Shown: piece by piece, positions 1-64,000 of the stretch
How the letters are laid out: each line of letters opens with the position of its first letter
Position numbering within the stretch: position 1 is the stretch's first letter
Assembly: GCA_963755025.1 (NCBI GenBank)
Contig: CAVWIH010000024.1
Location: 15,502 to 79,501, forward strand
Direction of reading: 5' to 3'
DNA length: 64,000 nt
Origin: an uncultured Actinomycetes bacterium
GTDB lineage: Bacteria; Actinomycetota; Thermoleophilia; UBA2241
Translations under genes and position numbers: made by a program
The notes under the pieces: model-generated
Databases searched by the model: none
What the model saw: the letters and a program-made list of their open reading frames with translations, nothing else
Told to the model about the DNA's origin: nothing

Positions 1-1
1 C

Positions 2-919
2 GAGGTCATGTGGCAGATCGCCTCCGCGGTGCGGGGCGGCGCCCAGGCGCTCGTCGAGAAGCCTTACTTCGTCATGTACGGCCAGCCCAGCAGTCCGCTC
101 GAGCACCCGCGCGACAGCCTCGACAAGCTGCTCTTCTGCGCCGACAAGGGCATTCCCGCGATCTACTCGCCGGCGCCGCTGGCCGGCGCCACCGCGCCGA
201 TCACCGTGGCCGGGCACATCGCCCAGGGCACGGCCGAGTCGCTCTTTGGCCTCGTCATGCACCAGCTCCGCAACCCCGGCGCGCCGTTCCTGTTCGGCAT
301 CGGCCCGGCGGTCCTCGACATGGCCACCGCGCAGTCGTCGTACAACGCTCCCGAATACCTCATGACCTATCTCGGCGCCATCGAGATGGCGCGCTGGCTC
401 GACCTGCCGAACTGGGGCTACGGCGGCACCAGCGATTCGCAGCTGGTCGACGCGCAGGCCGGCATGGAAGCCGGCGAGCTCACCCTGCTCGCCATGATGG
501 CCGGCTCCAACTTGAACCACGACGTCGGCTACCTCGACTACGGCATGACCGGCGCGCTCGAGCTCGTCGTGATCGTCGACGAGTTCGTCGCCATGAACCG
601 CCGTCTGCTCGGCGGCATCACGGTCGACCGCGAGACCCTGGGGCTCGACGTGATCGCCGCGACCGGCCCCGGCGGCGACTTTCTGTCGACCAAGCACACC
701 GCCAAGCACATGCGCGCGGCGCAGTGGCGCCCGACGATCATGAACCGCAAGGGCTACGAGCGCTGGACCGAGAGCGACAGCCCCGACCTGCGTGAGGCGG
801 CGCGCCTGAAGGCGCAGCGCCTACTCGCCACGCACGTCGCACCGCCGGTCGCCGCCGACGTGGCCGCCACGATCGACGCGCTCGTCGAGGGCTTCGCGCC
901 GGCGGGTCGCCAGGGCTGA
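2..919 (+). CDS. Trimethylamine methyltransferase (MttB) family protein, 5'-partial, non-pyrrolysine
   Basis: Motifs GATAPITVAG, NPGAPFLFG, LPNWGYGGTSDSQLVDAQAG, HDVGYLD, GPGGDFL; frame open to the window start. Confidence 0.9.
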   Translation, partial: EVMWQIASAVRGGAQALVEKPYFVMYGQPSSPLEHPRDSLDKLLFCADKGIPAIYSPAPLAGATAPITVAGHIAQGTAESLFGLVMHQLRNPGAPFLFGIGPAVLDMATAQSSYNAPEYLMTYLGAIEMARWLDLPNWGYGGTSDSQLVDAQAGMEAGELTLLAMMAGSNLNHDVGYLDYGMTGALELVVIVDEFVAMNRRLLGGITVDRETLGLDVIAATGPGGDFLSTKHTAKHMRAAQWRPTIMNRKGYERWTESDSPDLREAARLKAQRLLATHVAPPVAADVAATIDALVEGFAPAGRQG

Positions 920-921
920 CC

Positions 922-2019
922 TTGAGCGCTCCGTCTCGACACGATGCGCCGGGGCCCGCGAGGGGCCCGGCGCCCGTGGCGCTCCACCCGGCCGCGCTCG
1001 GCCCGGAGTTGCGCGCGGCGCTGACCGGGCCGTGCGGCGCTCCCGAGCTCGCGCTGCCCTGGATCGACCGCTTCTTCGAGCCCGACGAGCTGCGCCTCGT
1101 CGCCGTGCTGGCGGCCGGTCCGCTTACGCTGCCGGCCGCCGCGTCGGCGCTTGGTCGCCCGCTGCCGCCCGAGTTCCTCGAGCGCGCCGTGCGTCGGGCG
1201 GTCATCGACCGCCCGACGCACGACACCGTCGCGCTGGCCGACTTTGCCTCGCGCTTCGAGGTCTGGACGCTCTTCGAAGGCTGGAAGGACCTGCCTCACG
1301 ATGTGCGACGCGCCTTGGCCGACTGGTCGCTCGCGCGTTACATCGAAGCCAAGCGCCCGCAGGTCGAGAGCCTGCTCGCGGGCGAGGCGCCGCAGCCCGG
1401 CCTCGAGAACGCCGAGTACCTGCTGCTGCCCGAAGCCGAGGCGCTGCTCGCCCGCGCTGCGCACGTCTACCTGTGGCCGTGCGACTGCCGCGCCGCCATG
1501 GAACGCTGCCGCAAACCGTCGCTCGTCTGCCTGCGCTTCAACAACGACCGCGGCCTGGGCTGGGAGATCTCGCACGAACGCGCCGTCGAGGTGCTGCGCG
1601 ATGCCGACCGCCACGGCCTCATGCACACCGGCGAGGTCGCCACTCCCGGCGAGCTCACGCCGATCACCGCCGGCGCCATCTGCAACTGCTGCGGCGACTG
1701 CTGCTTTCCGCAGCTCGCCGCCGACGAGCTCGGCGCCACGCGGGTCTGGCCGCGGGTACGCTACGTCGCCGAGCGCGACACGGCGACCTGCACGTCGTGC
1801 GCGCGCTGCGCGCGCCGTTGCCCGTTCGGGGCCTTCACGGTCGAGTCCGGTGCGCAGTCCGAAAGCGCCGCGCAGGCCGAAGGCGCCGCGCAGACCAAGG
1901 GCGCCGCGCGCCGGTCCGCGCCCGTCACGTTCCACCCCGAGCTCTGCCGCGGCTGCGGGCTCTGCGCGACCGGCTGCCCCGAAGGCGCCATCACCATGGC
2001 GCCGCTGCCCGGCGCCTGA
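922..2019 (+). CDS. 4Fe-4S dicluster protein with additional Cys motifs
   Basis: CTSCARCARRCP and CRGCGLCATGCP ferredoxin motifs, plus CDCR and CNCCGDCC; starts 2 bp after the MttB stop. Confidence 0.85.
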   Translation: MSAPSRHDAPGPARGPAPVALHPAALGPELRAALTGPCGAPELALPWIDRFFEPDELRLVAVLAAGPLTLPAAASALGRPLPPEFLERAVRRAVIDRPTHDTVALADFASRFEVWTLFEGWKDLPHDVRRALADWSLARYIEAKRPQVESLLAGEAPQPGLENAEYLLLPEAEALLARAAHVYLWPCDCRAAMERCRKPSLVCLRFNNDRGLGWEISHERAVEVLRDADRHGLMHTGEVATPGELTPITAGAICNCCGDCCFPQLAADELGATRVWPRVRYVAERDTATCTSCARCARRCPFGAFTVESGAQSESAAQAEGAAQTKGAARRSAPVTFHPELCRGCGLCATGCPEGAITMAPLPGA

Positions 2020-2160
2020 GGCCGCTCGGCCGGCGCGGTGCGGCGCGCCGCCCGCCTCGCCGCCGGCGGGCGTCGCTTCGCCGGCACTCTGCGGCGCACG
2101 CCTGCCGACCTGAACAGCTCGCGACGCTTCCGCGCCCCGCCGCCGGGCAATAAAGGTGGC

Positions 2161-3648
2161 ATGACGGTCCTTCTGAGCGGCGCGGCGCTGACTCTCGACG
2201 AGCTCGTGCGAGTGGCGCGCGGCGGCGAGGCCGTCGGGCTTGCGCCCGACGTCGCGCCGCGCATGGCGCGCTCGCGCGCGGCGGTCGACGCGGCGCTCGC
2301 GCGCGGCGACGCCGTCTACGGCCTCACGACGGGGGTGGGCGTGCTCAAGCGCGTGCCGCTGGCCGCCGACGAGGTGGTGCGCTTCAATCGCCGTCTGCTG
2401 CAGAACCACCGCGTCGCCCAGGGCGTGCCGGTGGCGCCCGACGTGGTGCGCGCCACCATGCTCCGCCTGGCCAACGGCTTCGCCGCCGGTCATGCCGGCG
2501 TGCGCTATGAACTGGCCCAGCGCCTGGTCGAGGCGCTCAACCGCGGCGTCTGCCCGGTGGTGCGCGAGCTGGGCTCGCTCGGCGAATCGGACCTGGCGCC
2601 GCTGGCCGACCTGGCGGCCGGCCTGTTCGGCGACCCCGACCTGGCTGCCGGCGAGGGGCTCGCCGTGCTCAACAACAACGCCTTCTCCACCGCCACGGCC
2701 GCCCTCGCCGTGCACGACGCGGGGCGCCTGCTCGACGCCGCCGACGCCGCCGGCGCGCTCAGCCTCGAGGCGTTCGCCGCCAACCTCACCATCCTGCACC
2801 CGGCGATCGTCGCGGCGCGGCCCGACAAAGGCCTCGCGCTGGCTGTCGGGCGACTGCGCCGCCTGCTCGACGGCAGCTACCTGTGGCGCGAAGGCGCCGC
2901 CCGCAACCTGCAGGACCCGCTCACCTTCCGCTCGCTCCCGGGGGTGCACGGCGCCTGCCACGACGCTCTGGCCTACGTGCGGCAGCGTCTGGCCGTGGAG
3001 CTGAACGCCGCCCAGGGGAACCCCCTGGTGGTGCCCGGCGAGCAGCGCCTGATCTCGGTGGCCAACTTCGAGGTGCTGGCGCTCGCCGCGGCGCTCGACC
3101 TTGCGCGCATCGCCCTGGCGCCGCTGCTGACGAGTGCCGACGAGCGCGTCGTCAAGCTCCTCGAGACGCCCTGGTCGGGGCTGCCCACCGGCCTTGCGGT
3201 GGCGCCCGGCACGGCGGAGAGCGGCCTCAGCATCTACGCGATCGCCGGCGAGGCCATGACGGCCGAGGCCCGCACGTTGGCGCAGCCGGTCTCGTTCGAG
3301 CTGGCGAGCAGCGCCGGCGCCGAGGGCATCGAGGACCGCGCCACGATGCTGCCGCTCGGCGCGCGCCGCCTCGCCGCCATGACCGGCCTCGGCGAGCGCA
3401 TCCTGGCCATCGAGCTGCTGGTGGCCGCCCAAGCGGTGGAGCTGCGCGGCAGCGGACCGCTGGGGCGCGGCACGCGGCGCGTGTTCGAAGAGGTGCGCGA
3501 GCGCGTGCCGTTCGTGGGTCAGGACGATCCCCTGCCGGCCGACCTGGACGGCCTGGTCGAGCTCATTCGCGGCGGCGCGCTCGCCGGTTCGATGGGTGTG
3601 GCCACGGCGCCGGCTTCGCCCGCGGCGCCCGTGTCGCGCGTGCCCTGA
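2161..3648 (+). CDS. Histidine/aromatic amino acid ammonia-lyase superfamily protein lacking the Ala-Ser-Gly MIO motif
   Basis: VYGLTTGVG, QDPLTFRS, GNPLV, GIED motifs; GSLGESDLAPL where HAL has GSVGASGDLAPL; ATG at 2161. Confidence 0.85.
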   Translation: MTVLLSGAALTLDELVRVARGGEAVGLAPDVAPRMARSRAAVDAALARGDAVYGLTTGVGVLKRVPLAADEVVRFNRRLLQNHRVAQGVPVAPDVVRATMLRLANGFAAGHAGVRYELAQRLVEALNRGVCPVVRELGSLGESDLAPLADLAAGLFGDPDLAAGEGLAVLNNNAFSTATAALAVHDAGRLLDAADAAGALSLEAFAANLTILHPAIVAARPDKGLALAVGRLRRLLDGSYLWREGAARNLQDPLTFRSLPGVHGACHDALAYVRQRLAVELNAAQGNPLVVPGEQRLISVANFEVLALAAALDLARIALAPLLTSADERVVKLLETPWSGLPTGLAVAPGTAESGLSIYAIAGEAMTAEARTLAQPVSFELASSAGAEGIEDRATMLPLGARRLAAMTGLGERILAIELLVAAQAVELRGSGPLGRGTRRVFEEVRERVPFVGQDDPLPADLDGLVELIRGGALAGSMGVATAPASPAAPVSRVP

Positions 3649-3712
3649 ACCGGGCTCGCCGACGATCGCGGCTCACGGCCGACGACCGCGGCCCAATGCC
3701 GCCGGGTCAGGG

Positions 3713-4012
3713 CTACCGATCGACCTCTGAGCGCTCTGGCAAGGCCGCGGCAGGTCGAGTGGCGGAAGACTGCGCCGCTGCAGGCGGCGCGCCGACAAGC
3801 TGCGCGCCGGCACGCGGCGCGGCGGCAAGCTGCGCGCCGACAAGCGGCGCGGCGCCAGACGGTGCGGCGGCATCGATCGGCAGTGACGGCAGTTCATCGT
3901 GGTTGCCGGGCAGCAACTCGACCAGCACCACGGCCGACACCACAAAGGCAATCGCCACGACGACCATCATCAGCCAGACCATGGGGTCGAGCTGCGACAG
4001 CAGGTGGACCAT
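3713..4012 (-). CDS. Small membrane protein with Ala/Pro-rich repeat tail
   Basis: GGAGG RBS before ATG 4012; one hydrophobic helix (VWLMMVVVAIAFVVSAVVLV). Confidence 0.55.
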   Translation of the reverse strand: MVHLLSQLDPMVWLMMVVVAIAFVVSAVVLVELLPGNHDELPSLPIDAAAPSGAAPLVGAQLAAAPRAGAQLVGAPPAAAQSSATRPAAALPERSEVDR

Positions 4013-4507
4013 GGGGTGTCCCTCCAGACGGCGTTTTCCCGGTGTCATCCTTCCCGTCGGGGCCGAGTCGTAACGAGAAGGTCGACCAGGGGGGCGGACG
4101 GTGCGGCACGACGCCTGGCGCGGCGCGTCACGCGCGTGGCACACCGCCGCATCGGCGCTGCAGGCACAGAGAGTTGTGTTGCATCGCCGGTCGTCGTAAC
4201 ATGCGCGCACACCGTCTCCACGTCGGATTCGGCACACCACGTCACTGTCGTTGTTCAGACGTTCCGGGGGAGAGACCGATGTCTGGCGCAGTACGGTCGC
4301 TCAGAGCCAATCGCCGCAGGGCCCGCGGGCCGGGCGTCCCTCCCTACGTCCTCACGCAAGACAGCACGAGCTTCGACTCCCACGCTCCCTGACGGCCCAC
4401 CGGCCGCCGACTGACACTCGGTCGCCGTCACCGTCACATCCGTTTTCTCTTTCGCGGCGCCGCCCCACCGGGCGCGTCGTCCTAGACGAATCCTTAGGAG
4501 ACATGAC

Positions 4508-5164
4508 ATGGGAGACAAGCTGACGCTACGGATGCTCTCCTCCGACGAGGTCGGCAAAGTGCGCGAGCAGTGCCTGCACCTGCTGTCCGAGATGGGCATG
4601 AAGATCGACCACGAAGCCGTCCTGCGCATACTCGCCGACGCCGGCGCGCAGGTCGACTTCGAGACCAGGGTCGTGCGCTTCCCGGCCGCCCTGGTCGAGT
4701 CGGCCATAAAGACGGTCCCCGGCGAGCTCACGGTCAAGGGCGCCGAGGAGCGTCACGACTGCAAGATCCCGCACCCCGACGGCCTGTTCTACTCCTGCAC
4801 GAACATCCAGAGCATGCTGCACCACGACCCCGACACCGGGCGCTTCGTCGACAACACGGCCCAGAAGTACGCCGAGTGGTGTCAGGTCGTCGAGCTCCTC
4901 GACCACGCCGACATCTGCGCCATTCAGACGCCCATGGACGTGCCGGCCGAGAGCGCCGAGGTGCACGCCCTCGCCATCCAGATGCAGAACACGACCAAGC
5001 CGCTCTGGATGCACGCCTTCAGCCGCGAGGCCGTACCCTTCATGTTCGAGCTCATGGTCGCCCGCGTGGGCAGCGTCGAGGCCCTGCGCGAGCGCAGCCT
5101 CGTCATCATCAACCCCGGCACCGTCTCGCCGTTCATCATCAAGGAGATGGACGCCGAGGAGATC
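4508..5164 (+). pseudogene. N-terminal ~220 aa of an MttB-family methyltransferase, truncated at a junction
   Basis: AGGAG RBS; LSSDEVGKVREQCLHLLSEMGMKI..GAQVD..VVRFP, QNTTKP, VSP; similarity ends at EEI. Confidence 0.8.
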
Positions 5165-5721
5165 ACGGTCGGCAGCAGCGAGTTGCGCAGCACGTGGGTG
5201 AAGAGCACGCGCCGCGGCGACAGGCCGTTCAGGTTGGCGGTGCGCACGTAGTCCATCTGCAGCACGTCGACGGTGCTCGATCGCGTCATGCGTACCACGT
5301 AGGCCAGGCTGGTGAGCGCCACGGTAATCGCCGGCAGCACGAGGTAAGGGAACGCCTGCGTGAAGCTCGAGTGCGGGTCGATCGCCGAGCTCGCCGGGAA
5401 CCAGTGCAGTTTCACGGCGAAGATCGAGATGAGGATGACGCCGCTCACGAACTCGGGCAGACCGATGAAGGCCAGCGAGCCTATGGAGATCGTCTGGTCG
5501 AGCCAGGTGTTTCGTCGCAGGGCGGCGATCATGCCCAGGAAGATGCCCAGCGGCACGTAGAAGGCAAAAGCCACCAGGGCGAGCATGAGGGAGTTGCGCA
5601 GCCGCTCGAGGATCACGCCGCGCACCGGCTCGTTCATGCTGACCGAGGTGCCCCAGTCGCCGCGGATGTAGCTCGAGACCCAGCGCTCGTACTGCGTGGG
5701 GATGGGCTTGTCGAGGCCGGC
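5161..5721 (-). pseudogene. Inverted internal segment of a DppB/OppB-type peptide ABC permease
   Basis: Minus strand reads GLDKPIPTQYERW..GDWGTS..RLRNSLML..LVLPAIT..MDYVRTANLNGLSPRRVLFTHVLRNSLLPTVI (EAA loop). Confidence 0.85.
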
Positions 5722-5928
5722 ATAGGCTGGCTCATCGGCGGCCTCATCATCACCGAGTCGGTCTACTCGTACCCGGGCATCGGCCGGCTGCTGCTCTTCG
5801 CCATCACCAACCGCGACCTCAAGCTGGTGCAGGCCACGGCGTTGCTGATCGTCATCATCTACGTGGTCGCCAACTTCGTCGCCGACATCATCTACGCGCT
5901 GCTGAACCCGCGCATCAGGTACCAGTAG
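5722..5928 (+). pseudogene. C-terminal segment of a DppB/OppB-type permease, probably the same gene
   Basis: IGWLIGGLIITESVYSYPGIGRLLLFAITNRDLKLVQ..ADIIYALLNPRIRYQ*. Confidence 0.85.
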
Positions 5929-6067
5929 GGATCAGTAGGGCGATGCCGGCGCGGCGTCGCCGCGCGGCCGGGACGCGCGGTCGCCGCGCGGCCGGGGACG
6001 CGCGGCGACGCGCGCTGTTGCGCGACGGCTATGATGTCGGGGTCGCCGTCGTCGCAAGGAGGGATTC

Positions 6068-7453
6068 GTGCTCAAGCACCCCCGCAACCCGAGGCGCGTG
6101 CAGCGTGACCTCGAGGTGCCGCCCATCTTCACCGCCGAGCTTTCGCGCGTGCCGCGCGACGAGCTGCCGGCGCGCGGCATGCCGCCCGACGCCGCCTACC
6201 AGATCATCCACGACGAGCTCATGCTCGACGGCAACGCCCGCCTGAACCTGGCGACCTTCGTGACGACCTGGATGGAGCCCCAGGCCGACAAGCTCATGGC
6301 TGAGACCTTCGACAAGAACATGATCGACAAAGACGAGTACCCGCAGACCGCCGAGCTCGAGCTGCGCTGCGTGAACATGCTCTCGCGCCTCTGGCACGCG
6401 CCGGCCGCCGACGAGGCCGTGGGCTGCTCGACCACTGGTTCGAGCGAGGCCTGCATGCTCGGCGGCCTCGCCCTCAAGCGCCGCTGGCAGAAGCGGCGGC
6501 GGGCAGCGGGCCTGCCCGCCGATCGCCCCAACATGGTGATGGGCGTCAACGCCCAGATCTGCTGGGACAAGTTCATGAACTACTGGGACGTCGAACCCCG
6601 CCTGGTGCCCATGGAGGGCGACCGCTACCACCTGGCGGCCGACGAGGCCGTCGCCCTGTGCGACGAGAACACGATCGGCATGGTCGTCATCATGGGCTCG
6701 ACCTACGACGGCAGCTACGAGCCGGTGGCCGACACCTGCCGGCTGCTCGACGAGCTCCAGGCGCGCACCGGCATCGACGTGCCGGTGCACGTCGACGGCG
6801 CCTCGGGGGCGATGGTCGCGCCCTTCATCGACCCCGACCTGCAGTGGGACTTCGCCCTGCCGCGCGTGGCCTCGATCAGCACCTCGGGACACAAGTACGG
6901 CCTGGTCTACCCCGGCGTGGGCTGGGTGGTGTGGCGCGACGCGCAGGCGCTGCCCGAGGAGCTCATCTTCTGGGTGAACTACCTGGGCGACGACATGCCG
7001 ACCTTCGCCCTGAACTTCTCGCGGCCGGGCTCGCAGATCGTCACCCAGTACTACAACTTCCTGCGCCTGGGCTTCGACGGCTACGCCAGGGTGCAGGGCT
7101 ACTCGCGCGACGTCGCCCTCTACCTGTCCGACAAGATCGCCGGCCTGGGGCCGTTCGAGCTGCTCACCCGCGGCGACGAGCTGCCCGTCTTTGCCTTCAC
7201 GCTGGCGGCCGACGTGAAGAACTTCAGCGTCTTCGACGTGGCCGACTGCCTGCGCGAGCGCGGCTGGCTCGTACCGGCCTACACGTTCCCCAAGAACCGC
7301 ACCGACCTGGCGGCGCTGCGCATCGTCGTGCGCCGCGGCTTCACGCACGACGTCGCCGACCTGCTGCTGGCCGACTTCGCCCGTCAGCTGCCACGCCTCG
7401 CCAGGCAGACGGCGCCGGCCAACGAGGGCTCTGCGTCATCCTTCCATCACTAG
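6068..7453 (+). CDS. gadB: Glutamate decarboxylase
   Basis: DELMLDGNARLNLATFVTTWME, KNMIDKDEYPQT, HVDGASG, STSGHKYGLVYPG (PLP Lys). Confidence 0.95.
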   Translation: MLKHPRNPRRVQRDLEVPPIFTAELSRVPRDELPARGMPPDAAYQIIHDELMLDGNARLNLATFVTTWMEPQADKLMAETFDKNMIDKDEYPQTAELELRCVNMLSRLWHAPAADEAVGCSTTGSSEACMLGGLALKRRWQKRRRAAGLPADRPNMVMGVNAQICWDKFMNYWDVEPRLVPMEGDRYHLAADEAVALCDENTIGMVVIMGSTYDGSYEPVADTCRLLDELQARTGIDVPVHVDGASGAMVAPFIDPDLQWDFALPRVASISTSGHKYGLVYPGVGWVVWRDAQALPEELIFWVNYLGDDMPTFALNFSRPGSQIVTQYYNFLRLGFDGYARVQGYSRDVALYLSDKIAGLGPFELLTRGDELPVFAFTLAADVKNFSVFDVADCLRERGWLVPAYTFPKNRTDLAALRIVVRRGFTHDVADLLLADFARQLPRLARQTAPANEGSASSFHH

Positions 7454-7565
7454 ACGCACCACGAAGTCATGCCTGTCTGAGCGGTGCCGACGAAGTCGGG
7501 CGACGGCCTAGACGCACCACGAAGTCATGCCTGTCTGAGCGGCGCCGACGAAGTCGCGCGACGGC
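7450..7565. repeat. Two tandem copies of a 58-bp unit starting with CTAG
   Basis: ctagacgcaccacgaagtcatgcctgtctgagcgg.gccgacgaagtcg.gcgacggc at 7450 and 7508, 2 mismatches. Confidence 0.9.
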
Positions 7566-7572
7566 CCGGGCT

Positions 7573-8952
7573 CTACCTCAGGCAGAACTCGTCGAGCTGA
7601 CGGCGCGTGACGTCGTCCAGGTCGTCGGGCGGCTCGTGGGCGGCGAGGCGGCGCTCCACCTCGGCGCGCGCCGCGGCGCGCACGTCGCCGTCGCCCAGGG
7701 CGCGCCAGCGCTCGGCGCTCTCGCGCACCAGGAACGTGGCGCGGTCGAGGTCACGGCCGTGGCGGCGCGTGTGCCCTTGACCCAGGTAGTCCCCGCCGGG
7801 GCCGACCGCGGCGATCACGTCGGTCGCCAGCGCCTCGGCGTCGGCGGCCGTCGGGGCGGCGGCGAGGCGCAGGGCGCAGATGAGCTCGTCGTCGAGCACG
7901 TACTTCTCGAGCGACAGCACGTTGAACGAGCTCAGGATGCCGGCGGCCTGAAAGAGAAAGTCGCCGCCGGCGTCGGCCGAGGCCGACAGTCCCATGGTCG
8001 ACTCGAGCAGCGCCTGGGCGTCGGGCACGTGCGAGTCGGTGACGGCTCCGCCCGCGCGCACCGGCAGTCCGGCGTGGTGGGCGAGGCTCACCGTCGCATT
8101 CGCCATCAGGGCGAACTCCGGTGTGCCGAAGTGGGCGGCGCCGGTGCGCATGCTCGACATCGTCGAGACGGCGCCGTAGATGAACGGCGAGCCCTCGCGC
8201 GCGGCCTGCCCCAGCACCAGCGCGGCGAGCACCTCGGCGTGCTGCACGGTCAGCGTGCCGGCCGGCGTCGCCGGGCCGGTCGCGCCGCCCATCACGCAGG
8301 CGGTCACGCAGGCGGGCTGACCGAGAGCGGCCCAGCGCCGCAGGATGCGCGCGGTCTCCACCGACAGCAGCAGCGGAGAGTTGGTGTTGAGCACGATCAG
8401 CGCGCGCGGAGTGTCGGCCCACTGCGCGCCGTAGAGGATCTCGTTCATGGCGATCGCCTCGTCGACGTCGGGCTCGAGCGACGCGGTCCACTCCATCGAT
8501 TTGTCGCTCAGCGTGAGGCGAGCGTGGTCGGAGCGCCGCGTGCGCTGCTCCTCGGGCAGGTCGAGCGGCTCGATGCAGTCGCTGTTGAAGTCGAGGCCCG
8601 GCGACAGATGGCCGAGCTTGACCGTCGCCTGCGCGTCGGCCAGGGTGCCGGGTCGCACCACGGCGCCGTCGAGTACGTAGGCTGGCCCCGAGCCGCTGCC
8701 GAACACCGGCTGACCATCGCCGAAGCGCAGGTCGCGCCCCGGGTTACGCCCGGTCAGGGTGAATGCCCTCGGTGTACCGGAGAGGGCGCGCTCGACGACC
8801 TCGCGCTCGATGAACACGCGGCGACCGTCGGCACGGGCTCCCACCGTCTTGAGCAGCGCGACGGAGTCGTCGTCCATGACGACCACGCCGGTCTGGGCCA
8901 GCACCCGCAGGGCGGCCTCGTGGATGGCGACGATGTCGGCGGGCGCGAACAT
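7573..8952 (-). CDS. MttB-family methyltransferase, non-pyrrolysine (start may lie slightly upstream)
   Basis: IHEAALRVLAQTGV, NTNSPL, MGGATGPATPAG, LPVRAGGAVTDSHVPDAQA, GPGGDYLGQGHT. Confidence 0.9.
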   Translation of the reverse strand: MFAPADIVAIHEAALRVLAQTGVVVMDDDSVALLKTVGARADGRRVFIEREVVERALSGTPRAFTLTGRNPGRDLRFGDGQPVFGSGSGPAYVLDGAVVRPGTLADAQATVKLGHLSPGLDFNSDCIEPLDLPEEQRTRRSDHARLTLSDKSMEWTASLEPDVDEAIAMNEILYGAQWADTPRALIVLNTNSPLLLSVETARILRRWAALGQPACVTACVMGGATGPATPAGTLTVQHAEVLAALVLGQAAREGSPFIYGAVSTMSSMRTGAAHFGTPEFALMANATVSLAHHAGLPVRAGGAVTDSHVPDAQALLESTMGLSASADAGGDFLFQAAGILSSFNVLSLEKYVLDDELICALRLAAAPTAADAEALATDVIAAVGPGGDYLGQGHTRRHGRDLDRATFLVRESAERWRALGDGDVRAAARAEVERRLAAHEPPDDLDDVTRRQLDEFCLR

Positions 8953-9363
8953 CAGCGGCTGCGCGCGGCGAAGGCCGGCGACCGAGGGGCTCGCGAGATG
9001 GGGACCGGCGGCCACAGGGCTCGCGGGGCGAGGGCCGGTGACCAAGGGGCTCGCGCGCGCGAGGGCGGTCTGAGCGTCGATCTGTCTCCCACTGTGCCGT
9101 CTCCTTGGTCGTGCCGTCAGATGCGTCGTGCGCGCCGCACACGCCGCAGCTCGTAGCATAGGCAATCGCGCGGCGCGTTGCTTCCGCACCGGCGCCTCCC
9201 CACGTGCCGCGCTCACGCGACCTGTGCGATCCCCGCGTGCGCGCTCACGCGCCTGTGCGATCTCCACGCGCCGCGCTTTCCGGCCGCTCGGCGCGGTTTG
9301 GGCGACCGGCGAAACCGTGCAGAACCAAACCGACACCCGGCCACGACGAAATGAGGACCCCAG

Positions 9364-9879
9364 ATGCTCGACCAGCGCATGCAGGACGCCCTGAACAAGC
9401 AGATCAACGCCGAGATCTACTCGGCCTATCTGTACCTCTCGATGTCGTCGCAGTTCGCCGAGCTGGGCATGGCGGGCGGCCAGAACTGGATGCACATCCA
9501 GTTCCAGGAGGAGCTCTTCCACGTGCAGAAGTTCTTCGACTACGTCGTCGAGCGCGGCGGCCGGGTGCTGCTGACGGCCATCGACCAGCCCGACCAGGAA
9601 TGGCCCACGGCGCTCGCCATCTTCGAGCAGGCCCTCGCCCACGAGCAGAAGGTCACCGCCCTCATCAACGGCCTCGCCGACTTGGCCGTGGAGCTGCGCG
9701 ACCACGCCACCCTGCAGGAGCTGCAGTGGTTCATCGGCGAGCAGGTCGAAGAAGAGGCCACCGCCGGCGACATGGTCAAGAAGCTGCGGCTCATGGAAGG
9801 CGCCCCCGGCGCGCTCTACGAGATCGACAAAGAGCTCGCCACCCGCGTGTACACGGCGCCGGCGATCGCCGCTACGTAA
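9364..9879 (+). CDS. ftnA: Non-heme ferritin
   Basis: ALNKQINAEIYSAYLYLSMS, QFQEELFH, LQWFIGEQVEEE ferroxidase residues; GAGG RBS. Confidence 0.95.
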   Translation: MLDQRMQDALNKQINAEIYSAYLYLSMSSQFAELGMAGGQNWMHIQFQEELFHVQKFFDYVVERGGRVLLTAIDQPDQEWPTALAIFEQALAHEQKVTALINGLADLAVELRDHATLQELQWFIGEQVEEEATAGDMVKKLRLMEGAPGALYEIDKELATRVYTAPAIAAT

Positions 9880-9890
9880 GAGCGGGCGCG

Positions 9891-10556
9891 GTGGCCCACC
9901 CGGCGACAGCGACGCTGCGGCTGCACTTCGCGCGCCACGGCGAGACCGTGTCGAGCACCGAGGGCCGCTTCTGCGGGGTGACCGAGTGCGCGCTCACCGC
10001 CGACGGCCGCCTCATGGCCGAGCTGCTCGCAGAGCGCTGCGCGGCCGGCGGTCAGTGGCGCGCGGTCGTGGCGAGCCCCCTGGAGCGCTGCCTCGCGACG
10101 GCGCGGCCCGCGGCCGAGCGGCTCGGCTTGCCGGTCGACGTCGAAGCGGGGCTGCGCGAGATCGACCACGGCGTCTGGGAAGACCGCCCCGCGGCCGAGA
10201 TCGTCGCGAGCGACGCGGCCGCCTTCGCCGCCTGGCGCGAGCACCCCGGCCTGCGCGGCGCGCCGGGCGGCGAGACGGGCTACGCCGTCGCCGCCCGGGC
10301 CGTGCCGGTCGTCGAGGCGCTGCGCAGCGCTTACGGCGACGGCGACGTGCTCGTGGTCAGCCACAAGGCGACGATCCGCATTCTCGTCTGCGTGCTGCTC
10401 GGCGTCGACGTCGACCGCTACCGCGACCGGGTGGCGTGCCCGGTCGGCTCGGTCACGACCTTCGCCTTCACCGCTGGCGACGATCCCCTGCTGCTGGCGC
10501 TGGGCGACGTCTCGCACCTGCCGGCGCGCCTGCGCTCGGCCGGCGACGGCACCTAG
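9891..10556 (+). CDS. Histidine phosphatase (phosphoglycerate mutase) family protein
   Basis: RHGET, SPLERCLATA, LREIDHGVWE, GGET, LVVSH. Confidence 0.9.
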   Translation: MAHPATATLRLHFARHGETVSSTEGRFCGVTECALTADGRLMAELLAERCAAGGQWRAVVASPLERCLATARPAAERLGLPVDVEAGLREIDHGVWEDRPAAEIVASDAAAFAAWREHPGLRGAPGGETGYAVAARAVPVVEALRSAYGDGDVLVVSHKATIRILVCVLLGVDVDRYRDRVACPVGSVTTFAFTAGDDPLLLALGDVSHLPARLRSAGDGT

Positions 10557-10589
10557 GACGGGCCGGCGCTATGCTCGCATCCGCGCCGC

Positions 10590-10713
10590 CGCGCCGCGCC
10601 GCGCCACCTCGTCCGCGCGCCGCGCCGCGCCACCTCGTCCGCGCGCCGCGCCGCGCCACCTCGTCCGCGCGCCGCGCCGCGCCACCTCGTCCGCGCGCCG
10701 CGCCGCGCACCTC
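10590..10713. repeat. 26-bp GC-rich tandem repeat (~4.5 copies) between convergent genes
   Basis: cacctcgtccgcgcgccgcgccgcgc at 10605, 10631, 10657, 10683. Confidence 0.85.
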
Positions 10714-10719
10714 TGCCCG

Positions 10720-11166
10720 TCAGCCCTGTTCGAGGGTGGCGGTCACGGTGACGTCGACGTTGCCGGCGAGGGCCTGCGACACGGGACAGCCGTCGCGGGC
10801 GGCGTCGGCGGCCGCGGCAAAGCCCGACTGGTCGAGGCCCGGCACGACGCCCTTCACTTCAAGGCGCGAGCTCTCGACGCGAAAGCCGGCGGCGCTCTGG
10901 GCGAAGGTGACGGTGGCCGTCACCTCGAGGCTCTCGGGCGGCGTGCCGGCGTCGGTCAGGCCTCCCGAGAAGGCCATCGCAAAACACGAGGCGTGGGCGC
11001 CGGCGATGAGCTCCTCGGGGCTGGTCTTGCCCTCTGAGCGAGCAGTGCGCGAGGCCCAGGTGACCGCCATCTCGGGTGCGGCGCCGCTTGTCAATCGCAA
11101 GCGCCCTTCGCCGGCGGCGAGCGTGCCGCTCCAGCTGACCTGAGCGCGGCGTTCGGCAGAGATCAT
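10720..11166 (-). CDS. osmC: OsmC family peroxiredoxin
   Basis: WSGTLAAGEG, TSPEELIAGAHASCFAMA, CPVSQAL; GAGGAGG RBS. Confidence 0.9.
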   Translation of the reverse strand: MISAERRAQVSWSGTLAAGEGRLRLTSGAAPEMAVTWASRTARSEGKTSPEELIAGAHASCFAMAFSGGLTDAGTPPESLEVTATVTFAQSAAGFRVESSRLEVKGVVPGLDQSGFAAAADAARDGCPVSQALAGNVDVTVTATLEQG

Positions 11167-11289
11167 GGTTCCTCCTCGAAGGGTGGTCGACGTACGTCGG
11201 TGTCCCTACCTACCCTAAAAGGCGCGTCACCTATGCGGCGGCCGTCTCGGGCGCGCCACCCCTGCGGCGGCTGTTCCGGGAACGGCACG

Positions 11290-11919
11290 TCACCTGGTCG
11301 GCTGCCGCCCGGCGAGCGCGAGGCGGCGGTCCCAGGCGGCGACCACCTCGGGGGCGTAGCGCGTGAGCCGGTCGCCGATGACCGCGCTGTGCACGGTGCG
11401 CTCGGGCTGCAGGTGCACCACCTCACCGCCGGCGTAGACCACGAAGTCGGCCACCATGGAGCGGTGGCAGCGCCACCAGAGCGCCTCGGCGCAGAGGATG
11501 GCCAGGTCGCCGCGGCCGCCGGCGAGCAGCAGCTCGCCGGCCGCCGTCAGGAACTCGTCGCTCGCCATGTGCCACATGTAGTTCTCGAAGCCCTCGGAGC
11601 GCCAGCGCGGCTGCGGTTCGGCCGGCGCGGCGAACAGGGTCAGCGGCGCGGCGTCGGGCGGCGCTGCGTCGGGCGGCGCTGCGACGGGGGCGGGCGGCGC
11701 GGGGCGCGCATGCGCCCCGCGCCGCCCGCCCAGCTCGCGCACCCAGCGGTAGCTCACGCCGGCGCCCGCGAGGCGCTCCTGGAGCGCCTCGCGGGCAAAC
11801 CAGGGCCAGTGCGACGTGGGGTAGGAGCGTATGTCCCACACCGCCGCGACCGGCGCCGCGGCGAGCAGCGCCTCGAACTCCTCGGGGGCAAGCGAGGAGT
11901 GTCCGACGCTGAAGATCAC
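11290..11919 (-). CDS. DUF488 family protein
   Basis: IFSVGHS, DIRSYPTS, LGGRR, CAEALWWRCHRSMVAD. Confidence 0.85.
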   Translation of the reverse strand: MIFSVGHSSLAPEEFEALLAAAPVAAVWDIRSYPTSHWPWFAREALQERLAGAGVSYRWVRELGGRRGAHARPAPPAPVAAPPDAAPPDAAPLTLFAAPAEPQPRWRSEGFENYMWHMASDEFLTAAGELLLAGGRGDLAILCAEALWWRCHRSMVADFVVYAGGEVVHLQPERTVHSAVIGDRLTRYAPEVVAAWDRRLALAGRQPTR

Positions 11920-11970
11920 GGCGTCGCCCCTTGGCTCGCCGAGGGCGAAACACGATAGAGTAGCGCCATC

Positions 11971-13092
11971 ATGCGTCTCGATCCCTTTCAGCTCGAACGC
12001 TACTTCGGCCAGTATGAGTTCTCGGTGCCCTTCCCGCTGGCCGCTTCCGACTGCGACGGTTTGCCCCTGAGCGAGGTGCTCGAGCTCGCCGACGCACCCA
12101 CTCGCGAGCTCTGGGACGCCCTGCAGCTGGGCTACACCGAGACGCAGGGCCACCCGCTGCTGCGCCGGGCGATCGCCGACATGTACGAGGGCTGCGAGCC
12201 CGACCAGGTGCTGGTGGCCGCCCCCGAAGAGCTCATCTTCATCGCCGCGAACTGCCTCGTGCGCAACGGCGACCACGTCGTCTGCACCTTCCCCGGCTAT
12301 CAGTCGCTGTATTCGGTGGCCGAGGCGCTGCACGCCGAAGTCGGCCATTGGGAGCCCGACGAAGCCCAGGGCTGGTACTTCGACCCCGACCGCCTGGCCG
12401 CGCTCATCCGGCCCAGCACGCGCCTCATCGTGCTCAACTTTCCCCACAACCCGACCGGCGCGCTGCCCAGCGCCGCCGACTACGACCGCATCCTCGAGAT
12501 CGCCGAGCACTATGGCATCGCCGTCTTCTCCGACGAGATGTACCGGCTGCTCGAGCTCGACCAGGCCGATCGCCTGCCGTCGGCGGTCGAACGCTACGAC
12601 AAGGCGGTCACGCTGTCGGGCGTCTCCAAGACCCTGGGGCTGGCCGGCCTGCGCATAGGCTGGCTCATAGTGCGCGACCCGTCGCTCATGCGCCGCCTGA
12701 TCGCCCTCAAGGACTACACCACGATCTGTAGCAGCGCCCCCAGCGAGATCCTGGCGATAGCCGGGCTGGGCGCGCGCGACGAGATCGTCGACCGTCACCG
12801 GCGGCGCATGACGCGCAACCTCGGCCTGCTCACCGGGTTCATGGCCAAGTACGAGCCGCTGTTCTCGTGGACGCCGCCTCGCGGCGGCACGGTCTGCTTT
12901 CCGCGCTTCAAGCCCGACTCGATCGGCACCACCGAGTTCTGCCGGCTGGTGCGCGAAGAGGCCGACGTCATGCTGGCGCCGTCGGCGGTCTTCGACTACG
13001 GCGAGCGCCACCTGCGCATCGGCGTCGGGCGCGAGAACTTTCCCGAAGGGCTCCTGCGCCTGAGCACGTTCCTCACCAGCAGGCGCACGTAG
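11971..13092 (+). CDS. Class I/II PLP-dependent aminotransferase
   Basis: LGYTETQGHPLLR, NFPHNPTG, FSDEMY, SKTLGLAGLRIGW. Confidence 0.9.
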   Translation: MRLDPFQLERYFGQYEFSVPFPLAASDCDGLPLSEVLELADAPTRELWDALQLGYTETQGHPLLRRAIADMYEGCEPDQVLVAAPEELIFIAANCLVRNGDHVVCTFPGYQSLYSVAEALHAEVGHWEPDEAQGWYFDPDRLAALIRPSTRLIVLNFPHNPTGALPSAADYDRILEIAEHYGIAVFSDEMYRLLELDQADRLPSAVERYDKAVTLSGVSKTLGLAGLRIGWLIVRDPSLMRRLIALKDYTTICSSAPSEILAIAGLGARDEIVDRHRRRMTRNLGLLTGFMAKYEPLFSWTPPRGGTVCFPRFKPDSIGTTEFCRLVREEADVMLAPSAVFDYGERHLRIGVGRENFPEGLLRLSTFLTSRRT

Positions 13093-13245
13093 GAGCAGCG
13101 GCCCGTGGGCGCCCGCTGCGGGCGCTCAGCCGACAGTCGCGACCGGATGGCCGTCGGGCCCGGTCGCGGCCCTCAGCGCTCACCGGCCCGGGCGCGGCTC
13201 AACGGCCACCCGGCCCGTCAGCGGCCACCCGGCTCGGCCGCGGCC

Positions 13246-13333
13246 CTCAGCGGCTCCTGCGACCATTCGGCCTCGTCGGTCGCCCTCAGCGGCTCCTGCG
13301 ACCCTTCGGCCTCGTCGGTCGCGCTCAGCGGCT
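13246..13333. repeat. 39-bp tandem repeat including the GNAT gene stop
   Basis: ctcagcggct at 13246, 13285, 13324; unit ctcagcggctcctgcgacc.ttcggcctcgtcggtcgc. Confidence 0.85.
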
Positions 13334-14299
13334 GTCGCGCAGGATCTGCTCGTAGAAGTCGTGGACGAGCGACACGCGCATGCCGAGGCGCTCGTACAGG
13401 CTCACGGCGCCGCTCGGGTTGTCGGCGTCGACGCCGAGCACCGCGTTGCTGCAGCCGCGCTCGCGCAGCGCCGTGAACGCGGTCAGCAGCAGCAGCGAGC
13501 CCACGCCGCGGTGGCGCCAGGGCTTGCGCACGGCGAGCTGGTCGACGTAGCCCCCGTAAGGCTCGACGTAACTGATGGAGTAGCCGACCATCTGGTCGTC
13601 GTCCCAGGCGGTGAACCACAGGTCGGTGTCGACTTCGTCGGTGAGCGTCGAGGGTAGCCACTCTTCGAAGGGCTGGTCGGTAAAGCGAAAGTGCTCGGCG
13701 AAGGCGTCTTCGCCGGTGGCCCACAGGGCGCGCTCGTCGCGGCGGCGCGTGAAGCGGCGCACCTCGAGCCCGGGCGGCGGAGCGTAGGCCGGGCCGTCGC
13801 CGGGCAGCTCGTCGAGCGCCAGGCGCATGCGCAGGAACGAGCGCACCCGGGCGAAGCCGGCGCTCCGGTAGAGCTCGGCGCGGCGGTCGCGGCGGTCGCA
13901 CCACACGCCCAGCGACACGCGGGCGTCGGCGGCCGCTCGGGCCGCGATCTCCGCCCCGTAACCTTCGAGCCATTCGAGCAGCGGCGCTTCGAGGCCGCGC
14001 CACTGGTGGTCGGGATGCACGACGAACTGGCCGTCGATCGAGGTGTGGGCGGCCGTCACGTCGAGCGCCCACGCCCAGGCCGCGAGGCCGCCGTCGGGCG
14101 CGACCACAAGCCAGGCGTCGCGCCCGAGGTCGAAGCGGGCGTGGGCCCAGTCGGCGCGCAGGTCGTCGCGGCTCGCCAGTGTCTCGCCCGAGACGGCCAG
14201 GTCGACGGCGGCCACCAGGGCGACGACCTCGTCGAGGTCGTCGCCGCGCGGCCGCCGCGGGCTGTAGCCCGACGGCAGGCCGCGCGGCGCCGAGGTCAT
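13325..14299 (-). CDS. Tandem-GNAT N-acetyltransferase
   Basis: VHPDHQWRGL and VRKPWRHRGVG acetyl-CoA motifs; GVDADNPSGAVSLYERLGM. Confidence 0.85.
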   Translation of the reverse strand: MTSAPRGLPSGYSPRRPRGDDLDEVVALVAAVDLAVSGETLASRDDLRADWAHARFDLGRDAWLVVAPDGGLAAWAWALDVTAAHTSIDGQFVVHPDHQWRGLEAPLLEWLEGYGAEIAARAAADARVSLGVWCDRRDRRAELYRSAGFARVRSFLRMRLALDELPGDGPAYAPPPGLEVRRFTRRRDERALWATGEDAFAEHFRFTDQPFEEWLPSTLTDEVDTDLWFTAWDDDQMVGYSISYVEPYGGYVDQLAVRKPWRHRGVGSLLLLTAFTALRERGCSNAVLGVDADNPSGAVSLYERLGMRVSLVHDFYEQILRDSR

Positions 14300-16119
14300 T
14301 CCTCGACCGCGCGCGGCCGCCGCCGCAGCACGAAGATGAGGACCACGATGATCACCACGACCACGGCCGCGGCGATGGCGGCGATCAGGCCGCCCCTGGC
14401 GCCGCCGGTCTTGGTGGCGGTCGCGTTCAGCGCCAGGTTCCGGTAGGTGTCGATGTTGTTGTAGTTGTAGATGGCTGCTCCCACGCCCGCCGGGGCCTTG
14501 GTCCAGCCCGTCAATCTGTTCGTGTTCCAGGCCTCGAGCTGGTAGGGGTAGGCCATGATCGCGTACGGCGAGGCGGTGTAGAAGATCTGCTGGGCCTGCT
14601 GCACGAGCGGGATGCGTTGCGCCTGGTCGATGGTCGTCGCGGCCTCGTTGGAGAGCTTGGTGTAGGCCGGGTCGGTCCACAGGCAGTCGTTCCAGCCGGA
14701 GCCGGTCGACTGGAGCGGCGTGTAGATGCTCACCATGAAGGCCGGGTCGACGTCTTGTGTCCAGTACCACATGAACATGTCCCAATCGGGCGTGTAGGTC
14801 TTGCCGGTGAACTCGTACTGCGCGCTGGTCAGCACGCCCGGGTCGACGATCGACAGATTGACCCTCACGCCGACGTCCTTGAACCACTGCACGGCGAGCT
14901 TGCCGGCCACTTCGTTGGCCGGCGAGTCGGTCGTGACCATGAGGCGCAACGTGAGCGGCTTACCCTGCTTGGTGGTGCGGTACCCGTCGGCGCCCTTCTT
15001 GTAGCCCGCGGCGTCGAGCATTTGATTGGCCTTGGCCGGGTCGTAGGTGAAGGCCGTGGCGGCCGGCGGCTGCCAATGGTAGGGCGAGTAAGGCACGATC
15101 AGTGACGAGCCCGGCATGGCGTAGCCGTTGAACGCGGTCGAGACGATCTTGTTGCGGTCGATCGCGTAGTTCAGGGCCTGGCGGAAGACCTGGTCGCGCA
15201 GCACCGGGTTGCCCTTCGAGTTGGGGCTGGCGTAGCAGTTGAAGGCGAGCTCGGAGAACTGCCACGAGGCGGCCTTGCTGGTCTGGATGCCCTTCACCGT
15301 CGAGAGCGACTTGAACTCGGCGAACGGCACGTCGACGGCGGCGTCGATGTTGCCCAGCTTGAGGTCGCTCGCCATGGTGTCGGCGTTGGTGTAGGTGAGG
15401 ATGTAGAGGTCGGAGATGTGCGGCGCGCCGCCCCAGTAGTTGGGATTGGCCTTGAGGTGGACGTACTTGCCGGTCTGCCAGCCGACGACCTGGAAGGGGC
15501 CGGTGCCCACGATCGGCGGCTTGTTCTGGAACGTAGAGGCAGCCGCCTTGCCCGAGATCTTCGACCAGATGTGCTGCGGCAGGATAGGCACCACCATGCG
15601 CAGCATGTTGGCCTTGGGCGCGTTGGTGTAGACCTCGACCGTGTTCGGGCCGGTGGCCTTGGCGCCGGTGATGCCGTCGGTGTAGACGGCCAGGTTGGAG
15701 AGGTCGTTCTTGACGATGTAGTTGAAGGTGAAGGCGACGTCGGCGGCCGTGAACGGCACGCCGTCCTGCCATTTGACGCCCTGGCGGGTGGTGAAGGTCC
15801 AGGTCTTGCCGTCGGGCGACACGCTCCACTTGGTGGCGAGCTCGGGGCGCGGCGCCAGCGTCTTGGCGTCGAAGCCCACGAGGAAGTCGTAGTTCAGGTG
15901 CCAGATCTGGTAGTCGAGCCCCTGGATGCCGATGAACGGGTTCAGGTTGTCGGGGTTCTGCAACTGGCCGATGCGCACGACGAGCGAGCCGCTCGACGGC
16001 GCCGCGCTGGGCGCCGAGCTCGAGACGGCAAAGGCGGTGCCGGCGGCGACCGCGCCGATCGCGACGACGGCTACGGCCAGACAGAGCAGGCGCACAAGGC
16101 GTGTGAGGGTCGGCGACAT
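14296..16119 (-). CDS. Family 5 (peptide/nickel) ABC substrate-binding protein with C-terminal TM anchor
   Basis: Signal peptide; ELATKWSVSPDGKTWTF, WQDGVPFTAADVAFT, GTGPF, RQALNYAIDR; hydrophobic C-terminus then RRR; AAAGGAG RBS. Confidence 0.9.
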   Translation of the reverse strand: MSPTLTRLVRLLCLAVAVVAIGAVAAGTAFAVSSSAPSAAPSSGSLVVRIGQLQNPDNLNPFIGIQGLDYQIWHLNYDFLVGFDAKTLAPRPELATKWSVSPDGKTWTFTTRQGVKWQDGVPFTAADVAFTFNYIVKNDLSNLAVYTDGITGAKATGPNTVEVYTNAPKANMLRMVVPILPQHIWSKISGKAAASTFQNKPPIVGTGPFQVVGWQTGKYVHLKANPNYWGGAPHISDLYILTYTNADTMASDLKLGNIDAAVDVPFAEFKSLSTVKGIQTSKAASWQFSELAFNCYASPNSKGNPVLRDQVFRQALNYAIDRNKIVSTAFNGYAMPGSSLIVPYSPYHWQPPAATAFTYDPAKANQMLDAAGYKKGADGYRTTKQGKPLTLRLMVTTDSPANEVAGKLAVQWFKDVGVRVNLSIVDPGVLTSAQYEFTGKTYTPDWDMFMWYWTQDVDPAFMVSIYTPLQSTGSGWNDCLWTDPAYTKLSNEAATTIDQAQRIPLVQQAQQIFYTASPYAIMAYPYQLEAWNTNRLTGWTKAPAGVGAAIYNYNNIDTYRNLALNATATKTGGARGGLIAAIAAAVVVVIIVVLIFVLRRRPRAVEE

Positions 16120-16133
16120 GTTGACTCCTTTTG

Positions 16134-17519
16134 CTAGCTGCCGGGCGGTGCCTGCTCGACGATCTGGTCGAGTCGGCGTCGCAATGGTTGGTCGAGTGTG
16201 AAGGTCGGAGGGCTTGCGAGCAACTCCCGAGTGCGCCGCGCCACGCGCTGCTTGAGCGTGGTCGCGCCCTCGGCCTGCCAGCGTTTGTAGACCGACTGGT
16301 CGAGCAGGCTGGACTGGCGGAACGTGCGGTAGCGGCGGCGTGTCAGGGGGCGCGCCAGGTGATTGCCGCCGGGGCCGGCGAGCATGATCTCGTCGAGGGC
16401 CAGGGCCTCGTCGTCGAAGGGCAGTCGTTCGCCGAAGGCGCGGGCGTAGCCCACGAGCTCGTCGCCGAGCACGAGGTGCTCGTACGAGCTCTGCAGCCCC
16501 GACTCGAGGTAGCCGACGTCGTGGATGAGGGTGGCGCGGCAGAGCTCGCCGAGCACGGCGCCCATGGCCGCCTCGGCTGCGGCCTGCTCGTCGTCGAGCT
16601 TGCTGTCGGAGTCGCCCGCGTAGGCCCAGCTCGGCAGGCCGTACCAGCGCGCCAGGTCGATGCACGCCTGGTTGCCCAGGGCCACGCCCGGCGCCCGGTA
16701 GGGCTCGATCATGGTGCGCATGTTGAGCACGCCGACGCCGGCGCCGTACAGGAACGGCGCGCCGGGGTGGGCGAGCTGGTGCACGACGAGGCCGGCCAGT
16801 ACCTCGGCGTTGGCCACCACGACGACCGCCGCCAGCGAGGCCGGCGCCGTGGTGCCGGCCGACGGCGACGGCGCCAGCACGGCCGGCACGTCGAGCTCGC
16901 CGCAGACGAGGAGCTTGTCGAGGCAGCCTTCGTCTAACTGCAGGGGCGGCGACGACATGGTAAGGCAGGCGAGGCTGCCGGCCCGGCCGCAGGCGGCCGC
17001 CATCTCGACCATCACACGCAGCGAGGCGCCGCCGAACGGGCTCGAGACGACGATCGGCTTGCGCGTGCCGGCCAGCATGGCGGCGAGCTGAGCCAGGTCG
17101 ACGCGCTCGGGGTCGGCGTCGTCGGGCAGACCCATCGACATGACGAAGTCGATGTTGGGGAGGGCTTCGGCGAGCCGGGCGAAGGTCTCGACGTCGGCCA
17201 GACGGGCGCGCCGCCGGCCGTCGTGCTGGTCGGCCACGTACAGGCAGTCGGGCCCGGTGCCGTACCAGGAGAGGCCGTCGCTGAGCTCGCGGTCGAGGCT
17301 GCCGTCGGCGGCGCGACCGTGCAGCACGAAGCCGCGAGGCGCGCTCGCCACCGCCTGGTCGACCAGGTCGCGCGACAGGCGGGCGCGGGTGCCGGAGACC
17401 TGCGCGCCCGCCCGGCGCAGCAGTTCGAGCGCCCGCGGGTGGCGCACCTCGACGCCGGTCTCGGCGAGCACCCGGCAGGTCGCGTCGTGCACCTTGCGGC
17501 AGGCCGCGTCGTGCCACAC
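16134..17519 (-). CDS. MttB-family methyltransferase, non-pyrrolysine
   Basis: GTGPDC, LPNIDFVMSMGLP, LPSWAYAGDSDSK, HDVGYLESGL, GPGGNHL; true start uncertain. Confidence 0.9.
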   Translation of the reverse strand: MWHDAACRKVHDATCRVLAETGVEVRHPRALELLRRAGAQVSGTRARLSRDLVDQAVASAPRGFVLHGRAADGSLDRELSDGLSWYGTGPDCLYVADQHDGRRRARLADVETFARLAEALPNIDFVMSMGLPDDADPERVDLAQLAAMLAGTRKPIVVSSPFGGASLRVMVEMAAACGRAGSLACLTMSSPPLQLDEGCLDKLLVCGELDVPAVLAPSPSAGTTAPASLAAVVVVANAEVLAGLVVHQLAHPGAPFLYGAGVGVLNMRTMIEPYRAPGVALGNQACIDLARWYGLPSWAYAGDSDSKLDDEQAAAEAAMGAVLGELCRATLIHDVGYLESGLQSSYEHLVLGDELVGYARAFGERLPFDDEALALDEIMLAGPGGNHLARPLTRRRYRTFRQSSLLDQSVYKRWQAEGATTLKQRVARRTRELLASPPTFTLDQPLRRRLDQIVEQAPPGS

Positions 17520-17565
17520 CCGCAGTTCGGCGCGCGGTTCGGCGCCCGGGTGTGGCGCCGCCGGG

Positions 17566-18969
17566 TCACGCTTCGCGCTCGCGCCCGGCGGCCTGCATGA
17601 TCTCGGCGACGTTCGCCAGCATCGCGGGGTCGGCCACGAAGGCGCGCGTGGCGCGCAGTTCGGCGACTCTGGCCTTGACCCTGTCGAGCATGGTCAGGCG
17701 CCCGCCCGCGTGCCAGCGGTCGTAGACCGAGTGGTCGAAGAGGTCGTCGTACCAGAAGTCGCGCGAGTGGGCGCGGGTGTACTTGCGAGCCAGAAAGTTG
17801 CCGCCCGGGCCGACCGCGGTGATCTCGCCGACGGCGAGCGCCTCGTCGGTGGTGGGCACGTCTGCCATGAAGGCCTTGGCCCAGCCGATGGCGGCGTTGC
17901 CGAAGACGATCGACTCGCACGAGCTCTGCAGGCCCGACTCGAGGTAGCCCACGTCGTGGATGAGCGTGCCGCGCGGCAGGGCGCCGGCCATGGCGGTGAG
18001 GCCGTACTCGAGGGCGAACTGCTCGTCGAGCGTCTTGGAATCGGACATGGAGGCGTAGTTGAAGCTGGGCAGTCCGTACCAGCGACAGAGGTCTTCTTGC
18101 GCGGCCTGACCGAGCGGGCTCTCGGGGGTGGTGTAGGCGTCGACCGCGGTGCGCATGTCCATGGCGCCCGTGCCCACGCCGAAGACAAAGGGCGCTCCGG
18201 AGCGGATCTGCTGGTGGTAGACGAGGCCGGCGAGCGTTTCGGCGTTGCCCACCACGGCGGTGCCGGCGATCGAGCGCGGCCCCGTGGAGCCGGCGTTGGG
18301 CGCCGCGGCCCAGATGATGGGCACTTCGTGCTCGGCGCAGGCGGCCAGCTTGGTGAGGCCGTCGCGGTCGTGCATGAGCGGCGGCGCCGGCATGGCGTAG
18401 ATCATGAAGCTGTCGGGCGCGCCGGCGGCGGCGCACATGTCCTTGACGGCTTTGACGACGCCGCCGTTGCGCGTGGCCACCATGAGCGGCTTGCGCGTGC
18501 CGGCGAGCATGGCGGCCACGGCCGACAGGTCGTCGACGGCCAGCGGCGCGTCTTCGGGCAGGCCCATCGACATGACGAAGTCGAGGTGGGGCAGCTGCTC
18601 GGCGAGCGCCGCCATCTCTTCGATGTCGGCCATGCGCACGCGGCGACGCTCGCCCGAGTCGGGGTCGCGGTAGAACAGGCAGTCCGAGCCGGTGCCGAAC
18701 CAGGTGAGCCCGTTACGCAGTTCGAGGTCCTTGTCGCGGCCGCGCGACCGGACGGTCCACGTCCGGGGGGCGGAAGCTAGGGCCTTGTCGACGACGGCTG
18801 CGTCCAGTCGGACGCGCGTGCCGTCGACCCGGCCGCCGGCCGCGGCGAAGACCTCGAGGGCTGGTGGGTAGCGGACGTCGATGCCGGTCTCGGCCAGCAC
18901 CTGAAGCGTGGCTTGGTGAACGCGACGGCAGTCGTCGTCGCTCCAGACTACGATGCGGGCCGCTGACAT
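17566..18969 (-). CDS. MttB-family methyltransferase, non-pyrrolysine
   Basis: GTGSDC, DFVMSMGLP, LPSFNYASMSDSK, HDVGYLESGL; AAAGGGGA RBS. Confidence 0.92.
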   Translation of the reverse strand: MSAARIVVWSDDDCRRVHQATLQVLAETGIDVRYPPALEVFAAAGGRVDGTRVRLDAAVVDKALASAPRTWTVRSRGRDKDLELRNGLTWFGTGSDCLFYRDPDSGERRRVRMADIEEMAALAEQLPHLDFVMSMGLPEDAPLAVDDLSAVAAMLAGTRKPLMVATRNGGVVKAVKDMCAAAGAPDSFMIYAMPAPPLMHDRDGLTKLAACAEHEVPIIWAAAPNAGSTGPRSIAGTAVVGNAETLAGLVYHQQIRSGAPFVFGVGTGAMDMRTAVDAYTTPESPLGQAAQEDLCRWYGLPSFNYASMSDSKTLDEQFALEYGLTAMAGALPRGTLIHDVGYLESGLQSSCESIVFGNAAIGWAKAFMADVPTTDEALAVGEITAVGPGGNFLARKYTRAHSRDFWYDDLFDHSVYDRWHAGGRLTMLDRVKARVAELRATRAFVADPAMLANVAEIMQAAGREREA

Positions 18970-19326
18970 CGGTTCCCCTTTCGTGGTGGCCCTTCGCTCG
19001 AGGGGCCTGAGGTGGACGAGCGTTGCCGCTGCGCGGACGGCTGACGCCCGAGTGCGGGGGGTGCTCGCCTGATCTTCGCTTTTCTGTGGCCGGCGGGCGG
19101 TGTGGCCGCGGGCCGCCCGGCAAGCGAAGGCGCTAAGGCGTAGGGACGAGGCGCGAGGGGCCGCGCTCGGAGAAGATCTTGAACCAGATGCCGCCGTTGA
19201 ACTCGCCGTCGCAGGCGCTCGCCGCAGCGCGCGTGGTGGTGCGAACGATGTCTGCGCGAAGGTTCAGAATGCCGACCCCTGATAGCGACCGACGGACTAA
19301 GCCGGACGATGACCTTCCGAGGCCCC

Positions 19327-19355
19327 ATCTTCTTGGAGCGCCCGGGGAGTGTCAA
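19327..19355 (-). promoter_or_regulatory. Possible sigma70-type promoter for the MttB-MttB-SBP-GNAT operon
   Basis: TTGACA-N17-GAAGAT on the minus strand; -10 is weak. Confidence 0.3.
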
Positions 19356-19457
19356 GGGGCGCGGTCGCCGCGGAGGCGGCGGACGGGCTCCGCCGCCCGC
19401 CGGCGCGGCGCTCAGGCGGAGTAGCGGGCGGGCTCCGCCGCCCGCCGGGGCGGTGGC

Positions 19458-20543
19458 TCAGGCGGTGTGGCGGAAGTTCATGACGTCGCCGTCGGCGACC
19501 ACGTAGGTGCGGCCTTCGATGCGCAGCACGCCCTTGTCGCGAGCGTGGGCGAACGAGCCCAGCTCGAGCAGGTCGACGATAGGCACGACCTCGGCGCGCA
19601 CGAACTTCTTCTGGATGTCGCCGTGGATGCGGCCGGCGGCCTGCCAGGCGGTCCAGCCGCGGGGCAGCTGCCAGGCGCGGCTCTCGCTCGACTTGAAGTC
19701 GCCGGTGAAGAAGGTGATGTAGCCCAGCGCCCGGTAACAGCCGGCGATGAGCTCGTCGACGCCGCCCGGCGGCACGCCGAGCTCGGCGCGAAACTCGGCC
19801 GCTTCGTCGGCCTCGAGCTCGGCGAGCTCGACCTCGAGCCGGGCGGCGAGCACGACGACCTCGTCGCCGCGCTCGGCGGCCCAAGCGGCGAGGCGCTCGC
19901 CGGCGTCGAGGTGCGACTCGTCGGTGTTCAAGACAAAGAGGACGGGCCTCTCGGTGACCAGGGCGAGGTCGCGCATGAGGGGCTCGTCGTCGTCGCCGCG
20001 CGCGATCTGGCAGGCGCGGCGGCCTTCGACCAGCTCGGCGGCGAAGCGGTCGAGGATGACCAGCTCCTTGCGCGCCTGGGCGTCGCCGGCGCGCGCCGCC
20101 TTGTTGGTCTTGTCGCGGCGGCGCTCGACCAGCTCGAGGTCGCTCAAAATGAGCTCGGTCTCGACGGCCTCGACGTCGGCGACAGGGTCGATGGCGGCGC
20201 GCGGAAAGGCGACCTCGGGGTTCTCGAAGGCGCGCACCACGTGGGCGACGGCGTCGACCTCGCGGATGTCGGACAGAAAGCGGCTGCCCAGGCCCTGGCC
20301 GTGCTCGCCGTCGCCCCCGCCCACGCCGGGAATGTCGACGACCTCGATGGTGGCGTGCACCTCGCGGGGCGTCTGCAGGACCTCGTTCAACCTGTCGAGG
20401 CGCGGGTCGGGCACGGCGACCACGCCGCGGTTGGCCTCGGCTGCGCTGAAGGCGTAGGCGGTGGCCAGGGCGCCGGCGTGGGTGAGAGCGTTGAACACCG
20501 TCGTCTTGCCGGCGTTGGGGAGTCCGACGATACCGAGCTTCAT
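19458..20543 (-). CDS. ychF: Redox-regulated ATPase YchF
   Basis: GIVGLPNAGKTT, VPDPRL, DIPG, GLGSRFLSDIRE, YITFFT, TGS C-terminus YVVADGDV. Confidence 0.95.
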   Translation of the reverse strand: MKLGIVGLPNAGKTTVFNALTHAGALATAYAFSAAEANRGVVAVPDPRLDRLNEVLQTPREVHATIEVVDIPGVGGGDGEHGQGLGSRFLSDIREVDAVAHVVRAFENPEVAFPRAAIDPVADVEAVETELILSDLELVERRRDKTNKAARAGDAQARKELVILDRFAAELVEGRRACQIARGDDDEPLMRDLALVTERPVLFVLNTDESHLDAGERLAAWAAERGDEVVVLAARLEVELAELEADEAAEFRAELGVPPGGVDELIAGCYRALGYITFFTGDFKSSESRAWQLPRGWTAWQAAGRIHGDIQKKFVRAEVVPIVDLLELGSFAHARDKGVLRIEGRTYVVADGDVMNFRHTA

Positions 20544-20568
20544 GGGTGCATCCGATCCATCTAGCGAA

Positions 20569-21207
20569 CTATATCCTCACGAGGGCGATGTACGGCAGGC
20601 CGATGACCAGGCCCAGGCAGACGCCGGCCAGCACGTCGGCCAGAAAGTGGACCCGCAGGTAGACGCGACTCACGGCCAGCACCACGGCGAGGGCGGCGAA
20701 GGCCGGCCAGAGGCTGGGGTAGAGCGCGCTCATGGCCAGGGCGCCGACCGTGCTCATGCTGGCGTGCGACGAGGGAAACGACGGCGACAGCGGCAGCGGT
20801 ATGTCGGCGCGGGCCGCCGAAGGGTCGCGCTGGGTCGGGCGCCGGCGGCGAAAGATGAGCTTGATGAGGAACGTGATCCACTCGGTGGCGAGCACCGCGG
20901 CGGCGGCGTAGGCGAAGCGCCGCCCCGAAAAACCAGCCGTGCCGGCGGCCGCGCCGACGGCGGCCAGCACGACCCAGACGACTCCGTAGTTGCCGGTGAG
21001 CGAGATCGCGCCCAGCGGCAGGGTGAGGTAGCGCGGGTGCGGCCAGCGCGTGCCGATGACGGCCGAGAGGGCCACGTCGCGCGCCTCGAGGCGCGCGAGC
21101 CACCCGGCGCGCGGCGGGCGCTGCGGGGCGTGGGGGCGTGCAGAGCCGGCGGCGGGTCGCCCCGGAGCGGCGGGGGGCCCCGCATCAGGTGTCGTACTGG
21201 TCGGCAT
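20569..21207 (-). CDS. PAP2 family phosphatase
   Basis: KLIFRRRRP, SFPSSH, SRVYLRVHFLADV. Confidence 0.85.
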   Translation of the reverse strand: MPTSTTPDAGPPAAPGRPAAGSARPHAPQRPPRAGWLARLEARDVALSAVIGTRWPHPRYLTLPLGAISLTGNYGVVWVVLAAVGAAAGTAGFSGRRFAYAAAAVLATEWITFLIKLIFRRRRPTQRDPSAARADIPLPLSPSFPSSHASMSTVGALAMSALYPSLWPAFAALAVVLAVSRVYLRVHFLADVLAGVCLGLVIGLPYIALVRI

Positions 21208-21268
21208 CGATAACCGCCTCCAGTATACTATCGGCCGTACTCGCCCCCGGCTCCGAGGCAAGGTCGCC

Positions 21269-21559
21269 ATGTCCGATCAACCACCCCGTACGAGCGTCAT
21301 CGTCACCGCTCTCGGCGCCGACAAGCACGGCCTGCTTGCGGCCGTCGCCACCACCATCGCCAACGCCAACGCCAACGTCGACGACGTCAGCCAGACCGTC
21401 ACCGGCGGCATGTTCACCATGATCATGTTCGTCTCGTTCGCCACCGGCGAGACCACCATGGCGGCGCTACAGGAGGCGCTGGTCGAGACCGGCCTCAAGA
21501 CCGGCCTGCAGATCACCGTGCAGCACGAAGACATCTTCCGCTACATGCACCGCATCTAG
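21269..21559 (+). CDS. ACT domain protein (UPF0237)
   Basis: IVTALGADKHGL..NVDDVSQT..FTMIM..QHEDIFRYMHRI; usual partner of UPF0210. Confidence 0.9.
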   Translation: MSDQPPRTSVIVTALGADKHGLLAAVATTIANANANVDDVSQTVTGGMFTMIMFVSFATGETTMAALQEALVETGLKTGLQITVQHEDIFRYMHRI

Positions 21560-21570
21560 CGGCCGGCGCC

Positions 21571-22935
21571 ATGGTCTTCATCACAAACGAAGAGATCCTC
21601 GAGACCGTCCGCATGATCCAGGACGAGAACCTCGACGTGCGCGCCGTCACCATGGGCATCTCGCTAAACGACTGCGCCTCGCGCGACGTCGGCCGCGTCT
21701 GCCAGCGCGTGCACGACAAGATCGTCGCCCGGGCCGGCCGCCTGGTCTCGGTGGCCCTCGAGATCCAGGAGAAATACGGCGTCCCGATCGTCAATCGCCG
21801 GGTGTCGATCACGCCCATCGCGGGCGTCCTCGCGGCCGGCGGTCCCGAGGCGTTCGTGCAGGTCGCCCACGCGCTCGACGCGGCGGCGGCCGAGATCGGC
21901 ATCGACTTCGTGGGCGGCTTCTCGGCGCTCGTGCAGAAGGGCTTCACCGCCCGCGACACGGCGCTCATCCAGGCCATCCCCCAAGCCATCGCCGAGACGC
22001 AGCGCGTGTGCTCGTCGGTCAACGTGGCCTCCACGCGCGCCGGCATCAACATGGACGCCGTCACGCGCATGGCCGACGTGCTGGTCGACGTCTCGCGGCG
22101 CACCGCCGACCGCGACTCCATCGGCGCCGCCAAGATCGTCATCTTCTGCAACGTCCCCGAGGACAGCCCCTTCATGGCCGGCGCCATGCACGGCAGCGGC
22201 GAGCCCGAGACGAGCATCAACGTGGGCATCTCGGGACCGGGCGTCATTCGCAACGTGGTGGCCCGCCACCCCGAGCTGCCCTTCACCGACCTGGCCGACC
22301 TCATCAAGCGCACCACCTTCAAGATCACCCGGGTCGGCGAGCTCGTGGCGCGCGAGGCAGCCCAGATGCTCGACGCGCAGATGGGCATCATCGACCTCTC
22401 GCTCGCGCCCTCGCCGGCGATCGGCGACTCGGTGGCCGAGATCCTCGAGGCGATGGGACTGGCGCGCACCGGCGCGCCCGGCACCACGGCGGCGCTCGCC
22501 ATGCTGAACGACGCCGTCAAGAAGGGTGGCCTCATGGCGACCTCGTCGACCGGAGGCCTCTCGGGCGCCTTCATCCCGGTGAGCGAAGACGCCGGCATGG
22601 TGCGCGCCGCCGCCGAAGGCGTGCTCAGCATCGAGAAGCTCGAAGCGATGACCGCGGTCTGCTCGCTCGGGCTCGACATGATCGTCGTGCCCGGCGACAC
22701 CACGCGCGACGCGCTGGCCGGCACCATCGCCGACGTCATGGCGATCGGCATGATCAACAACAAGACGACCGGCGCCCGCCTGATCCCCGCGGCCGGCAAG
22801 GCCGCCGGCGACTGGGTCGAGCTCGGCGGCCTCTTCGGGGCCGCCCCGGTCATGCCCCTGAGCCTGGCCGGCAACAGCGCCTTCATCGCTCGCGGCGGGC
22901 GCATTCCCGCGCCGCTGCAGAGCCTGAACAACTAG
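21571..22935 (+). CDS. PFL-like protein UPF0210
   Basis: ENLDVRAVTMGISL, INVGISGPG, GGLSGAFIPVSED, EAMTAVCSLGLDM, RIPAPLQSL. Confidence 0.92.
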   Translation: MVFITNEEILETVRMIQDENLDVRAVTMGISLNDCASRDVGRVCQRVHDKIVARAGRLVSVALEIQEKYGVPIVNRRVSITPIAGVLAAGGPEAFVQVAHALDAAAAEIGIDFVGGFSALVQKGFTARDTALIQAIPQAIAETQRVCSSVNVASTRAGINMDAVTRMADVLVDVSRRTADRDSIGAAKIVIFCNVPEDSPFMAGAMHGSGEPETSINVGISGPGVIRNVVARHPELPFTDLADLIKRTTFKITRVGELVAREAAQMLDAQMGIIDLSLAPSPAIGDSVAEILEAMGLARTGAPGTTAALAMLNDAVKKGGLMATSSTGGLSGAFIPVSEDAGMVRAAAEGVLSIEKLEAMTAVCSLGLDMIVVPGDTTRDALAGTIADVMAIGMINNKTTGARLIPAAGKAAGDWVELGGLFGAAPVMPLSLAGNSAFIARGGRIPAPLQSLNN

Positions 22936-22949
22936 GCGGTCACGACAAA

Positions 22950-22988
22950 CGCGGCGGGCCGGGCGCCAAAGGCGCCCGGCCCGCCGCG
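22950..22988. terminator. GC-rich hairpin after UPF0210
   Basis: Perfect 18-bp stem cgcggcgggccgggcgcc-aaa-ggcgcccggcccgccgcg. Confidence 0.7.
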
Positions 22989-23024
22989 CTCTTGGTCCTT
23001 AGTCCTCTGCTCTCGTTCGAGCCT

Positions 23025-24017
23025 AGATGATTGATTCCACGCCCACAGCCTCAGGCGCAGTAGTCGACCAGGGCGCGGCTCGGCCGTCCCAGCCGGTGGT
23101 TGAGGCTGATGCAGACCGCCAGGCAGCAGAAGCGTTGCAGGATACGCTCGCGTAGCCCCGCCATGGTGCGTGCCCCGTGGCGCTCCAGGGTGAGCAGATC
23201 CTTGGCCGTCCAGAAGATCGACTCGATGCGCTGGCGGATGGGCGCCAGGTACGGGCCGGCTGCGGTCTCGTCCTTGCGCGCAGGTCGCACCACAGCGACG
23301 CCGCGCTCGGCGGCCCCGCGAGCGAACTCGCGCCCGGCGTAGCCCTTGTCGCACAGAAGGACCTCACCGCCGCGCGCCGCGCGTCGCAGCAGCTCGAGGG
23401 CCACCTCGCGTTCGCCGCGGGCGGGATCGGCGAGCGTAAAGGCCCGCGGGGTACCATCGGGAGCCACCAGCAGGTGGAGGCGAAAGCCCCAGAACCAGCG
23501 CGAGTGGGCGGCACAGTAGCCGTAGCCGGCGGCCTCGCCAAGCGCTGAGCGCTTGGCCGTCTCGCGGCTGGCGGCGCAGGGCAGCGGGGTCGAGTCGCAC
23601 AGCAGAAGGTCGTCCGTTAAAGCCCGGGCTTTTGCTGGCGAAGACGCCCGTGAGCCACTCGATCGTGTCGGCCAGACGGCGGCGGCGTTTGTGATAGCCG
23701 GCCTGGCGAGGCACGTCGGGGAACAGATGGACGAGGCGCTTGCGGGCCGTCGCCAGGAAGCGCCGGTCGGATGGGATCCCCATGATCGCCTGGGCCACGC
23801 AGAGGGTAACGACCTCGGCGTCGCTCACGCGGCGGCGGGCGTTACGCCGTGCCTCTGGCAGAAGATCGTCGGCTGTGCAATAAACCACGGTGCAGAGAGT
23901 GTCGAGGTCGGCGTCCATCGTGGCCTCCGGGCAGACGGTGACTTAGGGCACCGTCGGCTTCGGCCTCTCTGCTTCTACTTTCCTTGCCTGAGGCGAATCT
24001 CGTGGAATCAATCATCT
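23025..24017 (-). mobile_element. IS982-family insertion sequence (~993 bp)
   Basis: 17-bp perfect terminal IR agatgattgattccacg / cgtggaatcaatcatct; no clear target duplication. Confidence 0.85.
23051..23918 (-). pseudogene. IS982 DDE transposase with a frameshift near 23619
   Basis: MDADLDTL..SDAEVVTLCVAQ, DSTP, YGYCAAHSRWFWGFRLH, DKGY, RQRIES split across two frames. Confidence 0.85.
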
Positions 24018-24028
24018 GGGGGCGCGGC

Positions 24029-24979
24029 TCAGATCTGGAGCTCGCCGAGCAGCGCCTTCACCTCGCTGAGGGTGTCGTCGAGGCCGAGCGCCGTGCAGGC
24101 CTTTTCAGCCTCGGTGAGCTGCAGGATGGCGTCGAGGGTCTGTCCCTGGCTGCGGTAGGCCTTGGCCAGGGCGACCTCGTCGTCGACCAGCGAGGTCAGC
24201 AGGGCGCGCACGTCGGGGTCGGCCAGGTCGAGTTGCCCGTCGCCGCTCGTCACGATGACGTCGGACAGCGACGCCGCCTCGGCGGGCGGCGCTGCGGGTG
24301 CGGCCTGGGCCGGTCGAGGCGCGGCTTCGGCTGCCGGCGCCTCGTCGACAGGCGCCGCGGGCGCGGCCTGGGTCGGCGGCGTGGCGGCGTCCGGCGGCGT
24401 GGCGGCGGCCGGCGGCGTGGCGGCGGCCGGCGGGAAGATGTCGTCGTGCGAGCCGAACGGGTCGACCGGGAAGGGGCCGGACGGCTGTGCGGCCTTCTCG
24501 GGTTCGGTCCGTTTACCCAGACCCTCGAAGCCGCGCGACAGCGGTTCGTCGAGGAACGAGCCGGCGGTCGCCGGCGGCGCGGCGGTAACGAGCGGCCGCG
24601 GCGCGGGCGCGACGCCGGCGCTCGGCGCGGCGGGAGCGGCGGTCGCAGGCGGGCCCGCCGGTGCGCTCGCAGGCGCGGTGCTCGCCGGCGCGGCTGGTGC
24701 GGCGGCCAGGGGCGCCGGGTCGGGCGGCCCGGCGGCCGGTGGCGCCGGCGCAGCGGCGGTCGTCGGGGCGGCCGGGGCGGCCGGGGCGGCCGCGGCCGCG
24801 CCGAGGCCGGTCCAGCCCGGCGGCGGTCCTGCGCCGAGGTCGGTCGGCTTGTCGGGCCTCGATGCCATCAGCCGTTCGTCTTCGCCGCGGTGGCGGACCA
24901 GGACGACGATGAGCAGCGCGGCGACGATGAGCGCCGCCACCCCGACTCCAAGCCATTGCATCTGGATCGCTGCGATCAT
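24029..24979 (-). CDS. Membrane-anchored Pro/Ala-rich protein with FimV-like helical C-terminus
   Basis: N-terminal TM helix, long PA-rich linker, DDEVALAKAYRSQGQTLDAILQL. Confidence 0.6.
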   Translation of the reverse strand: MIAAIQMQWLGVGVAALIVAALLIVVLVRHRGEDERLMASRPDKPTDLGAGPPPGWTGLGAAAAAPAAPAAPTTAAAPAPPAAGPPDPAPLAAAPAAPASTAPASAPAGPPATAAPAAPSAGVAPAPRPLVTAAPPATAGSFLDEPLSRGFEGLGKRTEPEKAAQPSGPFPVDPFGSHDDIFPPAAATPPAAATPPDAATPPTQAAPAAPVDEAPAAEAAPRPAQAAPAAPPAEAASLSDVIVTSGDGQLDLADPDVRALLTSLVDDEVALAKAYRSQGQTLDAILQLTEAEKACTALGLDDTLSEVKALLGELQI

Positions 24980-25075
24980 GGCGTTCCCCTTAGGTCACGT
25001 GAGTCTCGAGTGCCAAGTTCTTCTCTTGTCGACCGTTCCCTCCGGTCGCTTGAAGGGGGCGGTAGAATCGGCGGC

Positions 25076-26088
25076 ATGATCGACCCAGCCGTGCTGCGCG
25101 CAACGATGACCGACCTCGACCAGCCGGCGTATCGCGCCACCCAGGTCTACCAGGCCCTCACGCGGGGCCTGGTCACCGACTTCGCCGCGATCAACGTGCT
25201 GCCGGCAGTCCTGCGGGGCGCCCTCGCCGAGCGCCTGCAGCCCGTCTCGCTGACGCCGGTCGAGAGCCGCGCGGCGGCCACCGGCGAGGCGCGCAAGACG
25301 CTGTTCGCCACCGCCGATGGGCGCGCCGTCGAGGCGGTGCTCATGGTCTACCCCCGTCGTGCGACGGTGTGCGTGTCGAGCCAGGTCGGCTGCTCGGTGC
25401 GCTGCGCCTTCTGCGCGTCGGGCGCGCGCGGCCTGGTGCGTGACCTCACGGCCGAGGAGATGGTCGACCAGGTGCTGCACTTCGCCCGCGAGCTGCGCGG
25501 CGCCGGCCGGGCCGTCACCAACGTGGTCTTCATGGGCATGGGAGAGCCGTTCCACAACTACGACGGACGCTGCGCGCCTGCCGCCTGCTGAACGACCCCG
25601 ACGGGTTCGGTCTCGGGGCCCGCGGCGTGTCGATCTCGACGGCGGGGGTCGTGCCGGCCTTGCGGCGCTTCACCGACGAGGAGTCGCAGATCAATCTGGC
25701 CGTGAGCCTGCACGCCGCCACCGACGAGCTGCGCGACCGGCTCGTGCCGCTCAACCGCCGCTACCCGCTCGACGTGCTGCTCGCGGCATGCGCCGACTAC
25801 GTCGCGCGCCGCCGCCGCAAGCTCTTCTTCGAGTACGTCGTGCTGGCCGGCGTCAACGACGGCGACGACCAGGTAAAGGCCCTCGTGCGGCGTCTGCGCA
25901 AGCCGCTCTATCACCTGAACCTGATCGCCTACAACGAGACCGGCGGCGAGTTCGCGCGCCCCCGGGCGCGCGAGCTCGCCGCCCTGGGCGAACGGCTCGC
26001 CGCCGCCGGCCTGTCGTGCACCGTCAGGCGCTCGCCGGGGGGAGAGATCGAGGCGGCCTGCGGCCAGCTCGCCGGCGCGCGCGCCTGA
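25076..26088 (+). CDS. rlmN: 23S rRNA m2A2503 / tRNA radical-SAM methyltransferase RlmN, 1-bp frameshift near 25565
   Basis: CVSSQVGCSVRCAFCASG, MGMGEP, ISTAG, AVSLHA, EYV, GVND, AACGQL; span 1013 bp. Confidence 0.9.
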
Positions 26089-26114
26089 TCGGCTCGCGGC
26101 CGGTCCGTAGTCGG

Positions 26115-27173
26115 TCAGAACGAGGAGGCAGGCAGACGTTCGCGCAGGCGAGCGGCGGCGTCGCGCGGGTCGACCGGGTCGACGCTGATGCCGGTGCCCA
26201 GCTCAAAGCCGGCGGCGGTCGTGAGGCGCGGGGCGATCTCGATGTGCCAGTGGAAGGGCGGCCCGTCGCCGCCCTTGGGGGCGCCGCAAGGGACGGTGTG
26301 CAGCCAGGCGTTCAGCGGTGCGTCGGCGGTGGCCGCGGCGACCGCGCTCAGGGCGCGCTTGAAGGCCGCGGCGACGGCGCCCGGGTCGGCGCCCAGAGCG
26401 TCGGCCTGGTGTGCGCGCGGCGCGAGGCGCAGCTCGTAGGGCCAGCGCGAGGCGTCGGGCGTCCAGGCCACGAGCGGCTCGTCGAACACCAGGCGCGAGC
26501 CCTCGTCGACGATCGCGGCCATCATGTCGCACAGGAGGCAGCGGCCGTACTTCACCTGGTAGCGCGCGAACTGCTCGAGCTCGTCGGTGAGCACGGGCGG
26601 CACGATCGGCGTGGCGAAGATCTGGGAGTGGGGATGGGCCAGCGACGCGCCGGCGGCGCGGCCGTGGTTCAGGATGACCGTGACCGCGGCCGCGCCGCCG
26701 GCGCACAGCGCGGCGATGCGCCGCTGGTACATGGTCACCACGGCGGTCACTTCGGCGAGCGGCTGGGCGTACAGCGGCAGGTCGTGGCGCGGCGAGTGCA
26801 CGACGACCTCGTGGCCGCCCTCGAAGACCGGGAACTTGTTGGGCACGACGCGCACGGTCCAGCCCGGCGTGTCGGGGGCGCCGCCGGCCGGGCGCAGGGC
26901 GTCGAGCTCGGGCGGGGTCAGGCCTTCGTGGCCCTCGCAGAACGGACAGTCGGCCGCGGTCGCATGGGCCGCCGGCGCGGGGGTCGCCGCCGGCGCGGGC
27001 AAGGCCGCTGTCGCGGCTGTCGCGGCTGGGGCGGCGTTGTCGGTATCGCGCGCGTCGGCGACCGCGGTGTCGTGATGCGCCGCGTCGTGGGGACGGGCGC
27101 CGCGGCGCGGCGCGATCACCGTCCAGGCGCCGCTCAGAGGATCGCGCCGCAGGCCGCCCGGGGAGTCGCTCAC
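26115..27173 (-). CDS. galT: GalT-like nucleotidyltransferase (HIT superfamily)
   Basis: RRDPLSG, CPFCEGHE, VRVVPNKFP, GASLAHPHSQ, HWHIEI, AGFELGTG. Confidence 0.85.
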   Translation of the reverse strand: MSDSPGGLRRDPLSGAWTVIAPRRGARPHDAAHHDTAVADARDTDNAAPAATAATAALPAPAATPAPAAHATAADCPFCEGHEGLTPPELDALRPAGGAPDTPGWTVRVVPNKFPVFEGGHEVVVHSPRHDLPLYAQPLAEVTAVVTMYQRRIAALCAGGAAAVTVILNHGRAAGASLAHPHSQIFATPIVPPVLTDELEQFARYQVKYGRCLLCDMMAAIVDEGSRLVFDEPLVAWTPDASRWPYELRLAPRAHQADALGADPGAVAAAFKRALSAVAAATADAPLNAWLHTVPCGAPKGGDGPPFHWHIEIAPRLTTAAGFELGTGISVDPVDPRDAAARLRERLPASSF

Positions 27174-27219
27174 CGCCGCGCGAGCCGGCCGCCGGCCGCC
27201 TGGGGAGCGCCGGGAGCGG

Positions 27220-28197
27220 TCACGGCTTGAAGACGAACGTGTCGCCGCCGGCCTGCTTGGCTTCGTAGAGCGCGCCGTCGGCGCGCGCCAGCACGAGCGC
27301 GCCGCTGTCGTCGTCGGGGCGCACCAGGGTGGCGCCGATCGAGATGGTCATGGCGAGCGACTCTTCGCTGGGCGTGACAAAGCGCGAGCCGCGCACCGAA
27401 TGCAGGGCGCGCTCGCCGAGGCGGCGCAGATCGTCGTCGGCGCCCACGGCGCTCACCACCACGAACTCGTCGCCGCCGTAGCGCGCCAGCAGGTCGACCT
27501 TGCGGGTGCCGTCGGACAGGATGGTGGCCACGAACTTCAGGGCCTCGTCGCCGGTGGCGTGGCCGAAGGAGTCGTTGACCGGCTTGAAGTCGTCGATGTC
27601 GATCTCGATCACGCCGAAGCGCTGTCCGATGCGCTTGTACAGGTCGATCTGCTGGTCGAGCACGATGTCGATGTAGCGGCGGTTGAAGAGGCCGGTGAGC
27701 GGGTCGGTGACCGCCGAGTCGGAGAGCTTCTGGATGAGGCGCGTGACCTCGCGGCCGGCCACCGTTTCGAGCTCGCCGAAGACCTCGACGCCGTAGTAGC
27801 CGCCGTCGAGCGAGAAGCGCCGTGTCTTGACGTAGACCGCCAGGCGCTCGCCGTCTTCGCGCTTGAGCAGCACTTCGTTCACCGAGCGCGCGTGGCCGTC
27901 GGCGATGCAGCTCTGGAGCGGGCAGGCGTCGGTGCAGAGCTTGTGCCCGTAGACGTCCTGGTGGACCAGGATGTCGTCGTAGCAATGGCTGCCCACCACG
28001 TCGGACGCCGGGTAGCCGGTGATGCGCGCGGCGCCCTCGCTCCAGTAGACGATCTCGCGCTGGTCGTTGGTGACGTAGAGGCCTTCGGGGATGGCGTCGA
28101 TCAGGTCGGTGAGGAACCGGTCGAAGGTACGCCGTCCGGCAGACGCGGCCCGGCGCTCGAAGTCGGGCGGCGGCCGGCGCAGGGGGTCGGTGCTCAT
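27220..28197 (-). CDS. PAS-GGDEF diguanylate cyclase
   Basis: PAS (GAARITGY), DPLTGLFNRR, DIDDFKPVNDSFGH, RKVD I-site, RYGGDEF. Confidence 0.92.
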   Translation of the reverse strand: MSTDPLRRPPPDFERRAASAGRRTFDRFLTDLIDAIPEGLYVTNDQREIVYWSEGAARITGYPASDVVGSHCYDDILVHQDVYGHKLCTDACPLQSCIADGHARSVNEVLLKREDGERLAVYVKTRRFSLDGGYYGVEVFGELETVAGREVTRLIQKLSDSAVTDPLTGLFNRRYIDIVLDQQIDLYKRIGQRFGVIEIDIDDFKPVNDSFGHATGDEALKFVATILSDGTRKVDLLARYGGDEFVVVSAVGADDDLRRLGERALHSVRGSRFVTPSEESLAMTISIGATLVRPDDDSGALVLARADGALYEAKQAGGDTFVFKP

Positions 28198-28946
28198 GGG
28201 TCGATGCCGAGGTGGCCGTCGGACCCCAGGGCGGTTTCGAGCGTGGGCTTTTCGGAGCCTTCGCGCGATTTGTAGAGGAGCTGCGAGTCTTGCACGCGCT
28301 CGTAGTCGTCGTCGATGATCGCCCCCATGCGGCGCCACAGGCAGAGGTCTTTCTTCAAGTACTTCTCCTTGATGCGCGGGCTGCACTCGGCGGCGACGGG
28401 GCAGCCGTAGCACACCTCGTTGTCGACCACCGTCTTGCTCGTCTTCATGACCTCGCCCTCGTCGATGCGCCGGTAGGCGTCGAGCAGCAGCGCCTGCACG
28501 CTGCCCACGATGCGTATGGTGAACTCGGGCATGGCGTCGGATTCGTCGAACTCGAACACGCCGTTCTGCCAGTGCGCCAGCGCGAAGATCTGGTCGAGGG
28601 TCTGTTTGGCCATGATATCGCGCACCTGGTCGGCGGTGATGTAGCCCTTGTCGAGCAGGCGCTGGCCGAGCGGCTTGGCCTTCTTCTGCTCTTTGCTGAG
28701 CAGCGTGTCGGCCATGAGCACCTCGGAGAGCTGTTGCTCGGTGAGCAGGCCGGCGCGCACCAGGCGGGTGCCCAGCTTTTCGTCGGTCATGGGCAGCGAG
28801 ATTGCCTGCACACGCCCGTCGATCAGGTAGATGAACCCGAACTCGTCGAAGTCGCGCACCTCGATGATGCCCGTCGCTTGACCCTGCGCCAGAAACTGCA
28901 AGACGCTCGCCAGGTCGAACCTTCGTATGGAACCAGACAGCAGCAT
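28194..28946 (-). CDS. DUF4388 protein with MshEN-like repeats and a Cys-rich C-terminus
   Basis: LSGSIRRFDLASVLQFL; KLGTRLVRAGLLTEQQL and PLGQRLLDKGYIT; CYGCP..C..C. Confidence 0.75.
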   Translation of the reverse strand: MLLSGSIRRFDLASVLQFLAQGQATGIIEVRDFDEFGFIYLIDGRVQAISLPMTDEKLGTRLVRAGLLTEQQLSEVLMADTLLSKEQKKAKPLGQRLLDKGYITADQVRDIMAKQTLDQIFALAHWQNGVFEFDESDAMPEFTIRIVGSVQALLLDAYRRIDEGEVMKTSKTVVDNEVCYGCPVAAECSPRIKEKYLKKDLCLWRRMGAIIDDDYERVQDSQLLYKSREGSEKPTLETALGSDGHLGIDP

Positions 28947-29050
28947 GGGTATTTGCTTCGCTCCCCTTTCCTGCTGGTTTTCGGCAGAGTATGGCAGAAA
29001 TGTTAGGATGGTCTGACGTTGCCGGCAAGCCGCGAGGGCTCGGGTGCGCG

Positions 29051-29080
29051 TTGACCCTGCCTCGCGGGGCTGGCTATACT
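29051..29080 (+). promoter_or_regulatory. Sigma70-type promoter of the rpmH operon
   Basis: TTGACC-N18-TATACT. Confidence 0.65.
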
Positions 29081-29116
29081 AACCCCTTTGGATGTCAGTG
29101 AACGAGCGAGGACGCT

Positions 29117-29251
29117 GTGAAGAGGACCTATCAGCCCAACACCCGCAAGCGCAGCAAGACCCACGGATTTCGCAAGCGGATGAGCACAAAGGCGGGTCGG
29201 TCGGTGATCAAGCGGCGGCGTCAAAAGGGACGCAAGCGGCTAAGCGCCTGA
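29117..29251 (+). CDS. rpmH: 50S ribosomal protein L34 (not in the ORF track)
   Basis: GTG start; [44 protein letters not shown]. Confidence 0.97.
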
Positions 29252-29262
29252 CCGAACGGCGC

Positions 29263-29643
29263 ATGGCGGCCAAGCGCTCGCGGCTCTCCCGCTCCAGCGA
29301 TTTCCAGCGTGTTTACCGCCAGGGTCGCTCGACCGCATCGCGATTTCTGGTGTTGCACTACTTCGCCCAACCGGCCGGCACGGTCGACCAGGCGCCGCGT
29401 CTCGGCCTGTCCGTGTCCAAGAAACTCGGCGGGGCGGTCGTGCGTAACCGCGTCAAACGCCTCTTGCGCGAGGCGTTTCGTGCGAACGCCGAACGGCTGC
29501 CCGGAGACTACGACTACGTGCTGATCGCCCGCCCGCAACTCACCGAACTGCTCGACGCTCCCGACAAGGGCGCCGTGCCCGCGGCCGTACGCGACGTCTT
29601 CGTGCGCGCCGGCTTGCTCGAGAAAGGTCAAACCGAGGCATGA
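29263..29643 (+). CDS. rnpA: Ribonuclease P protein component
   Basis: [37 protein letters not shown]. Confidence 0.95.
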
Positions 29644-29864
29644 TCCGCAAGCTCTTCATCGCCCCGATCAGGTTCTACCAGTACGCCATCTCGCCCCTGT
29701 TCGGGCCGCGCTGCAAGTACTACCCAAGCTGTTCCGAGTACACGGTGCAGGCCATCCGCGAGCACGGACCCCTGAAGGGCATCGGGCTCGGCGCCTGGCG
29801 CATCCTGCGCTGCAACCCCTTCAGTCACGGCGGCGTCGACCACGTGCCGCCGCGGCATGCCTAG
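29640..29864 (+). CDS. yidD: Membrane protein insertion efficiency factor
   Basis: [31 protein letters not shown]. Confidence 0.95.
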
Positions 29865-29867
29865 CCC

Positions 29868-30932
29868 ATGCTGACGCTCCTGCCGCATCTCGCGACCGTA
29901 GTCGCCAGCTTCCAGCACAACCCGGTCTTCCACGCGCTCGGTCAGATCTTCGGCCCGCTGGTCGACCTGCTGCGCGGTATCCTGCGCGCCATCCACGGCG
30001 TCATCGGCAGCTGGGGCTGGTCGATCATCATCCTCACCATCATCGTGCGGCTCATCCTCATGCCGCTCACCTTCAAGCAGTACCGCTCGGCGCAGTCCAT
30101 GACCAAGCTGCAGCCCAAGATCAAAGAGCTGCAGCGCAAGTACAAGAACGACAAGCGCAAGCTGCAAGAAGAGACCATGAAGCTCTACCAGGAGTATCGG
30201 GTCAACCCGTTCGCGTCGTGCCTGCCGCTCCTGTTGCAGATGCCGATCTTCATCTGCCTGTACTACGCGATCAGGTTCACCCCCGAGATCCGCACCTCGA
30301 GCTTCTGGATCATCCCGTCGCTGGGCAAGCCCTACCTGCCGCTGTTCGCGATCTACATCATCTCGCAGTTCGTCTCGACCGAGCTCATGATGCAGCCCGA
30401 GACCGAGAAGCAGCAAAAGTGGCTCATGCGCGGCATGCCGATCATCTTCATCTTCATCCTCTTCCGGTTCCCCTCGGGCCTCATGCTCTACTGGGTCACG
30501 ACGAACCTCTGGACGATCATGCAGCAGGTCATCATCCGTAAGACCGCGCCCAAGCACGCGCCCGAGCCGCTCGGACCAAAGCCGCCAGGCCGCTTCATGC
30601 GCGCCCTCTCGCAGGCGCAGGCCAAGGCGGCCGAGACGGCGCAGAGCAAGACCGATGGCGCCGTGCCGCGCGGCACGAGCGACGGCGCCAAGGGTTCCGC
30701 CGGCCGGCAGGGCGCCGGCAAGAGCGGCTCCGCCAAGGGTTCGGCACGGCCGGGCACCGCCAAGAACTCAGCCTCAAAGCAGGGCACCGCCAAGAACGGC
30801 GGCGACCGCCCGACGCAAAAGCGACCAGGCCAGCAGCGGCCGGCGGGCAAAGGCGGGGCGCAACCGGGCGGCAAGCGTCCCCCTCGACCGAGTGGAGCGA
30901 GCGATGGACCAAAGCGTAAGCCCACCTCCTGA
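29868..30932 (+). CDS. yidC: Membrane protein insertase YidC/Oxa1
   Basis: WGWSIIILTIIVR, LQPKIKELQ, NPFASCLPLLLQMPIF, GLMLYW. Confidence 0.95.
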   Translation: MLTLLPHLATVVASFQHNPVFHALGQIFGPLVDLLRGILRAIHGVIGSWGWSIIILTIIVRLILMPLTFKQYRSAQSMTKLQPKIKELQRKYKNDKRKLQEETMKLYQEYRVNPFASCLPLLLQMPIFICLYYAIRFTPEIRTSSFWIIPSLGKPYLPLFAIYIISQFVSTELMMQPETEKQQKWLMRGMPIIFIFILFRFPSGLMLYWVTTNLWTIMQQVIIRKTAPKHAPEPLGPKPPGRFMRALSQAQAKAAETAQSKTDGAVPRGTSDGAKGSAGRQGAGKSGSAKGSARPGTAKNSASKQGTAKNGGDRPTQKRPGQQRPAGKGGAQPGGKRPPRPSGASDGPKRKPTS

Positions 30933-31632
30933 CGAGCAGGCCGACGAGACCGACTTCGCCACGGTGGCCAGCGCGCCCACCGTCGAGGCGGCCAAGCAGA
31001 AGGCGCTCGAGCAACTGCGCAAGGTCGTGCCCTACGTTCGCGAAGAAGACATCGAGTTCATGGTCGTCGACGAAGGCGGCCAGGGCGGCTTTCTAGGGAT
31101 GGGCAAGTCGCAGCCGCGGGTCGAGGCCCGCGTGCTGCCCGGCGCATCGGCGGCCGTCGGCGACGTGGTCGACGCCGACGACGCCCTCGAAAAGCTCGAC
31201 GCCTTCATCACTCGCGTGACCACCGGCATGGGCCTCGACGTCGACGTCGAGGTCTCGCAGTCCGGCGAGGCCGTCGTGGCCGACATCGCGGGCGACGACC
31301 TCGGGCTGCTGATCGGCCGTCACGGCCAGACCCTCGACGCGCTGCAGTACCTGGCGGCGATCGTCGTCAACGGACACGCGCACGCCCGGCGCCAGGTCAT
31401 CGTCGACGCCGAAGGCTACCGCAACCGCCGCGAGGTCTCCCTCAAGTCGGTCGCCGAGCACGCCGCGCAGAAGGTCGAGCGCACGCACAGCGAGCTCGTG
31501 CTCAAGCCCATGACGGCCGCCGAGCGCAAGATCGTGCACCTGCACCTCAAGGACCACCCCCAGGTCGAGACCCGCTCCGAAGGCGACGAGCCGCAGCGCT
31601 CGGTGATCGTCTCTCCGCGCAAGCGCGTGTAG
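30904..31632 (+). CDS. jag: RNA-binding protein Jag/EloR (KH-R3H)
   Basis: GFLGMG, LIGRHGQTLDALQYL, DAEGYR, PMTAAERKIVH, SEGDEP. Confidence 0.93.
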   Translation: MDQSVSPPPDEQADETDFATVASAPTVEAAKQKALEQLRKVVPYVREEDIEFMVVDEGGQGGFLGMGKSQPRVEARVLPGASAAVGDVVDADDALEKLDAFITRVTTGMGLDVDVEVSQSGEAVVADIAGDDLGLLIGRHGQTLDALQYLAAIVVNGHAHARRQVIVDAEGYRNRREVSLKSVAEHAAQKVERTHSELVLKPMTAAERKIVHLHLKDHPQVETRSEGDEPQRSVIVSPRKRV

Positions 31633-31747
31633 CACCCGGTCAAGCCCGGCGGCGCTGCCGCCGATAGAGGTCAGTACCATCACGTTGAAGAGGCATCGGA
31701 TCGCGATGCGTGGCTATGGCCTCGCGCGGCCCGAGAAGGGAGCGCTC

Positions 31748-32704
31748 ATGCGAAAAGCCCTCGTCATCATCCTCGGCGCCGCGCTGATCGCGCTCGCGTC
31801 GGTGGCGGCCGCGTGCGGCTCGTCGAGCCCAAGCGCCTCGTCATCATCGACGGCGCCGCCGGCCACGGCCGGAGGCATGACCGCCGCCCAGATCCTGACG
31901 CGCGCCCAGCACGCCATGGGCAAGGTCAGCAGCGCACGCTTCGCGGCCGACGTCACGCTCAAGATGGCGTCGAACGGCTCGAGCGCGCAGGCCGCGCTCC
32001 TGGGCCAGGCGCCCGTCGCCCTGCACGTCGCCGGCAACGCGGGCGGCGCCGGCAAGGCCCCCGCCGCCAACCTCTTCCTCACGCTCCAGGTCGCCGGTCA
32101 GCACCTCACCTACGGCGTCAAGGTGTCCGACAAGCGCGTGTGGGTGCAGTACCACGGCAAGTGGTACGTGGCGTCCGCCTCGAGCACCGGAGCGGCTTCG
32201 AAGAAGAGTTCGAGCGCCTCACGGCTCGGCGTCGGCATCGACCCGGCGAAGTGGGCCGCCTCGAGCACGGTCACAGTCGTGCAACTGAACGGCGCCAAGG
32301 TCTACCACGTCACGACCACCGCCAACACGGCCAAAGTCGTGAGCGACCTCATCAAGGCGCTCAACGTTCCCGGCGTGGCCAGGTCGGCCGGCAGCGGCGC
32401 CGCCGCCCTCGGCCAGCTCAAGAGCTCAGGCCAGCTCAAGAGCATCGAGAAGTCGCTGGCCTCGGCGTCGGTGCAGTACTGGATCGACGCCTCCACGTTC
32501 CTCGTGCAGAAGGGCACGATCGACGCCAAGCTCAAGTTCGGCGGCGCCACGGCCGCGTCGGGCGTGAGCGGCCTGGGCGTCCACATCGGCTACGCGCTCG
32601 ACCACTTCGGCGCGCCCGTCACGGTGAGCCCGCCCAAGCACGCGCTGCCGCTCAAGTCGCTCACCAACAGCCTGTCGCCGCTCGCGGCCGGGATCGGCGC
32701 CTGA
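31748..32704 (+). CDS. Lipoprotein, possibly LppX/LprG-like beta fold
   Basis: Lipobox VAAAC; YWIDASTFLVQK and FGAPVTVSPP. Confidence 0.7.
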   Translation: MRKALVIILGAALIALASVAAACGSSSPSASSSSTAPPATAGGMTAAQILTRAQHAMGKVSSARFAADVTLKMASNGSSAQAALLGQAPVALHVAGNAGGAGKAPAANLFLTLQVAGQHLTYGVKVSDKRVWVQYHGKWYVASASSTGAASKKSSSASRLGVGIDPAKWAASSTVTVVQLNGAKVYHVTTTANTAKVVSDLIKALNVPGVARSAGSGAAALGQLKSSGQLKSIEKSLASASVQYWIDASTFLVQKGTIDAKLKFGGATAASGVSGLGVHIGYALDHFGAPVTVSPPKHALPLKSLTNSLSPLAAGIGA

Positions 32705-32753
32705 CGGCCCGGCCCCAGGCGAGTCGCCGTCGGGGCGACTGACTCCCCAAGGC

Positions 32754-32797
32754 AAAAGAAGCGGCGGGCGGCCCCATTGGGGCCGCCCGCCGCTTTT
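32754..32797. terminator. Bidirectional intrinsic terminator
   Basis: aaaagaagcggcgggcggcccca-t-tggggccgcccgccgctttt between convergent genes. Confidence 0.85.
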
Positions 32798-32855
32798 GCG
32801 TGAAGAGAGGAGCGCTGCGCGGCCGTGGGCCGCGTAACGGGTGTCGGGTACCGCT

Positions 32856-34156
32856 TTAGCGACCCCAGTCGAAGTCGGGGGCCCGCTTTGACTTCCAGTC
32901 GGCAGGTACGTTCTCGTCGTCGGTGCGCTGGCCCATCATCGACTTCGAGATGATGACGCCGCTCGTGACGTTGGTGGGCTTTGGGTCGGAGGTGTCTTTG
33001 GGCGTGGGCGCCTTGATCTGGCTGGGCGCGAGCTGGACCGTGCCGTCGGTGCGCGAGCTGGCGTTGGGGCGCAGGTCGACCCGCTCCTCGTAGCCGCGGT
33101 CGGCCAGCGTGATGCGGCCGGCGTCGACGAGCTCGACGCGGAACTGGTACCAGCCCATCGTCCACATGAACGTGATGAGCAGGCTGTCCTGGTTCTCGCA
33201 GCCCACGTGTACCTGGGGGATGCCGAGGTTCTCGTTGGTCTCGACCACGCGCTTGGGCACGGCGCTCACGTTGAGCAGATCGACACCGCGCTGCAGGATG
33301 GTGAGGGGCACGAAGTCGTCGGTCTCGGGCTCGGGTTCGAAGCCCGCCGCCACCGGCGTCGCCGCGCGGTCGTCGAACGGCGCCGCGCGCGGTCGTCGAA
33401 CGGCGCCGCGCCGCCCGGCGTGGCCGCGAAGGTCTCGTGCGGCCCGTCGTCGAAGGGCGCTCGCGCGCTCGGCGGGGCCGCGGTGTCGGCGCCGCCCTGG
33501 TACTGGGCGGCAAGCGCGCCGGCGCCGGCCTCGGCTCGCGCCGCGTCGCGCAGCGCTTTGCCCAGCCCCGGATCGGTGTGCTCGAGATGGCGGGTCGCCG
33601 CCGCTACCGGCGCGTCGCTCGCCAGTGCCGCGATCTCGCCGCGCTCTGTGGCCGGCGGCTCGGTGGCATCGACGGCGTCGACGTCTTTGAGGTCGGCCGC
33701 CGAGTACTCGGCCGTCTCGGCGCCGACGTCGTCGTGCGCGGCCGGCCCGGCAGGCGCCTCGGTCGGCAGGGGCACGAGCGGCACCACCGCGGCGACGTGG
33801 CCGCGCGACTCGGCGAGCTGTGCGGCGAGCTCCTGGTTTTCGGCTTCGGCGCGCGCCAGCAGGCCTTCGAGGCGGGCGATCTCTGTGTCTTTGTCTTTGA
33901 GCGCGCGCCAGAAGGCGTCGCTGTCGTTGCGCGCCGGCCTGACGCGTCCGTTGGTGACGGTGGCGCCGTCGTCGACCGGGTCGGCCGTGGCCGAAACGTC
34001 GCCGGAACGGGCGCACAGCGCGCAGATGAAGCGCTCGGTCCCGTCGTTGTCGACCACGCGCTGCGTCCACTCGCCGGCCAGCAGGGTGCGTCCGCAGGTG
34101 CTGCAGACGGTGTCGTCGCGATCGTCCTTCGTGCGTCCGAAAAGGCGTCCTAGCAT
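32856..34156 (-). CDS. Hypothetical protein (CxxC..CxxC N-terminus, coiled coil, globular C-terminus), frameshifted near 33390
   Basis: CSTC..CALC in one frame; C-terminal VPLTILQRGVDLLN..WTMGWYQFRVEL in another. Confidence 0.65.
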
Positions 34157-34282
34157 GGTCCGCTCCACGGTTTTCGGGGGCTGTAGTCAGGCTGGGGCAG
34201 TAGCCCACAAGGCCATTCATGGTACCAGACTTCGCAAGCCCCCGGTCGTCCCGCCGTGGTCACCACGCGCGGAACCGGACGG

Positions 34283-34528
34283 CTACCCCTCGTCTTCGGG
34301 AGGGTCGAACTCGAGGCCCACCGTGTCGGCCCGTGAGATCACGTCGTGGGCCAGCGGCAGGTCCTGCTCGCTCACGAGCACGTCGATCGCTCCGAGTCCC
34401 GATGTCCCCGGATAGACGTCGTGCAGGCCGCCGCGCAGGGTGGCGGCGATGCCTGCTTCGCTCAGCACGTTCGAGATCGCGGTCGCCTGGCTGAGATCGT
34501 TCGCGGTCGTCGCTCGGTGAAGTTCCAT
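34283..34528 (-). CDS. DUF2007-like small protein
   Basis: ATAISNVLSEAGI..IDVLVSEQDLPLAHDVI; GAGGTG RBS. Confidence 0.75.
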   Translation of the reverse strand: MELHRATTANDLSQATAISNVLSEAGIAATLRGGLHDVYPGTSGLGAIDVLVSEQDLPLAHDVISRADTVGLEFDPPEDEG

Positions 34529-34738
34529 CGTGACACCTCGCTTTCGTGCTCACTGGGGTTGTCTCGCACTGGCCACGGCACCCCCGAGCTGTATACCCAT
34601 TCGGCGACGGCGGTCACCAGCGAGCGTGGGGCTGCGTCGCGAGCCGCCGTCGCGCGAGTCGGGCAATCGCGGGCGCGCCCGGTCGGCGAAAGCGTGGGCG
34701 CGCCCCGAGGAGCGGCGCCGCGCCGCGCGACCGTGCGC

Positions 34739-34990
34739 TCAGGAACCGGGCAGCGGCGAGTCGGGGTCGTCGACGACGGCGTCGGCCTGCAGGTCGGCGA
34801 GCAGGCGGCGCGCCTCGTCGTAGTCTTCGTCGCGCACGATGATCGTGATCGCGCCCATCGAAGGGATGTACGCATAGACGCGGTTCATGGCGCCCCCGAG
34901 GAGCTCGGCGGGAATGCCGGCCGACACGAGCAGGTCGCGCCAGATCGTGGCGAGGACGGGATCGGCGAGACTGGCGACGACCTTGCTCAC
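34739..34990 (-). CDS. DUF2007-like small protein
   Basis: ATIWRDLLVSAGI..IIVRDEDYDEARRLL; GTGA overlap with the upstream gene. Confidence 0.75.
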   Translation of the reverse strand: MSKVVASLADPVLATIWRDLLVSAGIPAELLGGAMNRVYAYIPSMGAITIIVRDEDYDEARRLLADLQADAVVDDPDSPLPGS

Positions 34991-35244
34991 CGGTCGTGCG
35001 GCGGTCCCTGCCCCGTGGGCGGTTCCTGCCCCGCGCCGCTTTGCAGCTCGTCGACCAGCCGGCTCGCTTCGTCGTAGCGGGCCGCCGGCACCACGATGCC
35101 GTAGCCGCCCATCTGGGGCATGCCGGGGAACGCGCTCGAGCGTCCGCCCACGAGCTCGACCTCTATGCCGCCCGACTCGAGCAGCTCCTTGAGGCTGGTC
35201 GCGGTCAGCAGGTCGAGTCCCTCGGCCACCATCCTGGTCTCCAC
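34987..35244 (-). CDS. DUF2007-like small protein
   Basis: ATSLKELLESGGI..IVVPAARYDEASRLV; GGAGG RBS at the nfo 3' end. Confidence 0.75.
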   Translation of the reverse strand: METRMVAEGLDLLTATSLKELLESGGIEVELVGGRSSAFPGMPQMGGYGIVVPAARYDEASRLVDELQSGAGQEPPTGQGPPHDR

Positions 35245-35246
35245 GG

Positions 35247-36101
35247 TCAGGCCTCCTGTGCACGCAGTGCGTGCAGGGTGTCGAGGTTGGCGCGGTCGGG
35301 GCCTAGTCCGTCGTAGCCGGGAACCTCGAGTATGCCGGGAATGTCGTCGAAAGCGGGGTGATTGACGAGCAGCCGCATGGCCTCGCGCCCGATCTCGCCC
35401 TCGCCGATGTTCTCGTGGCGGTCGCGGTTCGAGCCCAGGGCCGACTTCGAGTCGTTCAGGTGCACCATCACGAGGCGCTCCAGGCCGACGCTCTGGGCGA
35501 ACGAGGCGAGCATGGCTTCGAGGCCCTCGGCGGTGCGCAGCTCGTGGCCCGAGGCCAGCAGGTGAGCGGTGTCGAGGCAAACGCCCAGGCGCTCGTCGCC
35601 GCCGGTCGCTTCGATCATGGCGGCCAGCTCGGCGAAGTTCACGCCCATAGTGCCGCCCGCGCCGGCGGTGTTCTCGAGCAGCAGTCGGACCCTGGAGTCG
35701 CCGACCTGTTCGAGGGCGCGCCGCAGGGCCTCGCGCACGCGCTCGAGGCCGGCGGCGAAGCCCGCTCCCTGGTGCGAGCCCACGTGCGTGACGATCGCCT
35801 CGACGCCGAGCTGCTCGGCGGCCGCGACCGCCCCGACCAGGGCGATGACCGACTTCTCGTAGAACTCCTCGTTCATGGTGGCGAGGTTGATCAGGTAGAT
35901 GGTGTGGATGACCGTGAAGCGGATCGACGAGCCGGCCCGCGCGTCGCGAAAGCGCGCCGCGTCGTCGGCCCTGTACGTCTGCGGCTTCCAGGTGCGCGGG
36001 CTGCCCGCGAAGAACTGAATCGCCTGCACGTCGAGCGCCTCGCCGCGTTCGATCGCCGTCCAGACCCCGCCGCTCGCCTTTACGTGCGCTCCGAAGTACA
36101 T
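35247..36101 (-). CDS. nfo: Endonuclease IV
   Basis: GAHV, HTIYLINLA, LLENTAG, CLDTAH, HLNDSK, DRHENIGEG. Confidence 0.95.
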   Translation of the reverse strand: MYFGAHVKASGGVWTAIERGEALDVQAIQFFAGSPRTWKPQTYRADDAARFRDARAGSSIRFTVIHTIYLINLATMNEEFYEKSVIALVGAVAAAEQLGVEAIVTHVGSHQGAGFAAGLERVREALRRALEQVGDSRVRLLLENTAGAGGTMGVNFAELAAMIEATGGDERLGVCLDTAHLLASGHELRTAEGLEAMLASFAQSVGLERLVMVHLNDSKSALGSNRDRHENIGEGEIGREAMRLLVNHPAFDDIPGILEVPGYDGLGPDRANLDTLHALRAQEA

Positions 36102-36220
36102 GCGCGCCTCCGGCCTTCTCGTCTCGCTTGTTCAGTCGCCGGCGCTGGCGCCGGCCGGGCAACGTTTCGCCGACTCTACTGGCCGTCTCGGGCGCGAGAC
36201 AAGCGGCAAGCGGTCGCCGG

Positions 36221-36289
36221 CTACCCGCGCACCAGCACGAGCAGCACGGCGACGAGGATGATCACGATGGCGATAGCCAGACCGTACAC
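36221..36289 (-). CDS. 22-aa single-TM microprotein
   Basis: AGAGGAG RBS, 8 nt, GTG; MYGLAIAIVIILVAVLLVLVRG*; GC3-rich codons. Confidence 0.6.
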   Translation of the reverse strand: MYGLAIAIVIILVAVLLVLVRG

Positions 36290-36354
36290 GTGGCGCACTC
36301 CTCTCGTTCACGCCACGTTCCCCGAGCGGGCGCGCGGTAAGCCGTGGACGCCGC

Positions 36355-37170
36355 TCAGCCGGCGGCCGGCGGCGCGCCCGGGAGGTGCGCGTCGAACCAG
36401 TCGACCAGCAGCGCGATGGCCTCGTCGAGGTGGCCCTCGAGGCTGTGCGGCGAGCCGGCCAGCAGCTCGACCCGCGAGCCGGGCGGCAGCAGCGGCAGCC
36501 CGCGGCGCGCGTTGGCCAGGGACTGGCGCTCTTCGTCGTCGCCGTCGCCGTCGATCAGCAGCACGGGACAGCGCAGGCGGCCGAACAGCGCCGCCTGGTC
36601 GCAGTCGGCCAGCGCTTCGAGCAGCTCGGCCGAGGTCACGACCGCGGCGCGGGCGCGGCCCTCGCCCTGCGGCATGACGACCCGCCCGGTGCGCTCGAGC
36701 TCGGCCATCTGGGCGGCCGTGAAGTAATCGCGCCAGTCGTAGCGCATGGCGGCGGTGGGGGCGCCGGTCGTGGCGATGGCGACGACCTGCCGCGGGGCGG
36801 CCGCCAGGCAGACGCGCCCGCCCAGGCTGTGGCCGTGGAGCGCGAGCCGGCGGTAGCCGAGCGAGCGCGCGTGGGCGAGCGCGGCGTGCAGGTCGTCGAT
36901 TTGATGGTCAAGGGTGAGCACGTCGTCGTCGCTCTCGCCGCAGCCGGCGAAGTCGAAGGCAAGCGAGGCGATGCCGGCGGCGGCAAGCGCCGCGGCTATG
37001 GCCGGGAACCGGCCGCGCGCGCGGCGGTCGCTGGCAAAGCCATGGGCCATGACGACCAGCGCGTCGCCGGCGGCCGGCGTGAGGTCGCCGCCCAGCGCGT
37101 CGCCGCCGGCCGGCGTGAGGTCGCCGACCAGCCGCAGGTCGCGAGCGTTCCGAAAGGTCACGCGTGACAT
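36355..37170 (-). CDS. Alpha/beta hydrolase
   Basis: HGF, FDFAGCGES, GHSLGG nucleophile elbow. Confidence 0.88.
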   Translation of the reverse strand: MSRVTFRNARDLRLVGDLTPAGGDALGGDLTPAAGDALVVMAHGFASDRRARGRFPAIAAALAAAGIASLAFDFAGCGESDDDVLTLDHQIDDLHAALAHARSLGYRRLALHGHSLGGRVCLAAAPRQVVAIATTGAPTAAMRYDWRDYFTAAQMAELERTGRVVMPQGEGRARAAVVTSAELLEALADCDQAALFGRLRCPVLLIDGDGDDEERQSLANARRGLPLLPPGSRVELLAGSPHSLEGHLDEAIALLVDWFDAHLPGAPPAAG

Positions 37171-37284
37171 GCGCCAAGGATACTTGGTTCGACATTCTGT
37201 CGAACAGGGGCTTTGTGGGCTCCGCAGCGCTCGCACGGACGGCCAGAGGCGCGGGCGACAGCCCGCGCCTCGCGCCCCGGCTCG

Positions 37285-37947
37285 TTACGCGCTCGGGACC
37301 AGCGCTTCGAACCGCGGATCGTTGCGGATGGGCGCGAGGTCGGAGTCGAGATGCGCGTCGGTGGCCAGCGAGGGCCGCTCGTTGACGGCCGCGCTCAAGT
37401 GCTGGAGCGCCGCGTCGGTCTCGCCGAGCTGGGCTTCGGCGCAGGCCAGGTTGTAGAAGATGGTGCTGCGGTCGTCGTAGCGTTCGAGGGCGTCGTTCAG
37501 CAGCTCCTTGGCCTGCCGGTAGCGGCCGTCGTCGAAGAGCTGGAGCACGTCCAGGTTGGTCTCCCAGGCGCGCGGCCGGAAGGCCTCACCGGGCTTGCCG
37601 CCCACCGCCAGGATGGTGGTGTCGGGCTCGCGGGCTTCGGCGCCGCGGGTGGCCTTGGGATCGCGCACGAAGACGATGGTGCCGGCGGGGGCGTCGATGC
37701 GCTCGTTGCCCACGGTGAAGGTGGCGCGCCCGGCGATGACCAGGTAGAGCTCCTCGTGGCGCGATGAGCGCTCGTCGTGCTCGAGGATGATCGATTCGCG
37801 GGCCTCATGCGCGGTCCAGGCGTTGATGCCGAACGCCTGTACCCCGAGGCTGCGACGAATGGGAGACCAGCCGCTGGGCCCCTCGAGATCGGCGAGCTGC
37901 GCCGTCTCATATGGCTTCTCGGTCACGGCTGCCTCCCCGCTCGTCAT
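37285..37947 (-). CDS. Cupin + TPR protein
   Basis: HDE..HEELYLVIAG cupin motif; YNLACAEAQLG TPR. Confidence 0.8.
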   Translation of the reverse strand: MTSGEAAVTEKPYETAQLADLEGPSGWSPIRRSLGVQAFGINAWTAHEARESIILEHDERSSRHEELYLVIAGRATFTVGNERIDAPAGTIVFVRDPKATRGAEAREPDTTILAVGGKPGEAFRPRAWETNLDVLQLFDDGRYRQAKELLNDALERYDDRSTIFYNLACAEAQLGETDAALQHLSAAVNERPSLATDAHLDSDLAPIRNDPRFEALVPSA

Positions 37948-38002
37948 GGGTCCGACCAGCCGATGCTACCAGTCCGTGTGACGCGTGAGCGCGTTTTGGC
38001 CC

Positions 38003-38635
38003 TCAGGGGGTGACGTCGGCCCAGCGCCACTCGTGGTCGACCACGCGGGCCTGCCCGCCGGTGAGCTGGGCGACGAGCTGGTCGAGCCCGGCGCGCTGGC
38101 TCGTGGTGACGTCGAGCACGAGCGTGGCGCGCGCCTCGTAGACGACGTCGGTGACGAGCACGCCGCGGGCGCGCAGCTCGTTCTCGAGGCGGCCGGCGTC
38201 GGCGTGTGCCATGGCTACGCTCACGCGCTGCACGTGGCGGCGCTCGCTCACCCCGGCCGCCTCGGCCGCCGCGCGCAGCGCCTCGCTATAGGCGCGGATG
38301 AGGCCGCCTGTGCCCAGCAGGGTGCCGCCGAACCAGCGCGTGACCACGGCGACGACGTCGGAGAGGCCGCGGCCGCGCAGCACCTCGAGCATGGGTGCGC
38401 CGGCCGTGCCCGAGGGCTCGCCGTCGTCGCTGGCGCGTGCGACCTCGCCCAGCGGCCCCAGGATGTAGGCCGAACAGTGGTGGCGCGCCTCCCAGTGGCG
38501 CTTGCGGGCGGCCTCGACTGCGGCGAGGGCGGCCGCCTCGTCGCCGGCGCGCTCGAGGCGCGCCAGAAAGCGGGAGCGCTTGACCTCGATCTCGGCTTCG
38601 GCCGTGGTGGCGATGGTCAGGTAGGAGTCGCTCAT
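38003..38635 (-). CDS. yigZ: YigZ/IMPACT family protein
   Basis: KRSRFLA, HHCSAY, DDGEPSGTAG, VTRWFGGTLLGTGGLIRAY. Confidence 0.92.
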   Translation of the reverse strand: MSDSYLTIATTAEAEIEVKRSRFLARLERAGDEAAALAAVEAARKRHWEARHHCSAYILGPLGEVARASDDGEPSGTAGAPMLEVLRGRGLSDVVAVVTRWFGGTLLGTGGLIRAYSEALRAAAEAAGVSERRHVQRVSVAMAHADAGRLENELRARGVLVTDVVYEARATLVLDVTTSQRAGLDQLVAQLTGGQARVVDHEWRWADVTP

Positions 38636-38763
38636 GCGGGGTCTCATGCTACCACCGGCCCGTGAGTGGAGAAGGCGGCCCGTGGGCATGCACGGGTTGA
38701 ACGAGCGGGCGGTCGCGGGCCGGCGCTCTCACAGCGACAGGACAGAAAAGGACGGCAGGTCAC

Positions 38764-39129
38764 ATGACGGAACAACTGGTCGACGTCAACGGCTATCGCG
38801 AACAGCTCGTGCAGAGGTGCGAGTCGCTCTCGGCGTGGCGCGCCCGCGAGGCCGCGGCCCACCCCGACGACGAGCGCGACGCGCAGTCGTCGAAGGCGCT
38901 GCGCGCGACGGCCGCCGAGCTGCTCGCCATGGCCGACGACGACCCCACGCTGCACGGCCTCGCGAGCGTCTGCCAGGTGCACAACGACGCCGAGCGCTCC
39001 TTCTACGTCGACGAAGAGGACCGCATCGTCGGTCACCACGGATTCGGTCCCGAGGCCACGCAGAGCACCGCCGACCTGCTGGCGGCCCTGACCGCTGCGG
39101 CCCACGAGGCCGCGCGCCGGTCGGAGTAG
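38764..39129 (+). CDS. Hypothetical protein
   Basis: 121-aa ORF with host-like codon bias filling the gap between genes. Confidence 0.6.
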   Translation: MTEQLVDVNGYREQLVQRCESLSAWRAREAAAHPDDERDAQSSKALRATAAELLAMADDDPTLHGLASVCQVHNDAERSFYVDEEDRIVGHHGFGPEATQSTADLLAALTAAAHEAARRSE

Positions 39130-39152
39130 GCGCCAAGGTCGCGCCGCACGCG

Positions 39153-39189
39153 CGCAGGGCCGGCAGCGAGCTTCGCTGCCGGCCCTGCG
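39153..39189. terminator. GC-rich hairpin between convergent genes
   Basis: 17-bp stem cgcagggccggcagcga-gct-tcgctgccggccctgcg. Confidence 0.75.
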
Positions 39190-39238
39190 GATGCGCCGTT
39201 TTTCAGTCGATCGGCCGGCGAGACGCCGGCCGCGACCG

Positions 39239-40186
39239 CTACTTGCCCTGGTTGACCAGCGCCGAGGTCACCGCCAGCGAAGCCTCGTTGTACTTGTTGA
39301 GGATCTGCCCGTAGGTGCCGTCGGTGATGAGCGCCTGCAGCGCCTTCTGCACGGCGTCGCGGAGCTGGGTGTCGGTCTTGGGGACACCGATGCCGATGAT
39401 GCCGTTCGAGAAGGTGGTGGCGATCGTCGGGTCCTGCAGCAGCACGAACGTGTTGCCGTTGTTGAAGGTCTTCACCGTGTAGGCGGCGACCGACTGGTCG
39501 TCCATCTGGGCCTGCGCCTTGCCCGAGGTCACGGCCAGCAGTGCGTCGCTGTCTTGCGGGAACTGCAGGATGGTGAGCTTGGGCTTGCCGGCAGTGGCGA
39601 AGGTCTTCGCGAGCTTCTGCAACTCGCCGACCTGCGCGGTGCCGCTCTGCACGGCGACGGTCTTGCCGGCCAGGTCCTGGATCGAGGTGATGTTGTCGGG
39701 GTTGCCCTTGGGCAGCAGGATGCCGTAGCTGTCGGTGGCGTAGTCGACGAAGTCGAGCTGCTTCTGGCGCGTGGCGTCGTCGAACATCGAGGCCATCACC
39801 ATGTCTTCTTTGCCGGCCAGCAGCGCCGGAATAATGCTGTCGAACACGGTCTGGTCGAAGCTCGCCTTGACGCCGAGCTTGGCGGCGATCGCCTGCGAGA
39901 GGTCGTAGTCGATGCCGGTGGCCTGCTTGCTGCCGACTGCGGTGTACATCTCCCACGGCGGGTAGGGGATGTTGGTGGCCACGCGGATGGTGCCGGCCGA
40001 CCTGATGGCCGCCGGCAGCATGGCGTTCAGCGTCGCGTCGGCGGTGACGCCGCCGCTGGTGGCGCTCGGGCTCGCGCTCGTGCTTGCGCTCGACGAGCTC
40101 GACGGTGAGCTCGACCCGCAGGCGGCCAGAACGGCTAGCACGACGAGCAGTACCGCCGCCAGAACCGCGGCTTTCGCAACCCTCAT
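39239..40186 (-). CDS. Polar amino acid ABC substrate-binding lipoprotein (SBP family 3)
   Basis: Lipobox LAAC; YPPWE, GIDYDL, FDSIIPAL, DFVDY, AVQSGT. Confidence 0.9.
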   Translation of the reverse strand: MRVAKAAVLAAVLLVVLAVLAACGSSSPSSSSSASTSASPSATSGGVTADATLNAMLPAAIRSAGTIRVATNIPYPPWEMYTAVGSKQATGIDYDLSQAIAAKLGVKASFDQTVFDSIIPALLAGKEDMVMASMFDDATRQKQLDFVDYATDSYGILLPKGNPDNITSIQDLAGKTVAVQSGTAQVGELQKLAKTFATAGKPKLTILQFPQDSDALLAVTSGKAQAQMDDQSVAAYTVKTFNNGNTFVLLQDPTIATTFSNGIIGIGVPKTDTQLRDAVQKALQALITDGTYGQILNKYNEASLAVTSALVNQGK

Positions 40187-41589
40187 ACTTCCCCCTTGTG
40201 TAGTGGTGACGAGACGGGCGTCAGCGCCGTCGTGACTTGCGTCAGGAACTCGCAGACCCGTTCAGTATCCTCCATGCTCCAGATTCGAGCCAGAATATCG
40301 TGCGCCGCGGGGCCGGGGAGCTGGCCGGCGGTGAGCCAGGCGAACTTGGCGCTCATCTCGTCGGCGGTCCACGCCGGCTCCGGGTACAGCACGTTCTCGA
40401 CGACCCCGCTCGACACCGTGCGGCCGTCGCGCAGCCTGAGCGTGACCACGGCCGCGTCCTTGCCGCGCGGGTCGTTGGCTTCGGAGAGGTAGTAGAGGCG
40501 GGCGAGCTCGTCGGAGACGCGCACCTCGACGCGCTCGCACAGGGCGCGCACCTTGGCGCTCGCCAGGCGCGGCTCGAGGACCTGCCGGGGGCCGACCTCG
40601 CCGTCGACCAGAAAGACGGCGAGCGGCCAGGCCATGTTGAACTGCGCCTCTTCGGTGGTCGTGGGCAGGCGGGTGCCGAGGCGTACGGCGTCGGGGTAGG
40701 TCTCGACCAGGATGTGCTCGACCGACGCCGGGCCGATGCCCTCGCAGGCGATGAGCCCCTCGAGGGCCAGCAGGGCCGGGTGCGTCCAGGCGCACGAGCA
40801 GAAGCGCTTCCAGGTGATGCCGACCGGCAGCAGGTACGACTCTCCCAGGTCGGCGACGAAGTCGTGAAAGGCGTCGAGCTCGAGGCTCGAGGCGACGCCG
40901 GTAAAGCCGCGGGCCGCGAGGTCGGCGGCCATGAGCCCGGTGAGCGCGCCCACGCCGACGCCGTGCTTGACCATGGCCGGGCGGGCCACGTCGCGCATGA
41001 TGGGCAGGTCGGGGGAGTGGTACTCGGCGATGCCCAGGGCGTTGCTCGTCTGCGCGGCGGAGAGGCGCGCCACATTGGCCGCGATGGCAGCGCAGGCCGG
41101 CGCGCCCCACGCGCCGCAGCCGCGAAAGGCGCGCTCGGCCGAGGCCACGGCGGTGAGCTCGTAGTTGAGGCAGCGGCCGGCGCGAAAGGCAATCTCGTAG
41201 CCGACCACGATGGCGGTGAGCAGGTCTTTGCCGCTGTGGGCGCCGCGGTCGGTGAGGGCCAGCGCGGCCGGCACCACCTGGGCGCCGGGGTGGCCCCAGG
41301 TGTAGATGCCGCAGTCATCGACGTCGAGGGCGTTGGCGGCCACGGCGTTGGCAAAGGCCGCGCCCGGCGCCGACGCTCGCGCGCCGTCGTAGACAAGGCG
41401 CGCCTCGGGCGCCGGCCACCAGGCGCCGGCGAGCTCGGCGGCGATGCGTGTCGAGGCCGTCTGGCGGCCGGCGATCATGGCCGCCAGGGTGTCGGCCAGG
41501 CACATCTTGGCGCGCAGCACGACGTCGGCCGGCAGGTCGTCGAACGTGAGACGTGCGGCGAACTCGACGGCCCTCGTCACGGCCGTCAC
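40183..41589 (-). CDS. MmgE/PrpD family protein
   Basis: AAFANAVAANALDVDD, GHPG, AIVVGYE, KRFCSCAWTH, AQFN; GTGA overlap with MttB. Confidence 0.88.
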   Translation of the reverse strand: MTAVTRAVEFAARLTFDDLPADVVLRAKMCLADTLAAMIAGRQTASTRIAAELAGAWWPAPEARLVYDGARASAPGAAFANAVAANALDVDDCGIYTWGHPGAQVVPAALALTDRGAHSGKDLLTAIVVGYEIAFRAGRCLNYELTAVASAERAFRGCGAWGAPACAAIAANVARLSAAQTSNALGIAEYHSPDLPIMRDVARPAMVKHGVGVGALTGLMAADLAARGFTGVASSLELDAFHDFVADLGESYLLPVGITWKRFCSCAWTHPALLALEGLIACEGIGPASVEHILVETYPDAVRLGTRLPTTTEEAQFNMAWPLAVFLVDGEVGPRQVLEPRLASAKVRALCERVEVRVSDELARLYYLSEANDPRGKDAAVVTLRLRDGRTVSSGVVENVLYPEPAWTADEMSAKFAWLTAGQLPGPAAHDILARIWSMEDTERVCEFLTQVTTALTPVSSPLHKGEV

Positions 41590-42992
41590 CGTCCGCGTAG
41601 CCGGAGCCTGTCGGCGAGCAGGGCCGCGAGCCGCGCCGCGGCAGCTTCGTCGACCAGCACGGGGCGCGGCCGGGCGAGCAGCTCTTTGGCGGCGGCGCTG
41701 GTGCGCTCGCGCAGCGTCTGCGACCCCTCGGAGCGCCAGCGGTCGTGCATGGTGTGGCTGAAGAGGCTCGTCTCCCAGAAATCGCGGTAGTGGCTGCGCG
41801 TGTAGCGCGTCGCCAGGTGATTGCCGCCGGGACCGGCCGCCTTGATCTCGTCGAGGGCCAGCGCCTCGTCGTCGAACGAGGTCTCGCGCAGAAAGGCGCG
41901 GGCGTAGCCCACCAGCTCGTTGCCCAGCAGGATCGACTCGTACGAGCTCTGCAGGCCCGACTCGAGGTAGCCCACGTCGTGCAGCAGCGTGGCTTTGGAG
42001 AGCGCCCCCAGCAGCGCGGTGAGGGCGGCTTCGGCCGACCACTGTTCGTCGAGCGTCTTCGAGTCGGACACGGCGGCATACGAGAAACTGGGCAGGCCGT
42101 AGTGCCGGGCCATGTCGACGCCCGCCTGGTGGCCCAGGAAACTTTCGGGCACGACGTAGGGGTCGATGCCGGTGCGCATGTCCATGACGGCGACGCCGGC
42201 GCCGTAGACGAAGGGCGCGCCGGCCGCGGTGAGCTGGTGCAGCACGAGGCCGCTCAGCACCTCGGCGTTGCCGACCACGAGGCTGGCCGCTACCGAGCGC
42301 GGCGCGGTGGCGCCGGCGTTGGGCGCCGGCGCGTAGACCAGCGGCACGCCGAGCTCGGCGCAGGCGATCACCTTGGTGAGCGCGTCGCCGTCGTGCATGA
42401 GGGGCGGCGAGGGCATGGCGTAGATGATCACGCTGTCGGCGGCGCCACAGGCGGCGGCCATCGCCTTGATGTCGGCGATCACGTCGCCCTGGCGCGGCGC
42501 CACCACGAGGGGCTTGCCGGTGCCGCGCAGCATGGCGGCGACCTGGGCGAGGTCGTCGACGGCCTGGGGGACGTCGGCCGGCAATCCCATCGACATGACG
42601 AAGTCGATATTGGCGAGGCGGTCGCAGAAGGCGGCCATGGTCTCGATGTCGGCGGTCGTCGCGCGGCGCCGCTCGGAGGTCTCGGGGTCGCGCACGTAGA
42701 GGCAGTCGGAGCCCGTGCCGAAGTACGACTCGGCCGCGCTCAGCCGCAGCGCGCGGCCGTCGTGGCGGGCGCGCACCGTGGCCGAGCGCGGCGCCGACTC
42801 GAGCGCGGCGCGCACCAGCTCGCGGCTCAGACGCACCCGGCGGCCGGCGACACTGGCGCCGGCCGCCGCCAGCGTCTCGAGGGCGGGCTCGTAGAACACG
42901 TCGACGCCGACGGTCTCGAGCAGGTCGACGGTCGCGTCGTGGACCCGCCGGCAGTCGCCGTCGTCGAGCAGTGTGAGACTGGCGTGGGCCAT
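41586..42992 (-). CDS. MttB-family methyltransferase, non-pyrrolysine
   Basis: GTGSDC, DFVMSMGLP, LPSFSYAAVSDSK, HDVGYLESGL. Confidence 0.92.
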   Translation of the reverse strand: MAHASLTLLDDGDCRRVHDATVDLLETVGVDVFYEPALETLAAAGASVAGRRVRLSRELVRAALESAPRSATVRARHDGRALRLSAAESYFGTGSDCLYVRDPETSERRRATTADIETMAAFCDRLANIDFVMSMGLPADVPQAVDDLAQVAAMLRGTGKPLVVAPRQGDVIADIKAMAAACGAADSVIIYAMPSPPLMHDGDALTKVIACAELGVPLVYAPAPNAGATAPRSVAASLVVGNAEVLSGLVLHQLTAAGAPFVYGAGVAVMDMRTGIDPYVVPESFLGHQAGVDMARHYGLPSFSYAAVSDSKTLDEQWSAEAALTALLGALSKATLLHDVGYLESGLQSSYESILLGNELVGYARAFLRETSFDDEALALDEIKAAGPGGNHLATRYTRSHYRDFWETSLFSHTMHDRWRSEGSQTLRERTSAAAKELLARPRPVLVDEAAAARLAALLADRLRLRGR

Positions 42993-43043
42993 GCGGGGTT
43001 CCCCGATCGTCTGCGCGGCGGGCGTTCAACCGCGGCGCCGTGG

Positions 43044-43140
43044 GTCACTTGCTTTGTGCTACCGTAAACTGGTCGGCCAGACAACAGGCATTGGCTTAAG
43101 CGGAACGAGGCGGCGGACCCTGCGCGTACAAGCAAGTGAC
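43044..43140. promoter_or_regulatory. Divergent promoter region with a palindrome and a flanking 11-bp inverted repeat
   Basis: GTCACTTGCTT (43044-54) / AAGCAAGTGAC (43130-40); CTGGTCGGCCAG (43069-80). Confidence 0.5.
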
Positions 43141-43167
43141 TCGGGGCGCTCGCGCGAGGAGGCGCGG

Positions 43168-44229
43168 GTGCAGGAGGAGGCGCCGCATGCAGGCGCGACG
43201 GCTCACCTTCGCGACGAGGCGGCCGCGCTCGACGTGCTGTGGCGCGTGTACTGCGCGCCCGACGGGCGCACGGCGGTCTGCCCGGGCTGCGCCGAGGCGC
43301 GGCGCTTTCATCGCGTCTCGCGGCGCCGCGCCTACGCCTGCGACCGCTGCGGCGCGCACATCTACCCGGCCGCGGCCACGCCCTTCCGCCGCTCGGCGCT
43401 GCCCCTTTCGGACTGGCTCACCGCCACGGCGATCGTCGTCGAGTCGGGCGGCAAGGTGACCCCCGCGCGCCTGGCGCGTGCGCTCGGCGTGGAGTACCGC
43501 ACGGGCTGGCGCATGAGGGAACGCCTCACGGGCGCGTTGCGCTCAGACGGCGATGCAGTGGAGCGGCTCGAGGCCTGCGCTCGCGCCTGGCGTAACGCCG
43601 GGGGGTCGCCCGACGAGCCGCTCGTCGACGCCCAGCGGCCCGAGGAGCGCATTCGCGCCGCCGCCTGCCGCGTGCTGGCCGAGCGCGGGTTGAGCTCTAC
43701 CCGTGTGGCCGACATCGCCCGCGAGGCCGGCGTGTCGAGCGCCGCCATCCACTATTACTTCAAGAGCAAAGACGAGGTCCTGCTCTCGGCGCTGCTCTGG
43801 ACCGGCGAGCAGTTGCACGCGGGCTTGCGGCGGCTGACCGAAGAGCCGGCCGACGCACTGACCCGGATGCGCCGCCTGCTCGACATGAGCGTGCCCAGCG
43901 ACCAGCGCCTGCACGACGAGTACCTGCTCTGGCTCGAGGTCTGGGTACGCGTGCGCAGCCACCCCGACTTTCTCGACGAGTGCATGCGCATGTCGCGCCA
44001 GTGGCACGAGGCCGTGACGACCGTCATCGCCCGGGGCGTCGCCGAAGGCGCCTTTCGCCCGATCGTGCCGCTGGCGGAGCTCTGCGACCGCTACGTCGCC
44101 ATGGCGGAGAGCCTCGCCTATCGCGCGGCTCTCGGGTACGAGGGGTTCACCCCCGAACGGTCCCGGCAGATCCTGGCCCGCTTCACGGCCGAGCAGCTGC
44201 AGGTCGCGCCGGGGGCGCTCGACGCGTAG
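43168..44229 (+). CDS. Fusion regulator: IS1595-like Zn-ribbon/HTH plus BetI-type TetR
   Basis: GAGGAGG RBS + GTG; CPGC..CDRC, TPFRRSALPLSDW, LARALGVEYRTGWRM; then RVADIAREAGVSSAAIHYYFKSKDE and LWLEVW. Confidence 0.8.
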   Translation: MQEEAPHAGATAHLRDEAAALDVLWRVYCAPDGRTAVCPGCAEARRFHRVSRRRAYACDRCGAHIYPAAATPFRRSALPLSDWLTATAIVVESGGKVTPARLARALGVEYRTGWRMRERLTGALRSDGDAVERLEACARAWRNAGGSPDEPLVDAQRPEERIRAAACRVLAERGLSSTRVADIAREAGVSSAAIHYYFKSKDEVLLSALLWTGEQLHAGLRRLTEEPADALTRMRRLLDMSVPSDQRLHDEYLLWLEVWVRVRSHPDFLDECMRMSRQWHEAVTTVIARGVAEGAFRPIVPLAELCDRYVAMAESLAYRAALGYEGFTPERSRQILARFTAEQLQVAPGALDA

Positions 44230-44320
44230 AGCGTGAGGCGGGGCTCCGCGCGGAGCAATACGCGGCGCGACGGTCGGCACGCCGCGCCGGCGCCGCGCCG
44301 GCGGTTCGCGACGAAGGCGC

Positions 44321-44920
44321 TCAGCGCGCCGCGGCCGACCCTTGCGCCGGGCGCGCGTCGAGCGGATCGAGCGCGACCCGGCCGTCGTCGGCGACGTGCG
44401 GCGTCCAGGCCGTCCCGTCCCAGTAGCGGTGCGTGTGGCGGCCGGTCGGGTCGGGGTGCCAGGCGGCGGGAACGGCCTGATACTGCGGGCGGGGCGTCTG
44501 CTGCCGGCCTGCCGGCTCGGGCCGCGGCGGCCGGTAGGCGGCGAACCAGGCGGTCGCCGGCCGTCCGAACAGCAAGACGATGGCGACCGCGCGCATCGCC
44601 GTGTCGCAGGCAAACCAGGCCAGCGACACGGTGGTGTGGTGCACGGTGAGCAGGGCCGGCAGGCTGATCAGCGCGCCGAGCACGAACAGGACCGTGTACA
44701 CGATCAGCGCCCAGCGCCTGCCGAACGCCATGGCGGTCACCAGGCCGATGGCCACCGCGAAGCCGATGATGGCGGCGCCGCGCAGGGGCCAGACCAGGGA
44801 GGCGGCGGGGTTCGACAGCGAGGCCAGCCTCACGGAGACGTCCACGATGAGCGCCCAGCCGATCAGGCAGACGGCTACCGTGACCGCCGTCGGCCTCGCC
44901 GGGCGTACTGTGGCGACCAA
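44321..44920 (-). CDS. Membrane protein with DUF2510 domain
   Basis: Several TM helices; PAAWHPDPTGRHTHRYWDGTAWT. Confidence 0.75.
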   Translation of the reverse strand: MVATVRPARPTAVTVAVCLIGWALIVDVSVRLASLSNPAASLVWPLRGAAIIGFAVAIGLVTAMAFGRRWALIVYTVLFVLGALISLPALLTVHHTTVSLAWFACDTAMRAVAIVLLFGRPATAWFAAYRPPRPEPAGRQQTPRPQYQAVPAAWHPDPTGRHTHRYWDGTAWTPHVADDGRVALDPLDARPAQGSAAAR

Positions 44921-45264
44921 GAGATCCCCCTTAGGCGGGCGGGTCGCGACGCGCGCCCGCGTCGGGCGCGCTCGAGACCCGCGTTCGCAGACCATCGCTC
45001 TCTCTTCAAGGTCGACACGCCGCGCCCGGCGCTTGAATTGCAGGCGCGCGCGGCGCGCGAACAGGCGCGGCCGCGCGAGAGGCGCGCGCCGCGCGAGAAA
45101 GCCCGGCCCGCGGCGGGCCGACGCAAGAAGGGCGCCGGGGCGGTGCGCGCCGCGGCGCCCTTCGGGGCGTCGACCCATGCTCTTACGCGGAGCTCACGGG
45201 AGAGTCCTCGGGCGGACCCGCGGTGAGCTCGGGCGCGGCGCCCGCGGGCGCCGCCGCTCAGGCG

Positions 45265-46545
45265 TCAGTCGTCGAAGTTCCCTGCGGCGCCCTTGTCGGT
45301 GTCGAGCGAGGCGGCGCGCTCGGCGATCTTGGCGTCGGTCCACTCGGCGGGGTCTTCGAGGCGGCCCGTCTTGGGCTTGAGGTCGTAGGAGCCCGCGGTG
45401 AGGATGGCCTCGATGGCCAGCGGCGCGGTGTCGCGCGCGTTGAAGACCTCGGTCATCATCTTGAACGTGAAGTCCTCGACCCGCTGCGCCATGCGCTCGC
45501 GGATCTCCCTGGGCTGCGCCAGGAACGGGCTCTCGAAGGGCAGGTTGAGGCTCTTGTAGTCGCCCTTGTGCCAGCCCTTGTCGTCGGCGTAGGCGACCAC
45601 CTTGGCCCACATCTCCTCGGTCACGCCCTCGCCCTTGACCTTGATGAAGTTGCCGTCGGCGTCGAGGATCGCGTTGCCGTAGTCGTTGACCTCGAGGCCC
45701 CAGGAGACCATCTGCAGGGCGGTGGCCACGTTGGCCTTGGTGGTGTGCGTCTGGGCGGCGATCTCGCGCAGGCGCTCGGAGCTGTTGCCCGAGGTGCCGT
45801 GCTGGGCGCCACTCACCTCGTAGGGCGCGAGGACCTCGTGGACCTTGGCGGTGAGCTCCACCTGGATGCCGGCGCTCGATGCCTCGATGCCGTGGGTGGT
45901 GCCGTTGTTCAAGGCGATCCAGTCGGCGAAGACGTCGTGCGCGTTGAGGCCCTGGATGAGGAACAGCGCCTCGTCGGGCGTAGAGAGCCCGGAAGAGCCC
46001 TTGATCTCGCCGACCTCGGTCTCGAGACCGGCCCACGCCGGGATGTGCGGATTGACGGCGAGGTTGGCCAGCAGGTTCTTGTCGTTGGGCTGGTGCGAAG
46101 CGTCGATGGCGATCGACGTGATGCCCGCCTCGAACATGGTGGGCACCTCGACCATGGCCTGCGCGAGGTCGGCGTCGTTCTTGATGCCGTAGTGGTCGGC
46201 GTGCACGGCGACCGGGACGGTGATGCCCATCTCGTTGCACAGCGAGTCGACGATGCGCGCCATGTTCCAGTAGTTCACCGGGCAGTAGGCCTTCTGGCCG
46301 CCCTCGGACTTGGCGATCTCGATGATGAGGGCGGCGTTGGCCTTTTGCGCGGCGCGCAGCGCCCCGCGGATGACGAACGAGTTGCGCCCGTTGGCGGCCA
46401 TCGCGATGGCGTGGCCCTTGGCGCGCATGGCGCGGTCGATGACCTTGCCGCTGACGATCAGCGCCTTGGAGTTCGGGAACAGGGACGCGACGGTGGGCGG
46501 ACGGCCCACCTGGACGGCTTTCTCGAAATCCTTGTCGTACGCCAT
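45265..46545 (-). CDS. fba: Class II fructose-bisphosphate aldolase
   Basis: HADH, IAIDAS, ETEVGEI, NGTTHG, QHGTSG, KANVAT; GAAGGAG RBS. Confidence 0.9.
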   Translation of the reverse strand: MAYDKDFEKAVQVGRPPTVASLFPNSKALIVSGKVIDRAMRAKGHAIAMAANGRNSFVIRGALRAAQKANAALIIEIAKSEGGQKAYCPVNYWNMARIVDSLCNEMGITVPVAVHADHYGIKNDADLAQAMVEVPTMFEAGITSIAIDASHQPNDKNLLANLAVNPHIPAWAGLETEVGEIKGSSGLSTPDEALFLIQGLNAHDVFADWIALNNGTTHGIEASSAGIQVELTAKVHEVLAPYEVSGAQHGTSGNSSERLREIAAQTHTTKANVATALQMVSWGLEVNDYGNAILDADGNFIKVKGEGVTEEMWAKVVAYADDKGWHKGDYKSLNLPFESPFLAQPREIRERMAQRVEDFTFKMMTEVFNARDTAPLAIEAILTAGSYDLKPKTGRLEDPAEWTDAKIAERAASLDTDKGAAGNFDD

Positions 46546-46587
46546 GGACGGTCTCCTTCAGGGGTCATGGATGCGGTATGGCCGCGC

Positions 46588-46601
46588 TGTAAACGATTGC
46601 A
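46588..46601. promoter_or_regulatory. LacI/CcpA-type operator downstream of the fba -10 element
   Basis: Near-palindrome TGTAAACGATTGCA; minus-strand TAGAAT at 46613-46608. Confidence 0.55.
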
Positions 46602-46679
46602 TAAACGATTCTATCCAATCCGGACGGTGGGGGCAGCGGAGCCGTGGCTTCTGTTGAAGCGGCCATGTTCGAGTGAGCG

Positions 46680-47357
46680 CTACCCCGCCAGCCCAATGAT
46701 CCCCTTGCCGATCAGCAAGGCCCCGAAGACGAGGAGCAGCGAACAGGCGACGGCCGCGTCGTGTGCGACCAGCCAGACTTTCCAGTCCTGGAGCCGTTCC
46801 CCCGCTTTACGACCTCTGGCGAGATAGACCGCCACGGGCGCCAGGATGCCGAGGCTGCCGATCACGACGAGGACTACCACGGCCAGGGCCTGGTCGGCCG
46901 CCGACAGCGACCTCTGGGCGACGGCCAGGGCCGCGACAGCGCCCAGCACGAACGTCTTGGGACTCACAGATGACAATATGAAAGACAGGCCCAGGGCTCG
47001 GGGCGGGGTCGTGCGGTCCAGCTCCTTCATCCACCTCGGAGTGGGTGGGTCCTGCCCGCGCTTGGGACGCCGCCGAAACTCGAGGCCCGCCAGTACCAAC
47101 AGGATGAGACCAAGCACGAGCTTGACGAGGCCGACCCAGCTTCGCTCATGCGACGACGACGTGACCCCGAGTGACTCGCTGACGATCAGCACGACCGTCG
47201 ATACCGCCGCCAGGCCCACCATCCAGCCGAGCAGAAACGAGACGCCGTTCGCCCGAGCCCTGGGGGTGATGAGCATGAGGATGACCGCGATGATGGCCAG
47301 CGGGCTGATGGCGATGCCCATCGCCAACGGCAGAATGTCCCCCAGTGCCTGTGCCAC
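46680..47357 (-). CDS. GAP family (DUF2910) membrane protein
   Basis: LPLAMGIAISPLAIIAVILML, P..PRWM, SPKT, WKVWL. Confidence 0.85.
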   Translation of the reverse strand: MAQALGDILPLAMGIAISPLAIIAVILMLITPRARANGVSFLLGWMVGLAAVSTVVLIVSESLGVTSSSHERSWVGLVKLVLGLILLVLAGLEFRRRPKRGQDPPTPRWMKELDRTTPPRALGLSFILSSVSPKTFVLGAVAALAVAQRSLSAADQALAVVVLVVIGSLGILAPVAVYLARGRKAGERLQDWKVWLVAHDAAVACSLLLVFGALLIGKGIIGLAG

Positions 47358-47375
47358 GGTCGCTCTCTCGCCTAG

Positions 47376-48728
47376 CAGGCTACTGAAGATCGCCTCGCCT
47401 CAAGCTCTCCGAGAGCCTTCCGGAGGATGACCCTCGCCGCCTCGCGAACCTGCTAGTGTGCGGCCAGGCAGGCGACGGGGAGGGGCTCAGGATGCGCGGT
47501 GACGAGGAGCGGCAGGCGGGGTTCATCGTCATGACCACGCTCGAGGACGTGGTGCCCGACGATCATCCCCTGCGCGCCATCCGCGCCCTGGTCGACGTCG
47601 CCCTTGGGCAGATGAGTCCCGAGCTCGAGACTCTCTACGCCGAGCGCGGTCGCCCCTCGATCGCCCCCGAGTACCTGCTGCGCGCCCAGCTTGCCCAGAT
47701 CCTCTACGCCATCCCCTCCGAGCGCCGCCTGGTCGAACAGCTGCGCTATAACCTCCTGCTGCGCTGGTTCGTGGGCCTGCCCTTCGACGAGCCGGTCTGG
47801 CATCCGACGACCTTCACCAAGAACCGCGACCGCCTGCTCACGAGGGAGGTCGCCGAGGCCTTCTTCTCTGCCGTGCGCTGCCAGGCCGCCTCGCGCAAGC
47901 TGCTCTCCCGCGAGCACTTCTCCGTGGACGGCACGCTCCTTGAGGCGGCCGCCTCCTTGAAGAGCCTGCGGCCCCGCGAGGAGGGTGAAGATGGGGAGCC
48001 GCCGGCCGGCGGCGGCGGGCGCAACCGCAGCGTCGACTTCCACGGCGAGAAGCGCGGCAACGAGACGCACCGCTCGACGACCGACCCCGACTCACGCCTG
48101 GCCAAGAAGGGACGCGGCAAGGAGGCGCGTCTCTGCTACGCCGGCCACAGCCTCACCGAGAACCGCCACGGCCTGATCGTCGACTGCGAGCTGACTGCGG
48201 CCACCGGCAGCTGCGAGCGTGAGGCCGGCCTGCGGCTGCTCGCCCGTCAGCGGCGCCGCTCCGGCCGCGCTCGCCTGAGCGTAGGCGCCGACCGCGGCTA
48301 CGACACGGCCGGCTTCGTCGCCCGGGCTCGCGAGCTGCACATCACCCCGCACGTGGCCGCCAAGGACCGCTTCAGCGCCGTCGACGGCCGCACCACCCGC
48401 CACGCCGGCTACGCCACAAGCCAGCGTCGACGCAAGCTCGTCGAGGAGCCCTTCGGCTGGATGAAGACGGTCGGCGGCCTGCGCAAGCTGCGCCACCGCG
48501 GCGCGGCCAGGGTCTCGGCCATCTTCACCTTCGCCTGCGCGGCCTACAACCTGGTGCGCTTGCGGCGGTTGCTGGCGGAGCCGGCTCTGAGGTAGGGCCA
48601 GAGGCCCGGAAGGGCTCCCAAAGGGGCTGCCTTGCGGGGCTCGACAGCTCCAGAAACCACCTCATCCGTCTCGCCACGGCTCCTGGCTGCACGACACTCT
48701 CCGGAGGGCGCGCTTGTTCAGCAGCCTG
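47376..48728 (+). mobile_element. IS5-family element, copy 1 (1353 bp), CTAG on both sides
   Basis: IRs CAGGCTACTGAA / TTCAGCAGCCTG; CTAG at 47372 and 48729. Confidence 0.92.
47492..48595 (+). CDS. IS5-family DDE transposase
   Basis: DHPLRAIR, GRPSIAPE, SERRL, FSVDGT, GADRGYD, RKLVEEPFGW. Confidence 0.93.
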   Translation: MRGDEERQAGFIVMTTLEDVVPDDHPLRAIRALVDVALGQMSPELETLYAERGRPSIAPEYLLRAQLAQILYAIPSERRLVEQLRYNLLLRWFVGLPFDEPVWHPTTFTKNRDRLLTREVAEAFFSAVRCQAASRKLLSREHFSVDGTLLEAAASLKSLRPREEGEDGEPPAGGGGRNRSVDFHGEKRGNETHRSTTDPDSRLAKKGRGKEARLCYAGHSLTENRHGLIVDCELTAATGSCEREAGLRLLARQRRRSGRARLSVGADRGYDTAGFVARARELHITPHVAAKDRFSAVDGRTTRHAGYATSQRRRKLVEEPFGWMKTVGGLRKLRHRGAARVSAIFTFACAAYNLVRLRRLLAEPALR

Positions 48729-48732
48729 CTAG

Positions 48733-50341
48733 AGGCTCCTGCGGCGCTACACCTTTCTCGATAACGACCACGTCGGGTCGTCACTCGAGGAGGTCAGGGT
48801 CGTGCTCGTGGAGCTGGGGCTGGTGGAGCAGCGGCATCAGGCGGTGTTGGAGGTCCTTGCGGGATCGACGGTGGGCAGCGTCGCCCTGCGCTACGGCGTC
48901 GCCCGCCAGACGGTCCACCGCTGGCTGCGCCGCTACGGCGACGCCGGCCTGGCAGGACTCGTCGACCAGCCCTCGCGCCCCGCCACCTGCCCCCATCAGA
49001 TGGCGCCCACAGTGGAGGCCCGCATCGTCGAGCTGCGCCTGGCCCACCCGGGCTGGGGGCCGCGCACCCTGGGCCATCGCCTGGCGGTCGAGGGAGTCAC
49101 GCCCCCGGGCGCTCCTCGATCTACCGGGCCCTAGTGCGCCATCGCCTGATCGAGCCCCATCCCCGGCGCCGCAAGCGCGCCGACTACCGCCGCTGGGAGC
49201 GCAGCCGCGCCATGGAGCTCTGGCAGATGGACGTCATGGGCGACGTGCGCCTCGCAGACGGCCGCGAGCTCAAGGTCATCACCGGCATCGACGACCACTC
49301 GCGCTACTGCGTGAGCGCGGCGCTTGCCTGGCGCGCCACGGCGCGCCCGGTCTGCGAGGCGCTGCTCGCCGCCCTGCAGCGCCACGGCGCCCCCGAGCAG
49401 CTGCTCACCGACAACGGCAAGGTCTTCACGGCGCGCTTCGGACGGGGCACCGGCGAGGTGCTCTTCGACCGCCTCTGCCGCGAGCACGGCATCCGCCACC
49501 TGCTCACGGCGCCGCGCTCGCCGACCACCACCGGCAAGGTGGAGCGCTTCCACAAGACGGTGCGCGCCGAGTTCTTGGGCAAGCGCAGCTTCGCAAGCCT
49601 CGCGGAGGCCCAGGCCGCGCTCGATGACTGGGTCGCCCACTACAACAGCGAGCGTCCCCACCAGGGCATCGGCATGGTGGCGCCCGCCGAGCGCTTCGCC
49701 CTGGCCCACCCAGAGCCTGTGGCGCGACTCACCCTGGCCGCCAGCCACGAAGAGGCCGAGACGCCCGAGGGACCCGTGGTGCGCGCGGTCACCCGGCGCG
49801 TGAGCTTGCAGGGTCGCATCAGCCTGGCGGGCTACCCCTACCACGTGGGCGTCTGGCTTGCCGGGGAGGTAGTCGAGGTGGACCTGCGCCCAGACGGGCT
49901 GCTTGAGATCGTGCACCGCGGTGTGCTGGTCGTCTGCCACGCCCGGCGCCACTCCGCCACGGTCGATCCCGCCTCCCGGCCGCACAAAGAGCGGGCGCCG
50001 CGCGTGGGGCCCCAGCACCCGCGGCCGCAGACCGCCGGACGACCGGTGCTGCGCATGGTTGACAAGCGCGGCGCCATCAGCTTCGCCGGCACCACCTACC
50101 GGGTGGGCGTCGCCCAGGCCCGCCAGCAGGTCGAGGTGCGCGTGGTGGGCGACACGGTGCAGATCTCGCAGCAGGGCCGCCTCGTCCGCACGCACGCCGC
50201 ACGACACGATCGCAGCAAGGAACACGGCGCCTTCGCCACTCCGGCCGGCAGGCCGCGCAGGCCCAAGGTCTCTCAAGAAGGAGTTACAGGTGTAACAGAG
50301 CTACTGGAGCCGATCTGTAACGCGGGTACCGGGACTCGACA
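48733..50341 (+). mobile_element. IS481-family element with no recognisable left end and a frameshifted transposase (48802 onward, shift near 49110)
   Basis: HTH VARQTVHRW, WQMD, DDHSR, TDNG, GKVERFH, YNSERPHQ; right end ..GGGACTCGACA. Confidence 0.8.
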
Positions 50342-50387
50342 CAACAAACGACCAAGGAGGCCGAAACATGGCGGCGACACTCGTCGC

Positions 50388-50819
50388 GCCGCGGCCGTGG
50401 CACGACACGAGGCCGCGGCGGCACGAGCGACAACGCCGGCGGCACCCTCGCCCCCGGGCGGCGGGTACAGCCCCTCCGGCTGGGCGCAGGCGCTCCTGGG
50501 CGATCTCGGCATGCCGCGCAGCGCCCAGAACGTCACGGCAATCACGGCTTGGGAGATGGCCGAGGGCGGCAACTGGTTCAACTCGGCACGCTACAACCCC
50601 CTCGACACGACCATGCCGGAGCCCGGTTCAACGGCGATGAACTCGGCCGGCGTGCAGGCGTACACGAGCTGGGGTCAGGGACTGGCCGCCACCGTCGCCA
50701 CACTCACCAACGGCCAGTACGGTGGCATCCTCGCCGCCCTGCGGGCGGGCACCAGCGCCCTTGCGGTATCGGCTGCGGTGTCGGAATCACCGTGGGGCAC
50801 GGGAGCGTTCGGCGTCTGA
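50388..50819 (+). pseudogene. Orphan C-terminal domain resembling an actinobacterial secreted lysozyme-like hydrolase
   Basis: WAQALLGDLG..AWEMAEGG..YNPLDTT..NSAGVQAYTSW..G..AT..TL; no in-frame start with RBS or signal peptide. Confidence 0.6.
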
Positions 50820-50826
50820 AGTGTCG

Positions 50827-51108
50827 CTACCGCCTGCGCTCGCGAGCTCTCAGCCTGCGTCGTCGTGCTATCACGCCAAGACAGACAACTGCCGCAACGC
50901 CCAGGAGAAGCGCATCGACCAGCAGGGCCGACTTCGCAGAGCGACCCGCTTCCAGCAGGCCGGTGCGGGGATCGCCGAACCACAGGGCGAAGGCCAGGAT
51001 GAGCGCCACCGCGCCCCAGCGGGCAAGCCGGGCGCTTCGCCGCCCTCTTCCCCCTAAGCCGAGGCTCGACGTTTGCGTTTCAGAGGACGGTACGCCTTGG
51101 CAGGGCAT
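50827..51108 (-). CDS. Small two-TM membrane protein
   Basis: Two hydrophobic stretches and an Arg-rich tail; start uncertain. Confidence 0.4.
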   Translation of the reverse strand: MPCQGVPSSETQTSSLGLGGRGRRSARLARWGAVALILAFALWFGDPRTGLLEAGRSAKSALLVDALLLGVAAVVCLGVIARRRRLRARERRR

Positions 51109-51228
51109 CGTGTGGGTCCGACTGGCAATCTCAGCGGTTCGCGCCGTTCCGGTACTCGGCCTCTCGATCCGCAGCGTACTGGCGGCAGACGGCCCGATTG
51201 AGCCGCAGCCCCGCCTATAATGCCGACG

Positions 51229-52794
51229 ATGAGCGACCCTCCCCGGCAAGTAGCGCAGCCTACGCGTGCCTCTGAACAGGACGCGCGCCCAGTCAAGTGC
51301 CCCCACTCGCGCACCTCGGTCGGCATTGCCGTGGCGGTCATCGTCGTGCTCATCGCCTCGGCGGCCGTGCGCCTCTACGAACTGCAGCGGCCCAGCACCC
51401 TGGTCTTCGACGAGGTCTACTACGCCAAAGACGCCCATACCATTCTCGATGGCTACCTGGGACCGAACCCTGGCTATCCCTGGGAGCCGGGCAACGAGGT
51501 CTCCTGGCCGCACCCCGAGTACGGCAAGTACGCCATCGCCGCCGGCGAGGCCGGCTTCGGCAGCACCTCGTTCGGCTGGCGGATCGTGCCGGCGCTCGTC
51601 GGCATCCTGCTTATCGCGCTCATCTATCCGCTCGCCCGGCGTCTCGGCCTGTCGCCACCGTGGGCCCTGCTCGGCCTCATCCTGGCGGCCTCAGACTTTC
51701 TGGGCATCGTACAGTCGCGGATCGCCACCCTCGACATCTTCGTCACCTTCTGGTCGGTGTTGTGCGTGTTTGTCGCGCTGCGCTATGTGCAGAGTGGGCA
51801 CCGCTTACGCTGGTTGTTTCTCTGCGGCCTGGCGGGAGGGCTTGCCGTGGGCACGAAGTGGTCGGGTGCTTTTGCTTTGTTGGCGGCCGCGGCGATCATG
51901 GCGCTCTACCGGCGGCGCTCGTGGCGGGCCCCACTGGCCAGGATCGTCGGGCAGGCCCTGCGCGATCTGGCGCTGCCGGCCGTGGCGCTCGGCGTGCTGC
52001 CCCTGGCTTTATACTTCGCAAGCTACGCCGACTACTTCTTCAGGGGTCATCACACGCTGTCACAGTGGTGGGCGCTGCAACACGAGATGTGGTGGTTCAA
52101 TGAGAACCTGCACGCTTTCCACCCCTACGCTTCTCGGGCCTACACCTGGATCGTCGATTATCGCCCGGTCTGGTACTACTACCAGAAGGCGGGCAACACG
52201 GTGCACGGCATCATCTCGATCGGCAACCCGCTGCTGTGGTGGGCCTCGGTGCCGGCGCTTCTCGGCCTCGTCGTGCTGGCCGTCCTGCGGCGCGACCGCG
52301 AGCTCGCGCTGCTGCCGCTGATCGTCGCCCTGCTCTACCTGCCATGGCTCTCCACCACCCGCACCTCGTTCATGTATTACATGACCCCGGTGGCACCGTT
52401 CATGGCGCTGGCGGTAGCCATGGCCTTACGCGAGCTCTCCCGGGGCCAGCTGCGCTGGCAGTGGGCGGTGGGCCTCTTCGCAGCCGCCGCAGTGATCACC
52501 GCGCTGTGGTGGTACCAGATCGGGCAAGCCGCGCTCTGGCTGTTCTGGCGCGATCCCACGAGGGTCTCCCCGGTCTTGGCTCGCGCCGTGCTGGCCATGG
52601 CCATCGCCGTCTTCGCGCTCGCAGTGCTGCTGCTGGTCGTGTGGCCGCGGGCCCGCGGCCTGGGGCGCTACCTCACCTGGATCTACGCGGGAGCGGTCAC
52701 GGGTGTCTGTCTGGCCTTCCTGCCGATCCTCATCGACCTCGGCATCTCGGTCACGCACTACTACCACCTCATGTGGTTTCGCAACTGGATCTGA
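51229..52794 (+). CDS. Protein O-mannosyltransferase (PMT, GT39-like)
   Basis: VFDEVYY, HPEYGK, FGWR, QSRIATLD, GTKWSG, HPYAS, GNPLLWW; TATAAT 7 nt before ATG. Confidence 0.88.
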   Translation: MSDPPRQVAQPTRASEQDARPVKCPHSRTSVGIAVAVIVVLIASAAVRLYELQRPSTLVFDEVYYAKDAHTILDGYLGPNPGYPWEPGNEVSWPHPEYGKYAIAAGEAGFGSTSFGWRIVPALVGILLIALIYPLARRLGLSPPWALLGLILAASDFLGIVQSRIATLDIFVTFWSVLCVFVALRYVQSGHRLRWLFLCGLAGGLAVGTKWSGAFALLAAAAIMALYRRRSWRAPLARIVGQALRDLALPAVALGVLPLALYFASYADYFFRGHHTLSQWWALQHEMWWFNENLHAFHPYASRAYTWIVDYRPVWYYYQKAGNTVHGIISIGNPLLWWASVPALLGLVVLAVLRRDRELALLPLIVALLYLPWLSTTRTSFMYYMTPVAPFMALAVAMALRELSRGQLRWQWAVGLFAAAAVITALWWYQIGQAALWLFWRDPTRVSPVLARAVLAMAIAVFALAVLLLVVWPRARGLGRYLTWIYAGAVTGVCLAFLPILIDLGISVTHYYHLMWFRNWI

Positions 52795-52877
52795 GGGCAC
52801 GGCCGCGCTCGCCACAGGCCACAAATATCTGACGCCGTCGAACATCCGCGAGCAGCTGACTGAGCGGAGGAAAAGCA

Positions 52878-53141
52878 ATGCCGGATACTCTCACCCCCAA
52901 ACAGCCGCCCTACTGTGACGAGTGCGGCTGGCCGATCGGTGCGAAATGCCTGGTCTGCGGCGAGGAGGTACCGACCGGCGTCGACCCTTTTCACGTCCTG
53001 TTCGTAGCGACCGGAGCGACAAACGACGACACGGGTGAGGCGGGGCGATCGGAGTTCACGGCGGCGGTCCACGCCGGGTGTCACGACAGCCTCCTTGAGC
53101 GTCTCCATCAGACGCAGTGGCACGCCGCTGGTGGTGAGTAG
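52878..53141 (+). CDS. Small Cys/His-rich hypothetical protein
   Basis: GGAGG RBS; CDEC..CLVC..HAGC. Confidence 0.6.
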   Translation: MPDTLTPKQPPYCDECGWPIGAKCLVCGEEVPTGVDPFHVLFVATGATNDDTGEAGRSEFTAAVHAGCHDSLLERLHQTQWHAAGGE

Positions 53142-53223
53142 GCGCCAAAGGGCCCTCTCCACTCACAGGGCGCCCTCAGCTCAGTCCCAGACAGGCCACA
53201 TCACCTGCGGCGATACTTGCCCT

Positions 53224-54644
53224 GTGGAGGGAAGCGCAACAGCCTTTGACACCGGGCGCGCCCGTACCAGGGCGGTGCCGCTCGAGCTTGTCGCCTGCCT
53301 TGCCGTCTTTGCCGCCTTCTGCATCGCCGTGCTGACCAGGTCGGCCCAGATGCTCGAGCCCGACGACTACGCCTACCGGGCCTCGATCGTCGCCCTCACC
53401 CAAGGCCATCTGCTGCTCACTAACGCCCAGTACCTGGCCTTGGGCCAACAGCTGGCCGCCCAGGGCGGCCAGGGCATCCTGCAGTGGCACCGCCTCGCCT
53501 CCGGTCTATGGATCAGCGGAAGAACCCCGGCTATCCCTTCTTTGCCGTGCTCTTCTACCTGCTCGGCCTGCTGCGCGTCACGCCACTCTTCTACGGCGCC
53601 CTCGCCTGCATCGGCCTGTTCGTCGGTGCCTGTCGCTGGCTCGGGCGCTGGGCCGGCCTGTGGGCGGTCGTGCTGTACTGCTCCTCAGGCGCCGCGCTGG
53701 TCTTTGCCTGGCGCGCCACCATGCCCTCCTTTACCGACGCCTCGCTTATCGCCGCCGGAGCGGGCCTGCTGCTCTGGGCGCTGCTTGCCTGCGAGGCGCG
53801 GGACCGGCGGCGACTGGTAGTCGGTCTGCTGGCATTGCTCGCCCTGGAGAGCGCCGTCTTCATCCGCTACACCAACGTAGTCGAGCTGCTTGTCGCCGTC
53901 GCTGCCGTGCTGGGCATGCGCCGCATCGCCCGTCTGCCCTGGCGCACCCTCACCGTGTGGTGTGTCTGCGTCGTGCTCTTCGGCGCTGCCCTGCTTGGCT
54001 TCAACCGTCTGGTCTACGGTGGCTTTAGCTCGACGGGCTACTCCGCCGGTGAGATCACCTTCGCGACCTCGGCCCTGCTGCCCAACCTCAAGCACATGCC
54101 CGCCCAGCTTGTGCGCGCCATGCCTATGGCGCTGCTCGCGCTGGCCGCCCTTACCTGGATCGCGGTGCGCCTGGTGCGCAGTCGCGGGTGGGCGTCAGCG
54201 AGCGAGCGAGCCCGGGCGCAGCGTGACGCGCTCGTCGCCTGTGGCTTGCTGGCCGGCTGGTCCGTCTTGTGGGGGCTCTATGCCGCCTACACCTGGACCG
54301 CCCAGAACGGCGGAGGTGGTGGCGGGGTCGGACAGTCCATGCATGTGATTCGCTTTTACCTGCCCGCGATCGGCCTCATCGCCCTGCTCGGCGCCTGGCT
54401 GCTTGCGCGTCTGCCGCGCTGGATGCCGCCGGCGACCCTGGCGGTCGTTGCGGTGCTTGGGCTGCTTACGTTTCAGAGCATGGCCGGGCAGGTTCTCGGC
54501 GGAGGTTTCGGCCGCCCCGGCGGGCCCGGCGGCGGACCGCGACTGCAGCAGAGCGGGTCCGGGGGAGCACCGGGCCAGGGTTTCCCCGGGGGCGGGGCGC
54601 AGCCGCAAGGGGCACCGCCTGGCGGAGCCGCACCCTCGGACTGA
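53224..54644 (+). CDS. Multi-TM membrane protein (possible GT-C glycosyltransferase), 1-bp frameshift near 53519
   Basis: EPDDYAY loop, KNPGYP, RYTN, RFYLP; many TMs; Gly-rich tail. Confidence 0.6.
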
Positions 54645-54772
54645 ACCGATTGGCGAGTGTGCGTCTCCTCGGCATCGTGTCGGGCGGTACGCCAACATCG
54701 CCTGCCTCCCGGGTTTGAATGCCGACGATGTAGTCGCTAGTCTCAGCGCCATGCTCGCCGCCCCCAAGATGC

Positions 54773-55582
54773 TTGACTGACTGGGCCGCAGTGGGCGTGC
54801 TGAGCCTGGTGGGCGCGGTCTCCGCGTGGGGCTCGTCGGTCATCGTCGGGCTCGCCGCAGCGCTTGTTGTGGTGATCGTCGCGGGCCACCGCCGCGCCGC
54901 TCGCACCCGCAAGAGCCTGCGGCGCTGGTGGCTTGTCTTGCTGCTGCTGGTGCTCGCACCACTGTTCGTCTTCGTGAGCATGGCGGCCTACGTGGTCGTC
55001 CAGGCCGGCACCAACTGGGACATCCCGATCCTGGTCTACGTCGCCGACCATCAGGTCCACGCCCTGTCGAGGGTCGTGGCAGTGGCCACCGAGGGAGGCA
55101 GCGTACCTGTCGTCTGCCTGCTGCTCGCCGGAGCGGTGGTCGCGCTGCTCGTCGCGCGGCTGTACTGGGAGGCGGTCTTCCTGGCCATCGCCACCACCTC
55201 GTCCATGGCGGTCGACGGCATCATGAAGCTGGTCTTCGCCCGCCCGCGGCCGACGCTGTTTGCCCAGCCGCCGGGGGGCTGGTCGTTTCCGAGCGGTCAC
55301 ACGATGAGCGCCACCGGATTCGCAGCGGCGCTTCTCATCCTCTGCTGGCACACGCGATGGCGCGTGCCAGCCACGATCGCGGCGGTGCTTTATGCCGCGT
55401 TCATCGGCGTCTCGCGCGTGTACCTCGGCGTGCACTACCCCTCCGACGTCGTCGCTGGCTGGGCGTTGTCGCTCGTGGTGGTGGGTGCGGCCTGGCTGGT
55501 GTTCTGGGAGCAACTCGCAGAGACACGCGACGGGTCCCTCCCGGTGACCTCGTCGAACTGCGCCGAGAGTGATCCGACCTAA
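54773..55582 (+). CDS. PAP2 family phosphatase
   Basis: KLVFARPRP, SFPSGH, SRVYLGVHYPSDV. Confidence 0.88.
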   Translation: MTDWAAVGVLSLVGAVSAWGSSVIVGLAAALVVVIVAGHRRAARTRKSLRRWWLVLLLLVLAPLFVFVSMAAYVVVQAGTNWDIPILVYVADHQVHALSRVVAVATEGGSVPVVCLLLAGAVVALLVARLYWEAVFLAIATTSSMAVDGIMKLVFARPRPTLFAQPPGGWSFPSGHTMSATGFAAALLILCWHTRWRVPATIAAVLYAAFIGVSRVYLGVHYPSDVVAGWALSLVVVGAAWLVFWEQLAETRDGSLPVTSSNCAESDPT

Positions 55583-55753
55583 GTTCGCTGGTCGTCAGAG
55601 GAGAGCCGCGTGCTTCGTGCTGGGGCGGGGTGGTGCGCGGTTAGGTGACCCCGAGGCCATGGAGCGCGACGGCGTCATGTCCGAGCCCCTCGTCGTCTGG
55701 CTGCAGAAGGACGAAAGGCGTCTCTCACGAGCGCGGCGACATGCAAAGCTGCG

Positions 55754-56194
55754 CTACCTGGATCCGTGGCCGCTCGCAGGCTCATCGCAAAGAGGGATGC
55801 CGACCCTCTCGAGGAACGCAGTGGCAGCGGCTTTCGAGCAGGCGGCGCTGACTCTGACGCAGAACACGACACGCGAACCCGACTTCGTAAAGACGGTGAT
55901 CGTGCTCGGCTTGGCGCCCTCCAGGCCAGCCCGGGCCAAAGCGGACCTGCCTCTGGTCGGTGCCCGGCTATCGGCCATCGCGACGCTAGCCACTTCGGAC
56001 AGCGGGATCCGAACATCGGAGGGCATCTTCTTGCCGAGGCCGATTGCCTCTTCAGTGAACCATAGCGTGCCGAGTGAGCGTTCCGGCAGCTCTTCAAGGC
56101 CGCCAAGGTACGCGGCAAAGCGCCAGCTCACCGACCACGTCTGTTCGGCTCGTGGCTCGCCCGATTTGCCCTTGCGCACCCGGCTCCAGAACAC
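55754..56194 (-). CDS. Hypothetical protein (possible PH-like beta fold)
   Basis: AAGAGGA RBS; YLGG..GTLWFTEEAIGL..VRIPLSEVASV. Confidence 0.5.
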   Translation of the reverse strand: MFWSRVRKGKSGEPRAEQTWSVSWRFAAYLGGLEELPERSLGTLWFTEEAIGLGKKMPSDVRIPLSEVASVAMADSRAPTRGRSALARAGLEGAKPSTITVFTKSGSRVVFCVRVSAACSKAAATAFLERVGIPLCDEPASGHGSR

Positions 56195-56291
56195 GACGAA
56201 TCCTCTTCACAGTGACGAGGCTTCCTGGCTCACCCTAGTGCCAGCGTAGCGATGGCCCGAGTACCCCCGAGTCTGGCGCGTGCGCCCTCGA

Positions 56292-56330
56292 TGCCGGCGC
56301 AGGGACTTGAACCGACACAGACCCTGCGGC
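56292..56330 (-). other. Degenerate 3' fragment of a tRNA gene (possible att relic)
   Basis: Minus strand GGTTCAAGTCC T-loop followed by CTGCGCCGGCA; no 5' half. Confidence 0.4.
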
Positions 56331-56332
56331 TC

Positions 56333-56911
56333 CTAGGACCGCGGCGAGCCCAGCAGGTGCTCGACGTTGAGGCGATGGAGCTCGCGCTGCAGGCTTGAGT
56401 CGAGGTGGCCCGCCGCAAAGTGGTCGAGGTAGTCGTGCAGATCGCCGTTCCAGCCTGGCGTCACCTGGGCCAGGAAGTGAGCCGTCCTTGAGTGGTGCAC
56501 CGTGGCCGAGAAGGGCACGAGCCAGTAGGGCACAAGCAGCAAGGCGCCGGTCACAAGCCAGATGGCAAGGCAGCCCACAAGGAGGCCGACAAGCACTCCC
56601 CCAAGACGGTTGGCCGTGCCGACCAGCGGGATACGCTTGATCAGGCCGCTGAGCAGGCCGCCGGCCAGACGAAGCGCAAGGCCCACGACCACCACGATCA
56701 CCAGGAAGGCGACGATGCGAGCCTCGGTCGCATCCAGGCCGTGCAAAAGCCGGGGCAGCAAGCGGCCCAGCGCTGCGTCGAAGCTGAAGGCCAGAGCCAC
56801 AGCGGCAGCGAAGGCGACCAGGCCGATCGCCATGGCGATCAGTCCGCGGCGCAGGCCGCGCACGGCAAGCAGGACGAGGATCACGAGGACGATCACGTCG
56901 TAGGCGTTCAT
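56333..56911 (-). CDS. CvpA family membrane protein
   Basis: DVIVLVIL..GLRRGLI..NRLGGVLVG..HSR. Confidence 0.85.
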   Translation of the reverse strand: MNAYDVIVLVILVLLAVRGLRRGLIAMAIGLVAFAAAVALAFSFDAALGRLLPRLLHGLDATEARIVAFLVIVVVVGLALRLAGGLLSGLIKRIPLVGTANRLGGVLVGLLVGCLAIWLVTGALLLVPYWLVPFSATVHHSRTAHFLAQVTPGWNGDLHDYLDHFAAGHLDSSLQRELHRLNVEHLLGSPRS

Positions 56912-57849
56912 GGCACGCGCCCTAGCCTTCGCGACGTACTGTCGGCGACCTTGGGAGCCAGGCTCAGAACCACGGCTTGGTCCTGGGCCTCGAGGGCGAC
57001 CACGCGACGCAGGGCGCGGCAGGCCACCTTGAGCTGCTCGCGCTGCGGCTCGCGGGTGGTCAGGCAGCGTTGCAGCGTCTTGCCGGCGCACAGCACGACC
57101 CGGCAGATGGTCAGCTGTGGCCGCCGCGTGACCAGGCGGAAGAGCTCAAACGACAGGGCGATCGCACACACCGAGTAGAGCGCCGAGAAGCCCTCACCGG
57201 GCAGGCGCTGGCTCAGCGGCAGATAGGCAAGTGAGAGCACGACCAGGATCGCCACGAGGTTGCTGCCGCAGCGGTCGTGAATGCGGCTGTAGGTCGCGAC
57301 GGCCCTGATATCGGCCAGATCGGCTCCTGCCTCATAGGCGTTGACCGTCTTGTGCTCGGCGCCGTGGTAGCGCCAGATCTCAGCGCCCATGCCGCGCTGC
57401 AGAGCGAGCAGGCCGAGCAGGATGCTCACCGCCTGGCCTGCGAGGTCAGCCAGGAGAGCATTTGTGATCAGCCCCGAGGCCAGCGAACTCAGCCACGAGG
57501 AGGCAAAGACCCACAGGGCAAGCCAGCCCAGCAGGCGCAAGTTGGGCCCGATGCCGTTTCTGCGCTGCAGGCGGATGGCAAAGGCGAGCATCTCAGCCAA
57601 GGCGACAAGCGAGCGCACCAGTGGCAGGCGCAACCAGCGGCTGCGATCAAGCAGGCTTACGACCGGACCATGCAGCACAGTGCCATCGCTGCGCGCCCAG
57701 GCCCAGGCGTGCTTGGAGCGCATGAGCACGCCGTTGCCGAAGGCCATGCCGCCGACGCGCAGCGCCGGCGCGCCGGGTGCGCAGGCGGGAACGACGGCAG
57801 AAGAAGGTGAAGCGACGGGGCGCTCCCCCAGCGTCAGAGAGTTCGCCAT
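56908..57849 (-). CDS. DUF1385 family protein
   Basis: VGGMAFGNGVLMR, YHGAEHKTVNAYE, SRIHDRCGS, TTREP. Confidence 0.88.
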   Translation of the reverse strand: MANSLTLGERPVASPSSAVVPACAPGAPALRVGGMAFGNGVLMRSKHAWAWARSDGTVLHGPVVSLLDRSRWLRLPLVRSLVALAEMLAFAIRLQRRNGIGPNLRLLGWLALWVFASSWLSSLASGLITNALLADLAGQAVSILLGLLALQRGMGAEIWRYHGAEHKTVNAYEAGADLADIRAVATYSRIHDRCGSNLVAILVVLSLAYLPLSQRLPGEGFSALYSVCAIALSFELFRLVTRRPQLTICRVVLCAGKTLQRCLTTREPQREQLKVACRALRRVVALEAQDQAVVLSLAPKVADSTSRRLGRVP

Positions 57850-58025
57850 GTCCTCACTATACACGGGGCGGCCGACCTGGCCGACCGGACGAAGTGTGTG
57901 CCGGTTTATCGAAGTCATCAGCTATGCACGGCGGTTATTCCGCACGGCGCCGGGGAACGGCGATGTCACGACATCCCAGGCTGGCGCCGCAGACGTCAGG
58001 CGATCCGCGGCACTGTGGAGTCATA

Positions 58026-59027
58026 GTGCGACCTGATCCTGAGAGGTTCCACAACAAGTGGCGTGACGTAGAGGTCGCTGTGTACGCCGCACGCCGTGAG
58101 GCGCCGCAGCATTTCGAATACGGCCGGGAACTCCTGCCCGATCTGCCCGGCGTGCGTCTGGTGCGCTGCGAGGTTAACGGGCAACCCATCGTGTTCTCGC
58201 TGTGGAGCCTGCCGGCAGAGGTCGCCGAGATCTGCGGCGACGCTGCCGGTGCGGCAGCCGGCCTGCTTGCCATCGACAAGACACAGGTCGCCGAGCTCAG
58301 GCACGAGGGCGTCTTTGTCGACCTTGGTCACCTCCAAAGCAGCGGCTGGAGGCTCGGCCCGTACTACGTGCTCTTCGATAAGGTGAGCGCGGAGCGGAAC
58401 CATCGCGTGCTGCACATGGTCGTGCGGTATCTCGAGCCCCGATTGATCCGGATGCTGCCTGCCTTGAGCGTCAAGGGGGACGGCATTTCGCGCGGAGCGC
58501 AGAGGCAAGCGTACAGAGTGGTTGACCCCCGCCACGATCGTGGTTTGCCCCTTCGCCGCAACGGTTACCGCCTCTGGCCGAAGCGGTACATGCCCCTCCG
58601 CCTCGCACGACAAAGCAGGAGGGTCTTGAGGATGCTCAGCCGCGCCAACTTGGCCGTGTCCGCCAGCAGGGTCCTGGTATGCGACGACACAGCGCCCCGC
58701 AGCCATGGGACCGGCAGGGTGTGCACCGCGGAGGGCTGCACGACCGTGCTGTCGCGCTATAACCCAAGCCCACTGTGCTGTCTGCACAGCCAAGGCTGGG
58801 TGGGCCCCGACGAGCTAGTCCCGCCGCGGCGCCACCAACGCCCCCGCCCCGTGCTTGTCGGGAACTGTCTGAACCCCCGCTGCCAAGCGGAGTTCGTGAC
58901 GACCAACCCCAGCAAGAAGTATTGCTCGGACCGCTGTCGCATGCAGGCTTTTCAGATTCGCGTGGCCGTCGAGAGGACTGCCCGCGCCCATGACCTGATC
59001 GAGCAGGATGGCGGCATGGCCGCCTAG
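58026..59027 (+). CDS. Hypothetical protein with two C-terminal Cys/His metal-binding motifs
   Basis: GRVCTAEGCTTVLSRYN..CCLH and CLNPRC..F..YCSDRCR; GGAG RBS. Confidence 0.6.
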   Translation: MRPDPERFHNKWRDVEVAVYAARREAPQHFEYGRELLPDLPGVRLVRCEVNGQPIVFSLWSLPAEVAEICGDAAGAAAGLLAIDKTQVAELRHEGVFVDLGHLQSSGWRLGPYYVLFDKVSAERNHRVLHMVVRYLEPRLIRMLPALSVKGDGISRGAQRQAYRVVDPRHDRGLPLRRNGYRLWPKRYMPLRLARQSRRVLRMLSRANLAVSASRVLVCDDTAPRSHGTGRVCTAEGCTTVLSRYNPSPLCCLHSQGWVGPDELVPPRRHQRPRPVLVGNCLNPRCQAEFVTTNPSKKYCSDRCRMQAFQIRVAVERTARAHDLIEQDGGMAA

Positions 59028-59062
59028 CCGGAAGCCAAACGAGATACTCGGTCGGGCAGTAC

Positions 59063-59392
59063 ATGAGTGAGGCCCCGCGGTTGACCCTCAGCTTCCTCGA
59101 CACGACGCCTGGTCGGTCGCCGCGCCTCTTTGTGCGGACCGTCGCGCTCGGAGGCACGGGCCTGCCTCAGCTGTTGCTCACCTTCGCCTTCACCGACCCC
59201 TACGAACGCCAGGAAGCAGGCGAGGTCTGGTCGGCTGAGCGCCACCTCCCACTGGCGCCGCTGGGGAGCTGGGCGCGCTATAGCGACGAGCTTGCCCTGG
59301 CGAAGGCGATCGTCGCCGATCTGGGCTGGACGCTCAGCGAGGAGGAGCGGGCGCTGCTTGTCTCGCTTGAGGCGCAGGCGTCCGCCGAATAG
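59063..59392 (+). CDS. Hypothetical protein
   Basis: 109-aa ORF directly downstream on the same strand. Confidence 0.5.
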   Translation: MSEAPRLTLSFLDTTPGRSPRLFVRTVALGGTGLPQLLLTFAFTDPYERQEAGEVWSAERHLPLAPLGSWARYSDELALAKAIVADLGWTLSEEERALLVSLEAQASAE

Positions 59393-59515
59393 CCCGACAG
59401 GCTCAGCTCATTTGCACCGACACCATCGGTGGGACACCGCTCCGCGGACGACTTGCTGTGCAACTTCGGAAGCCTTACCTACTGCTGAAACGTAGTCTTT
59501 GAGACTGCGGGCCGC

Positions 59516-59640
59516 TCACCGAGCGATCAACGCCGCCGCTTGTTCCGGCATGGACCGGATGGCGTGCGAGCAGATGTCGAGTGTGATCGGATGGCGGAGT
59601 CGCCGCCGCACATGACCGCCGGCGTGGTAGCATCTCCGAC
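59516..59640 (-). pseudogene. Degenerate tyrosine integrase C-terminal relic
   Basis: PITLDICSHAIRSMPEQAAALIAR*; 54/65 nt identical to the relic at 60673-60737. Confidence 0.6.
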
Positions 59641-59699
59641 GATCACGCGCACCCATCGGCCACGGTCGGCGTCCTCGCGCGCCACGGGGGGCAGCAGTC

Positions 59700-60632
59700 G
59701 TGAGAATCAGCTTCTTCTGCGGTGAGGCGCTCGAATCGCTGCGCCGCAACTGGGTCATGACCGTCGCGAGCGTCCTCACGGTGCTTGTCACGATGGCCAT
59801 CCTGGGTCTGGTGCTGGTCACCGACAAGAACCTGCACCAGGGCACGACGAGCCTCACCAGCCGGGTGGAGATCGACGTCTTTGTCAGAGGTACGCCCCCG
59901 CTGCAGAGCTCGATCGACGCCCTCGATGCCAAGATCGGCGCGCTGCAGCAGCAGGGTGTCGTGAAGCATTTCAGCTACGTCACGCAAGACCAGGCGCTGC
60001 AGGACCTCAAAGACGAGCTCGGCTCCAACGACCAGGACATCGTCGCCACCCTGCCGACCAACCCGCTGCCCGCCTCCTACAAGATCTTCGTGCGCGACCC
60101 CAACCAGGTCGATCAGGTGGCGGCCCAGTTCTTCCACGACCCCGACGTCGACAACGACCCCGGCACGACCGACGGCGTGAGCTACGCCAAAGCGACGGTG
60201 CGCAGCCTGCTGGGCACGGTCAGTCTGGTCGAGAAGGCGATGTGGGCCGTGACCGTGCTCTTTGCCTTGGCTGCGATCCTGCTCACCTCGACCACCGTGC
60301 GTCTGTCGATCTTCGCCCGCCGCCGCGAGATCGAGATCATGCAGCTGGTCGGGGCGACCGACTGGTTCATCCGCTGGCCGTTCGCACTCGAGGGGTTCAT
60401 CACCGGCCTGATCGGTTCGCTGATCGCCGCGCTGGCCGTGTGGGGCGCCAACTGGGCGGTCGACGACTGGATCCACCAGGCAAAGCTCGACTTCCTGAGC
60501 CCGGTCCGCTACCCGCTCTTCGCACAGGCCGGTTCCTGGCCGCTGGGGCTGCTTCCCACGCTGGTGCTCTGCGGCGCCGTGCTGGGGGCGCTGGGCAGCG
60601 CGCTGGCACTGCGTCGCTACCTGCACGTCTGA
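59700..60632 (+). CDS. ftsX: Permease-like cell division protein FtsX (no adjacent ftsE)
   Basis: EALESLRRNWVMTVAS, NPLPAS, VRLSIFARRREIEIMQLVGATDWFIRWPF.LEG. Confidence 0.92.
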   Translation: MRISFFCGEALESLRRNWVMTVASVLTVLVTMAILGLVLVTDKNLHQGTTSLTSRVEIDVFVRGTPPLQSSIDALDAKIGALQQQGVVKHFSYVTQDQALQDLKDELGSNDQDIVATLPTNPLPASYKIFVRDPNQVDQVAAQFFHDPDVDNDPGTTDGVSYAKATVRSLLGTVSLVEKAMWAVTVLFALAAILLTSTTVRLSIFARRREIEIMQLVGATDWFIRWPFALEGFITGLIGSLIAALAVWGANWAVDDWIHQAKLDFLSPVRYPLFAQAGSWPLGLLPTLVLCGAVLGALGSALALRRYLHV

Positions 60633-60649
60633 GGGGCGCTCGCGGGGCT

Positions 60650-60800
60650 CCTCCGCCGCGAACACCAGCCCCGCGATCAGCGCCGCCGCTTCTTCCTGCA
60701 TCGCCGGGATGGCATGCGAGTAGGTGTCCAGCGTGATTGCGACCGTGGCGTGGCAGTGGCACTCCGAGACAACCCCGGAGTGGATACCAACGCACAGGGC
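60650..60800 (-). pseudogene. Tyrosine integrase C-terminal relic
   Basis: GIHSGVVSECHCHATVAITLDTYSHAIPAMQEEAA resembles GVHPKVVSERLGH..ITLDTYSH, with the catalytic Tyr retained. Confidence 0.7.
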
Positions 60801-61371
60801 CAACGGGGCCTGGGTGTGACCGCAGCCGGAGGTGGCGCGTTTGCCGCCGGCCGGCCCCTGTGCTAGCCTGCCGCTTCGCTGGGGCTGCGCATCGCAGTCG
60901 GCACCAGCTGGAGCCAAGTGCTGACATCAGCGATGCGAAGACCGCCCCGAAAAGGAGGCAGCGGCGTGGTTCGTAGCTATCTGCGTCCGGCATTGATGTT
61001 GATCGCTCTGGCCGCACTCGCGGGGTTCTTGGCCATCCCCGCCACGGCCGCCGCAGGCTCGTCGATCTCGGCCGCAAAGCACCAGGTCGGCGATCTCCAG
61101 CTGCAGATCGACTCACTGAACGCCAAGCTGGCCCAAGTCGCCGCTCAGTACGACACTGCGACTTCAAGCTATGCGCGGGTGAAGGCGCAGATGGCCGACA
61201 ACCGCCATCAGCTGCTCGTCACAGCCTATGGCCTGGCCCTGGCGCATCAGCATCTCTCGCAGGCCGTGGTGTCGACCTACAAAAGCGGCGGCGTCAACAC
61301 ACTCGACTTCCTGCTCTCGGCGAGCAGCTTCCAGCAACTCGTCAGCCAGATAAAGGCCGCCAGTGCCCTAG

Positions 61372-62724
61372 CAGGCTGCTGAACAAGCGCGCCCTCCGGA
61401 GAGTGTCGTGCAGCCAGGAGCCGTGGCGAGACGGATGAGGTGGTTTCTGGAGCTGTCGAGCCCCGCAAGGCAGCCCCTTTGGGAGCCCTTCCGGGCCTCT
61501 GGCCCTACCTCAGAGCCGGCTCCGCCAGCAACCGCCGCAAGCGCACCAGGTTGTAGGCCGCGCAGGCGAAGGTGAAGATGGCCGAGACCCTGGCCGCGCC
61601 GCGGTGGCGCAGCTTGCGCAGGCCGCCGACCGTCTTCATCCAGCCGAAGGGCTCCTCGACGAGCTTGCGTCGACGCTGGCTTGTGGCGTAGCCGGCGTGG
61701 CGGGTGGTGCGGCCGTCGACGGCGCTGAAGCGGTCCTTGGCGGCCACGTGCGGGGTGATGTGCAGCTCGCGAGCCCGGGCGACGAAGCCGGCCGTGTCGT
61801 AGCCGCGGTCGGCGCCTACGCTCAGGCGAGCGCGGCCGGAGCGGCGCCGCTGACGGGCGAGCAGCCGCAGGCCGGCCTCACGCTCGCAGCTGCCGGTGGC
61901 CGCAGTCAGCTCGCAGTCGACGATCAGGCCGTGGCGGTTCTCGGTGAGGCTGTGGCCGGCGTAGCAGAGACGCGCCTCCTTGCCGCGTCCCTTCTTGGCC
62001 AGGCGTGAGTCGGGGTCGGTCGTCGAGCGGTGCGTCTCGTTGCCGCGCTTCTCGCCGTGGAAGTCGACGCTGCGGTTGCGCCCGCCGCCGCCGGCCGGCG
62101 GCTCCCCATCTTCACCCTCCTCGCGGGGCCGCAGGCTCTTCAAGGAGGCGGCCGCCTCAAGGAGCGTGCCGTCCACGGAGAAGTGCTCGCGGGAGAGCAG
62201 CTTGCGCGAGGCGGCCTGGCAGCGCACGGCAGAGAAGAAGGCCTCGGCGACCTCCCTCGTGAGCAGGCGGTCGCGGTTCTTGGTGAAGGTCGTCGGATGC
62301 CAGACCGGCTCGTCGAAGGGCAGGCCCACGAACCAGCGCAGCAGGAGGTTATAGCGCAGCTGTTCGACCAGGCGGCGCTCGGAGGGGATGGCGTAGAGGA
62401 TCTGGGCAAGCTGGGCGCGCAGCAGGTACTCGGGGGCGATCGAGGGGCGACCGCGCTCGGCGTAGAGAGTCTCGAGCTCGGGACTCATCTGCCCAAGGGC
62501 GACGTCGACCAGGGCGCGGATGGCGCGCAGGGGATGATCGTCGGGCACCACGTCCTCGAGCGTGGTCATGACGATGAACCCCGCCTGCCGCTCCTCGTCA
62601 CCGCGCATCCTGAGCCCCTCCCCGTCGCCTGCCTGGCCGCACACTAGCAGGTTCGCGAGGCGGCGAGGGTCATCCTCCGGAAGGCTCTCGGAGAGCTTGA
62701 GGCGAGGCGATCTTCAGCAGCCTG
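61372..62724 (-). mobile_element. IS5-family element, copy 2 (1353 bp), CTAG target duplication
   Basis: Reverse complement of 47376-48728; CTAG at 61368 and 62725. Confidence 0.95.
61505..62608 (-). CDS. IS5-family DDE transposase
   Basis: Protein sequence identical to 47492-48595 in the ORF track. Confidence 0.93.
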   Translation of the reverse strand: MRGDEERQAGFIVMTTLEDVVPDDHPLRAIRALVDVALGQMSPELETLYAERGRPSIAPEYLLRAQLAQILYAIPSERRLVEQLRYNLLLRWFVGLPFDEPVWHPTTFTKNRDRLLTREVAEAFFSAVRCQAASRKLLSREHFSVDGTLLEAAASLKSLRPREEGEDGEPPAGGGGRNRSVDFHGEKRGNETHRSTTDPDSRLAKKGRGKEARLCYAGHSLTENRHGLIVDCELTAATGSCEREAGLRLLARQRRRSGRARLSVGADRGYDTAGFVARARELHITPHVAAKDRFSAVDGRTTRHAGYATSQRRRKLVEEPFGWMKTVGGLRKLRHRGAARVSAIFTFACAAYNLVRLRRLLAEPALR

Positions 62725-62972
62725 CTAGGCGGTCAGGATGCTTCGGCGGTCGTTCAGGTGCAGCAGCTGCAGCGCCAGATTGGGCAGCGGCACAGCCAGC
62801 TGGTCGCCGAGCAGCTCCAGGTCGAGGGTCTGCTCGGCGAGATCTCCCATCAGCGCGGCGAGATCTCGGCTGCGCTGCAGCAGGGCCAGCCTGCTGCGCG
62901 GAGCACAGACCAGGCTGCAGCGGCTGGTGACACAGATGAAGGCAGTACTACTCGGGGATAGGACAGGCTAGC

Positions 62973-64000
62973 TGTTCTGCATCACAAGGTTGTTGACCTG
63001 AGCCTGCCCAACGGTGTGTCGCCGTCCAGGCCGCCATGCGGTCGGTAGCCATTGTAGTAGGTGAGGAAGCCGGGCAGTGCGGCGATCCGTTCCGCGGTCG
63101 AGTCGTAGGGTCGTTTGTAGGCCCAGCCGTTCTGGACGATCTTCACGAAAGCCTCGGCCTTGCCGTTCGTCTGCGGCCGGTAGGGCCGCGTGCGCCAGTG
63201 CTGCAGACCGTGGGCGCGAACGACGGCGCCGAAGGCTTGCCAACGGTAGGGATTGCCGTTGTCGGTGAGCAGGCGCCGTACCTCAATCCCGGTAGCGCTG
63301 AAGAAGTCGAGGGCGCGCGCCAGGAAGGCGGCCACCGTCTCGGTGCGCTCATCGGCGAGTTCCTCGGCGTAGGCCAGCCGGGTGGCGTCGTCGACGGCCA
63401 CGTGGACGTGGTCCCAGCCGATGCCCTGGTAGCGTCCCGGAGGTCCGCCGAAGCGCTTGCCGCCGCCCTTGCCGATGCGCCCGAGGCGCTTGGTGTCGAG
63501 GTGGACCAGGTCTCCGGCGTGCGGCCAGCAGTAGCGTACGACCGGCTCGCGCGGCTCAAGAAGGCGCAGGCGGTGCAGACGGTGACGGCGCAGCGTGCGG
63601 TAGACGGTCGCCGGGGCGAGGCGGGTCCGCCAGGCGATCCAGGCCGGGCCGCGGCGCTTGCGCAGGCGCAGCAGCACAACCCGGCGCAGCAGCTCACCGA
63701 CCACGCGCAAGGCGATGCGCAGCGGCCGTGAGGAGCGATCGCAGAGCCCGCTCGTGCCTTCACAACGCCAGCGGGCGAGCCACTTGCTCGCCGTCTGGCG
63801 GCTGATGCCGGCGGCAGAGGCGGCCTCACAGACCCGCCAGCCCTGGGCCTCGATGCGCCGGCAGAGCAGCAGACGGCCGTGCGGGGTCAGTCGCGCGTTA
63901 CGATGAGCCATTGAGGGCCCTCCTTCTCGGTTATGGCTTGGACACCACAAACCGATGAAGGGCGGGCCCTCACATGTCAACAACGTGATGAATCAGAACA
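62973..64000 (-). mobile_element. IS481-family element (~1028 bp)
   Basis: Imperfect TGT..ACA IRs: TGTTCTG..GTTGTTGAC / GTCAACAAC..CAGAACA, ending at the window end. Confidence 0.88.
62982..63911 (-). CDS. IS481-family transposase
   Basis: MAHRNARLTP, GDLVHLDTK, VDDATR, LTDNG, PQTNGKAE, YNGYRPH. Confidence 0.93.
   Translation of the reverse strand: MAHRNARLTPHGRLLLCRRIEAQGWRVCEAASAAGISRQTASKWLARWRCEGTSGLCDRSSRPLRIALRVVGELLRRVVLLRLRKRRGPAWIAWRTRLAPATVYRTLRRHRLHRLRLLEPREPVVRYCWPHAGDLVHLDTKRLGRIGKGGGKRFGGPPGRYQGIGWDHVHVAVDDATRLAYAEELADERTETVAAFLARALDFFSATGIEVRRLLTDNGNPYRWQAFGAVVRAHGLQHWRTRPYRPQTNGKAEAFVKIVQNGWAYKRPYDSTAERIAALPGFLTYYNGYRPHGGLDGDTPLGRLRSTTL

Follow-up and report, generated by a model that had tools for sequence, protein, structure and literature searches.

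Described relatives of the locus

Fungi and actinobacteria produce hercynine and ergothioneine in abundance, yet to our knowledge hardly anything is known of the fate of these metabolites in anoxic soils. The closest described counterparts of the locus studied here are non-pyrrolysine (non-Pyl) members of the MttB superfamily, the canonical Hut pathway and the MIO-less trimethylammonia-lyases. The non-Pyl MttBs, such as the glycine betaine methyltransferases (MtgB; 2qne, 9yce), have the PF06253 fold and no amber codon; MtpB, MtcB and MtyB are further quaternary-amine methyltransferases of this kind. In the canonical Hut pathway the entry enzyme is HutH, and urocanate feeds HutU-HutI-FTCD.

Among the lyases, the ergothionases of Treponema denticola (Td_ETL, 6s7j) and Burkholderia convert ergothioneine to thiourocanate and trimethylamine. 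Td_ETL is MIO-less, with a shortened G-E-x-D motif, Leu at the position of HAL Tyr280, an insertion before a conserved Glu and a thiolate-binding Lys384. HBTL (Swoo_3913) of Shewanella woodyi and SO_3299 of S. oneidensis have the HAL fold without Ala-Ser-Gly, keep the Tyr, Gln/Arg/Asn and His/Glu residues and show a neutral residue at the Lys384 position; they are periplasmic enzymes with signal peptides, associated with urocanate-reductase flavocytochromes and anaerobic respiration (available text of bioRxiv 10.1101/2025.08.13.670108 and 10.64898/2026.04.22.720169). As far as the available text of the latter goes, published MIO-less lyases act on trimethylammonium substrates only.

A three-gene unit in a peat-soil actinobacterium

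We analyzed a window of 64,000 nucleotides, the whole stretch of DNA considered here, from the genome of a peat-soil actinobacterium. As the original prediction had it, a non-Pyl MttB gene (here MttB_A), a gene for an Fe-S protein and one for a MIO-less lyase follow one another on one strand at its left end (Table 1). Several genes near the locus are frameshifted in the assembly.

Table 1. Features of the locus, in window coordinates
Feature	Position	Strand	Evidence
MttB_A, 3' part, 305 codons	1..919	+	PF06253, 198 bits (window part)
Fe-S protein, 365 aa (TTG 922) or 347 aa (GTG 976)	922..2019	+	Fer4-type Pfam matches
MIO-less HAL-superfamily lyase, 495 aa, predicted hercynine-type trimethylammonia-lyase	2161..3648	+	PF00221, 371 bits
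GSLGESDLAP segment, corresponding to the HAL/PAL G-S-x-G-Ala-Ser-Gly-D-L-A-P site	2572..2601	+	translation
Second MttB paralogue, N-terminal fragment, ~220 codons	4508..5164	+	PF06253, positions 31-234 only
Third MttB paralogue (MttB_B)	7573..8997	-	PF06253, 348.8 bits

The whole MttB_A gene (G000:C24:14960-16420, 486 aa) starts 541 nt to the left of the window and ends with a TGA at 917-919. It matches PF06253 with 274.6 bits and contains no in-frame amber codon, which bears out its assignment as non-Pyl; the 305-residue fragment, the only part scored in this comparison, stays below the equivalog cut-off for Pyl trimethylamine methyltransferases (253.5 vs 525). The most likely start of the lyase is the ATG that has a ribosome-binding site (AAGGTGG) 5 nt ahead of it. 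The gaps within the trio measure 2-56 nt and 141 nt, no terminator-like site was seen in them, and the trio holds no gene for a corrinoid protein, MT2 or transporter.

The MttB gene adjoins the lyase gene in all eight close relatives, with the Fe-S gene between them in seven, and in the relative L009 the two have stayed adjacent although the Fe-S gene was lost. Three genera have the trio, with identities down to 63% for the lyase, 50% for the Fe-S protein and 63% for the MttB, and flanking genes map to other contigs of the source genome. Since these genera keep it amid different flanks, the trio is, by this comparative evidence, a predicted operon that travels as a unit.

This conservation, which partly bears out the expected linkage of lyase and MttB, is nevertheless lineage-restricted and is not a trait of the lyase family: in our class sample only 6 of the 29 lyase loci hold the trio, and in 20 no MttB of any kind lies within 1.5 kb. 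For the Fe-S family, 11 of 29 loci show its gene downstream of an MttB gene of the same orientation. The genes also occur apart. In G525, which is of the same genus, an MttB orthologue (80% identical) has no Fe-S or lyase gene beside it; G491 has MttB and Fe-S genes and no lyase anywhere; and in G530 an ES-type lyase (73% identical) is linked to neither. Of 32 genomes of the family f8, 13 encode the lyase and none encodes MttB_A, the Fe-S protein or PylS; hence the substrate of the lyase appears to need no prior demethylation. The neighbors of the wider lyase family are mixed and include an Opp-type ABC transporter, IclR, arginase family proteins, hydantoinase B, amidohydrolases and an M20 peptidase.

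A MIO-less lyase distinct from ergothionase

By its motif, its residues and its position in the tree, the lyase belongs to the MIO-less members of the HAL superfamily, in keeping with the original prediction. Translation of the window yields the predicted segment (Table 1), in which Glu142-Ser143 stand for Ala-Ser-Gly and which is one residue shorter than in HAL/PAL, and the catalytic loop VYGLTTGVG, with Tyr53, is kept. The PF00221 match (371.3 bits; cut-off 27.3) falls into two stretches with a break at the MIO region, and the protein fails the hutH equivalog TIGR01225 of NCBIfam (318.7 bits vs a cut-off of 539.15). The shortened non-ASG motif is present in 129 of 131 aligned sequences, the two exceptions being one odd paralogue and the genome's own canonical HutH on contig C30, which reads GASGD.

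Contigs from other sequencing runs cover the motif with 0 differences. Two of them come from DNA runs of two studies (X1 record 7, spanning 2287-2619, and X2 record 21, spanning 2542-2692), of which X1 may be the source sample. The others, from two RNA-library runs of one study (X19 record 12, X20 record 26), are identical to the lyase gene over 2456-2941 and are a weak sign of its expression. Together with the 129 relatives, these independent contigs rule out a sequencing error as the origin of the ES motif.

The lyase retains the catalytic Tyr and the residues that bind the carboxylate (Gln/Arg/Asn) and the imidazole (His/Glu), features which, along with the missing triad, are the marks of a MIO-less trimethylammonia-lyase in the available text of bioRxiv 10.1101/2025.08.13.670108 and 10.64898/2026.04.22.720169. 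Among 129 relatives, which reach down to ~54% identity, Tyr53 is kept in 127, His83 in 125, and Gln251/Arg257, Asn287 and Glu391 in all. The idea that the homologue is catalytically dead and now binds a ligand or regulates, or else is a decaying gene, could appeal to the loss of the family cofactor and to the frameshifts nearby; set against a frame open for 495 codons, this near-complete conservation of catalytic and binding residues, a large clade and the presence of the sequence in RNA-library contigs, it is the least credible of the readings we weighed.

An alignment with the Treponema ergothionase and HutH, as the original prediction had called for, places the lyase with neither: it falls in a separate MIO-less clade (support 99), which comprises 27 representatives after clustering at 50%. 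Among solved structures 6s7j is nominally the best match, and the two proteins have in common the shortened G-E-x-D motif, the change of HAL Tyr280 to Leu and the insertion before the conserved Glu. However, the ergothionase scores no higher than the canonical HAL 6v6h (197 bits each), and Lys384 aligns with Ile361 of the lyase with no Lys nearby. In its clade this position is occupied by Val, Ile, His or Asn and in no member by Lys, and the clade is separate from the Lys-bearing one that holds 6s7j, a member of which (P0238) matches 6s7j at 422 bits vs 197 for the lyase. Ergothioneine, one of the substrates first suggested, is thus unlikely, and we give very little credence to the reading of the lyase as an ergothionase of the Treponema or Burkholderia type.

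HBTL and SO_3299 share the neutral residue at the Lys384 position and the predicted urocanate-type product with trimethylamine. In contrast to these periplasmic enzymes, the window lyase lacks a leader sequence and has a corrinoid methyltransferase as neighbor; its spacing from the Lys384 position to the Glu is 30 residues as against 28 in HBTL/SO_3299 (as in ergothionase), a comparison by published residue numbers only. Two positions in the pocket region set the lyases of the trio clade apart from other family members, with Ile/Met/Val rather than Glu/Gln at 358 and Gly/Ala rather than His at 386 in 22 of 22 sequences of at least 70% identity, which may point to a different substrate.

The Fe-S protein

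The C-terminus of the Fe-S protein is a 2x[4Fe-4S] ferredoxin domain with two CxxCxxCxxxC motifs, and its ~260 N-terminal residues have no recognized fold and carry two invariant Cys groups, CxCx6Cx6C and CxCCxxCC. Across 43 homologues the invariant Cys are at 187, 189, 196, 203, 254, 256, 257, 260, 261, 290-300 and 342-352. Its Pfam matches are of Fer4 type only (residues 285-360), and in the PDB profile search the ferredoxin part alone was matched. We considered an activase of the RamA/RACo type and rejected it, as the protein shows no ASKHA ATPase or RACo C-terminal domain; the two PF14574 matches of the genome lie elsewhere. We take the protein to be a probable accessory of the MttB module, and a role in low-potential electron transfer is a guess.

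The histidine link in sister lineages

The best solved relatives of MttB_A are the glycine betaine methyltransferases 2qne and 9yce, though at ~211 bits only, and it belongs to an actinobacterial subfamily linked to HutH and lyases. This subfamily has 83 members in 37 of the 201 genomes of the class sample; a HAL-family gene lies within 3.2 kb of 21 of the 83, in three separate clades, and a rough estimate of such pairs by chance is under 1. In the sister family f3, six genomes of four genera encode MttB_A relatives (57-63% identical) with a canonical HutH 14-73 nt downstream; five of the six loci also have an Fe-S homologue (44-53%), HutI and FTCD, and those on contigs that extend far enough add a pterin methyltransferase and a GntR/UTRA regulator, with HutU identified in one. 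Taken together, the f3 hut clusters combine HutH, HutU, HutI, formiminotransferase, HutC, a corrinoid protein and a pterin methyltransferase with the MttB and Fe-S relatives. In the genus g2, six genomes have a canonical HutH divergent beside MttB_A-MttB_A-MttB2 arrays, and one (G456) has a MIO-less lyase downstream of the MttB_A array.

Because the MttB_A subfamily and the Fe-S family thus sit inside hut clusters elsewhere, the link to a histidine betaine gains independent support. The neighbors of MttB_A (HutH, MIO-less lyases and hut genes) point to an N-methylated histidine as its probable substrate, and by gene context they tie the subfamily to this compound class. The occurrence of MttB_A and Fe-S relatives inside complete hut clusters of a sister family, and beside HutH in a sister genus, appears to be new: our literature search found no report of an N-methylated histidine as an MttB-superfamily substrate and no paper describing the MttB-lyase pairing or such a hercynine route. 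The subfamily nonetheless splits into several paralogous clades, and some of these have different partners, for example an enolase-type protein of the MR/MLE kind, so that substrate identity is not simply transferable among them; in the tree, the window MttB_A and the HutH-adjacent MttBs of f3 do not form an exclusive clade.

These differing partners could also mean that the genes are merely co-located, the lyase cleaving some betaine, possibly not derived from histidine, the MttB acting on an unrelated quaternary amine, and the contig being an island of betaine genes. The genome has 34 MTTB matches, several of them on the window's contig, so that adjacency alone is weak evidence for a hercynine operon, and the many lyase loci away from any MttB and the heterogeneous neighbors of the wider family fit the same picture. 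On the other side, the trio persists in three genera although its flanks differ, adjacency is maintained in L009 without the Fe-S gene, HAL-family genes recur beside MttB_A in three clades and the lyase conserves the imidazole-binding His and Glu. We regard co-location without a shared substrate as unlikely.

A predicted route for hercynine

From the sequence features, phylogeny, synteny and gene content described above, we infer the substrate, the products and the division of work between lyase and MttB. Our preferred reading, to which we give a rough probability of 0.5, is that the trio is an operon that serves to break down a betaine derived from histidine, the likeliest being hercynine (N-alpha-trimethylhistidine). 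No EgtD was found in the genome, which is 84% complete; the substrate is therefore probably exogenous, and hercynine would be taken up from the environment. In the cytoplasm, Tyr53 of the lyase would abstract the beta-proton, and the permanently charged trimethylammonium could leave without a cofactor, giving urocanate and trimethylamine. The entry substrate would thus be methylated, unlike that of HutH, and the urocanate would enter the genome's HutU-HutI-formiminotransferase route, as in the canonical pathway. The trimethylamine would be demethylated by pyrrolysine-containing MttB paralogues. MttB_A itself would act as a betaine:corrinoid methyltransferase that takes a methyl directly from the same substrate pool, and its corrinoid proteins, pterin methyltransferase and RACo activases would come from other loci.

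By its gene content the genome can use both lyase products: it encodes HutU-HutI-FTCD (C17:111936-115817), PylS, PylD and five MttB genes with one in-frame TAG each, along with 17 B12-binding matches, two RACo activases and one Pterin_bind homologue (on C19). The original prediction had coupled amine elimination to corrinoid methyl transfer. Of this, the link to a histidine betaine finds support, and lyase and MttB_A more likely than otherwise share a substrate class; the coupling of product to substrate is unsupported, since the released trimethylamine is not an expected substrate of a non-Pyl MttB.

It counts against the hercynine operon that both enzymes would be expected to need a quaternary amine, and so to compete rather than act in sequence, which leaves the retention of both genes in one operon unexplained. 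Retention would be explained if MttB took one methyl off hercynine and the lyase then eliminated dimethylamine from N-alpha,N-alpha-dimethylhistidine to give urocanate, replacing two further MttBs and HutH of the sister lineages. Clusters with canonical HutH usually hold three MttB paralogues (G547, G557, G562 and the g2 arrays), as against the one MttB with a MIO-less lyase here; the two pocket-region changes of the trio clade and the Pyl machinery of the genome are consistent with such a sequence, as are related Actinobacteriota reported, in the available text of PMC10805028, to express Pyl mtbB. Yet a strict need for trimethylammonium is stated for the characterized MIO-less lyases in the available text of bioRxiv 10.64898/2026.04.22.720169, citing ergothionase work; the catalytic base could deprotonate a protonated dimethylammonium at its N-H; and the lyase occurs in a family without MttB_A, which implies that its ancestral substrate was not an MttB product. 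We hold this sequential route to be improbable.

If the hercynine operon is real, the corrinoid-dependent pathway would bring the MttB superfamily a new substrate class and would newly supply trimethylamine and methyl groups, indirectly methane precursors, in peat. The bog lineage is reported among the most active bacterial methylotrophs there (available text of PMC10805028). On a broader and more tentative proposal, which may well prove wrong, the superfamily would have a hercynine branch that constitutes an undescribed corrinoid-dependent catabolism in soil and peat Actinomycetota. Elsewhere, two or three MttBs and a dedicated four-cluster Fe-S protein would strip the N-methyls for HutH and the co-clustered Hut pathway; in the window lineage, the new MIO-less lyase clade would have replaced HutH and would eliminate the methylated amine, which Pyl methyltransferases would harvest, so that all methyls and the carbon skeleton would be used. 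The sister lineages would then amount to a natural experiment, with a MIO-less and a canonical MIO lyase at the same pathway position.

Further MttB paralogues downstream

The second MttB fragment is followed, up to ~5931, by pieces of a DppB-like permease on both strands. A relative (L005) has a full-length second MttB gene at the fragment site, and the stretch 4224-6031 is missing from another (L010); the fragment and the permease pieces are probably a degraded context and not functional. MttB_B is conserved in place in the relatives L010 and L014. When the second and third MttBs of the sister-family hut-MttB clusters are compared with the genome by tblastn, it is their best match, at 45% and 42%.

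Kinship of the MIO-less lyase

The original prediction held that the lyase of the operon is devoid of the Ala-Ser-Gly of canonical HALs; this is confirmed, and it is not a read error. The translation of window 2572-2601 reads GSLGESDLAP, and 129 of 131 aligned sequences (the query, 120 database homologs, 9 homologs from genome loci and the HutH of G000, the genome carrying the window) share the corresponding pattern G-S-x-G-[Q/E/other]-[S/G/A]-D-L, which lacks one residue relative to HAL. The two exceptions are this HutH, with GASGD, and one odd paralog. Two DNA runs, each from a different study and one possibly the source sample, gave contigs that match the motif with 0 differences. A sequencing error is rejected by the alignment together with these independent-run contigs. 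Contigs of two RNA-library runs of one study likewise match window 2456-2941 with 0 differences, which is a weak sign of lyase expression because such libraries can contain DNA; within the operon they cover only parts of the lyase, and the MttB and Fe-S genes are represented by 20-25 nt pieces only, with some bins uncovered.

The lyase has a 371-bit match to PF00221, split into two stretches at the MIO region, and it falls far short of the NCBIfam hutH cut-off (318.7 versus 539). It retains Tyr53, the beta-proton base; His83 and Glu391, which are imidazole ligands in HAL; and the carboxylate-binding Gln251, Arg257 and Asn287, all conserved in 125-129 of 129 relatives. The position of HAL Tyr280 is occupied by Leu254, the same residue as in ergothionase. 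The best solved match is the Treponema denticola ergothionase (6s7j, 197 bits), equaled by the canonical HAL 6v6h. Two preprints by Bertsova (bioRxiv 10.1101/2025.08.13.670108; 10.64898/2026.04.22.720169) describe ergothionase Lys384 as essential for thiolate binding; its counterpart in the lyase is Ile361, with no Lys nearby.

Among 1.84 billion cluster representatives searched, 1228 proteins reached E <= 1e-30. In a tree of 95 full-length rows, from which 11 broken or aberrant rows were left out, the query is placed among 27 MIO-less representatives without the Lys, which form one clade (support 99). A separate 54-row group (support 99) unites a 26-row clade with the Lys in 21 rows (support 93) and the canonical MIO clade (support 100), and there are several further MIO-less clades. 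The clade of the query lies apart from both the Lys-bearing and the canonical MIO clades. On these comparisons, the query is a lyase of the MIO-less kind; no characterized member could be placed within its clade. A member of the Lys clade matches 6s7j with 422 bits. We reject the identification of the lyase as an ergothionase, given its separate clade and the missing Lys384 equivalent, and ergothioneine, one of the substrates initially proposed, is not borne out on the same grounds. Separately, genome G338 codes for a further HAL-family paralog, 4.4 kb from a MIO-less lyase of the query's family; its MIO site, GIGCAGEV, fits neither the canonical form nor that of the query.

Organization and conservation of the operon

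The gene coordinates (see table) bear out the placement of the lyase downstream of the MttB and Fe-S genes on the same strand. A scan of window 1-6100 found no promoter- or terminator-like sites, and a search of 801 nt found no riboswitch 5' of MttB, with a tRNA-Sec being the sole Rfam match (72.8 bits; ARAGORN anticodon TCA). This tRNA-Sec gene lies upstream of the MttB start, at a distance of 355 nt, and is directly preceded by a frameshifted phage-type integrase and by what is left of a restriction-methylase gene; hence, an integrated element abuts the operon. The tRNA-Sec just upstream, together with several matches of the operon's non-pyrrolysine MttB subfamily (MttB_A) flagged as containing one TGA, prompted the idea of selenocysteine in MttB_A orthologs. 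It was rejected, since the flagged TGAs are either frameshifts or terminal stops that the search had read past.

Coordinates of the operon genes and of other features mentioned in the text
Feature	Position	Strand	Remarks
MttB	G000:C24:14960-16420, extends beyond window; TGA stop at window 917-919	+	upstream of lyase
Fe-S gene	window 922 (TTG) or 976 (GTG) to 2019	+	upstream of lyase
Lyase	window 2161-3648	+	495 residues; ATG 2161 likeliest start, AAGGTGG 5 nt upstream
MttB paralog and permease pieces	window 4415-5931		
Pyridoxal-dependent decarboxylase	window 6068-7453	+	PF00282, 243.7 bits
IS5-like transposase, copy 1	window 47387-48595	+	402 aa
IS5-like transposase, copy 2	window 61505-62713	-	402 aa
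tRNA-Sec gene	L004 14507-14604 (G000:C24)		~900 nt left of window
HAL-family paralog	L034 3339-4889 (G338)		MIO site GIGCAGEV
Octopine/nopaline-dehydrogenase-like gene	L197 330-1490 (G456)		
MttB_A paralog with MR/MLE enolase-superfamily gene	G000:C37:10463-13063 (L163); L078 18378-19505		enolase-type gene directly 5'
Aldehyde:ferredoxin oxidoreductase	L074 15717-17642 (G089)		same place in L075

The expected conservation of the MttB-lyase neighborhood held among close relatives and weakened beyond them. Among 10 loci from named MAGs, MttB adjoins the lyase in all 8 with a lyase identity of at least 79%. Seven of these have the Fe-S gene in between; L009 has lost it, and in L006 it carries a frameshift. 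The cognate MttB is missing from both remaining, more distant loci. Of the 201 genomes in the class sample, 33 contain the lyase family, including 16/35 of the window's own family (f1), 13/32 of a further family (f8) and 0/35 of the sister family (f3), and the complete trio is seen in only 6 of 29 lyase loci from other genomes (four in genus g1 and one each in g251 and g2). Three more of the 29 have a different MttB paralog within 1.5 kb. In the wider lyase family the neighbors are heterogeneous, with no conserved neighborhood found. In G412, G446 and G491 the unit is flanked by genes that match other G000 contigs, so it has either changed place or persisted in differing surroundings. G491 has MttB and the Fe-S gene with the lyase absent; G525, of the same genus, has the MttB ortholog alone; and G530 has an unlinked ES-type lyase with 73% identity. 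None of the conclusions depends on the unpublished genome G001.

The Fe-S family is confined in the class sample to the window's own family (27/35) and the sister family (6/35). Its invariant cysteines form four groups, namely CxCx6Cx6C, CxCCxxCC and two ferredoxin motifs. Of 29 Fe-S loci, 11 have an MttB immediately 5' on the same strand, and in 5 of the 11 a lyase then follows; judging from this gene order, the Fe-S protein appears to go with MttB. For its N-terminal 260 residues no family was found in Pfam or NCBIfam, which returned ferredoxin matches only, and in a PDB profile search the ferredoxin part alone matched. In the ESM Atlas the whole protein recovered unnamed Fer4 clusters, and residues 30-275 a best score of 0.78. 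An identity as RamA/RACo was rejected since all matches are of the Fer4 type and two RACo genes occur elsewhere in the genome.

Elsewhere in the window, a further MttB paralog breaks off after ~220 codons, and fragments of a DppB-like ABC permease come after it on both strands. The same paralog is intact in the close relative L005, and the whole stretch 4224-6031 is absent from L010; this looks like local rearrangement or decay. The glutamate-decarboxylase-like gene at window 6068-7453 lies directly 3' of the lyase in the relatives L010 and L014. Histidine breakdown ends in glutamate, so this adjacency could be either meaningful or accidental. Two inverted IS5-like DDE transposase copies with identical Pfam scores, ~13 kb apart, may together with the intervening DNA constitute a composite transposon.

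Association of MttB with histidine utilization genes

Following the Fe-S homologs led to hut clusters in the sister family. In G547 the cluster codes for a corrinoid protein, MttB_A, a canonical HutH (GASGD, Tyr280), two more MttBs and the Fe-S protein (53% identity), and then a HutI-like amidohydrolase, a formiminotransferase, a cyclodeaminase, a pterin-binding methyltransferase, a GntR/UTRA regulator and a second corrinoid protein. Its MttB_A is 63% identical to the window's MttB, which is its reciprocal best hit in G000. G089 and G414 add urocanase to this content, G557 and G562 share it as far as the contigs or fetched stretches extend, and in G537, at the end of a contig, HutH comes after MttB_A. 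An aldehyde:ferredoxin oxidoreductase (AFOR_N + AFOR_C) and ABC-transporter permease genes head the cluster in genus g8. In six genomes of genus g2, from the window's own family, MttB_A-MttB_A-MttB2 arrays (MttB2 being another paralog) have a canonical HutH upstream in divergent orientation; in G456 such an array is followed by an octopine/nopaline-dehydrogenase-like gene and then a MIO-less lyase. PylS does not separate the lyase-type from the HutH-type clusters, as it is present in nearly all f1 genomes and in 5/7 of the MttB_A-bearing f3 genomes.

Overall, 21 of 83 distinct MttB_A members, from 19 of 37 genomes (G446 included), have a HAL-family gene within 3.2 kb. By a rough estimate that assumes one to three HAL genes per ~3 Mb genome, fewer than one case would be expected by chance, related genomes not being independent. 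In the MttB_A tree the 21 cases are spread over three clades, which do not form one exclusive clade: that of f3 with HutH downstream, that of g2 with HutH divergent, and the window's own with the Fe-S protein and MIO-less lyase. Other MttB_A clades have other partners, such as the MR/MLE enolase-type gene beside the paralog on contig C37 of G000. This enolase-superfamily kind includes betaine epimerases, for instance 4-hydroxyproline betaine 2-epimerase. The pattern suggests that each MttB_A paralog is paired with a betaine-specific accessory enzyme.

A proposed route for histidine betaine

We propose that the lyase would eliminate trimethylamine from hercynine to yield urocanate, and that the adjacent MttB would demethylate substrates of the same class. 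A weak point of this reading is that each of the two enzymes would require a quaternary amine, so that it does not account for their common operon. A sequential route, with one demethylation by MttB followed by action of the lyase on dimethylhistidine, would account for the common operon, and would fit both the sub-clade's own residues at lyase positions 358 and 386 and the difference in gene sets, three MttBs and HutH elsewhere against a single MttB and a MIO-less lyase here. We nevertheless regard it as improbable: it contradicts the known behavior of MIO-less lyases, and the lyase family is present in f8, where MttB_A, the Fe-S protein and PylS are absent, which argues that the lyase acts on a betaine from the environment rather than on a product of MttB. 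A full-text search, with most subscription journals outside it, found no publication linking MttB with hercynine, with histidine ammonia-lyase or with ergothioneine, or histidine betaine with corrinoid. The direct elimination from hercynine, which we favor, can be set beside the gene content of the genome.

G000 (3.37 Mb, 84% complete) codes for a canonical HutH on contig C30 and HutU-HutI-formiminotransferase on C17; EgtD was not found in this 84% complete assembly. Its corrinoid machinery comprises 17 B12-binding matches, one pterin methyltransferase homolog and the two RACo genes. On contigs C10, C14, C16, C21 and C34 the genome has PylS (277.8 bits) and PylD together with five MttB paralogs, each interrupted by one in-frame TAG; this points to putative pyrrolysine-dependent trimethylamine methyltransferases in an actinobacterium, and PylS occurs in 32/35 sampled genomes of its family. 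The related MAGs include 'bog_752'. In a study of a permafrost mire, the genus Bog-752 is counted among the most active bacterial methylotrophs, and Actinobacteriota of that mire are described as expressing pyrrolysine-type mttB and mtbB (PMC10805028).

Follow-up and report, generated by a model that had tools for sequence, protein, structure and literature searches.

An IS1595-type zinc-ribbon/HTH module fused to a TetR regulator in a conserved gene family of Actinomycetota

Why should a TetR regulator carry at its front a DNA-binding module of the kind found in transposases? The question is raised by a gene located divergently from a methyltransferase operon in the window, a 64,000-nucleotide stretch of DNA from an uncultured Actinomycetes bacterium of the class Thermoleophilia. 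The sequence-only reading of this gene had proposed an exapted IS1595 transposase domain joined in frame to a complete BetI-like TetR protein, an architecture of which it knew no description. Sequence comparison supports the core of that interpretation, namely that a transposase-type domain has been kept in a family of TetR regulators. The explanation as a whole, in which a TetR regulator with an IS1595-derived head would act as a ligand-controlled repressor of the divergent operon and of itself, is in our judgment probable.

Architecture and coding features of the fused gene

The translated open reading frame is open over all of its 353 codons, without a stop or frameshift (Table 1). Its GTG start codon is matched by an ATG at the aligned column of the closest orthologous locus, and the database protein P0002, which is 98% identical to the window protein, begins at the same residue. 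Both the good ribosome-binding site and the host-like codons that had been read from the sequence were borne out: a Shine-Dalgarno-like GAGGAGG precedes the start, and the codon usage of both halves is near that of the neighboring genes (GC3 of 0.90 for the N-terminal domain, or N-domain, 0.93 for the TetR half, and 0.93 to 0.97 for the neighbors; RSCU correlation with the neighbors of 0.82 for the N-domain and 0.92 for the TetR half). The fusion is continuous, and in its architecture, homology, and conservation, taken by themselves, we have high confidence.

Both domains of the TetR half score well over their cut-offs (24 bits for TetR_N and 27 bits for TetR_C_6), and AF2 predicts nine helices at high confidence for residues 158 to 344. 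The earlier claim of a complete TetR protein stands on these results. The BetI part of it does not, as the protein scores 63.2 bits against the BetI equivalog TIGR03384 (cut-off, 201.3) and 54.9 bits against NF001978 (cut-off, 118). With scores so far under the cut-offs, "BetI-like" can refer to no more than shared membership in the TetR_C_6 domain family.

The AF2 model of the full chain, built with 34 fused homologues (pLDDT, 89.7; pTM, 0.58), is disordered only at residues 1 to 11 and in the linker, which differs in length and sequence between homologues. The N-domain modeled alone with 53 sequences reached a pLDDT of 88.8 and a pTM of 0.80. The prediction shows two domains, each modeled with confidence, with a disordered linker between them, and the lower pTM of the full chain is consistent with such flexible tethering. 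Within the N-domain, the model places a long helix at residues 8 to 28, a three-stranded ribbon holding C38, C41, C58, and C61 (strands within residues 35 to 58; pLDDT, >90), the HTH helices at residues 80 to 92, 99 to 106, and 110 to 125 (pLDDT, >90), and a further helix at residues 128 to 143.

Among the 34 fused proteins 14 alignment columns are invariant, 11 of them in the N-domain, and these include all four cysteines. The recognition-helix motif of the transposase-type HTH, Y(R/K)T(A/G)WRM, is conserved, and the presumed recognition helix holds the nearly invariant R115 together with A113, which is conserved across wider relatives. As the cysteines are the most strictly conserved feature and the recognition-helix motif is more variable than the zinc ligands in distant paralogues, we considered an N-domain that no longer binds DNA and that instead, as a Cys4 redox or metal sensor or through protein contacts or oligomerization, modulates an ordinary TetR repressor. 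Such a role would also suit the PDB results: a sequence-profile search with the N-domain gave a best match at an E value of 0.05, which is not significant, and Foldseek found nothing at E ≤0.001 and only weak overlaps with MarR/LysR winged-HTH folds. We nevertheless consider it quite improbable, given the conserved and confidently predicted HTH helices, R115 and A113 in the presumed recognition helix, the low dN/dS over the entire domain, and the extra conserved motifs in the promoter region (the last two are described below).

Table 1. Features of the regulator locus and the divergent operon (positions in the window)
Feature	Position	Strand	Basis or remark
Family-3 solute-binding protein	39239..40186	-	PF00497; ATG start overlaps PrpD stop (ATGA)
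MmgE/PrpD-family protein	40183..41589	-	PF03972 and PF19305; GTG start overlaps MttB stop (GTGA)
MttB-superfamily methyltransferase, 468 aa	41586..42992	-	PF06253, 279 bits; divergent from regulator
Left copy of AAGCAAGTGAC, candidate operator site	43044..43054	-	Within conserved block 43036-43093
Imperfect palindrome CTGGTCGGCCAG (CTGGCTGGCCAG in orthologue), second candidate operator	43069..43080	.	Own reading, no statistical test
Right copy of AAGCAAGTGAC, inverted relative to left, candidate operator	43130..43140	+	28 nt upstream of start codon
Shine-Dalgarno-like GAGGAGG	43156..43162	+	5 nt 5' of GTG start; direct reading of sequence
Fused regulator gene, 353 aa	43168..44229	+	IS1595-type Zn-ribbon/HTH module, flexible linker, TetR_N and TetR_C_6
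Zinc ribbon, residues 17-63	43216..43356	+	PF12760, 23.3 bits; CxxC-N16-CxxC ligands C38, C41, C58, C61
Transposase-type HTH, residues 76-127	43393..43548	+	NF033547 positions 2-54; BLASTP to L104 transposase; AF2 helices
Disordered linker, residues 147-155	43606..43632	+	pLDDT <50; dN/dS 0.16-2.2; indel-rich alignment columns
TetR_N HTH DNA-binding domain, residues 162-207	43651..43788	+	PF00440, 58 bits
TetR_C_6 (BetI-type) ligand-binding/dimerization domain, residues 232-344	43861..44199	+	PF13977, 54.7 bits; AF2 helices

Relationship to IS1595 transposases and history of the fusion

Two profiles of the IS1595 family match the N-domain weakly. The Zn_ribbon_IS1595 model (PF12760) matches with an E value of 6.4e-5 and a score slightly below its curated cut-off of 25.4 bits, and the NCBIfam model NF033547 (IS1595 family transposase; 215 positions) matches with an E value of 5.4e-5, far under its cut-off of 75 bits. 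These weak matches are backed by the presence of PF12760 in relatives and by pairwise homology to L104, a transposase from the same class that was confirmed as IS1595 type by PF12762 (135.7 bits). BLASTP against L104 gave 48 identities in 114 residues (42%) in a gapless alignment over residues 16 to 129 of the window protein (E value, 5e-29), and the likeness ends at residue 128 of L104, which is the start of the L104 DDE domain. The IS1595-like N terminus proposed by the sequence-only reading was thus confirmed by homology, and the PF12760 match that it had called for was present, although short of the cut-off.

A Pfam scan found no DDE domain in the window protein, and DDE_Tnp_IS1595 (PF12762) has no match anywhere in the 3.37-Mb assembly, which is 84% complete, in agreement with the earlier statement that no DDE remnant is nearby. 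The N-domain match is present in one copy in this genome. The sole inverted repeat that was found flanks the promoter region, not the regulator gene, and the gene does not have the form of a multicopy, TIR-bounded element. A transposase gene (47456-48595) located 3.2 kb downstream of the regulator encodes DUF772 and DDE_Tnp_1 domains and belongs to an unrelated family.

A phmmer search with residues 1 to 150 recovered 2637 proteins at E ≤1e-3, of which 438 reached E ≤1e-10. When the window protein and the best 149 of the 2637 were scanned with Pfam, PF12760 was matched at E ≤1e-3 by 122 of the 150, TetR_N by 22, TetR_C_6 by 20, and DDE_Tnp_IS1595 by 16. With a local HMM, at least the beginning of the DDE domain was detected in 30 of the 156 proteins of the homologue set, many of them truncated. 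Of 251 sampled genomes from the same class, 38 contain an N-domain match at E ≤1e-10. Among the typed loci, the 20 from the window's own family combine the N-domain with TetR, and 7 loci from other families of the class (including L104) combine it with DDE.

The part of the transposase to which the N-domain is homologous is presumed to bind IS ends, and a fused protein that still recognized IS1595 ends might repress or target the mobile element, in the manner of truncated transposase inhibitors. We regard this transposition-control function as very improbable, since no IS1595 DDE domain was found in the window genome, the context beside metabolic genes is fixed in three actinobacterial lineages, and the sampled genomes of the class that carry the fused form belong to other families than those with bona fide IS1595 transposases.

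A quick maximum-likelihood tree was built from 162 N-domains (155 proteins of the homologue set and 7 loci, the near-identical P0002 being left out); it is unrooted and covers the nearest 150 of the 2637 matches. A branch with 95% SH-aLRT support separates all 34 TetR-fused rows, which group with 13 short or unclassified proteins, none of them with DDE, from all 30 DDE-linked rows and the STAND, NHL, and WYL fusions. This arrangement is consistent with one fusion event and later diversification. The exaptation claimed by the sequence-only reading agrees with the homology, the absence of DDE, the purifying selection, the conserved context, and the separation of the fused clade from the DDE forms. 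As the tree is unrooted and drawn from the nearest 150, derivation of the N-terminal module from an IS1595 transposase is the parsimonious reading and not a demonstrated one.

The alternative origin is an old and promiscuous cellular Zn-ribbon/HTH module that IS1595 transposases and TetR, STAND, WYL, and NHL proteins would each have recruited, in which case the TetR fusion would not be a transposase descendant. The partners among the 150 nearest proteins are varied enough for this (22 with TetR, 16 to 30 with DDE, and others with STAND/AAA_16, NHL propellers, or HTH_11-WYL-WCX), most matches are short proteins with no recognizable partner, and the tree has no root. However, DDE-linked copies are scattered over the whole non-TetR side of the tree, with the STAND, NHL, and WYL forms nested among them, and the beginning of the DDE domain is present in many of the "short" proteins, which identifies them as truncated transposases. 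The TetR-fused form, moreover, is confined to Actinomycetota among named records, and the homology stops exactly at the DDE boundary of L104. A shared module of this kind is therefore unlikely in our view, and a transposase-derived module is the reading that we retain.

Full-length relatives were found on independent contigs in Thermoleophilia MAGs, at least 10 Nonomuraea species (52 to 57% identity), and Mycobacterium sp. 21AC1. Of the 150 nearest clusters at 50% identity (the best of the 2637), 22 have the fused architecture, as do about 100 clusters at 90% identity. A search with the TetR half recovered 125 clusters. As far down as about 40% identity, almost all of them consist of proteins of 305 to 483 aa, and the unfused form of about 200 aa appeared mostly at ≤35% identity; when short unfused relatives of the TetR half (≤193 aa) were sought, nothing but fragments from short contigs turned up. 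That the proteins are long down to about 40% identity indicates that the two halves are long-time travelling companions. In 10 pairs compared by the NG86 (Nei-Gojobori) method, dN/dS was 0.10 to 0.38 for the N-domain, 0.07 to 0.26 for the TetR half, and 0.16 to 2.2 for the linker. The N-domain, for which the earlier reading had suggested this measurement, is under purifying selection in all 10 pairs, similar to the TetR half. These sequence comparisons show a fusion of long standing that is widely distributed and subject to purifying selection.

A sub-threshold PF12760 match in a draft assembly of 39 contigs with 5% contamination might have suggested that the fusion arose by recent accident or misassembly, or that a decaying IS1595 copy reads into a TetR gene. 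The probability of this is practically negligible: it is refuted by the occurrence of the same fusion on many independent contigs and in the genomes of cultured strains, by the dN/dS values, and by the approximately 100 fused clusters, and it also conflicts with the conserved synteny, the host-like codon usage, and the lack of stops and frameshifts.

In NCBI/RefSeq the fused proteins are named "TetR family transcriptional regulator" or "TetR/AcrR family transcriptional regulator," and in IMG "AcrR family transcriptional regulator," sometimes with the addition "/transposase-like protein." The family is thus catalogued in databases and apparently undescribed in the literature, as no published description of the PF12760-TetR architecture was found among freely accessible articles. 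To that extent the earlier statement that no description was known still holds; the number of clusters shows at the same time that the architecture is not unique to the window. What is apparently new here is the PF12760-TetR family, since TetR regulators and exapted transposase domains are both known.

Divergent operon, candidate operators, and proposed regulation

TetR-family genes are typically divergent from the operon that they control. The regulator gene of the window is divergent from a translationally coupled operon for MttB, MmgE/PrpD, and a solute-binding protein; its MttB has no in-frame stop and is of the non-pyrrolysine type. An MttB and/or MmgE/PrpD gene adjoins 30 of 35 distinct fused loci, a consistent pairing. 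An MttB homologue adjoins 18 of the 35 and is divergent in 17 of those 18. MmgE/PrpD without MttB was found at 12 loci, namely, the Thermoleophilia locus L003, all ten Nonomuraea loci, and the Mycobacterium locus. The short flanks of the other five contain neither gene, their neighbors encoding Peptidase_C11, CobW, SAM methyltransferase, and Peptidase_S58 proteins. In Nonomuraea and Mycobacterium sp., which have the closest orthologues outside Thermoleophilia, MmgE/PrpD is accompanied by a solute-binding protein and MttB is absent within 5 kb; the PrpD-solute-binding-protein synteny is common to the Nonomuraea loci.

Those MttB-superfamily members that lack pyrrolysine and have been studied are cobalamin-dependent enzymes that demethylate quaternary amines. 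By analogy, a quaternary-amine effector is plausible for the Thermoleophilia regulators. The same is not implied for the Nonomuraea orthologues, whose lack of MttB makes the guess at a ligand a weak one. The methylated amine proposed by the sequence-only reading, like its pair of DNA-binding domains, exceeds what the sequence evidence supports.

The regulator and mttB are separated by an intergenic region of 175 nt (42993-43167). The 11-mer AAGCAAGTGAC has two copies in the whole assembly, both of them in this region and in inverted orientation, and the reversed control pattern has none. The 11-mer ACAAGCAAGTR was also tried as the repeat unit and gave a single match, as the left copy has an additional A; the core common to both copies is AAGCAAGTGAC. 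In the orthologue, the block that includes the left copy and the core ACAAGCAAGT of the right copy are conserved, and the sequence between them and the flanks have diverged. The two copies are placed asymmetrically about the central palindrome, approximately 25 and 60 nt off, an arrangement that suggests no simple geometric model.

At 19 of 22 loci, the coding strand has CAAGT(A/G) no more than 320 nt upstream of the N-domain. Three CAAG-centered sites with a spacing of 29 to 31 nt were found at 12 of 12 loci of one related group, which was picked after the pattern had been noticed. The conserved footprints of Nonomuraea comprise a CAAGG-N-CCTTG inverted repeat and TAGAAGCAAGTA. By our own reading, sites 2 and 3 of the 30-nt series coincide with a putative TTCACA -35 element, a putative -10 element (TAnnnT), and the probable start site. 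The CAAGT repeats, which are shown by loci that are relatives and not independent samples, may be parts of the promoter, half-sites for TetR, or N-domain sites. A scan of positions 42900 to 44400 for sigma-70 promoters and terminators returned no sites. Rfam gave only a chance-level match (E value, 0.25) over positions 42800 to 44400, and the motif conserved upstream therefore does not correspond to any known RNA element. A link between CAAGT and IS1595 ends was sought by an inverted-repeat search around three same-class transposase genes, which gave no convincing terminal repeats. The three IS1595 copies in genome G190 have diverged too far for the ends of the element to be defined, and they share only one 32-nt segment, which is in inverted orientation and without a partner.

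These features suggest the following scheme. In an ancestor within the Actinomycetota, a TetR-family regulator would have gained the N-terminal Cys4 zinc ribbon and HTH of an IS1595 transposase without its DDE core, and the fusion would have been retained and diversified into a family of one-component transcriptional regulators. TetR proteins form homodimers that bind palindromic operators and are released by a small ligand. The TetR half would likewise dimerize here and bind a small molecule, while the two flexibly tethered transposase-type heads would read further short sites in the same promoter region, the candidates being AAGCAAGTGAC and the CAAGT(A/G) motifs close to the regulator's own start. 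The divergent MttB-PrpD-solute-binding-protein operon and the regulator's own promoter would be repressed until the arrival of the ligand, which might be one of the operon's substrates or products, perhaps a quaternary amine. For this dual-DNA-binding repressor, in which DNA binding by either domain, the assignment of the motifs, repression, and the ligand are all inferred from sequence features, we lean only slightly towards acceptance.

A more specific form, which we consider less likely than not, is a four-headed repressor in which the TetR dimer occupies one operator and the two heads occupy CAAGT-type sites about three helical turns away. If it is true, one ligand-controlled protein wraps or bridges the entire divergent promoter region, a bacterial transposase end-binding domain has been rewired to promoter recognition, and the IS1595-type module has been reused independently with STAND, WYL, and NHL partners.

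Implications and comparison with known systems

The fused family offers a handle on what the IS1595 N-terminal module recognizes and on the control of MttB-superfamily and MmgE/PrpD operons in aerobic Actinomycetota, and the existence of orthologues in cultured Nonomuraea strains makes both questions directly testable. It also bears on annotation. In the methods of one paper, PF12760 is counted as a transposase marker (PMC13639185), and pipelines that use it in this way will mislabel the fused regulators as mobile elements.

With the TetR/AcrR one-component repressors of the TetR_C_6 (BetI/RutR-like) subgroup, the window protein shares the TetR_N HTH, the TetR_C_6 domain, and nine predicted helices, and it differs from ordinary TetR proteins of about 200 aa by about 146 additional aa ahead of the HTH. 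With the IS1595-family (ISXO2-like) transposases it has in common the N-terminal Cys4 zinc ribbon and HTH. In contrast to these transposases, it has a TetR module in the place of the DDE core, and its gene is single copy with a fixed chromosomal position. STAND NTPases, HTH_11-WYL-WCX proteins, and NHL-propeller proteins likewise combine a homologous PF12760-type N-terminal module with the lack of a DDE domain, but their C-terminal partners are different and, unlike the TetR fusions, they sit amid transposase-linked copies in the tree.

Transposase DNA-binding domains serving as host transcription factors are well documented mostly in eukaryotes, where THAP, BED, CENP-B/pogo, and paired-domain types are examples. 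Those factors follow the same principle, retaining the DNA-binding end of a transposase whose catalytic core has been lost or replaced. The window protein differs from them in being bacterial, in being fused to a ligand-sensing one-component regulator, and in drawing on another transposase superfamily. Here a whole bacterial family shows this eukaryote-like route, with clean evidence of selection and a fixed genomic context.

Gene neighborhood of the fused regulator

The MttB, MmgE/PrpD, and solute-binding-protein genes, which lie divergent to the fused regulator (an IS1595-type N-domain joined to a TetR half), are coupled translationally by GTGA and ATGA overlaps. Neither a corrinoid protein gene nor an ABC permease gene was found among the genes that follow this set in the window, which encode a UPF0029/DUF1949 protein, a TPR protein, and a hydrolase. 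Downstream of the regulator, the gene for a DUF2510 membrane protein is kept in the orthologous locus. The IS5/IS1182-like transposase gene, located 3.2 kb downstream of the regulator, has no relation to IS1595. At three loci with N-domain matches in other genomes (L093, L097, and L100), an MttB homologue lies on each side of the regulator, one divergent and the second downstream.

Features near the fused regulator in the window and repeated sites at loci in other genomes
Feature	Location	Strand	Remarks
MttB, MmgE/PrpD, and solute-binding-protein genes	window 39239-42992	-	
Membrane protein gene, DUF2510 domain C-terminal	window 44321-45178	-	convergent with fused regulator, downstream
Transposase gene, DUF772 and DDE_Tnp_1/DDE_Tnp_1_6 domains	window 47456-48595	+	IS5/IS1182-like
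CAAG-centered sites	about 85-180 nt upstream of N-domain		L093-L103, L023; TGTCAAGCA, CACAAGT, CCAAGTA

Repeated sites upstream of the N-domain

At L093-L103 and L023, the N-domain is preceded by three direct sites centered on CAAG, in some cases by four, with a spacing of 29 to 31 nt, or about three helical turns. These sites overlap the probable promoter.

Orthologues and partial copies

In Nonomuraea sp. B1E8 (L020, about 4960-5000), the N-domain frame is open, and no in-frame ATG, GTG, or TTG was found in the stretch that runs from the upstream stop to the conserved domain; the NCBI gene call at this locus is just 256 amino acids long (P0208). This orthologue could use an unusual start codon or have a decaying N-terminus. 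The fused regulator of Mycobacterium sp. 21AC1 (L024), which has PrpD-solute-binding-protein synteny, was placed within the Nonomuraea group in the N-domain tree, a nesting that suggests horizontal transfer or a mislabeled record. Short open frames of 96 to 140 amino acids, containing only part of the N-domain, were found at L010 (G022), L114 (G069), and L115 (G119), in two of the three cases with a piece of TetR nearby, and may be decayed copies.

Other settings of the transposase-type module

Two diverged IS1595-type transposase loci in one genome have a 32-nt segment in common (L104:2470-2501 and L116:1074-1104), with 94% identity, in inverted orientation and outside the open reading frames; no partner repeat was found for this segment. 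In proteins that lack a complete DDE domain, the partners of the module include NHL beta-propellers, STAND/AAA_16 NTPases, and one HTH_11-WYL-WCX regulator, and the module also adjoins a chorismate-binding fragment (all cases from P0018, P0067, P0043, P0051, P0064, P0096, P0115, and P0155).
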